From Eledone cirrhosa (lineage: Eukaryota), in assembly GCA_964016885.1 (NCBI GenBank), contig OZ024748.1, positions 58,776,001 to 58,840,000 on the forward strand: 64,000 nucleotides of DNA, in the 5' to 3' direction. How positions within the stretch are numbered: the stretch's first letter is position 1; every line of letters starts with the position of its first letter. Below are positions 1 to 64,000 of this stretch, one piece after another. A program made the translations under genes and the position numbers. The notes under the pieces were generated by a model. It did no database searches. It was not told where the DNA came from and saw nothing but the letters and a program-made list of their open reading frames with translations.

Positions 1-1299
1 AAATATTAACTATAACATCTCTTGGAGGAAAGTTTGTTCTGCCTCTCCCTACTTGAATGCCTCCCTATCCAGAACGTGTAATCTGTGTCTATGTGAGAAA
101 TTTACCATTATATCTAATTTAGATTCTATAATAAATAGACGCACTGACTTATTTTCTCTCTGCTTGCATAAATTCCACAGAACATTCCATAAAGTATACA
201 GCTAAAATCTAATACTTTACCAGTTTAAAATCCTTTTTCTCAAAGGCTTATATATATATTTCTTTAAAAATATACCTATCTTTCTACCTTATTTCAATGT
301 TATTTATTATACATTATGTAATACTAGTTACTCATTCTATATCATTCCTACTTATCACTTTCCTTTCTTCCTCTTTTCTTTTAATTTCTAACCTCTAGTC
401 TGTACTTTTTCTTCCTAAATACTTCTTAATTCTTATTATTACTCACCACAATATCAACTCTTCCTTCTTCCTTCATATCATTGGCCATAAAACTTATTAT
501 TACTTTTTAAATACTTTATAGTATTACCTTTAAAAATCCTTCGTAAACATAAACATCTTTTTAAAGTTAGATTATTCCTCCTCAGTTCATTATATTTTTC
601 TCCCTTTCATGCTCGTCTAACTTTTACACATTACATATCACAATACATAAAAACAAACTTAAACCCTAACTAATCTCCTTTATTACATTATATTATTACA
701 ATTAGGAAATACTTCATAAACATAAATATTTTGATGTTAGTCTTCTCTTCCTTAAACACTATTTTCTTCTTTGCTTTCTGCGCTCATGTGTAAACAAACT
801 ATTTACATATATTACGCATACATATTACATTACATAAAAACAAACTTAAACACTAACTAATTCCTCTAAATTCATAATTCATCCACTCTTCTACTTCTTT
901 TCACATTATATCCTTAATAACATTAATATTTTTATTTTAATAATACATATTAACAATTTCTTTTCCTCGCACATATTATTAAACCCTTCAATATACAAAC
1001 CTTAATTTAATATTATTCTTAATACATATTAACAATTTCTTTTCATCGCACATATTATTTAGCAACCAAAGTATATATGTTACCGTTATAGGGAATATAA
1101 AGTTATCGTTTTATCGTGTTTATCATATTTTTAATTTACAAGAAAATACGTATATTCGACATGTTTACATGCCAATACTCTACAAATATGTAAAGATATA
1201 TGAACATTTACGCAATTTCGGTTACTTCGTCGAATGCTTCGGCTACTTAGCGCACACCTTAATATATATCTTACTTAACTACTAACATAGTCTAGGGAG

Positions 1300-1475
1300 G
1301 GTAAAATTCCCGAGATCCATGGACGAGTTTTCTCCAGCGATCTGTCCCTCATTATCGCTGCCATGTCCTGCGTCTCCAAGATGCCAGTGTCTGTCCTTAG
1401 GGCATCAACATATGTTAACCTCGGTCTTCCTCTTCCAGTGTCAATTTTGGATGTTAACTACTAACATCTTGCTCC
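1300..1475 (-). mobile_element. RTE-type LINE 3' fragment
   Basis: Minus frame TGRGRPRLTYVDALRTDTGILETQDMAAIMRDR matches the RTE-clade ORF C-terminus (GRP..TY.D.L..D.G....M.DR). Confidence 0.65.
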
Positions 1476-1597
1476 TTATATATTTCTTTTTGCCATTCCA
1501 CTCCTTTTTGTATTTTAACCATTCAGTGATGTTCTACCCAACAATAGAAAACCTCCTAGTGCTAATAATATGGAAATTAGTACATCCAAATTATTGA

Positions 1598-1808
1598 AGG
1601 CGGGTGGCTGAGTGGTTAGAGAATTGGAATCGCAATCGTGAGATTGAGTTCGATTCCTGATTTGGGCGATGCGTTATATCCTTGAGCAAGACACTTTATT
1701 TCACGTTGCTCCTTCTACCTGGAGTTGCGACCGATAGATAGTATTAGCAATTGGAAAGACCAATGGAAACATTGTTTCCTCGGTCCGATTTGACGAAAGC
1801 CGATTGTT
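1598..1808 (+). mobile_element. tRNA-derived SINE with CORE-like domain, copy 1
   Basis: A box tggctgagtgg, B box gttcgattcc, then tccttgagcaagacactt. Near-duplicate at 2062-2278. Confidence 0.75.
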
Positions 1809-2061
1809 CCTTAGTACATTCATTTAGGGATACTAATATGTGATAGGGTATATGAGCCCCTTGTTTACACATCCTTCTGGTTGTTAAGGTAATGTAAATA
1901 CCTTCTAATGAGAATGCAACAAGGTTCAAAATTGGATTAAATGTGTTTATCATGTTTGTTTTTTTTTTGTTTTTAAATCTGTAAGGAAAACCGTATTTTT
2001 GGCATGTTTCCATTAACTTATCCTAAAATGCGCATAATTATATATACATTCACATAGTGAA

Positions 2062-2278
2062 TGCGTGTGGCTGAGTGGTTAGAGAGTTGGATTCGCAATC
2101 TTGAGGTTGTGAGTTCGGTTCCTGGACCGGGCGATGCGTTATGTCCTTGAGCAAGACACTTTTTTTTATTTCACGTTCCTCCTTCTACATGGAGTTGCTC
2201 CCGATAGATAGTACTAGCAACTGGAAAGACCAACGGAAACATTGTTTCCTTGGTCCGATTTGACGAAAGTCGATCCAT
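2062..2278 (+). mobile_element. tRNA-derived CORE-like SINE, copy 2
   Basis: Same head and same atypical tail (ccgatagatagta.tagcaa.tggaaagaccaa.ggaaacattgtttcct) as copy 1. Confidence 0.75.
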
Positions 2279-2334
2279 CCTTCGCATAGTGACGTTTACC
2301 TCAATTCAATATATACAGATATAATTTCATGATA

Positions 2335-3285
2335 TATGTGTCTGTGTATACATATATATATATATATATATGTATGTATGTGTGTGTCTATACATATGTA
2401 TGTATTTGTATGTATATATGTATGTATTTGTATGTATATATGTATTTGTATGTATATATACATATATGTATTTGTATGTATATATGTATGTGTATGTATA
2501 TATGTATTTGTATGTATATATGTATTTGTATGTATATATGTATTTGTATGTATATATGTATGTGTATGTATATATGTATTTGTATGTATATATGTATTTG
2601 TATGTATATATGTATTTGTATGTATATGTATATATATATGTATTTGTATGTATATATGTATTTGTATGTATATATGTATTTGTATGTATATATGTATTTG
2701 TATGTATATGTATATATATATGTATTTGTATGTATATATATATGTATTTGTATGTATATATATGTGTATTTGTATGTGTATATATATATATATGTATGTG
2801 TATGTATATATATATATGTATGTGTATGTATATATATGTATGTGTATGTATATATATATATGTATGTGTATGTATATATATATATGTATGTGTATGTGTG
2901 TATATATATATGTATTTGTATGTATATATATATATGTATTTGCATGTATATATATATATGTATTTGCATGTATATATATATATGTATTTGAATGTATATA
3001 TATATATATGTATTTGTATGTATATATATATGTATTTGCATGTATATATATATATGTATGTGTATGTATATATATATGTATTTGCATGTATATATATATA
3101 TGTATTTGTATGTATATATATATATGTATTTGTATGTATATATATATATATGTGTATTTGAATGTATATATATGTATTTGTGTGTATATATATATGTATT
3201 TGTATGTATGTATGTATTTGTATGTATATATTTATATGTATATATATATGTATGTATATGTATGTTTATATGTATAAATATAATA
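2335..3285. repeat. Compound TA/TATG microsatellite with tatttgtatg anchors
   Basis: Direct reading. Confidence 0.95.
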
Positions 3286-3481
3286 TACCTGTTTTTTGTA
3301 TATATATTATCTCACAGTAAATAAATGTGTAGAACTCATATTGATATTAAACTATTATTAAAAAGTGAAACATAGCCTAACTATTTAGGGCTTTATAGTT
3401 ACATTAAATGCTGCACATTTACAAGCACGCCATTTTCATATTTATTTTTACCAGTAAGACAATTACGTAAAATTACGACAC

Positions 3482-3545
<64 letters not shown>

Positions 3546-3589
3546 ATGTCTGTGAATATATATGTATATAATGTGTGTATATATATATC

Positions 3590-3631
<42 letters not shown>

Positions 3632-4129
3632 TGTGTATGTACTTATGTATCGATAAATGCATATGTACGTAATCATTTATTCATGTATGTATGCAACATA
3701 TATGTATGGAAACATTCAGATTTCCTACGGCTAGTACGTGCTATTTCCATTGAACTTCTTTCAGATATCATTCGTATATTATTGATCTTCTGAAGATCAA
3801 TAGCATTGCCAACTGAAAGATGAAAGTAAGATATTATTACGATTTGTGCGTTCTAAATTCGTTGACGACAATAGCCACGGGCCCATAATTTGCTTTTTAT
3901 CTTTTTGTTCTATTTGCAAAGGTTTTACAGTAGCCGTGACGTAAGCAGCCACTTCAGTTTATGTCTGAACTATCAAAGAACACTCTATAAGTTTTGCCCC
4001 AGTGTGTAGACCTCACTCAACGTCAGCTAGATTTGTTTTCCTTTGTTAAATGCGGTTATAAGTGCTGATGGTCAAAGTTCTTTTCTTCAGACAATCTCAG
4101 GTCTAAATAACTTACATTATAAAGCAAAA

Positions 4130-4880
4130 TATTAACTTTGCCTTTCATCCTTACGGGGTCGATAAAATAAAGTACCGGTAATGTACTGGGTGATTGCTGG
4201 CCTTGTGCCAAAAGTAAAAACAATTATGAAGCAAAATATATAGCGTTTTATGTCAGCGTTTGCACATTTCAGAGATTGACGCATGCCTCGGTGAATGGTT
4301 ATGTAGTTCGTTTTCCACCTAAAGACTTCTTTTCGTTCACTTATTCCTGGGAGAATCGTAGGAGCAGATTTTCCCAGAATGCTCCTACCCTCTCCATCTG
4401 ACCCAGTTGGATCTCGAAGTGAAACCAAACGACTTCATAGGCTTATTCAAAGATCTTACTCGTGGTCTACCTCTGGGTCTCCTGTTATTTTGATTGACGT
4501 TGCCCTTAATATCTGAAAAGCATTGAATTGAATTTGTGACATATGTATGTTCGGAAATAAGTTTCTAATTTTAGCACAAGGCCAGCAATTATCCTAGTAG
4601 ATTACTGATAGTTTATTTTATCGACCCCGTAAGGATGAAAGGCAAAGTTAACCTCGACGGGATTTGAACTCATAAAGGGACATAAATCTATATAATAATT
4701 GTTTCTACTTTTGGCACAAGGCCAGCAATTATCCTAGTGGATTACTGATAGTTTATTTTATCAACCCCGTTAGGATGAAAGGCAAAGTTAACCTCGACGG
4801 GATTTGAAGGCAGACCATAAAGGGCCGTAACTCTTGCAGCAAAGCATGGCGTCCGACCCTCCACCGATACTGACAATCCA
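4130..4880. mobile_element. Dominant tRNA-derived SINE (Meta-domain-like core gcctttcatccttacggggtcgataaaataaagtaccag): 4130-4227(+), 4556-4690(-), 4695-4880(-)
   Basis: Consensus head ggcggtggattggcagtatcggtagag...gagttcaaatcccgccgagg; tail ggccttgtgccaaaagtagaaacaattatt. Superfamily assignment is from memory, not searched. Confidence 0.85.
4310..4485 (-). mobile_element. LINE (RTE/L2-like) 3' fragment
   Basis: Minus frame RPRGRPRVR. Shares atcttactcgtggtctacc with 29750. Confidence 0.45.
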
Positions 4881-5145
4881 CTAATATCAGTTATTTTGTT
4901 GTTATTGATTTTGATTTTCTTTAGCCTCATATCTCTGCCCGTAATAGATTGGTGAGGAGAGATGTAATATATATATCTTATTACACTGAAAAACTAGGAA
5001 GTATGATGAAACTTTCCCATGAGTCGATCCTGTGTCCCAGGTTCATGTTGCTGTATAATCGAGCCCCATATTTTAACGATTTCTGTATTTTCTATGAGTT
5101 ACAGGAATTTTTACATTAATCTATATTTAATTCATATTTAGAAAA

Positions 5146-5180
<35 letters not shown>

Positions 5181-5383
5181 TGTTATACTTTGGGAGGGTC
5201 ATGTTGCCAATAAGAAACACACGCACCAGATGCTTTCACTTCAATTTATTATATATTTATAAATTTATAAATTTACAAATCTACAAACTTATAAATTTCT
5301 GGTTGGTTGGTTGGTTGGTTCCACAACCAGATAGTTGTTTATATATAGTCATAGTCCTTTCGTCACACACTCTGTGACCTCTT

Positions 5384-5384
<1 letters not shown>

Positions 5385-5429
<45 letters not shown>

Positions 5430-5460
5430 TTTATATATATATATATATATATATATACAG

Positions 5461-5495
<35 letters not shown>

Positions 5496-5574
5496 TTTAT
5501 ATATATATATATATATATATATACAGATTTATATATATATATATATATATATACAGATTTATATATATAAATAT

Positions 5575-5645
<71 letters not shown>

Positions 5646-5784
5646 TTTATATATATATATATACAGATTTATATATATATATATACAGATTTATATATAT
5701 ATATATACAGATTTATATATATATATATATATACAGATTTATATATATATATATACAGATTTATATATATATATATATATACAG

Positions 5785-5831
<47 letters not shown>

Positions 5832-5969
5832 TTTATATATATATATAAACAGATTTATATATATATATATAAACAGATTTATATATATATATATATACAG
5901 ATTTATGTATATATATATTTATATATATATATATATACAGATTTATGTATATATATATATTTACAGATT

Positions 5970-6005
<36 letters not shown>

Positions 6006-6142
6006 TTTATATATATATATATATATATATATACAGATTTATGTATATATATATATATATACAGATTTATGTATATATATATATATACAGATTTATGTAT
6101 ATATATATATATACAGATTTATGTATATATATATATATATAC

Positions 6143-6179
<37 letters not shown>

Positions 6180-6311
6180 TTTATGTATATATATATATAT
6201 ATATATATACAGATTTATGTATATATATATATATATATATACAGATTTATGTATATATATATATATATACAGATTTATGTATATATATATATATATATAT
6301 ACAGATTTATG

Positions 6312-6365
<54 letters not shown>

Positions 6366-6459
6366 TTTGTATGTATATATATATATATACAGATTTATGT
6401 ATGTATATATATATATATATACAGATTTATGTATGTATATATATATATATACAGATTTG

Positions 6460-6494
<35 letters not shown>

Positions 6495-6711
6495 ACATAC
6501 AGTCAAAAACACACACATGCACACATACATATATATATACACATACACATATATATATATATGTGTATGTATATGTATATATATATGTGTGTATGTATGT
6601 ATGTGTATATATATATATGTGTATGCGTAAATATATGTATGTGTATTTATGTATATATGCAATAATACATATATACATACATATACACACACACTTTATA
6701 TATATATATAT
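5385..6711. repeat. Compound (TA)n satellite with acagattt anchors
   Basis: Direct reading. Confidence 0.95.
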
Positions 6712-6741
6712 AATAAATGTAATCTGAGTTTTTCGAATATT

Positions 6742-7170
6742 AATAATTGTTTCTACTTTTGGTACAAGGCCAGCAAATACACAGTGGATTACTGGTATTT
6801 TATTTTATTGATCCCGTAAGGATGGAAGGCAAAGTTAATCTCGGCGGGATTTGAACTCAGAATGGTAAATCTATGCGTCAAACCATGGCGTCCGACTCTC
6901 TACCGATACTGCCAATCCCCCGACTGCCAATCCAGAACTGCAGTTCTGTTCGCATGCCAACATAAGAGCAAGAATGAAGTGTTCATTCTGATGACATGGC
7001 TATAAAATTGAGGCTTGTTTGCAAAATTGCAAACGAATCGAATGTTATTATTAATGTTCAAATCCCGCCGAGGTTTACTTTGCCTTTCATCCTTACGGGG
7101 TCGATAAAATAAAGTACCAGTAATGCACTGGGTAATTGCTGGCCTTGTGACTAAAGTAGAAACAATTATT
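6742..7170. mobile_element. Dominant SINE: full copy 6742-6920(-) and 5'-truncated copy 7056-7170(+)
   Basis: The + copy has TSD attattaat (7047-7055 / 7165-7173) and is absent from the sister repeat at 7600. Confidence 0.85.
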
Positions 7171-7458
7171 AATATTCGAAAAACTCGATTACATTTATTG
7201 CATTCAGCCATGTAGAGCGAAATTTTCTTTTGCTTTTGTTTTTTGAATTTGGCAAAGCCGACCATTTATCGCTCGTATACAGGAAACTGACTGGCCAGTC
7301 TGCTGATATGCAAATCTGGCTGATCAGTGGATCGGCTAATATGCAGATCTGACTGATCAGCCAGTCTGCTAATATGCAAATCAGGCCGATCAGTCACTGT
7401 GAATTTTGAAAATAGCATATATTTTCACTAGCTCTGACAGTTTGGCAGGTGAACAGTT

Positions 7459-7506
7459 AGCTGTACTGATGAAGGGTGATACCCAGAAACATTAGTGTCT
7501 GCAGTT
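7459..7506 (+). ncRNA. Type-I hammerhead ribozyme (family A)
   Basis: agctgta-CTGATGA-a-gggt(gat)accc-a-GAAA-cat(ta)gtg-TC|tgcagtt. 7-bp stem I, 4-bp stem II, near-palindromic stem III, GUC cleavage triplet ending at 7499. Confidence 0.85.
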
Positions 7507-7666
7507 CTGTTCGCATGCCAACATAAGAGCAAGAAGAAGGGTTCATTCTACTGACATGGCTATAAAATTGAGGCTTGTTTGCAAAATTGCAAATGAATCG
7601 AATGTTATTATTATTCGAAAAACTCAGATTACATTTAGTGTATTCAGCCATGTAGAGCGAAATTTT

Positions 7667-7723
<57 letters not shown>

Positions 7724-8229
7724 TTATATATAACTAGATTTTCCAAAGGCGAAAATTATAAAATATCAATACAATTTGATAAATTTTGAAAAATAAAAAT
7801 ACGACTAGTTGGTAGATTTGAAACGTTAAAAATGAAAGAAAAAAGAGAAAGAAAGGAAATGAAAAAATAAATAAATAAGCGTCAGTGATGTTGAGATTTC
7901 TCTATTAACTATAACGTTAAGAAATCGATTATTAGGTGTATAAAAGTGAAAAATGAGATATTATATCGGTGAATTTTCTCTTTAATATAGGAATAACACT
8001 TTAAGTTAAAATTTTATAAAATGACATGTAACTAGCTTTGCTTTTTTTTTCGATCTTACTATAATTTCTTGAATATAATACAATATAATATAATATAAAA
8101 TAGTTGAAAATAATTCGGGAATAAAATCCCTTGAGGCGGAAAAAGTAAATAATCGCTGGTGTGACAGGTACCTCACATCTGCCTATATTCCGGAATGCTC
8201 TCTGATTTAACTCACGTCAACTCCGATAG

Positions 8230-8695
8230 AATTAAATATTAAAGATAGGAGGCTCATTAATCCACTGCTTATCTCGGTTTTTGGCGTGAAACGGCTGAGA
8301 GTAAGATACTCCCACTGGACAGAATGTCATTCCATTGTAGGGTTAAACCTCCAGCTATTGCTGGTACGCATTTTCAGCTGAATATACTGGAGCAACGTGA
8401 ATGAAGAGTTTTTCTCAATAACTCAACACAACTTAGGTCAGGAATCTAACCCACGACATCATGATCGTAAGTCCAACACCCTTCCCACTGAGTTAATTCC
8501 CCTGGACAGAACGCCAGTCCATCGCAGGTTTCAACGTCTAACTATAGCTGGTACTCATTTTCAGCTGAGTATACTGGAGCAACGTCAAATGAAGAGCTGT
8601 GCCCAACAATACAACACAACCCTACCGAGGAATGGAGCCCATGACAACATGATAATAATAAATCCTACACTCTTACCACTAGCCCACAACTCCGC
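8230..8695 (-). mobile_element. Two stacked tRNA/CORE-like SINE copies
   Basis: Repeated gctggtac.cattttcagctga.tatactggagcaacgt at 8361 and 8548. tRNA-like heads on the minus strand. Confidence 0.6.
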
Positions 8696-8819
8696 AAATA
8701 TACAATCAATAAAGAGTAATTTAAAGGAGATGTGGATGCATCATTTCGAGGATATGGAGTGGTTTCTTAGTTGGTTCATAGGCTTCTTCGATAGCCCTAT
8801 GGGCAGAATATCGGACAAC

Positions 8820-9235
8820 ATTCTTTGTGGCATGTAGTTACGGTCCTTTATGTTCTGAGACCAAAGCCTTCGGTGTAGATAAAATAAAGTACAAGTGTCG
8901 CACTGGGATCAATTTATTCGACCCCCCCCCCCACTCTTCCATTCAAATTGCTGGCCTTGTGCGAAACGTAGAAATAATTATAATCGTTTTTGTTGTTATT
9001 TTTACTGTTGTGAGGGTGTTGGATTGGCAGTATCGGTAGAGGGTCGACGCCATGCTTTGCAGCATAGAGTTACGGTTCTTTACGGTCTGAGTTCAAATGC
9101 CGCCGCGGTCAACTTTGCCTTTCATCCTTACGGGGCTGGTAAAATAAAGTACCAGTCAGGCACTGGGGTCTATTTAATCGGCTTTCCACTCCACCCAAAA
9201 TTGCTGGGTTTATGTCTATGTAAGAAACCATTATT
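8820..9235 (+). mobile_element. Dominant SINE, two tandem copies (longer-tail subfamily)
   Basis: Core motif plus cactgggg.c.atttaatcg tail. Confidence 0.8.
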
Positions 9236-11337
9236 TTTGCTGTTGTTGTTACGCCTCAGATGAGTACTGATCCTGCACACACGTGTTGGATTAAATAATT
9301 TCCATTTCTGATATTCGTGGTTGATATATAAGATATAGTACATCGATACTGCGTTATCAAATATCTTCTACATCTCATTTAAGAGTGTGTAATGTGGTTT
9401 GATGCCGATCTGCTACTATTTTGGGTGGATTGTCATCCTCGTTAACCTACACAATAAAGTGTTGGCGTATTTTTTGTTGAAATGTCGAATATTTATATAC
9501 CATTTGGTACTGTTCCACTATATTTCTTTAGTCATGTCACTAGGCCAAATGAACACTTAAATCCACACTCCGATATATCTGATCTACTAGTTCACTGTCT
9601 AGCAGTTCCGTATGAAAATTATATCCTATGCTGTTTGTTGGAATAGTGTTACATATATACGGGATCAAAATATATGTACCACTAACGTTATGTGATTTTC
9701 ATTAAGCAGTTTTTTAAACCACATTTCTTTCGCATTGCTTCCATCGCTCTAAAGTTAAACTAGAAGAGTCTTTATCAACATGTCGTGCAGTAGGATTCAA
9801 CTCGAAACCACGTAGGTGCGAAATGAACGGCTTAATCTCTCACACATCTCTATGTTTATATTCTCTTCTAAAAATAAAATATAATCCTTACTAAATCCTT
9901 TCTAAATATACATCTTGGTAAAACAATGATGTATATTTAGAAATGCTTATACACTTTCGTACAGCGTTGTAGATAAATAAACAGCCTCCACTCTGAGATA
10001 AATAATCACATGCAATGGATCTAATACTATTACTATGATACGATAGAGCGTATTTAACTCATTATATGGCACATGTGTCAAGAATGAAACATTTGTAACC
10101 TGGGTATTGATCATAACTATGTTATCGCTATTTCAACTGAAAAGAAAATATTTTCTCGCGTCGATATCTGGTTTGTTCTGTTTTCACAGTTGTTACCATT
10201 TGCTAATCGATAGCCAATTTATCCTTAAATTCATTACAGCACTCGCCGGTTTGTGAATGTTTTTCTAAATTGGTGAGAGATCTGTTTAATTGCAATGCAT
10301 GTACTCTACACTTTAACTGTGCCCAATTCTCTATTATTACTGAAATTATTATTTAATCTATTTCGATGTGGTTATCGGCTTGCTGGCCAATATATACTGC
10401 AACCGAAATTGAGAGTTTGTTATTTTTGTCAATAAAGCCGATTCTGAAAGTTCCAAAATTGTTAAAATAACATAACCAATACCTTTAACGTAAATCCACT
10501 ATCTGCAATCTTCATCATACTAGTCATATTATATTACTTGTGGGAGTTAAACATATTGAAGGAAGTAGAATTTCAGATTGAATCATAAACTTTCAAATTA
10601 GATTGTTTTAATTCAAATCTCACCTTTTTTTTTTTCATCTTTTACAGTTTTTACAATTGTTGATAATATCTAACAAAGAATTACACCAGGGAAAACACAT
10701 ACAATTATACGTAGTTTGATATCGACCGTTAATTTTTCTAATGTACATTTTAAGTTAATCATACCTTCTGTTTTAAAAAATCTTAAATTTCCTTTTCTTC
10801 AATAAATAAACTTAAATAAATAAACGTCTAGTTTTTATGATTAAAAAAATATATATTAGCTGTTTAGCACCTTATAATCCTTTGTTTATGAATGAGAGTG
10901 TTGTAGATTATTTGGTGATAAGATTTACCTCCTAGAGATTACCGTTTGTGTAATGTGACAATTGGACCGTCAACTCTGTATGATTATATAAATAGACGGT
11001 GTAGTTCTCAAATTTTTTGTTTGCATTTTAATGCCTTTCGTAGTTTATCATGGCTTACTAATTCTATACGGATGATTAAATCGATTAAATAAGTATTTTT
11101 TTTAATCTCTTCGACGGTCTCGGTGAAAGAGGGGAGTGAAGTCTAAAGAATTTTCAAATAACAACGAAACCAACTTGGTCGATTCTAATCCCAAACGGCG
11201 TTTGAGTGAAAGAATCGTTAAAGTCGGAAATTTTCTCAACTCTCTACGTTATAATTTCAAATCCTGCCGAGAACGACATTGTACTTCATCCTTTTAGGGT
11301 CGATAAATAAATACCAGTTCATATGCGGGGTTAGGGG

Positions 11338-11502
11338 TAGTGCCGGATTTTCCATCGTGTTTAGGCGTGCTTAAGCAAGGGCCCCGTTGGCCAAGGCGGC
11401 CCATCTTCCTGCCAAAACAAATGTTTACGATGAATGTTTTAAATGTGTGTGACCTTATAACTTAACTAGCACAGGGCCTCATTTGTCCTAAATCCAGTAC
11501 TG
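11338..11502. mobile_element. hAT-like MITE inserted at the 3' end of a SINE
   Basis: TIRs tagtgccggattt / aaatccagtactg. Degenerate 8-bp TSD gttagggg / cttagcgg. Confidence 0.6.
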
Positions 11503-11885
11503 CTTAGCGGGTGGTTGTTTAAGTGTCAAAGGGGATGATATGCAACATTTGTTTCAACTCTGTGTGTTCTGAACTCAAAGCGCACCTCCTATCAATAGAA
11601 AGTGGTCACACTCCTGTCCGGAATTACATCAAGCATCTAGAATCCACACTGGAAAGTCCAATGGAAACACTGTCAGATCAAACTAAGCAAACTATCATCA
11701 CGTTTCCTAATCAAAAAGGCATTTATCTGGTTAATTTCACAACGAAATTAACTCCATTAATATGAATTCATGGGTATGAATCTGTATAAGTATTTATTTA
11801 TGTAATTCATAATTCATGCGTAGTTCAAATGTCTTAGCAACTCCAGTTACAAAGATTTGAACATTTACTATAAACTATTGATATA

Positions 11886-12262
11886 CCCGTGGTGCATGGC
11901 TTGGTGGTTAGAGATTTGGGTTTGCAATCGGAAGGTTGTGAGTTCGATTCTCGGACCGGGTGATGTGGTCCAGTTTACTCAGCTGTAGAAATGAGTTGCG
12001 ATGTCACTGGTGCCAAGCCATTGCCATTCCCTTGGACAACATATTTATATACACTATATATAGTGTATATATGAATTTGTGATAACACTGGCGCCATTTC
12101 CGTTTCCTTGATCAACATTGGTGGCGTGGATTGGGGAGACTTGTATGCATGGACAACTACTGATCTTCCACAAACAACTTTGTATAAACTTTTGCCTTGG
12201 AGGGAAACTTCCTGGGTGCAAATCCCATGGTTATTCGTGACCGAAGAGGATCTTTACATTTT
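11886..12262 (+). mobile_element. tRNA-derived SINE, related family
   Basis: tggcttggtggttagag...gagttcgattctcggaccggg head; body gtttactcagctgtagaaatgagttgcg...; diverged relative at 22625-22890. Confidence 0.65.
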
Positions 12263-13289
12263 TACCAGAGGTTATAATAGAAGATACTTGCACAAGGTAC
12301 CACTCAGTGCAGTTATGGGAGGTGAATTCGAAACCAGTTAGTTGGGAAGCCCTTTTCATAAATACTTTGCCATAAAGGCGCCTAGACTTATTAATAAAAA
12401 TAATCATTTCTATTGATATTTCAAGTTTTATAGTTCAGAGATATTTTGTGTTTGACTCTGAAAGATTCTTGAAATCTCTGGTGATTTATATCGAAAATAT
12501 TTCTAGATTTTATACATCCGCTTTTGCTATTCTCACGACACAATCTTCATTCATTTTCATTTCAATATTCTAATTAATTATAGTTTCCTAATAGTTTTGT
12601 TAGAATTTATTACAATTCCTATTATGGTATTATGTCATCTTTGGAGTGTTTTCGTCTCAAACACTTTGTTTTTCTTACTAACATCATAAATAATGTTATG
12701 TTTCCTTAATACACACAAACACACATATAGACGGAGACACACACACAGACACACACACATATAGACAGACACACAGGCACACACACATAGACACACGCAC
12801 ATAAACACAGACACACACATATAGACACACACACACATATATATAGACAGACAGACAGACACACACACACACACATGCAGAGATGCATACATACATGTAT
12901 GATTGTGTGTGTGTGCGTGCATTATGTTATCAATATCATTTTCTTTAATGGCGTCTATTAAACTTTTAATGTGCTATAAACTTTTCACCATTCTTGCGAG
13001 ACAATTATTTGAAACATTTTAATTATGTATAAAATCATTTATTTTAATGAAAAACAGATTTATTATGTTTCGATATTTAATACAAACGTGGTTCCTGGCG
13101 TAATCCTTCTGTAGGGAAGTTACTTTCTATCATAACTTCGGAATGACCGAGAGTTTGGGAGTGAAACTGAGTAAAAGTCATCAATTTCGACACACCAGAA
13201 CAAATACCATTATTGTATTTTATCCAACAGTTTAGCAATTCTGCCAATCAATCAGCGCCGAATAATATCTCAGCAGCTATTAATTGATG

Positions 13290-14660
<1,371 letters not shown>

Positions 14661-14662
14661 CC

Positions 14663-15442
14663 CTACTAGACTTCCAATTCAGGGTAACAGAGGAAGGCAA
14701 CATCCACACCTGCTTCTATAAAAAAGCCGCCAGCAGGGACCTGTTCGTACATTTCAGATCGGCCCTCCCACTCGGTGCCAAGTTCGGATACATAAGGAAC
14801 GAACTGGCACGTATCCGGAACAAATGCACCGACGCTAGAGACCGAGACACACACACCACGCATTTCCTGGAAGTACTCAAACTGAACGGATACACGACAT
14901 CCACCACAAACCGTGCCAGAAAGAACAGAGGACACCACACCCGAGGCACTAACACTTGCTTCCTGAAGCTCCCACACTTCAGTGAAGAAACAACAACAGC
15001 CATCCGCAGAGCCATCAGACGAGAGAGACTAGATATCCAACTAGCCCACTCAGGTCTTTCTCTACGCGGACAGCTAACCAAAAGACACTCCACCAGACAT
15101 GACAACTGCTGCAGACTAGCCAACTGCCCCATCAACGACACAGACCTATGCCACCAGGCTTACGTCGTATACAGACTAGAGTGTGACAAATGCAACAACT
15201 TCTACGTAGGTAGCACCACCAGACCACTCCACATAAGAATAAAAGAACACCTCAATACTAACGCTTCCTCATTTAAGAAACACCTAGTTAAATGCAAAAA
15301 CACCGACAAAACCATAACAGTTAGGATAGAAACTAAGGAAAGAAACCTCAGCAATCTTAGAATTAAGGAAGCACTAATTATAGGTAAAACACAACCACCA
15401 ATCAATAATAGACTAGAACTCAACACCCAATTTATAACCTGA
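14663..15442 (+). CDS. PLE polyprotein C-terminal fragment: RT thumb, Cys-rich linker, GIY-YIG endonuclease (no start codon; the ORF-track N-terminus is microsatellite)
   Basis: LLDF...FYKK...[10 protein letters not shown]...K resembles the PLE RT C-terminus. CCRLANCP...C linker. [30 protein letters not shown] and KEALII...P.IN are GIY-YIG motifs. About 260 codons without a stop. Confidence 0.88.
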
Positions 15443-15819
15443 TAGGGCTTCTAGCCCCATATTTACACACTCCACACACACTCACGCTTACACCTCCACT
15501 TATTCTCTCTCACACATACACACACAAAACCAGTTCTAACACCAGATAACACCTAACCCCCACATTTACGAATAGACTTATCTTCTCACACTCACACACA
15601 CACACTCACATACTTACACCTTCATGCATTCTCCCACACACTTAAACAGGCATGTATATAAAAAAGAAAACCCCAAACAAACCCCTTTTAAAGGGAGACT
15701 ACTCTTTATCCATCTAATTTTAACTCTTTGACATTAGAGATAGAACAGATACTCTATACTATTTCCTGTGAGCATGGCTTGGCAAGATATTTAGAAGGCT
15801 GGTTTGAGACATTTATTTC

Positions 15820-15854
15820 CCTCTGAAGAAGAGATATTATCTCGAAAATTAAGG
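15820..15854 (+). ncRNA. Minimal type-I hammerhead ribozyme in the PLE 3' region (pLTR)
   Basis: cct-CTGAAGA-a-gagat(att)atctc-GAAA-atTA-agg. Stem I cct/agg, stem II gagat/atctc, loop-less palindromic stem III (AATT). Confidence 0.6.
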
Positions 15855-16162
15855 ACATTTAATTAAATCTAAGGTAAAAGACGATTTGTCAACAATATCT
15901 TTTGCAATTGCATTCTTTTTTCTATGTCCATACCTGCATTGTTTTGGCTTTATTATACATATTCAAACGTTTATACCTCATTACACAATGCTTCAAGTGA
16001 ACTATAACCTCCTCCATATATATATATGTATATATGTATATATGTGTATATGTATATATGTATATATGTGTATATATGTATATATGTGTATATATATATA
16101 TGTGTATATATATATATGTATATATGTGTATATATATATATGTGTATATATATATATATGTG

Positions 16163-16193
<31 letters not shown>

Positions 16194-16212
16194 GTATATA
16201 TATGTATATATG

Positions 16213-16247
<35 letters not shown>

Positions 16248-16353
16248 ATATATATGTATATACAGTATGTATATATATATATATATGTATATATATGTAT
16301 ATATATATGTATATACAGTATGTATAGATATATATATATATATATATATTTAT

Positions 16354-16896
16354 AAACGGAAAAAATGAAACGAAATTTCATTTCCCACTCTTAGTACGGC
16401 TGTTACTTAAATATAAGTATGTACACGTACATACATATATGTATACAGACGTACAGTAGTATGTATATATATATACATGCACACATATATATATACGTAT
16501 GGATTCACCGAACATTTATTATAATGCTCGATGTGTTTGGAAACAAACATCCCATATTAAGCCGTAGTTTCCAGCAACCATCGTTGCTCGTTTGTTCAAC
16601 ACTAACAAAGGAACGCTGTACTAGTTTCAAGCTTATTAGCTATTGTCAGCAACGTATAACTTCCTGCCAGATTGTTGAACGTATATACTTACCTTATGCA
16701 TATTAACAGCTGAGAAGCCCAATTTGCATATCGAGTGGGTTAATCGGTCTTGTACGTCTGTATACATATATGTATGTACGTGTACATATTTATATTTAAG
16801 TAACAGCCGTACTAAGAGTGGGAAATGAAATTTCGTTTCATTTTTTCCGTTTATCGTTTTCGGTGCACCCGGCCGATTAACCCACTCGATATGCAA

Positions 16897-16897
<1 letters not shown>
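16354..16897 (-). mobile_element. Family C hammerhead-bearing element, copy 1, with nested inverted segments
   Basis: 16354-16454 is inverted at 16751-16852; 16722-16747 is inverted at about 16873-16898. TA tracts on both sides. Homologous to 19067-19650 and 39000-39285. Confidence 0.72.
16613..16655 (-). ncRNA. Type-I hammerhead (family C), core mutated
   Basis: Reverse complement: acgttg-CTGACAA-t-agct(aata)agct-t-GAAA-ctag-TA|cagcgt. 6-bp stem I; G8>A change probably inactivating. Confidence 0.65.
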
Positions 16898-18491
<1,594 letters not shown>

Positions 18492-19281
18492 AAGACTTAT
18501 CTATGAATATCCTGTAATGTTTAACTATACATAGAGGAAGGTATAAATGTATCACGAGGGAGATATTGTAAAATGAATGGCCAGTGGTCTACAGTGAGTT
18601 TATGACTTGTAATTCACTTTTACAGTTGTCATTTTTATCCACATCCAACTTTAGTAATTGTATATTTACATGTGTTCCTTAAAAACTGACAATTAAATAT
18701 AAAATTATAGCAATTGCCATTTTCCCTATCAATTCTCAACAGGTATCCATGTGATGGTTTGGGGAGTAGGCAAGTGTCGAAATTATATGACTAACATAAA
18801 ATTCGGGTAAATGGAGAATAGTGTGAAACTTCTATTAAACTGTCAAGAGACAAAAGTTAGGTTTAACTTATTTATTACAAGAAACATTAAAATCTAATAG
18901 CTTAAATAAGAATAGTTTCTTCTCCTAACGTGATTTCTTACGATATAATGCAGGGTGTGAAAATCTAACAGTCCATATAAATGTATAATATATGTTCTTA
19001 TTCAGGTCATCCAAAGAATATGGTTGAAACAATCATCTTACTTTTTGGCCAAAGTAATTTGTCTTCAATATAAGTGTGTATACGTACATACGTATATGTA
19101 TACAGAGGTACAGTAGTATGTATATACATACATACATGCACACACATATATATATATGTACGTATGGGTTTAACTAACATTTATTATAATGCTCGGTTTG
19201 TTTGTAAACAAACAGCCCGAATTATTAGCCGCACAGTGTTCGGCAACCATCGTTGCCCTTTTGTTCAACACTGACAAAGGA

Positions 19282-19324
19282 ACTATGAACTAGTTTCTAG
19301 CTTATTAGCTGTCATCAGCACCGT
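19282..19324 (-). ncRNA. Type-I hammerhead (family C), left arm of palindrome
   Basis: Reverse complement: acggtg-CTGATGA-c-agct(aata)agct-a-GAAA-ctag-TT|catagt. Confidence 0.65.
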
Positions 19325-19494
19325 CTACCTTCCTGTCAGTTGATTGAACGTTTGAAAGTATATATTTTCCTTATGCATATTAACGGCTGAGCAGCCTAAT
19401 TTGCATATCGATATGCAAATTAGGCTGCTGAGCCGTTAATATGCATAAGGAAAATATATACTTTCAAACGTTCAATCAACTGACAGGAAGGTAG

Positions 19495-19537
19495 ACGGTG
19501 CTGATGACAGCTAATAAGCTAGAAACTAGTTCATCGT
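19495..19537 (+). ncRNA. Type-I hammerhead (family C), right arm of palindrome
   Basis: acggtg-CTGATGA-c-agct(aata)agct-a-GAAA-ctag-TT|catcgt. 6-bp stem I, palindromic stem III ACTAGT. Confidence 0.72.
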
Positions 19538-19704
19538 ATATACATACTACTGTACGTCTGTATACATATATGTATGTACGTATACATACTTATATTTAAG
19601 TATCAGCCGTACTATGAGTGAGAAATGAAATTTCATTTTTTTCCATTTAATTTGTCTTCTTTATCATATAAATTGATAGAAATAGAAGCCTAGCTTCTGT
19701 CAAG

Positions 19705-19848
19705 CATTTATTTTCCTTCTCTATACACATTTGAACTTCGTCTCAGTGTCATTTATTTTCCTTCTCTATACACATTTGAACTTCGTCTCAGTGTCATTTA
19801 TTTTCCTTCTCTATACACATTTGAACTTCGTCTCAGTGTCATTTATTT
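19705..19848. repeat. 45-bp tandem repeat, 3 identical units
   Basis: catttattttccttctctatacacatttgaacttcgtctcagtgt at 19705, 19750, 19795. Confidence 0.95.
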
Positions 19849-21089
19849 CGTCCCTTTTAACGTTACTGAATAAATAACATGTGAACAACTTTTATTTTTC
19901 TATTTTGTGTATGTGTGTGTATATGTGTGATGTCCGAACGAGTATCCTCCACCTCCAACTATCTTACTCTTCACCTGTTGGTTCCGGCCGAGAGGATTGG
20001 TAATACATTGCCCTGGAAAACGGTGAGGGAGACGTACTGGAACAGCCGCTCCACCTCACGGGGTTCGCACCTGCGTGAAGCCAACTCCGCTTGATTAAAT
20101 CGACCCCAGTGCATGATTGGTACTTTATTTTATCGACCACATATTATATCCCCATTTCCAGTTGAACACATTTTCCTTCCCTTGTTTAATATTCGTTTCC
20201 TTCACTCGTTTATTAATCAAGAAATCCACACCTAAACTTTACCTAATCCTTTATTCCAGAATAACATTGCTGTTAATTGATTTCTTTCATTTCAAAACAC
20301 TCTGAAACATTTATATTCAACTTATATTGCTTTGTGCAAGAAATACAATAATCTTATACATTTACTTTCCAGCATGGGAGTTTTCTTGTGTGAACAAAGG
20401 TTATTCTCTTGATACTCAGAAATAATAATCAGCCTACATCTATACGAATGCCTATTTTAAACAGATGTTTGTATTAATATATAAATATTTGTTTGTAAGA
20501 TTTAAAGAAACCTAATGTGGATTTAAGACATGTGGATTGACAACAATACGAATGATGTTGATGACAGCATCAACATACGCTATTGTTCTTCCAATGTAAT
20601 AGTAGCCTCAGTAAGCAAGGAATGGGTTCCCAGCATCTAGAGACTCTGATACAAAATTACTTCAATTGTGATATTAATATCTTTTATAAGCTAGAGTTGC
20701 TAACAAGGCTACATATATTGATTGGGGTGTATATAGTAGAATACATCGGCAAAATGTACATAAACCCTGCATGTTGTATTTCACAACGTAGACTTCTACT
20801 AAGCAGAAGTATTATACCTCTGCATATAAAATATCTCCGGGTTTGTGGGCCACATCGTGTCGGGTGATAGTTCTCAAACATGTCATTGATAAAACAATAA
20901 TGTGAAGATAATTTCTATCTCTACCACAATCATTGTAACGGTTTTGATTCTAATCAACTACACAACAAATTTATTGCATAATCTAAATCTCTCGCTCCTT
21001 ATCCATCTGTCTATAAATCTCTTTCCATGTGTATATATATATATATACAATATATTAACAAATGGAAACTATATTTATAAAACTATATT

Positions 21090-21155
21090 TATTTCATTAT
21101 ACATATTTCAAGGGCCACCAAAGCAGATTATGGTGCTCTTTCATCAGATAATATA
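21090..21155 (-). ncRNA. Type-I hammerhead (family D)
   Basis: Reverse complement: tatattat-CTGATGA-aagagcacca...tggtggccctt-GAAA-tatgta-TA|atgaaata. Flank aatggaaactatatttataaaac is shared with 51816. Confidence 0.7.
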
Positions 21156-21264
21156 GATTAGTTTTATAAATAAATATTGACATACCCTGAAAAATGCAAC
21201 CTTCACGGTTGGAGTCTCCCGGATATTTTGCTTGTTGTATCCCAACAAATTAAATATAACCTCT

Positions 21265-21301
<37 letters not shown>

Positions 21302-21305
<4 letters not shown>

Positions 21306-21617
21306 AAAAAGTATGACCCCGACGGCCGAGCTTAAGCCGTTTCGACGGCTATTTCTGGGCTATCGTTATATATATATATATATAACGAAGGTGTGGCAAG
21401 GAACCAGATGGACCATAACGCACCAGAGTACTCAATAGTTATGGTAGTAGAGTGGGTAATAGGAAAAGCTCAAGCCGTTTCGACGGCTATTTCTGGACTA
21501 AATTAGAATTTTTAGCGTGGTAAATAAATACTAATTTAATCCAGAAATAGCCGTCGAAACGGCTTGAGCTCTGCCGTCGAAACGGCTTGAGCTCTGCCGT
21601 CGGGATTAAACTGTTTT

Positions 21618-21620
<3 letters not shown>
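21302..21620. repeat. Modular fold-back repeat family (also 59530-59710, 59926-60022, 63889-64000)
   Basis: Module X gagctcaagccgtttcgacggctatttctgg and module Y ggaaccagatggaccataacgcaccagagtactcaata, in varying orientations, usually abutting (TA)n. Confidence 0.7.
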
Positions 21621-21697
<77 letters not shown>

Positions 21698-22247
21698 CCA
21701 GGGAGTGTAAAGTGCAATTACTGTAGGTTCGCCCAGGTGATCACTCGATATTTAGATTCACGTCTGGAACTAGGTGTAGAGCTAAACAGTGTAAATATAA
21801 TAATACAAGGACGATTTGTTAAGCCTTCATTAGGTTTATTGATTAGTGACATGCGTTTCGCTATTGATCAGCTCAAGGTTCGATCTGTATCGATCTGACC
21901 CGACTCTGGAATCAAAGGCTCGTCGGACCTCTAATGTTGTTATGACAGAATGAACCTCTATATTTAAGAAAAGTAGAGTGTAGATATTATATGGATTTTC
22001 TGCCCTGCTTTTGTGTTTTTATTGTTTCGATAGCAATGTTTTTTCTCATTTACTATCGAAACGGTAAAAAACAAAGATGTTCACTTAAGAAGCACTGGGA
22101 ACTTTTGAATGTGTGCGTCCTAATGCAAATAACCACGAGAATAGTTCATCACTGAAGTTAATATTTGAGAATACCACGTAAAGATGTGCTGCTATATTTG
22201 CTATATTTAATGCTATGATCAAACTAGAAATACTTAAAAACTTATAC

Positions 22248-22410
22248 CAATCATGGGCAAATTGCGACCCGCGAGTCGCATGCGGACCGTTTGGCTTTCT
22301 AGATGGCACGTATAATTTCACCATTGCGATGACTTTTATAGTAGTGTAGCCTCATAATAATGAGCGACATCCTAGGCGGACAACTACTCGAAAAACATTG
22401 CCCATACCTG
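22248..22410. mobile_element. hAT (Charlie-like) MITE
   Basis: Imperfect TIRs caatcatgggcaa / ttgcccatacctg. Perfect 8-bp TSD acttatac at 22240-22247 and 22411-22418. Subterminal gcgacccgcgagtcgcatgcgg. Confidence 0.85.
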
Positions 22411-22934
22411 ACTTATACAGTGGAAAAGAAACTAATATTATTTTAATCAGTTCAGCAAGTACGAGCGACAATTTCGGACGTATTTATACCTTAAGCATTC
22501 CTCATTATAAATGTAATCCTACTTTATTGGATAAATATAATTAATTAATTTCAAACTGATAAAAGCGTGTTACATATTAGAAAGGGAAATAGCAATAAAA
22601 TGTGCATCATGACTTTCTGAAGAATGTGCGTGGTTCATTGGTTAGGGCGTTGGACATACAAATCGTTCGTAAGGAAATGAGTTCGATTCCAGGGGTGAGC
22701 GGTGCACCTACATGGCACGCATACCAAATTGAGTCAGTCTTTGCCTTTTCTTTTCTTCTTGGGCACCAATGACATGGAGACAGGCGTGCATGGAGCACTG
22801 CCGGTCTTTCGCAAAATAACTTGCCATGACTTATGCCTAGGAATATAACTTTCCAGATGTATATCTATGGACAGTCATAATCGGAGAGGATTTTTTTTAA
22901 GCGCCTTTCTAAATATAATTGACAACTTATGTGA

Positions 22935-23560
22935 AGTAGCCCTGTAATTAGTGAGAATCGAAAATATTCCACAAACTGATAAATTGTTAAATATCCGGTA
23001 TTTTAACCCATGCTATACAATGCTTCATTCATCTTATTCAAAATTTTGAAATATAAAAAGGAATTATGTAGCTGTCAATTGTAGAAATGTATTAATACTT
23101 CTCTTTGTTTCTTTTGGCAACAAAGCATATGAATGTGAATCGAAATAAAAGAACAAAATACTACCATTGTCAATTTGACGCACGCAAGAGATTTAAATCT
23201 CAGATATGCTGCCGAGCTGTAAGAAAAACTACGAAAAACAAGAAAGAGAAAATAGTTAAAATTAAAATTATCTACAAAATGAAAAATGCTAATAAATAGA
23301 AACATATAAAATGAAAATACAATTTACACACATGAAATGATTTTCATGAAGGTCAATATGTTAGTGTAAAGAGGAGGGAGGGGCTAAAATAAAGGTTTAA
23401 GGGTGGACATCTTACAGAGAATTGATGACTTAATTTATAGGAACGTTTATGTTCTGTGCGATAGACTTCGTTAATGCCAGTGCGATGTTTAGGTATCTGT
23501 CTACATACACTGATCGTCATTAATCATTTCGTAGAAAGATGTGAGGGGAAATACTTTTCT
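22935..23560. repeat. Interspersed repeat (probable DNA-transposon relic); second copy at about 26700-27090
   Basis: Colinear shared blocks tcaatttgac.c.c.caagagatttaaa, ggacatctta, gatgtttagg..tctgtc.aca. Confidence 0.55.
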
Positions 23561-23783
23561 TGGCAACATTTGCGTGTTTGGTTTCGATTCCTTGTTGTCT
23601 AATTCTTTCACTGGTTTCAGTCATTAGACTTAGGCTATGCTGGAGCACCTCATTGAGTTAGTCGACGATATCCAGAACATATTTTTACACGTCTGCTACA
23701 TATTTGATCGATTTCACTTTCATCAAACCAATACAGACGCAAATATAAACTTTAAGCTGGACACACACGCACACACATATATA

Positions 23784-23891
23784 CAGGGTGTCCCCAAAAA
23801 AGTATACAAACTTCAACAGCATTCTAATAAATATTGCCTGTACAGGGTGTATACATTTGTTTTGTTTTTTTTTTGGGGGGGGGGTATCCTG
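23784..23891. mobile_element. Tc1/mariner-type MITE (~108 bp), copy 1
   Basis: TA|cagggtgtccc...gggtatcctg|TA. Core cattctaataaatattgcctgtacagg is shared with 54838-54946. Confidence 0.75.
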
Positions 23892-24041
23892 TATATGCAA
23901 TCGAAACGGTAAGAGCTCATCAGTCGGGCACAAATTCTTTACAAAACCTACACGCTACTTTCCCATGAAGCGAGTACTTTACTGAACAATCGTCTTACAA
24001 GTCTAAATCGAAAACTGCCTTTCTATCTATCCATGTATGTG

Positions 24042-24093
<52 letters not shown>

Positions 24094-24755
24094 AATAAGT
24101 TGACGGACCCAGCAGTATATATATATATATACATATACAACGAGCGTCTGCACTTTTCGTCAACCAAATTCCATTCACAAGCAACTGGTCAACGGGAGAT
24201 TATAGTAGAAGGCCCAAGTTACCACGCTGTGATATTGAATGATTGAACCCTCACTCACGCGATTGCGAAGCGAACTACTTTACCACACAGCTACTACTTA
24301 ATGTTTACTTCATGTACAAAGCTAAACCCGTTTAGATGATTTCGTATATATTACCGTCAATTTCGTTTGTTCCTTCACTTCTCTTGATCTCTATATTTGT
24401 TTCACTAGTCTATCTAACTTCTCTCCTTTTCTCACATTCATTTTAAATCTACTACATTCCATGTCAACCAGGAAAACCTAAGACGAATTCATTTCCTAAT
24501 AATATATATTTCTCACGTTGATACAACGCCACAATTTTCGTGAGTGAAATATAGACTGTTAAATCGATTATAAATATTTTACTTGTCCATATCTTATCAA
24601 ACACGGAAGGATGAAATAAATCTAAACTAAACTTTGGTTAAATTTGAAAGCAAGACGAAAGTTAAGGTAACTAAATAAGTTTCTTATTCAGCTACGATAA
24701 CAGGAATTTGTTTACAAGTACGATACTATTTGAGCTTACTAGTAATCTTCTCCGA

Positions 24756-25054
24756 CAAAGGTCCTCAAAGTAGGCACTATCACCCCCCGGGAGAGGGGGC
24801 GTTGAGTAGGTCCAGAGGGAACTTCAGATGATATGATAGTATATTAAATATCAAATGGTACATATTGTATATTTATTTATACATAATATATATCATATTA
24901 TTGATTATATATTTATCATATATTACCGATTTTATTTATCATATATATTTACAATTTGCGTGTAGACAGGTCTCTCTGGAAATAGGGGTGGGAGCGCTGG
25001 GGGTATTATGTGACTGTGAGTGGGGTGGTGATCCGAAATGTTTGAGAACCTCTG
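24756..25054. mobile_element. hAT-like MITE (old)
   Basis: TIRs caaaggtcctcaaa / tttgagaacctctg. No clear TSD. Confidence 0.5.
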
Positions 25055-25615
25055 ATATATGTGATTACTCTACTCGACAGAAATAGTTACGAAAACCTTC
25101 AATCATGTGGTTTGAGGGTTTTCCCCACTGCTTAACACATGTATAGTTTAGATGTTGTTGTTTTTCTCTTTCATCGTCCGTATCCAATTTGTCAATAATC
25201 AGTGCCGGGGTAATAAAATAAAGTAAAAACTAAATGTTCGATTCCTAATCACTCATTAACTATTGGTAATAGCTGGTCTATAGGCGTTGAATTGGCAGTC
25301 TTTAAAATGTCGGATAGAATGCTTTGCAATATTCGTTTCGGTTCTCTGCTCTCTGTGTTCAAATCCGATGTCAACTTTGCCTTTCATTCTTTTGAGGTAA
25401 ATAAAAAAAAGGACTAATCAAGTACTAGGGTGGATTCTTTTACTATATAACTTTCTTACGTCCATCCTCTCACTCTCTAGTCTTCTCTTATTCTCTTATC
25501 TCACTCTCTTATCTTTTTCTGGAGGGAATGTGCTGTATTCAGACCTGGTGAGGAGATAGGATCTGTCAGGTTTAAAGAAATGCCTTAGAAATGCTATATA
25601 TCAATACAGCGCCCC

Positions 25616-25707
25616 TGTGACTCTCTAGAGAGTTACAAGACTATATAGACATACAATAGCTGTGACTCTCTAGAGAGTTACAAGACTATATATACATACA
25701 ATAGCTG
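25616..25707. repeat. ~44-bp tandem duplication
   Basis: ctgtgactctctagagagttacaagactatata.acatacaatag twice. Confidence 0.9.
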
Positions 25708-27248
25708 ATATAATGCTCGAGGCATTGAGGGCAAAGTGATTATTGGTATTATGTTAAATCCCTTATATTATGAGTTCGAAAGCTGCAGAGATTCACAAGA
25801 ATCAACGAGAACAATAATATAAGTCGCAGCAGTATATCGAACGTCGATTGAATCAATTTTACCATTCTTCTATATACTCATGGCCCTGAGCCCAATTTCA
25901 AAACCAAAATCAACCAGATAGAGAGAATTACTAGATGAAAATTCACTAAAAAATAATTCATTCCTCCTCTTCACCAGACGGTCACAATTTTAAGGAAAGT
26001 AGTCTCTTACGTTACTGATACTCTTATATGTCTATTACGTATGCTTTTGCGGTCCTGCCCGTGGGGTGCAGCCCCATTATCGCCGCGCCCTAGGCTCAGA
26101 GCCCAATTACCCTCACCCTCCTCATTATTCTGTGATATTGGAGCCCAGACCTTTCCATTCCTTTTCCGTTTTTATAAACCAATATAGACATAAGTTGCAA
26201 GTAAATAAGCTACAATTGTCAATAGTCAATGTGTCAATTTAACTGTAAATGTTAATTTGGACGTGAATTCATAATACGAAAGGTACATATATATATGATT
26301 GTGTCCTTGGCTCTAAAGCATTAGTTACAATGCTGCATTTCTATTGGTGCTAATAGAAATTCTCTCATGAATAGGTTAAATGTTGGGTGTGTCAACGAAA
26401 CATATACATCTACACCAGGTCTGAACACAAAAGGACCAAACTTCCACAGACACTACCCCCGTCTCTCCAGCTCTCCCCATCTCTCACTATTGTGAGCAAA
26501 AGGGGGCCACGTGCTGGCCCGCCAGCGGCCCTGCGGACAGAACAGACCGCTTTATGAATCATTGTTCATATAGGGTATTATGCATTGCACGGCGCTCGCC
26601 ACTTCCAGTTCGAAGTATTGGAATGTAATATCCTCGTGGCTGTCAAATTGAAGGAAGTGATAAAATTCTGAAACGGTGAATATTCAGCAAAGCATAAAAG
26701 ATATTAACTAAAATAAATAGAATATGAATTATTGCTATCAATTTGACACGCACAAGAGATTTAAACATCAGAAATGTAGCCAGGTTATACGATATCAAGG
26801 GAAAGAAGATAAAAAGTGAAGCTAGAAAATGTCCAAAGTGTAACTAATTTTTTTCTAAATCCCAAGAAAAATGAATCAAATCAAATTTAAATTCATGAAG
26901 TGATTTGTTTAAAGTTGGATTTGTGGATGTAAGGAAAAAATGCTTTTAAAGGTGGCGGGGTTGTGTTTTTTTTTTTTACGAGGACATCTTATGCAAAATT
27001 GATAAGACAGTCGATGAAAGTATTGTGTGAATGGCAGGATGATGTTTAGGTGTCTGTCCACAAAATAACTAATCTCAGTTAATTACTTGGTAAAAACGTA
27101 TAGAATCAATACTGCAATTGTTGTGTGTAAGATCCTGGACTAGCGAGTACTGGTTTCGATTCCTGGGTGCAATACATTCATTTCATTCATGTCTCTGGGT
27201 TTTTTGTGTTTTTTGGGGCAAAATATACGAAACTCAGTCTTTCTCTAT

Positions 27249-27394
<146 letters not shown>

Positions 27395-28442
27395 AAGTAT
27401 TTCTGTGGAAAAGGTAGAGGAAAGAAGATATATATAAATAAATAACGTATATATATATTTCTACACAGACACATACATTTGTATATAGCTACGGAGTAAA
27501 TCACTCCTGAGTTATATCGATTACACACAGTAATTAAAAGCTATAAATGTATTTGAGGCGAGAACTGGTTATGTCAATCTAATCGACAACCAATACTTGA
27601 CTACTATTTATTTCCAATCACTGGGTACTTTTTTTTTTTTACAATATGAAAAATACATCAAAATATTAAAAAGCTCCTAGTGCCCGTTATTATATTGATA
27701 TCGATTTTTCTATTGGTGATGACTTAGTTACTGAATTAGTAACTGCCGATCAAAATTCTAACTTTATCAAAGTGTATAATTTAGCTGTGGGGGCGGGGAG
27801 AATGATTAATGTTGCGAAACCATTTGATTACTGCAATATAACGGTTCTCTTATGATGTGAATATCAGATATAATTATATGAAAAACATCAGGAACCTACG
27901 ATGCAACAGCACCAATACAATTATTCCTCAACACAATATTGTTGTATCTAATATCCATGCGCCATTTGCTTTTTTTCTTTACTGTTTGTTTAACCCTTAA
28001 GAGGGGCGCAATGCCCATGTTACTACAGGAGGGGGTTCAAGAGTCACAATATATTACAAACCTGCCAACCTCTAAAAACCCAAACGGAGAGTTCTATGAA
28101 AAAAGTGCCCCAAAACGGGGAGAAATGAGGCAAAATTACGTTTTGTGGCCAAATTCGGCCGAGGTCAATTTTACCCTTCATCCTTCTGGGATCGATAAAT
28201 AAAGTATTAGTAAAGTACTACTAGATTCGAATTAATCGTCTTCTCCTCACCTCAAATTGCAACCCTTTTGCATAAATTAGAATCCGTTATTTTTTTACCT
28301 ATCAACTTTATTTTGTGTTCAATAAATTATTTTTCCCTCAGATCTTGGCGAAATTGTACCACAAAGATATAATCACACAAGTTTCTCATCATAATATATA
28401 ACAAATATTTTGATTTTATAGAAGCTTACTTAGTCGAAATCT

Positions 28443-28802
28443 ATTGAAATTACATCAGATCCACGCATATAGTTATTACTCGTTAAATGCTGTAACAATA
28501 TTAAAATGGAAAATTCTATAATTTCGATGAATTGTATGTATTTTAGAAAACCATTATCGGACTACAGCTAAGCTCAAATATATATTCGTGTAGTGACCCT
28601 ATTTCTCAGCAATACAATTATAATACTGATATTGAAATTACATCAGATCCACGCATATAGTTATTACTTGTTAAATGCTGCAACAACATTAAAATCGAAA
28701 ATGTTTTCTGTAGTTTAGAAAGCCATTATAGTACTACAGCCAAGCTCAAATATATATGCGTGTAGTGCTCCTATTTCTCAGCAATACAATTATATTACTG
28801 AT
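28443..28802. repeat. ~188-bp diverged tandem duplication
   Basis: attgaaattacatcagatccacgcatatag...gcaatacaattata.tactgat at 28443 and 28631. Confidence 0.88.
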
Positions 28803-29464
28803 AACTGGGAAATCTTTCTCGTACGTTTTAATGTACTTTCAAACTAAAGATTGTTGTGGATGACGATAAACAGAAATTGTTTCTATCTTCATGGATTGCT
28901 CATAAAACTGAAAACTTGATAAACCAAACTATTCAATTCTGGAGAACGAGACAAACTCTCCTATAACTTATTTACTGATAAAATGACCGATTCCATCACG
29001 AAACACCTCGATGTTTTGAAAGCATTTAATAACTTTCCTCATGGGGAATTTAGATGCGGTTGTTATGAGATTGCAAATTTGAAGATAATGCTTCAGATAT
29101 CATTCATTGTCTGATATGTGATCAAATTGTCACGTTTATTTCCCTCGAAGAAGTATCTAGTGTGTCATCGATAATGTATTAAATAAATCTATTATTCGTG
29201 CCATAGAATCCGGACAACTACTCTGTGTTACATCAACCAACATTAATGATAATTCTATAATTTCGATGAATTGTATTAGAAATAATAAATCTAAAACAAC
29301 ACCTGGCTAAATCTCAAATAAAAATTACTTACAAATAATTGGTGGAAATGTTGGGACGAGTGTTATAATAATCACGAAGGAAAAGATTATCTACAAAAGA
29401 ATACGAACCTTAATTCGTGTTCACAACTCGGTCATTTAGCAAATGTATGTACGGCATCAAACCA

Positions 29465-30030
29465 AAATAATGGTTTGATTCCGTACATACAGGCACAAGG
29501 CCAGTAATTTGGGGGAGGGGAAAGTCGATTAAATCGACCGCAGTGCGTGATTGGTACTTTATTTTATCGACCCCGTCGGAGGGATTTGAACTCAGATCAT
29601 AAAGGGCCGTAACTCTGTGCTGCAAAGCATGGCGTCCGACCCTCTACCGATACTGCCAATTAAACCAAAATAATAAAGATTATCTCTTTTCCTTCTTTAT
29701 TCTTGAGAGGATCCTGGAGACCAACCGAGATTAAGATAGCTACCCAACCATCTTACTCGTGGTCTACCACTGGGACTATTGCTGGCTGACTTAGAATCTT
29801 TCCAGTGATTCTCTTTCTTAGATATTCTAACACTATAATAATTGTTTCTACTTTTGGTACAAAGCCAGCAATAATACCAGTGTATTACTGGTACTTTATT
29901 TTATTGACCCCGTAAGGATGAAAGGCAAAGTTAACCTCGGCGGGATTTGAACTCAGACCATAAAGGACCGTAACTCTTTGCTGCAAAGCATGGCGTCAGA
30001 CCCTTTACCGATACTGCCAATCCACCGCCC
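29465..30030 (-). mobile_element. Dominant SINE, copies at 29465-29660 and 29836-30030
   Basis: Core and head motifs, near full length. Confidence 0.85.
29700..29822 (-). mobile_element. LINE 3' fragment, same family as 4310-4485
   Basis: Minus frame ERITGKIL...SGRPRVRWL. Confidence 0.45.
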
Positions 30031-30362
30031 TTCTAACAACATGATAATGATACTAAAAATAATAAATTCTAACTTAAATACAAGGCCAGTAATTTCTATA
30101 GAGAAAGTCAATTATACTGACTTCGGTAATTAGTTGGTACAATATTTTTATAGGTGCCAGAAGAATAAAGCGTTTAATTGACCACGGTGGTATTTGAACT
30201 TCAAACGTAAAGAACCGGAGAAAATGACAAATATGTGCTCGATTATCTAACGATTGTGCCAGTCCTGATTAAAATGTGTTTGCTAAAAATCATCATATCT
30301 AATATAAAAATTGCAAGTATATAAGAATCAAATTAGTTAGATATTGAAGATTCTCCGATATA

Positions 30363-31215
30363 CGAGATGTGTCAGAAAAGTTCCAGGACTGATCACAAAA
30401 GATTTATTTCAAACCCAAACTTCACACTGAGTTTTCTCCTTCAAAGTAATCCCCCTGGAGTCTAATGCACTTCTCCATCCTTTTCTGCCACGTTTGCATG
30501 CACTCCTGGAAAGATTCTTCCGGGATCCTCTGCAGTTCCGTCGTCACGGCTTTTTTGATGTCGTCCACGTCTTCCAAACGGGTCCCCACCCCCTCCGGGT
30601 CGTACTCGAAGATCCCTAACTCATCACCGGTGATGACTGTCCCTAGCAAGTCTGGTTCGGTTTCAAGACACTCGAGGATGTCCTGCCACATTTGCATGGG
30701 TCGACCCTTCTGGTCATCGTTCAACAGTTTTGGCACCCTCTTCGCGCAGACTTTCCGCATGTCCAAATCTTCAGTGAGAATCTTCTAGACGCTGTCCCGA
30801 TTCATGCCAAGCTCATTTGCCATCAGTCGAACAGTCAGCCGACGATCGGTACGCACCATCTGCCTGACGCGCTCAACGTTGACCTCAGTCCTGGTTGTTG
30901 AGGGCCTTCCGCTCCTGGGATCCTCTTCCACGTCCTCGCGTCCTTCTTTAAACCTCTTGCACCACTCGAAAACACGTGAGCGTGACATCGGAGTTTTCAA
31001 GTTTGTTCGTTGCTCTGTGCTCATTGCTTGACGACCCGAAACAGAGGACATGTATATAAAATTATGAAGAAAAAGGTTTGATCGCTGCAGAGAGCTAAGA
31101 TTACAGTTACATACTCCAGGGGGATTACTTTGAAGGAGGAAACTCTTAGTGTGAAGTTTGCGTTTGAAATAAGTCTTTTGTGACATCAGTCCTGGAACTT
31201 TTCTGACACACCTCG
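30363..31215 (-). mobile_element. Mariner-family DNA transposon, internally deleted
   Basis: TA-flanked TIRs cgag(a/g)tgtgtcagaaaagttccaggactgat. Transposase remnants MSRSRVFEWCKRFKEGREDVEEDPRSGRPST, RKVCAKRVPKLL, VITGDE.GIFEYDPE, QTWQKRMEKCIRLQGDYFEG. The central catalytic region is deleted. Confidence 0.92.
30422..31024 (-). pseudogene. Mariner transposase pseudogene (stop codon and internal deletions)
   Basis: ORFs 30785-31186 and 30422-30766 are in the same frame, separated by a TAG. The HDNA/YSPDLAP region is missing. Confidence 0.85.
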
Positions 31216-32249
31216 TATATTAAAAATTTATAGCAAGAAATTTTGTATGAATAAATTTTTATATTTTGACTCAAATCAATAATAAATTTGTTAAAATCGA
31301 ATTAGGTATTATTACTTAGATTGTTTTTTTTAAACATACATCTATCGAACCTTCACAATTTGAACCGATTTGACAAAATTAAAAGCTTATTTTAATTATA
31401 AAAAAATCTGAATTCCGATTAAAAGAAAATATTAAACATTAAATATCTAAATTGGAATTAAACCACAATAAAATTTAAAGGCGGCCGTTATTGATTCTGA
31501 AATGGAATACATTTTATTCTTACACACGTTTTACTGGTACCTGTCATTTGCTGGAAACCATGCCGAGGCACTGGTTAAAACCGTTTAATAAATCACCGCT
31601 ATCTATACCTCTCATTATTACTTATATTTCTGCATAGTGTGGATTGGCAGAGGTGTTAGAGCGTCGAACCCATGTTTAGTAATATTTGTTCTGGCTATTC
31701 ATTTTTCAGTTCAAATTTCGCCGAGTTCAATTTTGCCTTTCGTCCTTTCGAAATCGATAAAAAACACAAGGGTCGGATGAAACGTTTCTAGGCTGACCAG
31801 AATAGTGTCATGGAATGACCAAATGAGGTTTATTTTCAAAATAGTCCCAGGAAAGGAACATTGCAGTTATTAATAAAAAGAGTTGAAATTAATGTATGCA
31901 AGATTTCACAGCTCTACCATCACTCCTTCATAGTCAGCCTATGAACTATTCAGCCCACTCTCCTAGTACTAGTCAAGTACGGGGATCGATATAATCGACT
32001 TTCCCATCCCTTCCCCAAATATTTCTGGCCTTGTGATAACTCAACTGATTTGAATATTAGAAATAAAATTACAAAATTATATGCCAAATATTTCAAAGAC
32101 ATTTTTACCAGGCTTGGGTCATTTCCCAAAATTCCAGGCCAAATATACAACTAACTCTTGGAGTGATACTTGTTTCTTGAAAGGCCAGATCATTCCCATT
32201 TTTAATAAAATATGAATAGAATCGATACAATTGTAATAAACATTGCTAC

Positions 32250-32720
32250 ACCATTCACTATATTTTGAGGATTTTAACAGCAAAGTTTGCATCTATTGGG
32301 ATTTAAAAAACCACCATAAAAAAACAGACGGAAGAATATCCAGATAAGTTGAATTATTTCATAAATTAGAGAGTGGGTGTAAAAGAAAAACGTCGTCGTA
32401 ATGAATTTGAAAGATGCATAGTTACAGCTCATGTTAACCGGCGATTCATAACAGCTCTCTATGATAATTACATCGCATTTTGTACAGGTTCAAACAAATG
32501 TCATTCGGAATATCTTGCTATATTTCCATAATTCAACGATAGAATGCCTCTAGAATAAAGCAATGTTTCACTTATCTGGGCGATATCAATTTCAATGGAT
32601 TATGGTTTTTGAATGCCAAGGAGGAGAATGCAATATTTTTACGCAAAGAAATGAATTATCTTGGTTTTAATATCAGTGCATCGTCTTCAATTTTACCCGG
32701 AGAAAAATGTCAGGAATTTA
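32250..32720 (+). pseudogene. Decayed Ty3/Gypsy reverse transcriptase fragment
   Basis: Colinear motifs across frameshifts: NLKDA*LQL (32404), LYRFKQMSFGIS, AIF, TYLGDI (YLDD; 32573), FLRKEMNYLGFNISA. Confidence 0.72.
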
Positions 32721-34274
32721 CGGATTCAAAAAGTTGCGGATGATGTATTACTTTTGAAAGACGGACATTATTGAACGTTCATTCAAAGCATGGATAACCT
32801 TCATTAAATATTCCCTATCTCATTTGAAATTCATTCTCGTTCTCACAGCTCTTAATACTCAGAACCAATGATTTGTTTCCAGCAACGACACTATTGTTCA
32901 TAAAATGGGATTTAAAATAACCGTAATCAGTGATTGCATATTCTTTAACAACTTATGAAATCATAAAAGCGGCGTTGAGATATATTGTGTGACTTGGGCA
33001 TTTAAAAACCGGGAGAGGCGCATACCACTCCAAATTTGATCACAGTCGAGTTCTTCCAGAGAAAGAAAAAAGAGCTGACCGCGATAGTGGACAGGTACTT
33101 TATTCAAACCTACCAACTTCTAAAAACCCAAACTGGGAGTACCATCAACAAATGTGCCCCCAAAATGGGGATAAATGAGGCAAAAGGAGGAGATTATACA
33201 TAATGAAAGCCATACCTATTTTCACAATAGAAGACATCTCTCACTCACCCCAAAGTGAGTGGGAGTTCTCCCCGTCGAACGGAAGGAATTGCTAGGTTGG
33301 TTTATTTATCTAACTCGCAATGAAATAAAGTAAAGTTGGTCCCGGTGGGATCTGAACTTAATGCATAAAGAGCCCTAATGACTCAGCCGAATCGTTACTT
33401 AGAGAATATAATATATAAAAGATACAGAATGTGTAAACTAAAATAGATTTTTAAACTTTTACAAGAATTCCTGAACTGCAATACGAATTAAAGGAAAGAG
33501 AAAAATATTTGGCAACTTAGTGTGTAGTCAAGAGTCAGGCTGATCAAGCTACGCGTAAGATTAGATTTGCCATATATTCTTGGAGTTGCTAAGCAACAAA
33601 CAAGTTGAGAGTGAAGCAGAAGGTCTGAAATATATCAAGCAGAATGAAAATTCTATAGAGGAAAACTAAGTGATTCATAAGAACATAGAAAACAACAGGA
33701 GAAAAGTAATTTAAAAACAACTTGAATTGGTATGCTACATTGAAATACCAAAGGAAAAAGATTGACAAAATTGAGCCCAAGAAAGAAGTAGTTAGGCGAA
33801 TATATATATATGTGTGTGTGTGGTTGTGTGTGTGTGTATTTATAAGATGGGGAATTTTCACTTTAAAATGTTTTTATTCTATATCAAACGTTATATGCGC
33901 TTCGCAGGCGATCGGCTCAAGTTCGTAATGGATATGATAAATATGAATCCACTATCGATCTGCTCATCATTTAGATTTAAATCAAAATATTTCTTAAAGT
34001 TACACGCCTGACGTATAGATGCATACTGCAGCTAGGTCAGTCATATTGATTAAGAACTCGAGCGTAACATTACATCTGCGAAACATATGTAATGTTCGGT
34101 ATGGAATAAAGGAATTTTATAGGGGAACTTCATTATCTCATACATAATGTATATACTCTGCTGATTAAAAGCATACAACACACAGACACTGCGAGAAAAA
34201 AACATTTCTTTGGGATCATCATTTTTATGTAACAGCATTGAGTGCTCATATTTATCAGCAAACATTACTAAATA

Positions 34275-34331
<57 letters not shown>

Positions 34332-34440
34332 AGAGGATAGATACGTTTATACAGACAGATATATGTATATATGTGTGTGTGTCTCTGTGCGTGCGCGCCT
34401 ATACATACATAATTATATAAATCTATGTATATATGTGTTT

Positions 34441-34472
<32 letters not shown>

Positions 34473-35364
34473 TATATACATACTGGCTTTGTGCAGTGCC
34501 TTTGCTCACTATAAAAGCTCCACGGCACAGGCATTGCTTTATATCTGGAGATCTCTCTGCACTTGTCGTCACATGATACCTTAGGCCCAGCACTATGTGT
34601 CAATAGTTGTCACAAGTGTAGTGTTTGTACCAGAGTTTTCAAGTCGCTGGCTGGACTAAAAAGTCACACTCGTTCAGCGCATCGCTAAGGGTTCTCCTAC
34701 ATGGATATAAAGTAGTGGCCGTACTCGAAAACGAGTTGGCAGCCACCATATATATATATATGTGTTTGTATATATGTGTGTGTATGTTCGTATTTATATA
34801 TGCATGTATTCATGTATCTGTGTATATATGTAGGTATGTATGAATGTATGCATTTTTCTATGTATGTACGTACGCGTGTATGTTTAATGGACATACGTGT
34901 GTAAGTATGTATGTACGTATGCATGTTTAATAGACATACGTGTATGTATGTATGTATGTATGTACGCATGTATGTATGCATGTGTGTATGTATCTATGTA
35001 TGTATGTGTATATATAGGAATAATCTTTAATTCTTCTGTATCGCTATACCTATCTCCTCTGCACTTGGTTTAGCAAACTTTGAGAAGCTCAAAACTCATT
35101 TTTTTTTTTTTATGTTGATTTTTTTTATTTTATTTTGTATTGTTGTTTATGGTAATGTTGTAGTTGCTTCTGTGTTGTTTGTTGGTTATTTTGTCTGTTT
35201 TTGTTGTTTTGAAAAGATGAAAAAATTATGAGAAGGAAAAACATTTGCACAATGATTTATATAGAAGGGCGACACATGATATATAATTTATATACTCACA
35301 TGTAAGTATATGTTTATACATATGGCTACTTATCAGCTCTCTCCACCTCCCCCCCCCCTCTCTC

Positions 35365-35395
<31 letters not shown>

Positions 35396-35417
35396 TATAT
35401 ATATATTTATATATATT

Positions 35418-35523
35418 TAATTGTTTCTATTTTATGGGACAAGGCCAGCAATTATGCCAGTGCATTACTGGTACTTTATTTTATCGACCCAGTAAGGATG
35501 AAAGGTAAAGTTAACCTCTTATG

Positions 35524-35563
<40 letters not shown>

Positions 35564-36680
35564 GTACGTGTGTTTATATATACAAATATTTACGTATATC
35601 TATATATGTAGATATATACATATATATCAATGTGCGTGTGCGTGTACATACATATGTACTTTGTGTATGTGTACATATTTGTGTGTGTGTGTGCATATAC
35701 ATATTCATGTAAATATGTATATATTTGTGTGCGTGTGTGTCTATGTATAATGTGTATATGTATATCTATATGGATATGTGTAGATGTTTCAATGTATATA
35801 TTCATGTATGTAAGATTCTACCGTACATAAATAAAAGCAATATGAATGTTTGTGTTGTGGTAATATTGATATCCATCCTAGTAGATCTAAAGATATATTT
35901 GGGGGTTTTAGCTTAAAATATTTCACATTTTCCTCCAGGGATACACAGTTTAATCTTTTCTCTATTTCTATAACAACGCAAAATTTCCAACTATTCGTAA
36001 ATTCGCTTGCACGTAATAATTTTCTTTCTTTCGGTTTTTTTTTTTTTCTGCTTTGTCTGAAGAATTATACTTATAATTTTTAAGATCGTAAAACTCAAGA
36101 TTGCTACTAAAAATTAAAAATAACATCCTTGCGTATCGTTCTTGTATAAGTAGAGTTAGTGACGGCCATACTACCATGGCGACAGACAAAGATAGATATT
36201 TGTAGAAGTTGTATATATATGAATATGTTAGATGTGCATTTTTATTTATAGATAGAAACACACATGGGGTTATTAGGCTGTTGCTTGCTAACGAATCGAA
36301 CATTAAGAATCGTGTATACTTTTGGCACAAGGCCACCAATTACACCAGTGCATTACTGGTGCTTTAATTTCTCTATCCCGTAAGGGTGAAAGGCAAAGTT
36401 AACCTTAACCTCGGTGGGATTTGAACTCAGACCGTAAAGGGCCGTAATTCTATGCTGCAAAGTATGGCGTCTGACCCTCTACCGATACTTAATAATTGTT
36501 TAAACTTTTGGCACAAGGCCAGCAATTACTCCAGTGCATTACTGGTACTTTATTTTATCGACCCCGTGAGGATGAAAGGCAAAGTTAACCTCGGCGGGAT
36601 TTGAACTCAGACCGTAAAGGGGCATAAATCTATGCTGCAAACATGACGTCCGACTCTACCGATACTGCCAATCCATCACC
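35418..36680 (-). mobile_element. Dominant SINE, copies at 35418-35517, 36318-36489 and 36492-36680
   Basis: Core and head motifs; the last two are head-to-tail. Confidence 0.82.
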
Positions 36681-36698
36681 GATACTTAATAATATTGT

Positions 36699-36739
<41 letters not shown>

Positions 36740-37463
36740 CTGATGCATGTATATATGTGTATATGTATAGATAAATAAATATATATAGATGTCTGTGTGT
36801 GTATGCCAGTACAATCTCTTTAACCAATACATATATGTATATATTTATTATTTTCATATTTATACAATCACATCTTTATACTTTAACCACCACCACCACA
36901 ACTATTTTCAACAATCATATTATGTTCACTTTTTTGCACACACACATATATATTATTTTTACTTATATTTTTTATCATCTTCATTCTAACTTATTTATTT
37001 TTATTTTTTATTTTTTATTTTTCTCTCTCTTTTTCTTTTTCTTTCTCTTTTTCTTTCTTTTTTCTTTCTCTTTTTCTTTCTTTTTTTTCTTTCTCTTTTT
37101 CTTTCTTTTTCTTTTTTTTTCTTTCTTTTTTACAAACGCCATGTATAATTTTAATCAGTTATTCTGATGATTTGATTAGGCATACATTGTATTTAAAATT
37201 GAGTGACACAACTTCAAGTGATTAGCAATTTTTAGACACCCTAATCAATGAAACAATTGTTAATACTGTAAATAAAACCCTTTTTGTACTGTTGACCATG
37301 TTATTCTTCACTCTTTCACTATTATTACTCCAAGATTAACCTGCATAGGAATTCCCGAGAACTCGCCACCTAACTAAAGAAACAACGCCGTACGTTAAAA
37401 CTATCCACAATACGGAGTACTCACAACCTCTAACTGGATTACCTATAACGATAATTTGTTATC

Positions 37464-37509
<46 letters not shown>

Positions 37510-38088
37510 CTATGTTTGTGACTGTGTATGAATGTGTTTGTGACTGTGTCTGCGTATATGTGTGTATGTATATATGTTTCTCGGTTTGTTACAAGTACAG
37601 TTATTCAAAAATATGACATAAAACAACGACGCCGTAAATCCGATCTGTTATAGATCAATATACTTGACATTCGATGCCTAGCAAATATTTCCGATATTCA
37701 GTATAGTATTCACTTCAATGTCCTTTGTTGAATTCAAATCACTAATGTGACAGCTAAGCAGAAACAAAGTTGGCAAACTACAGTTTAAAATAGCCTTAGC
37801 AATATTAATAATAACGATAACAACAATCATTGTTATTGCTAGTATTATTATGTCGGCTCTTGTGGCTAAATGAAATCATTATTATTATTATTATTATATT
37901 TCCACAAGGTGTCTTGAGATTTCTTCTTACATGACATGTGCATAATTCTGAAATATAATGGTACACAAGAAATTCTGCAATTTGATTTGTGACATTAAGC
38001 AAATAAACTTTGAGTGAAAAAGAGAGAGATAAATCAATCTCTCTCTTTCACTCAATCTCTCTCTCTTTCACTCAATCTCTCTCTCTCT

Positions 38089-38130
<42 letters not shown>

Positions 38131-38250
38131 CAGACAGACAGAGAATATATATAAGACCTATGACATCGACATTGACATATGTTCCTGTTGTCACATGATG
38201 AAAGCTATGGGGACTGCATCCGTTGAGATGAGACTGTTAATAATAATAAT

Positions 38251-38938
38251 GTGATTTTAGTAAGTAAGTTAATTTTATAATTTTCTTATTTTACGTCTCT
38301 CATATTATTGTTCTGCAACTCCATGCATTGAACCACAATGTTACTAAGACAAAACCTATATATTTGCTAGCATTGATATGCATCTGTATGTATATATATG
38401 TTACTAGATATTAATTCTTTATAATTATCTCCAAATTATTTGTCGAGCAATATTGGCCATGACTGCTGCTATGGTAGTAGGCAGGCCGCTGTCTTATTAG
38501 CAAACCACTTTCCACTGATTGACCTCGATGTCACGTGATTGATTCTTTTTGAATTTGTCACAGACGCAGAGTCAGAGATTTTCTCAATGGCTAGGAGTTC
38601 AGTCCACGCTTTGCTATTTCCTATCCACTGAATTATTTTTTAATAAGTTTCCAGAGTCCTCACTTTGCCTGGAAACTTAGATGAGAATAGACTTCCCTGA
38701 CGACGGAATGTTTCTCAATATCTTCTTCGGAAAATATATTTACTCCATTCCAGAAACTAATTAGTTGGAAGTGATATTTTAGTAAGTAAGTTAATTTTAT
38801 AATTTTCTTATTTTACGTCTCTCATATTATTGTTTTGCAACCCCATGCATTGAACCACAATGTTACTAAGACAAAACCTATATATTTGCTAGCATTGATA
38901 TGCATCTGTATGTATATATATGTTACTAGATATTAATT

Positions 38939-38944
<6 letters not shown>
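38251..38944 (+). mobile_element. Non-autonomous hammerhead-bearing element (family B), about 1.3 units of a ~520-nt monomer
   Basis: 38251-38422 is a near-identical direct repeat of 38771-38944. The repeat starts a few nt after the predicted cleavage site (38766). The element ends in (TA)n. Confidence 0.72.
38691..38772 (+). ncRNA. Type-I hammerhead ribozyme (family B)
   Basis: acttcc-CTGACGA-c-ggaatg...cattcc-a-GAAA-ctaattag-TT|ggaagt. Perfect 6-bp stem I, 6-bp stem II with long loop, palindromic stem III ACTAATTAGT. Confidence 0.82.
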
Positions 38945-38998
<54 letters not shown>

Positions 38999-38999
38999 A

Positions 39000-39110
39000 A
39001 ATAAAATGAAAACGAAATTTCATTTCTCACTCTTAGTACGGCACTTACTTAAATGTAAGTATGTGTGTATACGTACATACATATATGTATACAGACGTAC
39101 AGTAGCATGC

Positions 39111-39141
<31 letters not shown>

Positions 39142-39285
39142 CAGGTACACATACATATATGCACGTATCAGTTTAGCGGACGCTTATTATAACGCCGTTT
39201 TGTTCGTTTGTAAACAAACTGAACAGCCTGAATTTTATGCCTGTATACATATATGTATGTACGTATACACACATACTTACATATA
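39000..39285. mobile_element. Family C element, copy 3 (truncated before the ribozyme)
   Basis: Shares gaaatttcattt(c)..cactcttagtacggc... with 16373 ff. Internal inversion at about 39054-39095 / 39241-39283. Flanked by (TA)n. Confidence 0.7.
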
Positions 39286-39307
39286 TATATATATATATAT
39301 ATATACA

Positions 39308-39375
<68 letters not shown>

Positions 39376-39431
39376 AGGAGTGTAACGTGGAGTTACTGTA
39401 GGTTCACAAGTGTAGAGCTAGAAAGAGTGTA

Positions 39432-39530
39432 TTAACTTTGCCTTTCATCCTTACGGGGTCGATAAAATAAAGTACCAGTAATGCACTGGGTAATTGCTGG
39501 CCTTGTGCCTAAAGTAGAAACAATTATAAT
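39432..39530 (+). mobile_element. Dominant SINE, 3' half (another at 40794-40870)
   Basis: Core motif and tail. Interrupts a repeat that is uninterrupted at 21770-21850. Confidence 0.8.
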
Positions 39531-39624
39531 AAAATAAAGGACGAGTGGTTACTCCTTCATTAGGTTTATTGGTTGGTGACGCGCGTCTAGCTACTAATTG
39601 CTACGAAAACTGTGTGGAAACCTG

Positions 39625-39676
<52 letters not shown>

Positions 39677-39977
39677 ATGTGTGCCCACACAGACATTCAT
39701 GAGCACGGGTGTGTGCATGGGTCGATGTATTTGTCTGAGCATGTATGAGTGGAGGTACGGATGACACTCCATGGATTTTTCTTTTCCCATCTGTCTATAT
39801 ATGTGTGCGGCGTCTTGGCTATGCACACTCCCCTGAGTCCAGTGTGTGAGTGGAATGGGGTCTATTTGTTGAAAACACCTTTGATATAGCCCCTCCGTTT
39901 GAATGGCTGTTGAAAGCTTTTTTTTTTTAAACGTTCTTGCTACAGGTTCTTTCTTTTTCTTTTTCCTTTTCTTTTTG

Positions 39978-40399
39978 AAATATGTATGGCAGAGTGAATC
40001 CTAAGGCTGTGTCCTACTAATGTTACGCTAAATATGTATGGGGGAGTGTATCCTAAGGCTGTGTCCTACTAATGTTACGCTAAATATGTATGGTGGAGTG
40101 AATCCTAAGGTTGTGTCCTACAAATGTTACGCTAAATATGTACGGTGGAGTGAATCCTAAGGTTGTGTCCTACTAATGTTACGCTAAATATGTATGGCGG
40201 AGTGTATCCTAAGGCTGTGTCCTACAAATGTTACGCTAAATATGTATGGCGGAGTGTATCCTAAGGCTGTGTCCTACAAATGTTATGCTAAATATGTATG
40301 GCGGAGTGTATCCAAAGGCTGTGTCCTACAAATGTTATGCTAAATATGTATGGCGGAGTGTATCCTAAGGCTGTGTCCTACAAATGTTACGCTAAATAT
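39978..40399. repeat. 52-bp minisatellite, 8 units
   Basis: Unit aaatatgtatggcggagtgtatcctaaggctgtgtcctacaaatgttacgct starts at 39978, 40030, 40082 ... 40342. No spacers. Confidence 0.95.
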
Positions 40400-41008
40400 C
40401 CCCAGGATTTGTTGTTGTTTTTTTAATTCCCGCAAAACATTATTTATGATGAATGCCGCATACAGCATAATGGCGGGTGTGTACCTGACCGATGTAGACT
40501 AAGGCCCCTAGGGGTAATGAAGACGTCGAAGTGATGCCAGCCGTTGAAGATTACAGCCCCTTTCCCACCGTAGTAGTAATTCTGATATATGAAGAAATTT
40601 TGATTGACAGGTGGAGAACGAGAGGAAGCAAGATGTGGGCAACCCTGAGTGGCTAGAAATACCGGTGACGTGTACCGTTCTTGACCACTCATAGAATGAC
40701 AACAACAGAAGAAATTCAATGTTAAAGGACTATAGGAAAATCTGCTTTGTAGAATCGAATAAAGCCAAATCTTTAGAATATTATGTTACCATTACGGGGT
40801 CGATAAAATAAAGTACCAGTGATACACTGGGATAATTGCTGGCCTTGTGCCAAAAAGTAGAAGCAATTATGTTACCATTAGCAATTGAAATACGAATGGA
40901 ATAGAAGTTTCCTTCATTCGTACTGCACCTTGCAAGTATCTCCTCAGGTTATCCAATGATTGACAGTAAAACTTGATACCTACGAAAACTGTGTGGAAAC
41001 ATGTTGTA

Positions 41009-41060
<52 letters not shown>

Positions 41061-41125
41061 TATTATGTGTGTGTGTGTATATGTAGCTAGTCTCACACGT
41101 CGTTCAAATGTAAGCACTGTTATCA

Positions 41126-41182
<57 letters not shown>

Positions 41183-41860
41183 GAGAGAGAGAGAGGAGTA
41201 CATTTATATTTGTATGTATAAATATATATATACACACACACGCGTGTGTGTGGGGGGTGGGGGTTATGAGTGGTAGTGGTTAGAGATATATATTTAGATA
41301 GATACTTTTTATATATATATGAGAGAGAAGTATATATATTTTGCGTTTCGCTTCGCTTTTCCTGCCCGCCGAAATGCGATTCTCGCTGAATCTTTATTTG
41401 TATTAATCTCCCGTGTCTTACAATTAACTTGTTAATAATTTCTATTGACAGGTTAATTGTATAAGTTTATTTTAAAACCACTCGGTTGAGAACTTATTCG
41501 ATTTGTGCTATTTATGCTATTTTTTGCATGAATTACACTTACTGAATTACTTTGCCAAAATTTTGGGGTTATTCCCCTTGAGATTTCCACACGTGGTTTA
41601 ACTTACCATTGTGTCATTCACTTATTTGGTACAGAGCGAAATACCTGTTGATAACGTGATATTCCTTGTTCGATCATTCTACCCAAAGCTTATATTTTTA
41701 AGCAGACGGTATTTTGATTTAGGTGTCACAGAAACTCTACATCGGATTTTAACAGCAATTCCGGGAGTCCAGGTCTGGTTATCATTTATTTTGTTTTGAC
41801 CTGTTTAGCTTGATTTGGTTTTTGGCTTGGGTGGTTAATGCCTTCTTGACCACCTTTTCA

Positions 41861-41924
<64 letters not shown>

Positions 41925-42349
41925 GTGTGTGTAAATCATGATAGAAACAGTTTAAATCTAGTTAGATTACTCAACAGAGTACTCGATATTTGTGGTAGGC
42001 GATATTATTAAAAAAAGTCCATCATAAGTCAGTTTTTGTCTTTGTATCTTTTTGTTTTGTTTCATCGTTGGTTTATTTTTGTTTTTGTTATTTTGCTTAT
42101 ATCTGACTCGGGCTCTTTACAGAAAAACAGAAAGTACAAAGGAATACCTGAAGATGCAACTGTTCAAACTGACACCAGTGCAATTATCGAACCTGGAAAG
42201 ATGAAACGCAATGTGTGTTACCTTCGGCGCAATTTGAACTCGTAAGGTAAGTAATATATTTGATTCCGTCCAAAATTTTGTTTCATGTTTTAACCATTTG
42301 GGCATCAACTGATATTTCATTATTTATTGATCCTGAAAGACTAAGAGAG

Positions 42350-43070
42350 ACGGTAGAGGGTCTCACGCTATGCTTTGCAGCACAGAGTTACGGCCCTTTA
42401 TGATCTGAGTTCAAATCCCGCCGAGGTTAACTTTGCCTTTCATCCTTTACGGGGTCGATAAAATAAAGTATCAGTCACGCACTGGGGTCGATCTAATCGA
42501 CTTTCCCCACCACACAAATTACTGGCCTTGTGCCTATACTAGAAATCATTATTTATTGACCCTGAAAGGAAGAAAGTTGAAACTGATATCGGCGGGATTT
42601 GATCTCAGAGTCAAAAGAGCCGAAACAACTACAAGGAAGCATTTTTAATCCAACAACTTTTGCAATAATCCATATAATACTAATAATTGTTTCTACTTTT
42701 AGGCACAAGGCCAGCAAATACCGAGTGCATTACTGGTACTTTATTTTATCGACCCAGTAAGGATGAAAGGCAAAATCAACCTCGGCGGGATTTGAACTCA
42801 GATCGTAAAGGGACGTAAGTATGCTGGAAAGCATGGTGTCTGACCCTCTACCGATACTGCAAAAATAATATGACCAGTACTGAAATATGAAATTGTTTCT
42901 ACTTTTGGCACAAGGTCAGCAAATACCCAGTGCATTACTGGTACTTTATTTTATCGACCCAGTAAGGATGAAAGGCAAAGTTAACCTCGGCGGGATTTGA
43001 ACTCAGAATGGCAAGGGCCGTAATTCTATGCGTCAAAGCATGGCGTCCGACCCTCTATCGATACTGCCAA
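42350..43070. mobile_element. Dominant SINE cluster: 42350-42550(+), 42680-42860(-), 42890-43070(-)
   Basis: Core and head motifs. Confidence 0.85.
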
Positions 43071-43565
43071 TACATGAAATTAATGAATGTAGAATGCAAT
43101 TATCAATGTTATAGATAATGAAATGTTTAGTAAAATATAAAAGAGGTAATCGCGTTTTTATGTAACTCATCTGGAAGTCAAGAATGAACCAACGATCATT
43201 ATTTCCAAATCAAATTAATACTAGATATTCTTATCACACAGAGACGCTGTCTGTTGTAGCAGAAAGACACATAAAATTGCTTCCTGAAATCTTGGTACAA
43301 CACAACCATCTCATAAAATAACCTGCATAGAATTTACGATCATTTGCAGTGATAGTTAGTCTCCCACTTCTACATTATATATTGCAAACACAAGTTTAAG
43401 ACGCGCTTTTCCTTTTATTGATGTCGATGTTATATCGTGTTTATTTTTAAGATCGCCGGAAAAAAGTATTAAGACAGCTTTTGTGATTTTAGTCTGTTAT
43501 TCTCATATATATTTAACCAGATTCACTTATACTCCCAAACAAACACATATACATATATATATATA

Positions 43566-43607
<42 letters not shown>

Positions 43608-44047
43608 GTGTGAATGTATAATTTCTATGTATATTTATGTAAATGTAAATATGTGTGTGTTTGTCTGGATGTATATGCATGCGTGTGTGTGTGTTTGTCT
43701 GGATGTATATGCATGCGTGTGTGTGTGTTTGTCTGGATGTATATGCATGCGTGTGTGTGTGTGTATTTATCTGGATGTATATGCATGCGTGTGTGTGTGT
43801 TTGTCTGGATGTATATGCATGTGTGTGTGTGTGTGTGTATAATAGCTATGTATACTTATGTAAATGTAAATATATGTATGTGTGTGTGTGTGTTTGTCTG
43901 GGTGTGTATGCATGCATGCGTGTGTGTGTGTGTAATATTTATGTATACTTATGTAAATGTATATATATGGGGGGGGTATATATGCATGTGTGTATATATA
44001 TATATATATTATCTATGTACACTTATGTAAATGTGTATATATGTGCG

Positions 44048-44092
<45 letters not shown>

Positions 44093-44102
44093 CCAGCGAT
44101 TT

Positions 44103-44136
<34 letters not shown>

Positions 44137-45728
44137 AAATCGCTGGCTGAACACACGTGCTTTTTCTCAAGTTTTCTTTCCGTTTCTTCCCTCTTCTCCC
44201 TCTCTTCTATATTTCTATATTATCTCTTATTTCTCATTCTACCTGATATGAAAGACTAACGTCCAAAACTTTTAAACTCTTTTTCTTATTATATCAAGCG
44301 TTAAACTAATATGTCTTCGTTGTATTATATCACTTTGCTGCATTGTTTTCCGTTTACTTTTCGCAAAACGACATCTTTGAATAAGTACTAGCGACGATAT
44401 GATCGGCTAAATCTCTTCTATGCCGTGTTCCAGCTTGGCCACTGTTTCCAATAACAGACTATAAAATGGCTTCTTATAATCGTGAACAAATGGTAGTCAA
44501 ATACATTATAATTACTCCCCTGTCTCCTCTCCATACAGTAAATATTTCGATATCTTTCCACATCTATCATGATTATCTTGTTTGGGATTTTTTTCTTTTT
44601 TCTGTTATCTTAATATTAGAAGTGAAAGATTGAAATGCTTCCGATAACAATTTGCTAATTCTTTTCACTTCATCTCTAATTGTTAATATTTAAATCTTTA
44701 TATCAGCTATTATCTAGTATGTATTTTATTCTGCTTTTCTTGCTGTTGTTTTGTTGCTGATTTAGCCAATAAAACGCCGGTTTCTAATCTAGACGTAAGC
44801 CTCTTGCAAAGGCATTCGGATAACACCTGGGCAGCCATACTTGTATGGTTTATCTAATTTTGTTTTATGATTTTTACTTTATTGTGGCCCCCACCCCCAT
44901 TAACGGTGTAACAAAAAGAAAATATCCGTTGTCCCTTGCGTAATCGTAATTAGGGTTTACGCATCTTGAATGTTTAAAATATCATGGTCATTTGTAGCTT
45001 ATTGATTAAGTAACTGCGTTCTTTCCTCGAGAATCCAAATTCAGTCATAATTTAGTTCAGGCAAGTTAATACGTTTCCTTGGAGTCTTCGGGTCTCCTAG
45101 GTCCACAAACTGCCCTTTTTCTTCGTAAAATCTGGAATACTGCAGCCCACCTAAAGAAGGAGCTCCGTTAGGCGGAGAGGATTTTGCAGTGGGTTTCATT
45201 GGCCGGTCTACGTGGCAATACCTTCGGCATTTTGTCCGCAGCTGAGAGATACCACTCAGACAGAAGTGTAGAGTCTATCGTTCCCTCTCCTTTCCCTTCT
45301 TTTCGTTGTTTAACTTGTTCTATTATGTTAACTAGCAGAAAACCACCCTTCGGATGGTTTTCTGCTAGCATGTGTAGTGCGTATATTGATATTATACGCA
45401 AGTATATATGCATGTAGATATGATACAACAAATAAAATCTAATTGACAATATACACAGAAATTGAACGAAAACTGCGTTACACTGTCTTATGTAATCAGT
45501 TACGTAATCCATGATACATTAAAAAAAGACGATATTATATATAAACTGCATTAGGAGAAAATTAGTGACGGAAATATATGTTTATTTAAGCTATCACTAA
45601 CCGGAAGTGTTGACAGTTTAAAATTTTAAAGAAGTGAATCTTAAAATACGCAACAATATTATTTATATTTAATCAAGAATAACGAAAATTAGTAGATAAA
45701 TCATGTAATATTCATTCATTATTTATTC

Positions 45729-47099
45729 ACGGCCCTTTATGGTCTGAGTTCAAATCCCGCCGGTGTTAACTTTGCCTTTCATCCTTACGGGGTCGATAAA
45801 ATAAAGTACCAGTAATGTACTGGGTAATTGCTGGCCTTATGCCAAAAGTAGAAACAATTATTTATTCAAAGTAACCCAACTTATTTTACTAACGGAATTA
45901 AAATATATATTCAGGACACAGTCCCGCACTCCTTACTTTATTATAGTTTAGAATCCTTTGTATTTCTTCATTTCTTCATTTTCTTATTGCTTTGCATAAA
46001 TATTTCTGTAAAGAAATATATTTGCTGTTTAGTTAGTAGATATCTTGTGACTCCAATAACAATAATTACTATGAAACTGAACATTTATATTGGGTATTGG
46101 ATCTGTAAACGTTTTATCAGTGGGCCTTAGATATCCACCTTCGATTGTATATATTTATATTAATATTGAGTGTGTAGCCGACTTCAAAAACAATCTGTGA
46201 TCCCAATCAACAAAATCAAGCCGGTTGTGTTTTGATTTGGTGGTACTTTATATGTATGTATGTAAATATGTATGTATTATGAAAGTATAATCTATGTATG
46301 TATGTGTGCATGCAAGCAAGTGCATTCGTACTTATGTGTGTATGTATTTATGTAAGTGCGCTATACTTATGTATGTTTGATGTATGTATGTATATGTGCT
46401 TGCATGCATGTGCACTCGTACTTATGTATTTATGAATGCATTTAAATGCGCAGTACTTAAGTATGTATATATGTATGTATGTATGTGCACATGTAGTCAT
46501 TTATGTATATATGTCCATGCCCACGTATTTATATATGTAATTATAGATGTCATCACATCATATATTGGTCTGTATATTTTAACATATACATGTCTAACAT
46601 AATTATGTTTCCCTGTTTACATAGACGTATATATAAATGCAATTATTACATACTAAACTTGATAAATGTTTACCTAATTTCACAGTTCAATTAATAGCTT
46701 GTATCTTGCGAGATGGAATGGTTCTTCCAGCGTATCTCCCTCACCATCCTCCGTGGAAATGCCTTCTCTATTCTGTTCGCTGGGGCCGTGGAGTGGCCAG
46801 CACGTCAGCCCCCATTTTCTCATAATAATTGTTTCTACTTTTGGCACAAGGCCAGTAATTATCCCAGTGTATTACTGGTGCTTTATGTTTTCGACCCCAT
46901 AAGGATGAAAGGCGGGATTTGAACTGAGATCGTAAAGGGCCGTAACTCTATGTTGAAAAGAATAGCGTCAGACGCTCTACCAATACTTCAATCTACAATA
47001 ATTGTTTCTACTTTTGGCACAAGGCCAGCAATTAACCAGTGTATTACTGGTACTTTATTTTATCGACCCCATAAGGATGAAAGGTAAAGTTAACCTCGG
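45729..47099. mobile_element. Dominant SINE: 45729-45862(+), 46822-46995(-), 46997-47099(-)
   Basis: Core motif. The minus pair splits an older repeat whose intact copy lies inverted at about 26395-26550. Confidence 0.8.
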
Positions 47100-47487
47100 G
47101 CTACAATAATGAGAGATGGGGAGAGACGGAGGCAGTGACAATGGGAGTTGGGTTCCCCTGTGTTCAGACCTGGTGCACATGTGTATGTGTCTGATTTATT
47201 TGCTTGTATATTGGAATTGGCTAATTAGGCGAACCCTTTCTTATATTCGTCCAGGAACGGTTTGTTACATCACTGAATGTCCCCTTAATTACAGGCACAA
47301 GTCTATTGTTATAGTCTGGATAAAGTAGCAGTAAATTTATTGGCATAGACACTTTATTCTTCATTAATGTTTAACAACATATCATTACGTTAACATCTGC
47401 TCAGCAACTGATTTCTAGTGATTTGTACAATGTATTTCGTCTGTTATAAATAATCATGTATGATGTATTATACTTATATATTATATA

Positions 47488-48106
47488 CTAACAGTGGTAC
47501 CCGGCGTTGCACGGGATAATGTATTTTGGAACGCGAGCCGCCAACAGACCTAATCGTGGAAAAACTGTATGCCTGGACAATATGTAAAGACAATAAACCG
47601 AATACACTGATGGCTGGATAATCTTTAAGATTTTCCTCGGTGAAGCAGAAAAAATACAGGTTTTCACCTAATGCCGGCCCTAGGGGATCAAGAAAATGAA
47701 TGTTTATTATATGCCTAATATGTCTTGAAATTTCGGGAAAATCGGCTGGACGTAACGCCTCAAAAAAGCCCTAAAAAGCTGAAAAAATGAAGTTTTTCAC
47801 CTAATGCAGGCCCTAGGCCATAAAAAAAGTTGGATTTTCTTTGCTCTCGGTATGAAGAAGAGACTGACTAATACATAGTTACAATTTCAAGGAAATGGGT
47901 CTGATGTAACGCCTCAAAAAGACCTTAAAATCTGAAAAAACGCAGTTTTTCACCTAGGGGATCAAAAAGTTGAATTTTTACGTGCATAACACTCCCTGAA
48001 ACATAAGTAATACACATGTAAATTTGAAAAAAGTCGGTTGGGTACTTCTCGAGTTTTAGGGATTCACACACACACACACACACATCCTCAGTTTTATATA
48101 TATAGA
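47488..48106 (-). mobile_element. Non-autonomous Helitron
   Basis: Minus strand starts A|TCtatatatataaaac and ends with hairpin cccgtgcaacgccggg then TTAG|T (CTRR-like). Internal sub-repeats ttttcacctaatgc.ggccctagg and gtaacgcctcaaaaa. Confidence 0.7.
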
Positions 48107-48536
48107 TTACTAAGATGTGTTATATATGTATCTGTATGGGCGTATGTATGTATGCATGTATGTATGGATGGATGGACGGATAAATGTACGTGTATGTATG
48201 TGTGTATGTATACATGCATGAATGTATCTATGAATAAATGCATGTATGTATGAATGTATATATGTATGCTTGCATACATGTGTATATGTACGAATGAATG
48301 AATGCCTGTATTTATTTATGTATGAATGAATATATTGTGTATTTATTTATGTATGTATGAATGCATGAATGTGTATGGATGCATGAATAAATGCATGTAT
48401 GTATGAATGTATATATGTATGCTTGCATACATGTGTGTATATATATATATATATATGTGTATATATATGTGTGTGTATATATATATATATGAATGCATGT
48501 ATGTATGAATGCATGTATTTATGTATGAATGAATAT

Positions 48537-48571
<35 letters not shown>

Positions 48572-49133
48572 GAATGCATGTATGTATGAATGCATGTATT
48601 TATGTATGAATGAATATATTATGTATGTATTTATGCATATATATATGTATTTATACATGCATAAGTGCTTGATGTTTGTGTATACACACGTCTCTCTCTC
48701 CCTCTTTCTCTCTCTCTCTCTCTCTCTCTCTGCCCTGACATAAGCAGCAAGCTGTGGGTTATGCAAATATAAAATATTAAGCGATGGTTCTTCTCTAGTG
48801 AATTGCCCAAAGCAAAATGAAGGTCTCTGACGTCAAAATGCCTTGAAGTTCAAACAGAGAAATTATGGCATGAACCACTTTGTTATATTAATGGGAACCC
48901 AGCTGTCAAGTTACTGAGTCGTATTTGATGGTTGCTAATACGATATGTTCTTCGCCATGACACTTACTTCATAACCTCATAGGCAGCAACCTGACAGATC
49001 CTTTAGAGCGTCTGATACAATGCTTTGCAATATTTGTTTCAGTTCTCTGCTTTGGCTTTCGTCCATTCAAGGGCGATAAAAAGTACCAGTCTAGTGCTGG
49101 GGTCGATTCTACCTCTATTTCTCTTTTCCACTA

Positions 49134-49212
<79 letters not shown>

Positions 49213-49409
49213 GAGAGAGATAGAGAGAGAGGGTGAGAGATATATATAGAGAGAGAGATAGAGAGAGAGGGTGAGAGATATATATAGAGAGAGAGATAGA
49301 GAGAGAGGGTGAGATATATATATATAGAGAGAGAGAGAGACAGATATTAGGTTGACCGTATGAGGTCTATTTGTTTTTAGTATGACACTATCTAATACAT
49401 CAAATATTG

Positions 49410-49469
49410 TATTTTATCTGATGAAAGCATACTATAAATTAGTATCCTAGAAATATATATAATGAAATA
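49410..49469 (+). ncRNA. Type-I hammerhead (family D)
   Basis: tattttat-CTGATGA-aagcatacta(taaat)tagtatccta-GAAA-tatata-TA|atgaaata. 8-bp stem I; stem III is itself an (AU)n palindrome. Confidence 0.72.
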
Positions 49470-49522
49470 TGATGTGATATAGTGATATATTTTCCATTTA
49501 TTACTATCATTATTATTATTAT

Positions 49523-49579
<57 letters not shown>

Positions 49580-49839
49580 TTCTCTGGAAGAAATCTGCTG
49601 TATTGAAATCTGGAGAGGAGATGGGCTCAGCCAACTTTAAACAAAGTGCCCAAGAAATGGTGTATGTCACTACAGCACTGCTACAACTCTACCAGGAGTT
49701 TCCAGTCAAATAAGACTACTACTTCTACTACTACTATACAGTGTGTTACATAAACATAAGACAGAGAGATGTAGAGGTATATATTATTCATAAATTGACT
49801 TTGCCGAGATTTGAAACCAGAACGTAAAAACTGGAACAA

Positions 49840-50020
49840 ACATCACCGCCGTCACCACCACAATCCACAATACCACCACAACCACCAGCACCGTCACCAC
49901 AGCCACCGTCACCGCAACCACCGCCACCGTCACCACCAAAACCCACACCACCACCAATGTCACCACCACACACACCACGACCACCACCAAAGTCACCACC
50001 ACACCCACCACTACCACAAT
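49840..50020. repeat. Degenerate (ACC)n trinucleotide repeat
   Basis: Direct reading. Confidence 0.8.
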
Positions 50021-51195
50021 TCTGTTACACAACCCAACCTGTACACACACACACACACACACTCCCACACACTCTCACACAAATTAAATTGAACAGTACA
50101 GAGGAAAACGAAAGGGAAAAGATCAAAACCAAATTTACAGCAAAACGTTTGCCTTTACAACAAAACGTTTGATATATTTGAAAGCAGATAATGGTGGTTA
50201 GCTAAATTTGCTGTTACCTTAACAAAACTATAGATGTTCCAGATTAAAAGTAGTATGCAAATTTAAGCCTTCATGAAATCCACGCCAAAATGATCATAAC
50301 ATTTTTGTTAGTTTTATACGACATTAGCTACAAAATGATCCATTGAACAGAAAAGATGGCAATTTTGTCAATCGTTAACGTTTTATCGTTGTTTTTGTGA
50401 AAAGATATCGTTTAAAATTTTAGAGAGAACACATCCTGGGTAGGCTTTGATTTGATCAGTTTACTGTTCTGTGTCGACTTCAAGGAGGGAAAGATGTTCT
50501 TGTCCACCTCTAGGATTTTATTATTTGTGTTAGTGTGTGTGTGTGTATGTATGTGTGTGTGTGTGTTTTCTGTCTGTAGTTTGTGGGTGTAAGTAGTTTT
50601 TGTATGGTTTGTGTTTATGTGGTCTGTGTGTGTGTGTGTAGTTTATGTGTGTCTGTATGGTTTCTGTTTATGTGGTGTGTGTGTGTGTATATATATGTGT
50701 GTGTGGGTGTAGTTTTTGTGTGTGTGTGTGTGTATGTGTATATATATATATGTGTGTGTGTGTGTGTAGTTTCTAAGTGTGTAGTTTGTGTGTGTGTATG
50801 GATGTATGTATGAGTGTAGTTTTTGTGTGTCTAAGTAGTTTCTGTATAGTTTTGGCGTGTGTGGAGTTTTTATGTGTGGGGTTGTATGTATTTAGTGTGT
50901 GTGCGTGGGGTTTATATATATGTGTGTGGTGCGTGCATAGGCGTAGTGTCTGGGGTTGTAAGTGTGAAGTGAGTGTGGTGTGGGATTGTGTGTGTCTGTG
51001 TATATATGTATATGTGTGCATGTATGCATATGCGTAATGGGTGGGGTTGTATGTGTGGTGTTTTATGTGTTTAGTAAGTGTGTGGGTGGAATTGTTTGTG
51101 TGTATATATGTATATATGGTGTGTATGCATGTGTATGTATGCGTGTGCTGTATATGTGCATATGTTGTATATGTGATTATGCATCAGTGTATAAA

Positions 51196-51386
51196 TTAAT
51201 TGTTTTTACTTTTGGCACAAGGCCAGCAATTACTCAGTACATTACTGGTATTTTATTTTATCGACCCCGTAAGGATGAAAGGCAAAGTTAACCTCGGCGG
51301 GATTTGAACTCAGATCGTAAAGGGACGTAACTATGCTGCAAAGCATAGCGTCCGACTCTCTACCGATACTGCCAATTCACCGCCCC
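51196..51386 (-). mobile_element. Dominant SINE, full length
   Basis: Tail to head complete (…taccgatactgccaattcaccgccc). Confidence 0.88.
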
Positions 51387-51663
51387 TGTATAAATTTATA
51401 CGAATATTTTTCTGCAGCAGTTTTCAGTGTGTGTTAGATGTTAACTTCCTGAAATACTTGTGGAAGAAATATAGACATGCATTAATGTATACGTATTAAA
51501 TGAGGAAGAGTAGAGTAGATATTTCTATCTCACAAACACTGGTAGATTAAACTATATTTTCTGATGTATACAACTCGTTGATATTGTTGAGCACAAAAAT
51601 CATTAACACACGCATGCACGCAAACTCACACAAATATGTGTATTTGTGTTTCTATTTCATATG

Positions 51664-51705
<42 letters not shown>

Positions 51706-51800
51706 AGCAAAAGGGATATTCAATTTGTTTGTAATTCAACAAATATAAATGTTTATAACTGATTCAGAGCACTCGACAAGTTTTCTGGAGTATAATATTC

Positions 51801-52188
51801 AATGATATTAAATAAATGGAAACTATATTTATAAAACCATATTTATTCTATTATATATATTTCAAGGGCACTAAAATTTTGGTACGCTTTCATCAGATAA
51901 AATACAAAGTTTGTTTTATAAATGTTGACATAACCAAGAAAAAGATGCCTTAACGGGTCAAGCTTTTCTTGGAGAGTGAAGGTAAAAGTCAGATATTTCA
52001 AATTATTAAGATGCAAATGAGGTTGAGGGCTGAAAAAGACGTTATTTTAGACGCTGTGCAGAATTTAAATAATTAGGATGTATGAGTAGGAAGAAGAAAA
52101 AAGAAAGAAGAGCTTGTATTTACGTTAATTTAAATATATATAATAGATAAATATGGTTTTATAAATATAGTTTCCATTTATTTAATAT

Positions 52189-52193
<5 letters not shown>
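51801..52193 (-). mobile_element. Family D element with ~62-bp inverted termini
   Basis: 51801-51862 is the near reverse complement of 52132-52193. The inverted copy stops inside the ribozyme GAAA/stem III. (TA)n lies directly to the right. Confidence 0.65.
51844..51904 (-). ncRNA. Type-I hammerhead (family D)
   Basis: Reverse complement: tattttat-CTGATGA-aagcgtacca(aaattt)tagtgccctt-GAAA-tatata-TA|atagaata. 8-bp stem I. Confidence 0.75.
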
Positions 52194-52231
<38 letters not shown>

Positions 52232-53479
52232 CACATACACACATATATCCTAGACTTAATGATTTGTTTGTCTAATTATTCACAGCCACTTGCGGCACAG
52301 AACGGAAGCCTGTTGATAAAGTGAATCCACTGTTCGACCATCTAAAACCAAGAACTTCCACACTGCGCAAGTGGAATTGTTGATTTCGATTCATAGAAAC
52401 GTATCGGAGATATTGCTTAATATCGATGAGATGGTCCAGGTTTGCAATTACCTGAGTTGGTTTTCTCTTTACTTTGGTTCATGTAGCTGTGTCACCGGTT
52501 GCAGTCTTCAATTTGTCAAGCTTTCTATGTATGTTATTACTCTAAGGTGACACAACCTTATCGAGTGCTTTGCTACACATTCCTGATTGTATATCGTTAG
52601 CTTGGCCACAACCAAAACTTCGATTTTACTGAACTTCTATGTGTATATATATATAATAAAGAGTATGACCGAAGTTCCAGCTGCGAGTAACAAATTCGTA
52701 TCCGATTTTGAAAGACTGTCACAAAGCATTCAATGAGAGAGTAATAAATAAATTACTCCTCAGAATAAAGAGAATAAGTTAGGTAATAGTGACATTATTA
52801 TAATAATAATCCAAGGGACACGCTCAGCTTCATACCAGTCATTACCGAGAGTCCAGGTTATATACCAACGCACTTGGACCAAAGTATTACAGAACTTGGA
52901 TTTGTGGCTCCTTAATTCACAAGTTACAAATATCTGCGATATCTTGAACCTTTGAAATTTGTAAAACATTCTTACGACTCAATGGCTGAACGCTTACATA
53001 AGAGACAACGAAAATTTCATATATTTACAACCTTGCCTCCGGGAAGGAGGCCAGTCAAAAATAAACTCAAAATTAAACTCAAAATTAAAAGAAAGCAAGA
53101 ACATCTTACATACACACACACACACTCGCATGCATGCATATATATATACACACACACACACATATATACACACATAGATCAATACACACACATACATACG
53201 TACGTACGTACGTACCTACGTACATACATACATAGAATAGGAATTACATTGGGGAACCGTAAAACTTCACATAACAAAACATCTAAATGTTATCGAATGA
53301 ACAAACTCGAAATAAATGGCAAAACTTTGCAGTATTCCCTTAGATGGTACAGAACATCTTATTTAAAATCTGAAGAAAAATAAAGTACACACACAACACA
53401 CACGTTCATACAAACACATACATACACGCACGCGTTATGTATATTTGTGAGTGAGGGGGTCTGTCTTTTATGAGTGATT

Positions 53480-53572
53480 GTATATATAAATATATATATA
53501 ATATATTGTGTGCGTATATGTGTGTATATATAAATATATATATATATAATATATTGTGTGTGTATATGTGTG

Positions 53573-53604
<32 letters not shown>

Positions 53605-54000
53605 ATATATTGTGTGTGTATATGTGTGTATATATAAATATATATATATATATATAATATATTGTGTGTGTATATGTGTGTATATATAAATATATATAAT
53701 ATATTGTGTGTGTATATGTGTGTATATATAAATATATATATATATAATATATATATTGTGTGTGTATATATGTGCATATATAAATATATATAATGTATTG
53801 TGTGTGTATATGTGTGCATATATATATATATATAATATATTGTGTGTGTATATGTGTATATATATATAATATTGTGTGTGTATATATATATATATAATAT
53901 TGTGTGTATATGTATATATATATATAATATATTGTGTATATGTGTATATATATATATAATATATTGTGTGTGTATATATATATATATACATTATATATGC
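53480..54000. repeat. TA/TG compound minisatellite
   Basis: Unit approximately ataatatattgtgtgtgtatatgtgtgtatatataaat(at)n. Confidence 0.9.
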
Positions 54001-54837
54001 GTGTGTATGTGTTTATATAGATATAACTTATATATATGTATATAAGTTATATCTGTATAAATAATCGCACAGTTTTTTGTTTTTGTTTTTGTTTTGTTTT
54101 TGTTTTGTTTTTTGTTATTATATATAAACATTATTTATATTCGGTAGTTATTATTCTATTCTTTCATTATTTTAATGGTTCTAAACAGTTGAGTTGAATA
54201 TAGAGACTTAGATTAAAGTGTCAAGCTTAAAGACACAATATGCCGCCGGCTGAGAATCGAACTCAGAAGCCAGACATCCTAATCCACGCACCTTCACTTA
54301 TACCAGTTATGAACTGAGTAGATAGAGTCCATCAGCATTTCTTTTACAGAATTGGGCAGGCGTGGACTCTGTAATTCGTAGTGAAGGCAACCCGTCTAGA
54401 AGAATAAACATTTCAAAAAATATCTGCTAAAGGGCGATGAAGACTCCTAAGTCCAGTAAGACAATTGCTCTAGTGATGGTGAAACGAATAAGGTACCCAG
54501 TCCACGCTGTAAAGTGACTGGTGATAGGAAGGGCATACAGCCAGAAATACCCTGGCAAAATCTTAGAAAGCACCCCAGGTCTTGTGTAGTTGATAGAAAC
54601 CAGTATAGATTTCTATAGTCATATCCTCAAACATTTTCACTAAATTATTTCTAAATTTTCATAAATGTTACTATAGCAACGCACATGTATTTATTTCTCA
54701 ACTTGGTCAAATACATTAACTTTCAAAATCCTCTTCATAAGATACGTATAGAATGTTATATATTTGTATATACGCATATTTAGACACGTACACATATACA
54801 CAAACGCACCCCAAACACACACATACATGCAAATATA

Positions 54838-54946
54838 CAGGGTCCCCCCCCCCCCCCCCAAAAAAAAATATATACATACTTCAACATTCTAATAAATATT
54901 GCCTGTACAGGTAATCAAAGTACGTATACATTTTTTGGACACCCTG
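54838..54946. mobile_element. Tc1/mariner-type MITE, copy 2
   Basis: TA|cagggtcc...ggacaccctg; same internal core as copy 1. Confidence 0.72.
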
Positions 54947-55417
54947 CATATATATAGAGAGAGATAGAGAGAGAGAGGGGGAGAGAGATAGAGAGAGAGA
55001 GTGCAGTATAAAATAAAATAGCTATCTTCCCTGTAGGGCGTCACGTAGTACACTCTAAAATCACAATTATTATTTCACCGATCCATTCTAATTGAATGGA
55101 TCTTCATTCCTAAATATTCTTCTTTTTTGTTTTCAAAGTACCGCCATTAATTGACCAGTTAATAGTGAAGTCAACACAAGAAGTGTTAAAGAATCAAGTT
55201 TGTGTAGGAAGAATTCCATTGTTAATCACATGTAAGAGATAATCTTTACGGCTAGAAAGATAAAACTATATGCTAGGCACATAATATAATGATGCAATTT
55301 CTCACTATGACTTTTATGCTGTTGCCTTTACGAAAATGTTATTAAGCCCTAAGAATCGGATTCAATTGAGAAGAACATATAACCTTTACCATTATTACGT
55401 AAACGAAATTATTTAAA

Positions 55418-56096
55418 TTGAACTCAGATCATAAAGGGACGTAACTCTATGCTGCAAAACATGGTGTCCGACGCTCTACCGATACTGCCAATCCACCGCC
55501 CTGAACACATAACTAATAATAATAATTGTTTCTACTTTTGGCACAAGGCCAGCAATTACCCAGTACATTACTGGTACTTTATTTTATCGACCCCGAAAGG
55601 ATGAAAGGCAAAGTTAACCTCGGCGGGATTTGAACTCAGTCCGTAAAGGGACGTAACTATGCTGGAAAGCATGGTGTCCGACTCTCTATCGATACTGCCA
55701 ATCCACCGCTCTAATAACTAATAATGGTTTCTGATTTAGGCACAAAACCAGTTATTTTCGAGGAGGGAAAAATCGATTAAATCGGCTCCAGTGCGTTACT
55801 GGTACTTTATTTTATCGACCCCATAACGATGAAAGGCAAAATGAATCTAACAGGATTTGAACTCAGAACGCAAATGGCCGTAACTCTGTGCCAGGAAGCA
55901 TAGTGGCCGACCCTCTACCGATACTGCCAAGGAGGGAATAGTCGATTAAATCGACCCCAGTGCGCTACTGGTATTTTATTTTATCGCCCCCATAGTGATG
56001 AAAGGCAAAGCTAAACTCACGAGATTTGAATCCAGAGCGCAAAGGTCCATAACCTTATGTCAGGAAGCATGGTGTTCGATACTGTATTGATACTAG
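55418..56096 (-). mobile_element. Dominant SINE, four head-to-tail copies
   Basis: About 55418-55502, 55520-55711, 55720-55930, 55930-56096, with increasing divergence rightwards. Confidence 0.85.
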
Positions 56097-56474
56097 CAGT
56101 AGTCAACAGCTGTTTATCGTACACCCGTGTAGTGCAGTTAATTATAAGAAAACTATTTTTTTTCTTCTGATCGTAATAAATATTAATTTGATACAGGATG
56201 TTAAACTAATTCTGTTTAATCTTTTTTGATTCTGAATTGATTTTCGTCATTTATTTTAATTCATACAATTTTGTAGCCAAATAAAACTTATCAAAGAGAA
56301 AATTATACAATATTTGGTATACGTATGTTTCTGATATGCAAGAAAATTTTACAAAAGTTAGGAAATATAGTTTTACACTCAGAATGAATAACTATAAAAA
56401 CTAATAAATGGCATTTTCTAAACCTTCTCAATTTCAATAACTCTCTCTCTCACTCTCTCCTTTCTATGTGTCTG

Positions 56475-56529
<55 letters not shown>

Positions 56530-57399
56530 TGTCTACGATTTTACAAAACTTATGTTCACCGAATTTAGGGACTAGACTCCTTCTTCCTCCCGTTTGACCT
56601 GTGCGGAATTCTTTCCTTGCTCACATTTCGACTAGGTTTGATGGTCTTTATTCTCTCTCGTCCACGATTTCACAGAACTTATATTCATAGAATTCTGGGA
56701 CTTGACTCCTTCTTCCTCACTTTTCGTTGCATTACCATCTTTGATTGTTTACAGTCTCCGTCGTTCCCCTTATTTACGTGTCCCAACGACTTTCTTTAGC
56801 CGTTGCTCGCACCAACCGGAGGTATATGGTCTTTAAAGCGATGAAATACCAATGAAGGTTGGAAGATCACTGATGAAGGACTAACTTTATTCATATATAT
56901 ATATATATATATATATAATGTAGAAATAGCTTCTACAGGACTAGACCTGTCTCATTCGAAGGAAATCATCATGAAAGCCCTGATGATTTCCTTCGAATGA
57001 GATAGGTCTAGTCCTGTAGAAGCCATTTCTACAATATATATTTATACTCTGCTATGTATTGAGTACCTTACTTACTGTGGTTATCCCCGATTGAACCCGG
57101 GATACACACACACATGTATATATATTTAAAAAGGCAGTCACTTTCTGTCTCTCGCTCACTCGTTCCTGCCTCAACCCTCCACCTATCTATCTGTTTCTCT
57201 CTCTCTCATACCTCCTCTCTCTCTCTCATACCTCCTCTCTCTCTCTCATAGCTCCTCTCTCATTCTATCTGTTTCTGAAACTCTCTCACATTTTGTGCAA
57301 GTATATTCTTCCATAATCTTAGGTTAACCAATAACTTTGCAGTAGAATTTGGTAAACAAAATATCTGCAAGAAGTCTGTTATATATATATATAGAATAA

Positions 57400-57743
57400 G
57401 ATAATTGTTTCTACTTTTGGCACAAGGCCAGTAAATTACCCAGTACATTACTGGTACTTTATTTTATCGACCCCGTAAGGATGAAAGGCTAAGTTAACTG
57501 CGGCGGGATTTGAACTCAGACCATAAAGGGACGTAACTCTATGCTGGAAGGCATGGCGTCCGACCCTCTACCGATACTGCCAATTCACCGCCCTTATATA
57601 TAGAATAAGATAATGCAAAGTAGTTTCAGCAATTAAAGTCCTTTAATGATAAGCAATTATCCACGTGTATTACTGGTGCTTTATTTTATCGACCCCGTAA
57701 GGATGAAAGGCAAAGTTAACCTCGGCGGGATTTGAACTCAGAC
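57400..57743 (-). mobile_element. Dominant SINE, copies at 57400-57593 and 57655-57743
   Basis: Core and head motifs. Confidence 0.82.
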
Positions 57744-57749
57744 TAATCC

Positions 57750-57820
57750 TGTGATTCATATTTCAATGACGACAGTGGCCACACGCTTCGGTGTACCCAG
57801 TGCCGTCACATCATCAGACG
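57750..57820 (-). ncRNA. Hammerhead-like motif (family E) with long stem II
   Basis: Reverse complement: cgt-CTGATGA-t-gtgacggca...tgtcgtcat-t-GAAA-tatgaa-TC|aca. 9-bp stem II plus extension; stem I weak, possibly clipped by the adjacent SINE. Confidence 0.55.
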
Positions 57821-58823
57821 TCTTCTTACATAATAAGGTTATGTTCCCGAGGCAATCTAAATTGAATCGACAAAGCGAGTGTTCTTGAATCCTTCGCCCG
57901 TTCCCTTATATAAATATATATATAATGTGTGTGTGTGTGTGATATGTATGACAGCCATAACTATCTTGTCATTTTCTTAAACACATTGCACCAGATTGCT
58001 ATTATTTAGAGGCTTTTCCAGGTCACTTGGGACACTCGTGTCAGCCAGAGAATACCTTCTCTATTTAAGGCTAACATCTCCTTAGAGGTCTTGTGGAATT
58101 TGAGCTCATTAATTGCCTCAATTCAAATGCGTCGATACAAAATATAAAACAAAGATGTTCGATTATATGCATGTGTGAATATGAGTATGTGTTAGTGTAA
58201 ATGTGTTGATGGCTATGGATATTTATGTAAATTAGGGTATTGTTTGATATATATTCATGAAAGCTATGTTCTGTGCTGTTATTAAGGATGTTTTGGAAGT
58301 AACTTGAATATTTAAGCATTTAAAACAAGAGGCAAACAAACAATATAAACATAAATATAAACGGTCCCCAAGACATTTAAATACCTGTCACAGATGAGAA
58401 GACAGCGTTCAAATAATGGAATTCACTTGATATAACGACTCAAACTGAATGAATGTAAATATAAAAGATTAATAGACTAAATAATCCTTTATTGGCAAAT
58501 ATTGTTTCAAACACTTGTTGCTGTTACTTGCCATGGGTTTAAGAATGAACAAAGAATAAATATAGAAAAATGTGAAGTTCACGCGATATTAAACTCAGAT
58601 TCAACTTATGTTTGTTTCAAAATTATTTCTTCTCTTCTAAAATCACCATCAGCAGATAATGGACCAGTTATAAAATATTTTATTGTCTTCATCATGAATA
58701 TCATTTAATTTCTGTTGTTAAATAGCAAAGGAGGTGTTTAAATGTAATTCTATTTGTTTTGTTTTGTTTTTTTGTAACGTTCTCTAAATAAATATCACCC
58801 ATGCGATGGAGAGATAGATAGAT

Positions 58824-58870
<47 letters not shown>

Positions 58871-59775
58871 AGAGAGAGAGAGAGAGATGTTTGAGTGATT
58901 GTTTATCTGGAGTATGGATGATCATTGTTCATTGAACAGTGATTTTGAAGAACAAACGTGAACTCGTATAAAAATAGTGATTGATAGATTCAGAAAACCA
59001 AACAGTAATAGTTTTGCAGTTTTTATTACATCATTGTTCTTCCAAGGTGTAAGAAGTATATTGCTGATGTTATGCCGTCTGCTATTTTTTTTTTTTCTTC
59101 TTTTGGTTATCCTTAAGTTTAAATTGATATTCTATGACTTCTGCTCAGAAGAACTTACAAGCACTTCCTCTTCAGTCCAAATCACAGAAAGCCTGTGAAG
59201 ATGGTTGATCAAAAACGTTAATCATATGATACATTTATTTTATATATATATTTTTTTTGTCTTTATTTTGTAAGATTCTCGATATAAATGTATCTGTTGA
59301 AACAGTGTTGTACATCAGGAGAGTCCCAAAAAATTTTCTGAATATTTTCAAAAATGTTTTCAAAAAGTTTAATAAATTTTTGAAAATATTTTTTGAAAAA
59401 ATTCAGAAAATTTGTCGGTGGTGAAATTTTTCAGAAACCTATGAAGATTATTCCCATTTTAAAAATGTTTTTGAAAAAATGTCATCAAAATTTATTTAAA
59501 AAACTTTTCTCCGATATGAATCATGATAATAGGGGACTAGTGATTACTCGACTGGTGATAACGGCTCCGGTCGTTTCGACAGCTATATCCAAACAAGTTC
59601 GGATCTAGCTGTCCAAATGACTCTTTCCCTATTACCCACTCTACTATCCTAAGTATTGAGTACTCTGGTGTGTTATGATCCACCTGGTATCTTACCTTAC
59701 CCTCTTTGTTATATATATATACACACAATACTTCTCGAGCCCTTTTCGGATTTCGGTCTTCATTCTTATTATTAC

Positions 59776-59847
<72 letters not shown>

Positions 59848-59882
59848 AGACTATTTTGAGTTTTTAACTCGATATATACCTT

Positions 59883-59927
<45 letters not shown>

Positions 59928-60020
59928 AGAAAGTATGACCACCCCGACAGCAGAGCTCAAGCCGTTTCGACAGCTATTTCTGGTGCGTTATGGTCCATCT
60001 GGTTCCTTACCACAACTCCG

Positions 60021-60071
<51 letters not shown>

Positions 60072-60505
60072 TACTTTATTTTATTGACCCCATAAGGATG
60101 AAATACAAAGTTAACCTCGGTGAGATTTGAACTCAGATCATAAAGAACCGTAATTCTATGCTGCAAAGCATACCGTCCGACCCTCTACCAATACTGCCAC
60201 TCAAGCAATGTGAAATAATAAAGCCCCTTACTTAAGGGCATAAAGCACCACTCAGTCAGTCCAAGAATCAAATTTACAACCTTACAATTCTGAACTAAAC
60301 ACACTAACCCCTAAGCTACAAGCATTAAGATACAAATAATTGTTTCTACTTTTGGCACAAAGCCAGCAATTAACCAGTGTATTACTGGTACTTTATCTTA
60401 TTGACCCCGTAAGGATGAAATGCGGGATTTGAACTCAGAATGGCAAGGGCCGTAACTCTATGCGTCAAAGCATGTTGTCCAACCCTCTACCGATACTGCC
60501 AATCC
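60072..60505 (-). mobile_element. Dominant SINE, copies at 60072-60199 and 60336-60505
   Basis: Core and head motifs. Confidence 0.82.
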
Positions 60506-61695
60506 AAAAACGTCTTTTTTTTCAATTGTATCTTTTCATTATGTTTGTAAGTTTTTCTATTTTTATTTTGTATGATTTTTTTTGTCTTGTTTTATTTTGT
60601 TTTGTTTTGTTTCTCAATGTCTGACTAAAATAATTTTCTGTTATTTTAAAACAAAAATATATCAGTGTGAAATTATTCAATGTTTTCAATGTTTTCCTAC
60701 CCAACATTGATTAACAACGGACCTTTTATATTTGAGTTGCCGTGCAATGTTTAGCTTGCGTGACAGTAAGGCGTTATATCATTAACTTAGATAAAGTTAT
60801 TACTAAATTCAATAGAGTTTCTATAAAGCTGTAATCAATTCAATATCTTCCATTCAGTTTTTTTTTTGTTTGTTTGTTTGTATGCTTATCTGTTTGGCTA
60901 GTTAGTTGGTTGCTTGTTTTTGTTGTTGATTTAGTGGGAAAATTTGTTAAGAGATAACAAGTGTAAGAGAGTTCAATCAGCAATATGTGTCTCTCACTCC
61001 AGATGGCGTAAGCATACAATGCAACGGGAGGAAACATAATAGCAACACTGACGATGTTGCAGATGTGCAACGAAAGAACTTTGATAGACTATATATATAT
61101 GTGTTTGTATCTATATTGTATCTGTATTTTTGACCGTTGGTCAGTCAATGGCAACATTGAGGACCGAATAAATTAAATTAACCGATATAAAAGACACAGG
61201 AGCGAAAACCAACCAAACAGTGAGTGTGTTCTGTTATTAATTCTGGCAATATTATTACACAAATATGACCCTCCCCAAGTATAACAACATATATATATAT
61301 ATATATTGGAAAATGTGTGAAATCCTTGGCACAGTTAGGTATATTTAAAAAAAAGGAAAAGAATGACTTCACTTTTAGTTCTAAACAATTTGATTTAATT
61401 TTATAATACTATGATTTTACAATTTGGTTTTGTAGATCTAGATCTACAAAACCAAATTGCTTAGAACTACAAGTGAAGTCATTCATTTCCTTTTTTTAAA
61501 TGTATATATATATATATATATATATTGAATAACATTGATAGGTACCATGTTACACAAATGGTATCTTTCATTAAAAAACTGTTTCAAAGATGGACGGAAT
61601 AAATATTGAAACACCCCACCATACCACCCTCCCAAAAAAGGGAAAAAAAAAAAAAAACAGAAAAAAGTGTTTGACAGAATCTCAGATGTAAAGTT

Positions 61696-61838
61696 TCAGG
61701 AACTGATTGCTGTAATAGTTTCTGTTGTTGCAGTTCCTTGTGGTTGACTGACTTGATTGGAGTAACCAAGTTTCTTGATATCTTTGGTGACAATATTGAA
61801 TGTGATGTACACAAAGCCTTGGGTTATAACTCTACAAA
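61696..61838 (-). CDS. B9D1: B9D1 terminal coding exon (143 nt including TGA)
   Basis: Acceptor atattgcag|. Phase matches the previous exon (G+TT=Val). Reads VCRVITQGFVYITFNIVTKDIKKLGYSNQVSQPQGTATTETITAISS*, matching the B9D1 C-terminus VTRVRSQGFV...FNVVTKDM.KLGY. Confidence 0.92.
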
Positions 61839-62870
61839 CTGCAATATAGATTGGGTTTTAGAAAATTAGGATTTTTTTTTAACACGCTGACGCATATGTG
61901 TATATGTGTGGATATGTGCATGTGTATACATTTATATGTATGAGTATATGAAATATAAACGTGCAAACACATACACACTCACAAAAGTACACACTCACGA
62001 AAGTACACACTCAGACATACATTCACACAACCACATACATACATTCACACAAACGCATACACAGTAAAACAAATGGAGTGCCAGCCACTATTTTGCTATA
62101 GTTTTTTAACACCCCAGTCCTTTCTTTTACACACACATACATTCACACAGGCAGCAGATGTAAAGAGAGAGGAGTAGTATGAGGTAGTCAAACTACTCCT
62201 CTCTCTCTGTTGTGACAGAATCGCAGAAATTTATATATAGATGAGAGAGAGACAGAAAACAACAAAAAGTTATGATTATAATATAATAGATGGTGCAGTG
62301 ATTTTAGGCGGCAAATTGGCAGAGTCGTTAGAATGTTTTATGGTATTCGTTCCAACCCTCTGGGGTCAATTCTTCCTCTATATCTTTTTTTCATTTCCTC
62401 TCCCTCATTCTCTATCTTTTTTTGGAAGAAATCTGCTGTACACATGTACACAGGCCTGGAGAGGGATGGGCTCAGCCAGGCTTTAAATACCCAAGAAACG
62501 TTACGACTCTATCAGGAGTTACGGGACCATACATACATACATACATACGCACACAGATTTCCTTCAAATGTTGATAGGTCATGATGTTTCTGGACAGATT
62601 TTCAAACTGTTATAGTCCTTCTTATGAAGGTATCTTCACTTTGAGTACCAGCCCGGACTGCTGAGAATTTGTCCAACTCTTATTAGCAGGGAAAGTGGAC
62701 ATTAAATGATGAGAGTGACAATCATGATAATGATAATGAACACTTTAAAACAAACAATTTGATATCATCCAACCAGGGGACAGTTTCAAGCAGTTTTACT
62801 CCCTCAAAAAAAGGTTAAACAGTGAATTGTTGTTGTGTAAAACAGAATTAAGAAAATTACAGCCACTAAC

Positions 62871-63001
62871 CTTCTCTGCCTTCTCCAAGAGCAACAATCC
62901 TTGCATCGATAAATTCGGGACGCCTGCCTAGTAACCAGCTCATGAACTTCTGAAGCATCGAAGATGACTCGGGAACAAACATTGGTACACAACATTTGTG
63001 T
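62871..63001 (-). CDS. B9D1: B9 domain-containing protein 1 (MKSR1), penultimate coding exon (131 nt)
   Basis: Minus strand: polypyrimidine acceptor tttttctgtttccctag|, donor GAAG|gttagt. Translates [43 protein letters not shown], which I recognise as B9D1 (vertebrate ...[37 protein letters not shown]). Upstream exons lie beyond the window. Confidence 0.93.
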
Positions 63002-63727
63002 CTAGGGAAACAGAAAAACAAGCTATGATAAAAGAAAATATCATTCGAGGAAAGATAACTAAAGTGAAAAGACGGCAGATGAACTGTGAATATGTTCACA
63101 TGCTTATGTTAGAAAACCATACAGTGAATTATCAGAGTATATCATTTTACGTCTGCTTTTCCCTGCTTGCAAGGGTTGGACGGGAACTGATTCTGGCTTG
63201 ATTTCTACAGCTGGATGCCCTTCCTAACACCAACCTCATTTACAGTGAGTGCTGGGTGCTTTTTTGCCGTGGCACCTCCACGAAAACTTTGCAGTGGAAT
63301 GATAGGGACCACAGTCCTATCATCTCATTTCTACAGCTGAGTAAACTTGAGCAATGTGAAATAAAGTGTCTTGCTCAAGGAAACAACACATCACCTGGTC
63401 CGAGAATTGCGTTGTGTAAATGGATGGTACAATAACACCTAATGGAGTTGTAGAGGCAACATAATGGCACACAGTGTTTCTTAGATATTTTAAGCCTGGC
63501 GAATCTCATCCCTCTCCAGGTCTAAATGCAGCAGATTTCTTCCAGAGAAGGAATGAGAGTGAAAGAAAGGAATAATCAACCCCAGTACTAGATTAGTAGT
63601 TTTCTTAACAACCTCAAAAGTATGAAAGATAAAATTGACCTCAGCAGGATTTTACTAGACTATGACTCAGAGCTGTGAGAATTTTCTTCACACCATTCAA
63701 ATCATATATACATATATATCTATGCAT

Positions 63728-63760
<33 letters not shown>

Positions 63761-64000
63761 TCAATATACATATGTGTGTATATATAAGACCCTCTTCCTG
63801 CTATTTCAAGTGTTAACCTAATATATTCCTTCCATATATTGTACCAATTGTGTTGTTATTTCTGTTTACCTTTTATATATATATATATAGGAGAGACTAT
63901 GACCCCGACGGCAGCGCTCAAGCCGTTTTGACGGCTATTTCTGGACTAAAGTAAGAGTTTTTTTAGTCTGGTAAATAAATAGCCGAACTCTTCAAGGGTA

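What the first reader, a model, noticed from the sequence alone, without database searches (positions are those of the whole stretch)
6712..7672. Family A: repeat boundary and fold-back centre coincide with the ribozyme cleavage site
Seen: the hammerhead predicts cleavage GTC|TGCAGTTCTG after 7499. The upstream direct repeat begins at 6938 with ctgcagttctg, at that same position, and there folds back as cagaactg|cagttctg, with a remnant of the inverted arm at 6712-6745. Monomer length is about 443 nt after removing the SINE. Inference: the template RNA 5' end was made by self-cleavage, and reverse transcription ran about 1.4 units (circular or tandem template) and snapped back at the cleaved end.
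Basis: partly seen in the sequence, partly recalled or inferred. Interest (0 to 1): 0.75.

Follow-up and report, generated by a model that had tools for sequence, protein, structure and literature searches.

The report
Retrozyme ends record ribozyme cutting
This is one of well over a thousand copies of a 446-base non-coding jumping repeat with a predicted self-cutting RNA motif; across 151 copies its ends pile up five-fold just after the predicted cut, which likely records cutting in living cells, while the mirror-image arm was likely made by a second, separately primed copy rather than by the first copy folding back.

Summary
Observation confirmed, with corrections. The locus is a head-to-head insertion of a 446-nt hammerhead repeat (non-LTR retrozyme) with Penelope-type architecture: (TA)n target, inverted arm, ~30-nt tail on one arm. 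The upstream unit starts at the predicted cut; the palindrome centre is 2 nt further on (TG|CA). But 120 of 149 arms read through the cut, and exact-site excess replicated only weakly. Snap-back cannot make the long inverted arm: in 26 of 67 two-arm loci neither arm lies inside the other, so two cDNAs were primed; snap-back fits only the 10-27-nt stub. Arms with two ribozymes stop at a ceiling (+341..+371, 13 of 23; none of 30 passes +242), which points to a linear, partly cleaved two-ribozyme transcript rather than a rolling circle. No RNA data, no cleavage assay, partner element unidentified. The scan has noted like patterns in other retrozyme families, in this genome too.

The parts
5387..6711 (.). 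left (AT)n target microsatellite
   Evidence: 75 of 86 family insertions have (TA)n on at least one side against 8-10% background
6712..6745 (-). 3' remnant of the inverted (short) arm, unit positions +109..+144; ends at the family's fixed short-arm site
6746..6923 (-). near-full-length SINE inserted at unit position +109 of the inverted arm; unit positions +11..+108 are missing on its 5' side; tRNA-derived origin is recalled, ARAGORN finds no tRNA
6924..6932 (-). 9-nt duplicate of the SINE head
   Evidence: sequence
6933..6948 (.). exact 16-nt palindrome, centre 6940|6941 (TG|CA): 10-nt inverted stub (+1..+10) joined head-to-head to the forward arm over the shared TGCA
6939..7055 (+). upstream unit, +1..+117; its first base is the first base after the predicted cut
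7056..7164 (+). 5'-truncated SINE at +109/+117 with a 9-nt duplication (7047-7055 / 7165-7173)
7165..7499 (+). rest of the upstream unit (+109..+446)
7286..7401 (+). three 33-nt repeats with octamer-like motifs (7308, 7341 variant, 7374) and an initiator-like TCACT at 7394; inferred promoter and start site (motif names recalled)
7451..7512 (+). type I hammerhead motif, predicted cut 7499|7500; A.A mismatch at the base of stem II, 3-bp stem III; a competing fold pairs the core with loop III
7500..7639 (+). downstream partial unit +1..+144
7640..7672 (+). ~32-nt tail present on this arm only (long-arm priming site at about +175)
7673..7732 (.). right (TA)n target microsatellite

Best explanation
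The locus is a two-armed, head-to-head insertion of a 446-nt hammerhead retrozyme, likely written into a (TA)n tract by a Penelope-type enzyme that primed two cDNAs on a likely linear, partly self-cleaved RNA, and this copy's long arm likely ran off an RNA end made by the ribozyme. Steps: (1, inferred) a source copy is transcribed from about +340 of an upstream unit, through two ribozymes, to beyond +175 (about 730 nt). (2, inferred from end statistics) each ribozyme cuts only some molecules; a competing fold is 6.5 kcal/mol more stable than the active one. (3, inferred from fixed ends and from PMC11167929) the enzyme cuts both target strands and starts one cDNA at about +175 and one at about +143/144, which gives the one-sided tail. 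(4, shown as a pattern) each cDNA stops at random, at a cut site, or at the transcript start. (5, inferred) the two cDNA 3' ends are joined by a few matching bases after losing 0-20 nt; an end at +1 carries self-complementary TGCA, which gives zero-spacer TG|CA palindromes, often with a 10-27-nt fold-back stub before a jump. Here the long arm passed the downstream ribozyme and stopped at the upstream cut (1.4 units); two SINEs came later. An occasional circle or end-to-end step is still needed to regenerate source copies.
For: End pile-up with a sharp upstream edge: sample 1 (86 loci) 0..+11 = 23-25 vs 4.1-4.4 expected, best 12-nt window of the unit, 0 of 3000 simulations as extreme; sample 2 (65 loci, other contigs) 14 vs 2.9; pooled 37 vs 7.1, while -12..-1 is 7 vs 6.2. 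15 independent TG|CA palindromes vs 1 and 1. Stops at both cuts: 29 of 149 and 7 of 18; the second far above background, p 1e-5. Read-through junctions unscarred in 49 of 52. Two primed arms: 26 of 67 loci with neither arm inside the other; short arms end at +143/144 in 39 of 72; inverted arm in 66 of 86 and 51 of 65 loci. (TA)n target 75 of 86. Ceiling: second-pass ends at +341..+371 13 of 23 vs first-pass 6 of 97 (Fisher 2e-7); a prediction noted beforehand held in 12 new loci (3 of 6 in +338..+356, p 0.003); none of 30 passes +242. A stronger hairpin of the unit shows no pile-up on its 3' strand (10 vs 9.4). Genome holds intact RT + GIY-YIG ORFs; one locus fuses the family's tail region straight to such an ORF (L052).
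Against: No RNA or cleavage data; Rfam does not call the ribozyme. The exact-site excess (0..+3) is strong in sample 1 (12 vs 1.3) but not significant in sample 2 (2 vs 0.9, p 0.22); the excess runs on to +23 (26 vs 8.3), which is also the 3' strand of the extended helix I. A quasi-palindrome at +6..+27 favours junctions at +9/+21 and inflated raw counts (corrected). One arm of 982 nt (L197) and two of 811-827 nt pass the ceiling. First-pass ends show no stop at +341, so single-ribozyme transcripts must be rare templates, which is unexplained. Units share subfamily variants (+25: 18 of 22; +86: 35 of 36), which needs a monomer step at some generation. Inverted arms disagree at such sites in 12 of 59 and 8 of 93 pairs, so they are not always from one RNA. 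11 of 15 palindromic loci have a stub and jump or a stub only, which could be later deletions. No partner pLTR found in 50 GIY-YIG loci.
Confidence: 0.6

Rival explanations
1. Circular monomer template (published retrozyme model): the enzyme copies round a ligated 446-nt circle; stops at the cut come from opened circles or linear monomers, and the second round is limited by displacement of the first cDNA.
For: Unscarred read-through in 49 of 52 junctions; units homogeneous, no unit-specific alleles; arms up to 2.2 units though no three-ribozyme array was seen; monomer folds far better than shuffles, z -7.6; A>G variants shared between tandem units slightly more than other changes (11 of 118 vs 31 of 890, p 0.006). 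PMC7229834 shows circles in mussel, coral, axolotl.
Against: A closed circle has no end at the second cut, yet 7 of 18 arms stop there; +341..+371 is a stop only in the second pass, with none in +311..+340. The A>G signal is post hoc, includes an artefact-prone locus and a subfamily haplotype, and there is no strand bias overall (ratio 0.92).
Confidence: 0.22
2. One reading: a single cDNA ran to the cleaved end, folded back and copied itself to make the inverted arm.
For: 11 of 15 independent palindromic loci have only 10-27 nt of mirror image before a jump or the microsatellite; 32 of 67 short arms lie inside the long arm; junction pairs such as +9/+21-25 fit a cDNA hairpin. PMC3846280 reads junction palindromes of Penelope as self-priming.
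Against: 26 of 67 loci cannot be made this way; short arms end at a fixed site; a zero-spacer TG|CA fold needs a 1-2 bp stem with a 2-nt loop (inference from the sequence).
Confidence: 0.1
3. Structure, not cleavage: the enzyme stalls in the 22-nt 3' strand of extended helix I of uncut RNA, and local palindromes (0..+5, +6..+27) favour joining there.
For: Excess spans 0..+23, the length of that strand; natural palindromes lie there; PMC11167929 found cleavage dispensable in vitro and no RNA reads ending at the cut for an anole element.
Against: Excess is highest next to the cut and not at helix entry (6.4x at 0..+3, 3.1x at +12..+23, 1.4x at +24..+35); the more stable 33-mer hairpin gives no excess on its 3' side; longer natural palindromes and matched TGCA sites give few symmetric junctions.
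Confidence: 0.08

Closest known systems
Metazoan non-LTR retrozymes (Cervera and de la Pena 2020, PMC7229834: passages and Discussion read; review PMC7761336: passages; Li, Clavereau, Pollet preprint 10.64898/2026.07.22.740005: parts 1-3 of 5)
   Same: Non-coding unit of a few hundred nt with one type I hammerhead, low GC, highly self-paired, over a thousand copies, co-occurring with Penelope-like elements; a mismatch at the base of stem II is described for axolotl HHR_Amex2.
   Different: Unit slightly longer (446 vs 150-450/170-400); here almost all copies are dispersed 0.2-1.9-unit two-armed insertions, not arrays; the parts read describe no inverted arms, tails or end mapping; the review says retrozymes seem to lack promoters and assumes circular templates, whereas ends here suggest a start site and a linear precursor.
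EN+ Penelope-like elements, Neptune-type insertion structure (Craig et al. 2021, PMC8557442: passages; Arkhipova et al. 2013, PMC3846280: passages)
   Same: Partial tandem, inverted 5'-truncated copy, 30-40-nt tail on one end, microsatellite target, palindromes at the inverted junction.
   Different: No ORF; those passages do not tie the junction palindrome to the ribozyme cut, and PMC3846280 invokes self-priming on an antisense template.
Poseidon of Anolis (PAc) in vitro (Frangieh et al. 2024, PMC11167929: parts 1-2 of 4)
   Same: Both target strands cut and extended; two internal start sites that bound the tail; uncut RNA is the main template.
   Different: No reads or products ending at the ribozyme cut were found there; here a fifth to two-fifths of arms stop at it.
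Newt satellite 2 (seen only as a passage and reference in PMC2220036; primary paper not held)
   Same: Hammerhead repeat with an internal snRNA-type promoter.
   Different: Promoter here is only inferred from end positions and recalled motifs.

Membership tests
Non-LTR retrozyme | Type I hammerhead core and three helices in each unit | tested here: met
   Motif and pairings read; CUGAUGA in 37 of 41, full core in 30 of 41 aligned copies; Rfam no hit; no covariation available in so young a family
Non-LTR retrozyme | Short non-coding unit in tandem copies, no LTR/PBS/PPT | tested here: met
   446-nt unit; 32 two-ribozyme tandems, no three-ribozyme array among them; ORF absence judged from the sequence, not by a dedicated search
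Non-LTR retrozyme | Self-cleavage of the RNA | not testable with these tools
   Only indirect: end pile-up at the predicted cut
Non-LTR retrozyme | Expression as circular monomers | not testable with these tools
   No RNA run available; genomic signs mixed
Element mobilised by an EN+ Penelope-like element | Inverted 5'-truncated copy at the 5' side | tested here: met
   66 of 86 and 51 of 65 loci
Element mobilised by an EN+ Penelope-like element | 30-40-nt tail on one end only | tested here: met
   Ends at about +175 and +143/144; the '+148' class is an alignment overrun into TA
Element mobilised by an EN+ Penelope-like element | Microsatellite target (Neptune/Naiad type) | tested here: met
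   75 of 86 vs 238 of 2875 and 266 of 2666 background windows
Element mobilised by an EN+ Penelope-like element | Sequence shared with the pLTR of an autonomous partner | tested here: inconclusive
   None in 50 GIY-YIG loci out of 10,596 candidates; one direct fusion to an ORF (L052)
Autonomous Penelope-like element | RT plus GIY-YIG ORF inside the element | tested here: not met
   Insertions consist of the repeat unit only; tblastn hits lie outside the arms

The most novel reading that the evidence does not exclude
This retrozyme spreads mainly from a linear, promoter-driven two-ribozyme transcript, not from an RNA circle: its genomic copies carry three hard stops (transcript start, upstream cut, downstream cut) that amount to a fossil read-out of in vivo hammerhead cleavage (roughly 15-35% per site) during Penelope-driven double priming, with circles needed only rarely to regenerate source copies.
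Probability: 0.4. Interest if true: 0.7.

Novelty: new member of a known kind. Interest (0 to 1): 0.5.

Why it matters
What hammerheads do in Penelope-like elements and retrozymes is open: the one in vitro study found cleavage dispensable and no ends at the cut, and the circular-template model for animal retrozymes has been proposed but, in the parts read, not tested on insertion ends. Here insertion ends give a count of how often each ribozyme was cut in the template, show that both arms are primed separately, and make a sharp, cheap prediction about RNA species (about 730, 620 and 175+ nt linear forms versus a 446-nt circle). The element itself is an ordinary member of a known class, and the scan has met similar patterns in other families.

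Tried and rejected
Rfam scans: whole window dominated by microsatellite matches, 221-nt scan gave no hammerhead. Sequencing runs: no RNA holder listed; laying contigs of two runs gave no information on ends. Partner search: no homology to 50 GIY-YIG loci apart from two neighbouring family copies; 3' ends of several Penelope families share no clear sequence with the unit. SINE as part of the template: rejected, breakpoints and truncations differ between arms and loci. Unit-specific alleles: none. RNA-editing scars: no A>G strand bias in 203 loci; tandem sharing inconclusive. A cap-derived extra G at +341..+355 ends: not seen by eye. '+148' end class: artefact. The constrained fold energy used a mis-registered outer helix and was redone. 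Raw counts double-counted junctions in the +6..+27 quasi-palindrome; one search corrects this, though it mis-moved two true ends out of the window (L075, L245; one search gives 42 vs 7.0 with only the clear corrections). Two papers were not held (Terminons; newt satellite 2 promoter), and supplements were not read; they may bear on prior description of end mapping. Literature searches for a prior report; none of the listings or passages seen reports end mapping relative to the cut for a retrozyme, but most subscription papers are not covered.

Full report
Numbering: +1 is the first base after the predicted cut (window 7500; 6939 in the upstream unit); C17 is 0. The window lies on contig C8 of a 3.0-Gb animal genome. 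That it is a cephalopod is recalled from the SINE and microsatellites and from other notes of the scan, not shown by a call.

Observation. The type I hammerhead motif is present at 7451-7512 with C17 at 7499; 37 of 41 aligned copies keep CUGAUGA and 30 of 41 the full core. Rfam does not call it. The active fold scores -13.9 kcal/mol against -20.4 for a fold that pairs the core with loop III. The direct repeat starts at 6938/6939 and the 16-nt palindrome at 6933-6948 is exact, but its centre is TG|CA, 2 nt after the cut, inside a natural 6-nt palindrome. The inverted arm is 6712-6745, then a near-full SINE, then a 10-nt stub; a second, truncated SINE sits at the same unit position in the forward arm. 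The two SINEs are 89% alike and closer to other SINEs of the window, so they came separately. Unit length is 443 here and 446 in the majority of 32 full units, median identity 97%. An exact ribozyme 25-mer occurs 1,524 times in the genome.

Samples. Sample 1: the first 100 of 630 matches to a tail 23-mer, all on C1; 90 loci held, 4 dropped as overlaps or duplicates, 2 listed places not included, 86 used. Sample 2: from the first 100 of 190 matches to a tail-plus-TA 28-mer, those on C2-C4 up to 160.8 Mb, 60 fetched plus 5 already held; the 28 on C1 and the last 5 were left out. Neither anchor selects on 5' ends. Sample 3: all 32 matches to a two-ribozyme pattern, 30 independent.

Architecture. 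66 of 86 and 51 of 65 loci have a head-to-head inverted arm. One arm ends at about +175, the other mostly at +143/144 (39 of 72 short ends; 31 at +136..+141, 2 at +148). (TA)n lies beside 75 of 86 insertions against 8-10% of background windows. Partial tandem, inverted copy, one-sided 30-40-nt tail and microsatellite target are the features given for EN+ Penelope-like elements (PMC8557442). The genome holds intact RT + GIY-YIG ORFs with a cysteine linker of the kind that paper assigns to Neptune. No pLTR homologous to the unit was found in 50 such loci; in L052 the unit's +84..+162 runs straight into such an ORF, one case only.

Counting 5' ends against bases at risk, 0..+11 is the best 12-nt window of the unit in sample 1 (25 vs 4.4; 0 of 3000 simulations). 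After correcting junctions in the +6..+27 quasi-palindrome: sample 1 23 vs 4.1, sample 2 14 vs 2.9, pooled 37 vs 7.1 of 280 ends; -12..-1 is 7 vs 6.2; +12..+23 26 vs 8.3; +24..+35 13 vs 9.1. The narrow window 0..+3 is 12 vs 1.3 in sample 1 but 2 vs 0.9 (p 0.22) in sample 2. So the robust result is a step at the cut that decays over about 25 nt, as expected of a hard end trimmed during joining, not a single-base peak. The exact palindrome occurs 18 times (control 0); 16 are this family, 15 independent, against 1 and 1 for TGCA-centred palindromes at +82 and +90, where more arms are at risk though the arms are less conserved. Cleavage sets a minority of ends: 29 of 149 primed arms stop at the first cut, 7 of 18 at the second, none reaches a third. 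The window copy is a second-cut stop. The more stable 33-mer hairpin shows no excess on its 3' side (10 vs 9.4, 10 vs 8.7) but some on its 5' side (24 vs 12.7).

Snap-back. In 26 of 67 simple two-arm loci each arm has at least 15 nt absent from the other, so neither can be a copy of the other; in 32 the short arm lies inside the long one. With the fixed short-arm end this calls for two primed cDNAs, as shown in vitro for an anole element that cuts and extends both strands from two internal sites (PMC11167929). Arms of one locus agree at subfamily sites more than arms of different loci (+25: 47 of 59 vs 51%; +86: 85 of 93 vs 62%; +14 and +42 little or no excess). Of the 15 palindromic loci, 4 have two continuous arms, 8 (the window among them) have a 10-27-nt stub and then a jump, and 3 have a 13-26-nt stub running into microsatellite. 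A brief fold-back at the cleaved end before joining explains the stubs; later deletion in a long palindrome is the alternative. PMC3846280 noted such junction palindromes without relating them to a ribozyme.

Circle or tandem. Read-through junctions are unscarred in 49 of 52. The cluster was seen in 18 loci, written down and found again in 12 new ones (3 of 6 in +338..+356). It lies just after an initiator-like TCAGT/TCACT and three 33-nt repeats with octamer-like motifs (names recalled); newt satellite 2 is cited as having an snRNA-type promoter (PMC2220036), while a review says retrozymes seem to lack promoters (PMC7761336). I read this as a transcript start, hence a linear template of about 730 nt with two partly cleaved ribozymes. 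Against: three arms in samples 1-2 pass the ceiling (811, 827, 982 nt), there is no first-pass stop at +341, and homogeneous units need a monomer step at some time. The editing test was inconclusive.

Comparison and verdict. It works like, and on the testable features is, a metazoan non-LTR retrozyme (PMC7229834; preprint) mobilised by a Penelope-like element; cleavage and circularity are untested. The searches listed under Tried and rejected showed no paper that maps retrozyme insertion ends to the cut. Earlier notes of this scan report like patterns in other families, some agreeing and some not; they are unreviewed and were not counted as support. New member of a known kind; interest 0.5 for the mechanistic read-out.

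Noticed in passing
window 6746-6923 and 7056-7164; unit position +109 in L048, L066, L075, L076, L132, L134 and others: SINE landing hot spot: 24 of 86 and 13 of 65 insertions carry a SINE at the same ATT-rich site, in the same orientation in all but one seen (L108), with varied truncations and duplications, sometimes two in a row.
   Followed up: partly
L052:558-1361: Unit +84..+162 fused without microsatellite to the C-terminal part of a Penelope-type ORF (family of L185/L155); possible template switch naming the partner, or a later deletion.
   Followed up: partly
L165, L169, L170, L173, L178 (360-420 nt after the ORF): A Penelope-type family with a minimal hammerhead-like motif whose 3' ends lie about 125-180 nt after the predicted cut, the same geometry as this family though the sequence differs.
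   Followed up: no
L005:1784-2026: The 33-nt repeat is expanded to about seven copies in one insertion.
   Followed up: no
L035/L036 (436 nt apart): The same palindromic junction occurs twice in tandem, so a whole two-armed insertion was duplicated.
   Followed up: no
L032, L041: An unrelated repeat also carries the 16-nt palindrome.
   Followed up: no
L266-L268 (C3, about 17.75 Mb): Three near-identical two-ribozyme copies within 7 kb, part of a larger tandem duplication.
   Followed up: no
window 19501, 37164, 49418, 56870, 56980 (+) and 19312, 21141, 23917, 51890, 57811 (-): Further CTGATGA motifs in the window, not checked for hammerhead folds.
   Followed up: no
window 39978-40399: 52-nt minisatellite, 8 copies at 95%.
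   Followed up: no

What the first reader, a model, noticed from the sequence alone, without database searches (positions are those of the whole stretch)
38251..38944. Family B: independent 1.3-mer unit with the same architecture
Seen: ~172-nt near-identical direct repeats 520 nt apart; the first starts about 5 nt downstream of the position equivalent to the cleavage site (38766). There is no sequence similarity to family A, yet the layout is the same (post-cleavage segment, spacer, hammerhead, post-cleavage segment, (TA)n) and there is no ORF. GTT|GG may be CpG decay of GTC|GG (inference).
Basis: partly seen in the sequence, partly recalled or inferred. Interest (0 to 1): 0.72.

Follow-up and report, generated by a model that had tools for sequence, protein, structure and literature searches.

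The report
Penelope-pasted retrozyme with built-in ribozyme lock
This is one cut-short copy of a 522-base protein-free repeat with over two thousand ribozyme motifs in this animal genome; it carries a predicted self-cutting RNA and a predicted internal strand that locks it, and is likely pasted into TA microsatellites by the enzyme of a Penelope-type jumping gene, which makes it a new member of a known kind of element.

Summary
The repeat is real: 170 nt, 168/170 identical, 522 nt apart, around a type I hammerhead, ending in (TA)n, no ORF. It belongs to a young dispersed family (2,199 exact motif matches; sister family 9,307). GTT is the family state (GTC: 6), so CpG decay is wrong. Stem II covaries across subfamilies. 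The 1.3-mer is not the unit and its start near the cut site is probably chance: 5' ends are not enriched there (8 of 115, 6.9 expected). Copies are arms of variable length that end at one of two fixed sites 118 nt apart, each followed by (TA)n. Two-armed insertions are head-to-head with one end of each kind (45 of 47; reciprocal sample 9 of 12; never two alike), and both arms share a haplotype. This is the Penelope-like 'tail' signature, also seen in an autonomous element here. A strand half a unit away is predicted to pair across the cut site and tracks subfamily changes. Verdict: non-LTR retrozyme mobilised by a Penelope-like enzyme. Cleavage, RNA circles and the partner enzyme are not shown. 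The scan found this kind before on other DNA, not this family.

The parts
38251..38945 (+). Whole insertion: one 5'-truncated arm (about 1.33 units) of the 522-nt retrozyme family, ending at fixed site A
38254..38423 (+). First copy of the 170-nt post-cleavage segment (m1-m170); 38251-38253 adds GTG with a 2-nt gap
38424..38690 (+). Rest of the unit between the repeats, non-coding, predicted to be strongly paired (whole unit as circle z -5.1 against 60 shuffles)
38506..38521 (+). Predicted lock strand, complementary to both sides of the cleavage site (stem III strand and stem I 3' strand), about half a unit away; kept with matching changes in sister subfamilies
38691..38772 (+). Type I hammerhead motif: stem I ACTTCC/GGAAGT, core CTGACGA, unpaired C and A at the base of stem II, 6-bp stem II base extended to a cUUCGg-capped hairpin, GAAA, palindromic stem III, GTT triplet
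38766..38767 (+). Predicted self-cleavage site (GUU|GG); untested
   Evidence: GUU listed as a cleavable NUH triplet in PMC3138052
38757..38766 (+). Region holding the 10-nt palindrome ACTAATTAGT (38756-38765) that would allow a double-hammerhead stem III between two units
38776..38945 (+). Second copy of the 170-nt post-cleavage segment
38824..38827 (+). Fixed end site B (m52, ...CTCTCATAT); read through in this copy, but 1,298 exact junctions to (TA)n in the genome
38881..38933 (+). Long hairpin just 5' of site A, kept with compensatory changes across subfamilies; likely part of the signal read by the reverse transcriptase
38942..38945 (+). Fixed end site A (m170, ...TCTTTATA), 377 exact junctions to (TA)n for this subfamily
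38942..38994 (.). (TA)n microsatellite, the target

Best explanation
This is a 5'-truncated copy of a high-copy, non-coding 522-nt hammerhead repeat (a non-LTR retrozyme) that is likely pasted into (TA)n microsatellites by the reverse transcriptase and endonuclease of an autonomous Penelope-like element. Shown in the DNA: arms end at one of two fixed sites (A at m170, B at m52), each joined to (TA)n; two-armed insertions are head-to-head with one A and one B end; arms run through the ribozyme site and often beyond one unit; arms and tandem units of one locus share a haplotype. Inferred: both cut target strands prime reverse transcription inside the RNA, one at A and one at B, helped by a few bases of TA match after a hairpin; the two cDNAs stop at random and are joined at their ends; the template is not a cleaved linear monomer but an RNA circle or an uncleaved multimer (I put the circle at about 55:45). 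Predicted: the ribozyme is weak, works best as a dimer in tandem transcripts, and is locked in the finished unit by a complementary strand half a unit away. The window copy is the A arm alone, stopped after 1.33 turns.
For: Copy number. Fixed ends and TA flanks: in 58 loci, 46 B and 44 A ends of 104 aligned pieces, 83 of these 90 followed by TA-rich sequence. Pairing: of 71 arms picked by their A end, 47 have an inverted partner, 45 ending at B, 2 elsewhere, 0 at A; of 30 picked by their B end, 12 have a partner, 9 at A, 3 other, 0 at B; 36 head-to-head pairs gave 24 A+B, 12 with one unclassified end, 0 A+A, 0 B+B. Independent priming: in 17 of 45 pairs neither arm is contained in the other; 43 of 45 are too long for one cleaved monomer; 34 of 45 copy some template base twice. 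One source per insertion: arms of one locus differ by 2.1% against 4.7% between loci, 38 pairs, p 4e-5; discordance at 28 common polymorphic sites 3.3% between tandem units, 7.2% between arms, 42% between loci. Fold: stem II base 97% paired, 3 of 6 pairs with changes on both sides, covariation score reached by 0 of 500 shuffles. Lock strand. An autonomous RT + GIY-YIG element in the same genome has a hammerhead with a UU cut site, two TA-joined ends about 55 nt apart and a head-to-head pair. Literature: two internal RT start sites define the PLE tail, and uncleaved RNA is the dominant substrate in vitro (PMC11167929).
Against: No RNA evidence of any kind was obtained. No autonomous element sharing sequence with this family was found in 90 PLE loci out of 10,596 GIY-YIG candidates. 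The ribozyme fold is not favoured locally (z 0.10; 3.3 kcal/mol cost) and has probability near 0 for stems I and III in the full unit. Discordance at common sites within arrays (3.3%) is above that at other sites (1.2%), and a 12-unit array repeats two private variants four units apart, which points to some local duplication or a mixed template. One duplicated locus (L205/L206) has arms 10% apart. In vitro the Anolis PLE showed no strand difference in start-site use, so the strict one-of-each rule has no biochemical explanation yet. The shuffle control ignores relatedness; the changes are about four independent events.
Confidence: 0.82

Rival explanations
1. Same family and enzyme, but no circle: the templates are uncleaved linear multimer transcripts from tandem donor loci, the ribozyme rarely cuts, and long arrays grow by local unequal crossing-over (the satellite model of Li et al. 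2026).
For: 94 of 101 arms that reach the ribozyme site read through it; uncleaved RNA is the dominant PLE substrate in vitro; 8 of 9 Xenopus retrozyme dimers did not cleave in vitro; four-unit periodic variants in the C5 array; homogeneous donors would also give shared haplotypes.
Against: Covariation keeps the ribozyme fold and a lock strand placed opposite the cut site, which a never-cutting RNA would not need; multimers sit inside insertions bounded by both fixed ends; truncation alone would shorten arrays each generation. None of this is decisive.
Confidence: 0.4
2. The inverted arm arises by fold-back or self-priming on the first cDNA or on an antisense transcript, as proposed for rotifer Penelope (PMC3846280), not by a second priming on the RNA.
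For: Several junctions are symmetric or palindromic (L005, L043, L064, L067, L071, L078); 28 of 45 pairs are compatible by length.
Against: 17 of 45 pairs have neither arm contained in the other; both outer ends are fixed and TA-joined.
Confidence: 0.12
3. One reading: the 1.3-mer is the element, copied from a cleaved RNA whose 5' end is the cut site, and GTT is a decayed GTC.
For: The window copy starts 4 nt after the equivalent site; A arms show a small, non-significant excess there (6 of 70 against 3.7, p 0.17), so a minority of cleaved templates is not excluded.
Against: GTT 2,199 against GTC 6; 8 of 115 ends in the zone against 6.9 expected, 1 of 30 against 1.8; arm lengths are continuous.
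Confidence: 0.05
4. A SINE-like repeat moved by a LINE, or a satellite, in which the hammerhead is a dead relic.
For: Non-coding, short, ends next to a simple repeat; Rfam shows no hammerhead among the listed rows.
Against: Two internal fixed ends, head-to-head arms and tandem permuted units are PLE features; compensatory changes in stem II.
Confidence: 0.05

Closest known systems
Metazoan non-LTR retrozymes (Cervera and de la Pena 2020, PMC7229834: passages and parts 3-4 of 6 read, supplement not; Li, Clavereau and Pollet 2026, 10.64898/2026.07.22.740005: parts 1-3 of 5 read, supplements not seen)
   Same: Non-coding, low-GC tandem units with one type I hammerhead each, thousands of dispersed copies, weak base of stem II (axolotl HHR_Amex2 has a U-U mismatch), short palindromic stem III, PLEs in the same genome.
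   Different: Unit 522-571 nt against ~170-400 nt in the 2020 paper (inside the 51-972 range of the preprint); fixed GUU triplet; ribozyme predicted to be locked by a complementary strand, which the 2020 paper reports for plant retrozymes, viroids and some mussel circles but not most metazoan ones; insertion anatomy (two fixed ends, head-to-head arms in (TA)n) is not described in the parts I read.
Penelope-like elements: pLTR, inverted 5' copy and 'tail' (Craig 2021 PMC8557442, passages; Arkhipova 2013 PMC3846280, passages; Frangieh 2024 PMC11167929, parts 1-2 of 4)
   Same: Partial tandems, inverted 5'-truncated copy, tail at one end only, two internal RT start sites downstream of the hammerhead, AT-rich or (TA)n targets, cleavage not needed for insertion.
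   Different: No ORF; tail of 118 nt against 30-40 nt; one-of-each end use measured here as a strict rule; no sequence link to any PLE sampled.
PLE-type hammerhead variants (Cervera and de la Pena 2014, PMC4209133: passages and one section read)
   Same: [quoted passage not shown]
   Different: A further A between 11.1 and G12 facing the extra C; stem II about 55 nt long; stem I of 6 bp; U at position 17.
Autonomous PLE family in this genome (L158, L168; C-terminal GIY-YIG with a CX4CX2C linker, so Neptune- or Nematis-type by the description in PMC8557442; no tree built)
   Same: Hammerhead with mismatch at the stem II base and UU cut site, distal end about 180 nt after the cut site, two TA-joined ends, head-to-head pair.
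   Different: Encodes RT and endonuclease; ends about 55 nt apart; no detectable sequence similarity.

Membership tests
Non-LTR retrozyme | Type I hammerhead with conserved core in each unit | tested here: met
   Core positions held by 120-125 of about 124-125 loci, except the free position 7 (part of the sample was picked on the 3' motif); covariation in stem II
Non-LTR retrozyme | Short non-coding unit, dispersed, in tandem copies | tested here: met
   No ORF; 522-nt period, arrays to about 12 units, many contigs
Non-LTR retrozyme | No LTR-type ends | tested here: met
   5' ends are random and the direct repeat is a partial tandem; PBS/PPT not searched
Non-LTR retrozyme | At least two complete ribozymes in tandem ('active' by Li et al. 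2026) | tested here: not met
   Not met for this locus (one ribozyme); met for other loci of the family
Non-LTR retrozyme | Self-cleavage of the transcript | not testable with these tools
   Needs a bench assay
Non-LTR retrozyme | Monomeric circular RNA in cells | not testable with these tools
   No raw RNA reads were available; DNA anatomy fits a circle or an uncleaved multimer
Non-autonomous PLE-dependent element | Partial tandem plus inverted 5'-truncated copy | tested here: met
   47 of 71 A arms have an inverted partner
Non-autonomous PLE-dependent element | Tail at one end only (two fixed RT start sites) | tested here: met
   Ends at m52 and m170, one of each in 45 of 47 pairs; tail is 118 nt, longer than the usual 30-40
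Non-autonomous PLE-dependent element | AT-rich or (TA)n target | tested here: met
   83 of 90 typed ends followed by TA-rich sequence
Non-autonomous PLE-dependent element | Sequence shared with the pLTR of an autonomous PLE | tested here: inconclusive
   None in 90 PLE loci; two hits (L112, L163) were separate neighbouring insertions of the sister family; 10,596 candidates exist
Non-autonomous PLE-dependent element | Mobilised in trans by PLE protein | not testable with these tools
   Needs an in vitro or cell assay
Autonomous PLE | ORF with RT and GIY-YIG | tested here: not met

The most novel reading that the evidence does not exclude
The family lives as a viroid-like 522-nt RNA circle whose cut site is clamped by a strand diametrically opposite, which splints the ends for ligation and stops re-cleavage, and a dimeric Penelope-type enzyme copies one such circle from both broken DNA ends at once, one subunit at each of two hairpin-marked sites, rolling round by strand displacement. 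Over 11,000 ribozyme copies would then record a two-primer rolling-circle integration mechanism.
Probability: 0.3. Interest if true: 0.68.

Novelty: new member of a known kind. Interest (0 to 1): 0.42.

Why it matters
The class is known, and this scan has met it in several genomes. What this family adds is a large, young, countable record of how PLE enzymes copy retrozymes, a step that the papers I read leave open: strict one-of-each use of two start sites 118 nt apart, independent priming of both arms from one haplotype, and no need for a cleaved 5' end. It also shows a covarying lock on the ribozyme and a fixed, probably slow, GUU site. A 522-nt RNA with mapped start sites is a ready substrate for testing circle against multimer templates.

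Tried and rejected
CpG decay of the triplet: rejected; the C and A at the stem II base are likewise fixed. 5' ends at the cut site: not enriched. Rfam: no hammerhead among the 150 rows shown of 337. Expression: no RNA holder listed; laying contigs of two runs of unknown kind only confirmed presence and TA-joined loose ends at 38827 and 38423; its A>G excess in run X4 comes mostly from one diverged contig and was not used. Autonomous partner: not found in 90 loci; the sister-family copy 1.9 kb behind the ORF in L163 is separated by a long TA tract. The 125 nt upstream of the window copy (38126-38250) matched only itself, so there is no sign of a second arm or captured repeat; no target-site duplication can be read in TA tracts. 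One search used looser scoring and missed some partners that one search shows, so its 18 'none' rows are too many. An internal promoter was not tested. Not in print: searches listed no paper on this family or on cephalopod retrozymes; an octopus repeat paper has 0 occurrences of 'ribozyme' or 'retrozyme' in its main text (PMC13282606, passages). Repbase/Dfam and supplements were not seen and may hold the family under another name.

Full report
Coordinates. m1-m522 means window 38254-38775, one unit; m170 of the next unit is 38945. The predicted cut falls after m513 (38766).

1. The observation. The two repeats are 38254-38423 and 38776-38945, 168 of 170 identical and 522 nt apart. Between them lies a type I hammerhead: stem I ACTTCC/GGAAGT, CTGACGA, a long stem II, GAAA, CTAATTAG and the triplet GTT. 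A (TA)n tract follows. There is no ORF and no similarity to family A beyond shuffles (12 of 200 as high). Rfam showed no hammerhead in the 150 rows listed of 337, and the 101-nt region alone folds no better than shuffles.

2. It is a large young family. The 698-nt query gave 2,085 candidates and 105 scored matches in the 3.0-Gb own genome, mostly 95-98% identical, with tandem arrays at a 522-525-nt period up to about 12 units. The exact ribozyme 3' motif occurs 2,199 times with GTT and 6 times with GTC, so GTT is the family state and the CpG-decay idea fails. A sister group with a one-base-shorter stem I has 9,307 exact matches and units of 526-571 nt.

3. The fold is under selection. On 19 distinct ribozymes from several subfamilies, 97.6% of cells pair; three of six stem II base pairs change on both sides, one of them through four pair types; the covariation score was reached by 0 of 500 shuffles and drops when partners are slid. 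That control ignores relatedness, and stem III was fixed by the search pattern. The unpaired C after A9 and the G10.1-C11.1 pair match the PLE-type hammerheads described in PMC4209133; an extra A faces that C in 125 of 125 loci. ACTAATTAGT is a perfect palindrome, so two units could form a double hammerhead, as reported for weak axolotl ribozymes (PMC7229834). GUU is a cleavable triplet (PMC3138052); that it is slower than GUC is recalled, not from a call.

4. The insertions have two fixed ends. In 58 loci taken in order along contig C1, aligned pieces ended at m170 (site A, 44) or m52 (site B, 46) in 90 of 104 cases, and 83 of those 90 ran into TA-rich sequence. In a sample picked only by the A junction (first 70 places of 377 exact matches, 71 arms, two probable segmental duplicates kept), 47 arms had an inverted partner joined 5' to 5'; 45 partners ended at B, 2 elsewhere, none at A. 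In the reciprocal sample (first 30 of 1,298 B junctions), 12 partners were found: 9 at A, 2 overshooting to m188-m190, 1 cut off, none at B. The samples overlap in a few loci. Site A follows a hairpin that is kept with compensatory changes in 13 sequences (4 of 30 predicted pairs over the whole alignment change on both sides); site B follows a predicted hairpin that I did not test for covariation. This is the PLE anatomy: partial tandem, inverted truncated copy, tail at one end (PMC8557442; PMC3846280), and the tail is the stretch between two internal RT start sites (PMC11167929). An autonomous element in this genome with RT and GIY-YIG domains shows the same pattern at L168: head-to-head arms, a hammerhead with a UU cut site, and two TA-joined ends about 55 nt apart. 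It shares no sequence with family B, nor did any of 90 PLE loci.

5. The 1.3-mer is an accident of truncation. Arm lengths are continuous, 67 to over 1,500 nt for A and 35 to 1,152 nt for B. Eight of 115 5' ends lie within 20 nt after the cut site, against 6.9 expected (p 0.39); for A arms alone 6 of 70 against 3.7 (p 0.17); 52 of 57 A arms and 42 of 44 B arms read through the site. The window copy is a lone A arm; the 125 nt before it are unique. With one ribozyme it cannot release a monomer.

6. Both arms come from one source and are primed separately. Arms of one insertion differ by 159 of 7,446 positions (2.1%) against 4.7% for arms of other insertions (38 pairs, p 4e-5); tandem units differ by 2.3% against 4.1% (24 arms, p 4e-6). 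At 28 common polymorphic sites discordance is 3.3% between tandem units, 7.2% between arms (two loci with separate insertions included) and 42% between loci. In 17 of 45 pairs neither arm is contained in the other, which excludes fold-back copying for those; 43 of 45 are too long for one cleaved monomer; 34 of 45 copy some base twice. So the template is a circle or an uncleaved multimer. The DNA does not decide: a search for edited bases shared by all units found none, and the long C5 array repeats two private variants four units apart, a sign of local duplication, mixed template or assembly error.

7. A lock on the ribozyme. Folded as a circle, the unit is far more stable than shuffles (-125 against -98 kcal/mol, z -5.1; the minus strand gives -107), and stems I and III do not form; instead 38506-38521 pairs with both sides of the cut site. 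The same pairing appears in 21 of 22 natural units folded, from family B and the sister group. The strand lies 242-254 nt upstream in most copies, and its sequence follows the one-base stem I difference between subfamilies; against shuffles of the same region it is reached by 0-2 of 100 for most B copies and 0-9 of 100 for sister copies, while truncated or inverted loci gave other sites. PMC7229834 reports such blocking for plant retrozymes, viroids and some mussel circles, not for most animal ones. Its position half-way round fits a circle but would also work in a multimer. This is prediction only.

8. Mechanism. Tandem loci are transcribed (inferred); paired ribozymes cut slowly to release a 522-nt monomer that is ligated and locked (inferred from PMC7229834 and the fold); a PLE protein cuts both strands of a (TA)n tract and primes cDNA at A on one strand and B on the other (ends shown, enzyme inferred); the cDNAs stop at random and are joined, or one is lost, which gives single arms like this one (24 of 71). 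Confidence 0.82 for a PLE-mobilised retrozyme, about 0.55 for a circular template within that.

9. Novelty. A new member of a known kind. Searches listed no paper on this family; repeat libraries and supplements were not seen. Earlier notes of this scan describe the same two-armed pattern for other families, in this and other genomes, which I read, when the anatomy was already measured; none matched this sequence. The organism was not determined; those notes suggest a cephalopod.

Noticed in passing
window 6938-7672 (hammerhead 7459-7506): Family A: GUC hammerhead with an A-A mismatch at the stem II base; its first repeat starts right at the cut-site sequence inside a 16-nt palindrome, and it is interrupted by a ~120-nt very common repeat at about 7056-7175.
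   Followed up: partly
window 19060-19602 (hammerhead 19495-19537); related pieces at 16403-16803 and 39057-39290: A third hammerhead family, with a C-A mismatch, CTAG loop and GUU here (GUA in L119 and L165), in head-to-head arms; a fragment lies 110 nt after the family B copy.
   Followed up: partly
L158, L159, L161, L168, L268-L285: An abundant autonomous PLE family with a hammerhead about 370 nt after the stop codon and two fixed TA-joined ends; a good candidate enzyme source for in vitro work.
   Followed up: partly
hammerheads in L105, L114, L119, L156, L160, L164, L174, L259, L260, L280, L282: At least eight further hammerhead families turn up by chance in PLE flanks; nearly all have a mismatch at the base of stem II and a palindromic loop 3.
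   Followed up: no
L205 and L206 (G000:C1 near 426.6 and 426.8 Mb): A duplicated insertion whose two arms differ by 10%, possibly primed on two different subfamily RNAs.
   Followed up: no
L005-L011 (G000:C5:11373382-11379650): About 12 tandem units plus an inverted arm; two private variants recur four units apart.
   Followed up: partly
m104-m146 of the unit, many loci: Several 5' ends cluster at m104 or m123 and two 3' ends at m146, all at TA-rich stretches, perhaps joining or priming by TA match to the target.
   Followed up: no
window 39926-40497: A 52-nt tandem repeat array of about 11 copies.
   Followed up: no
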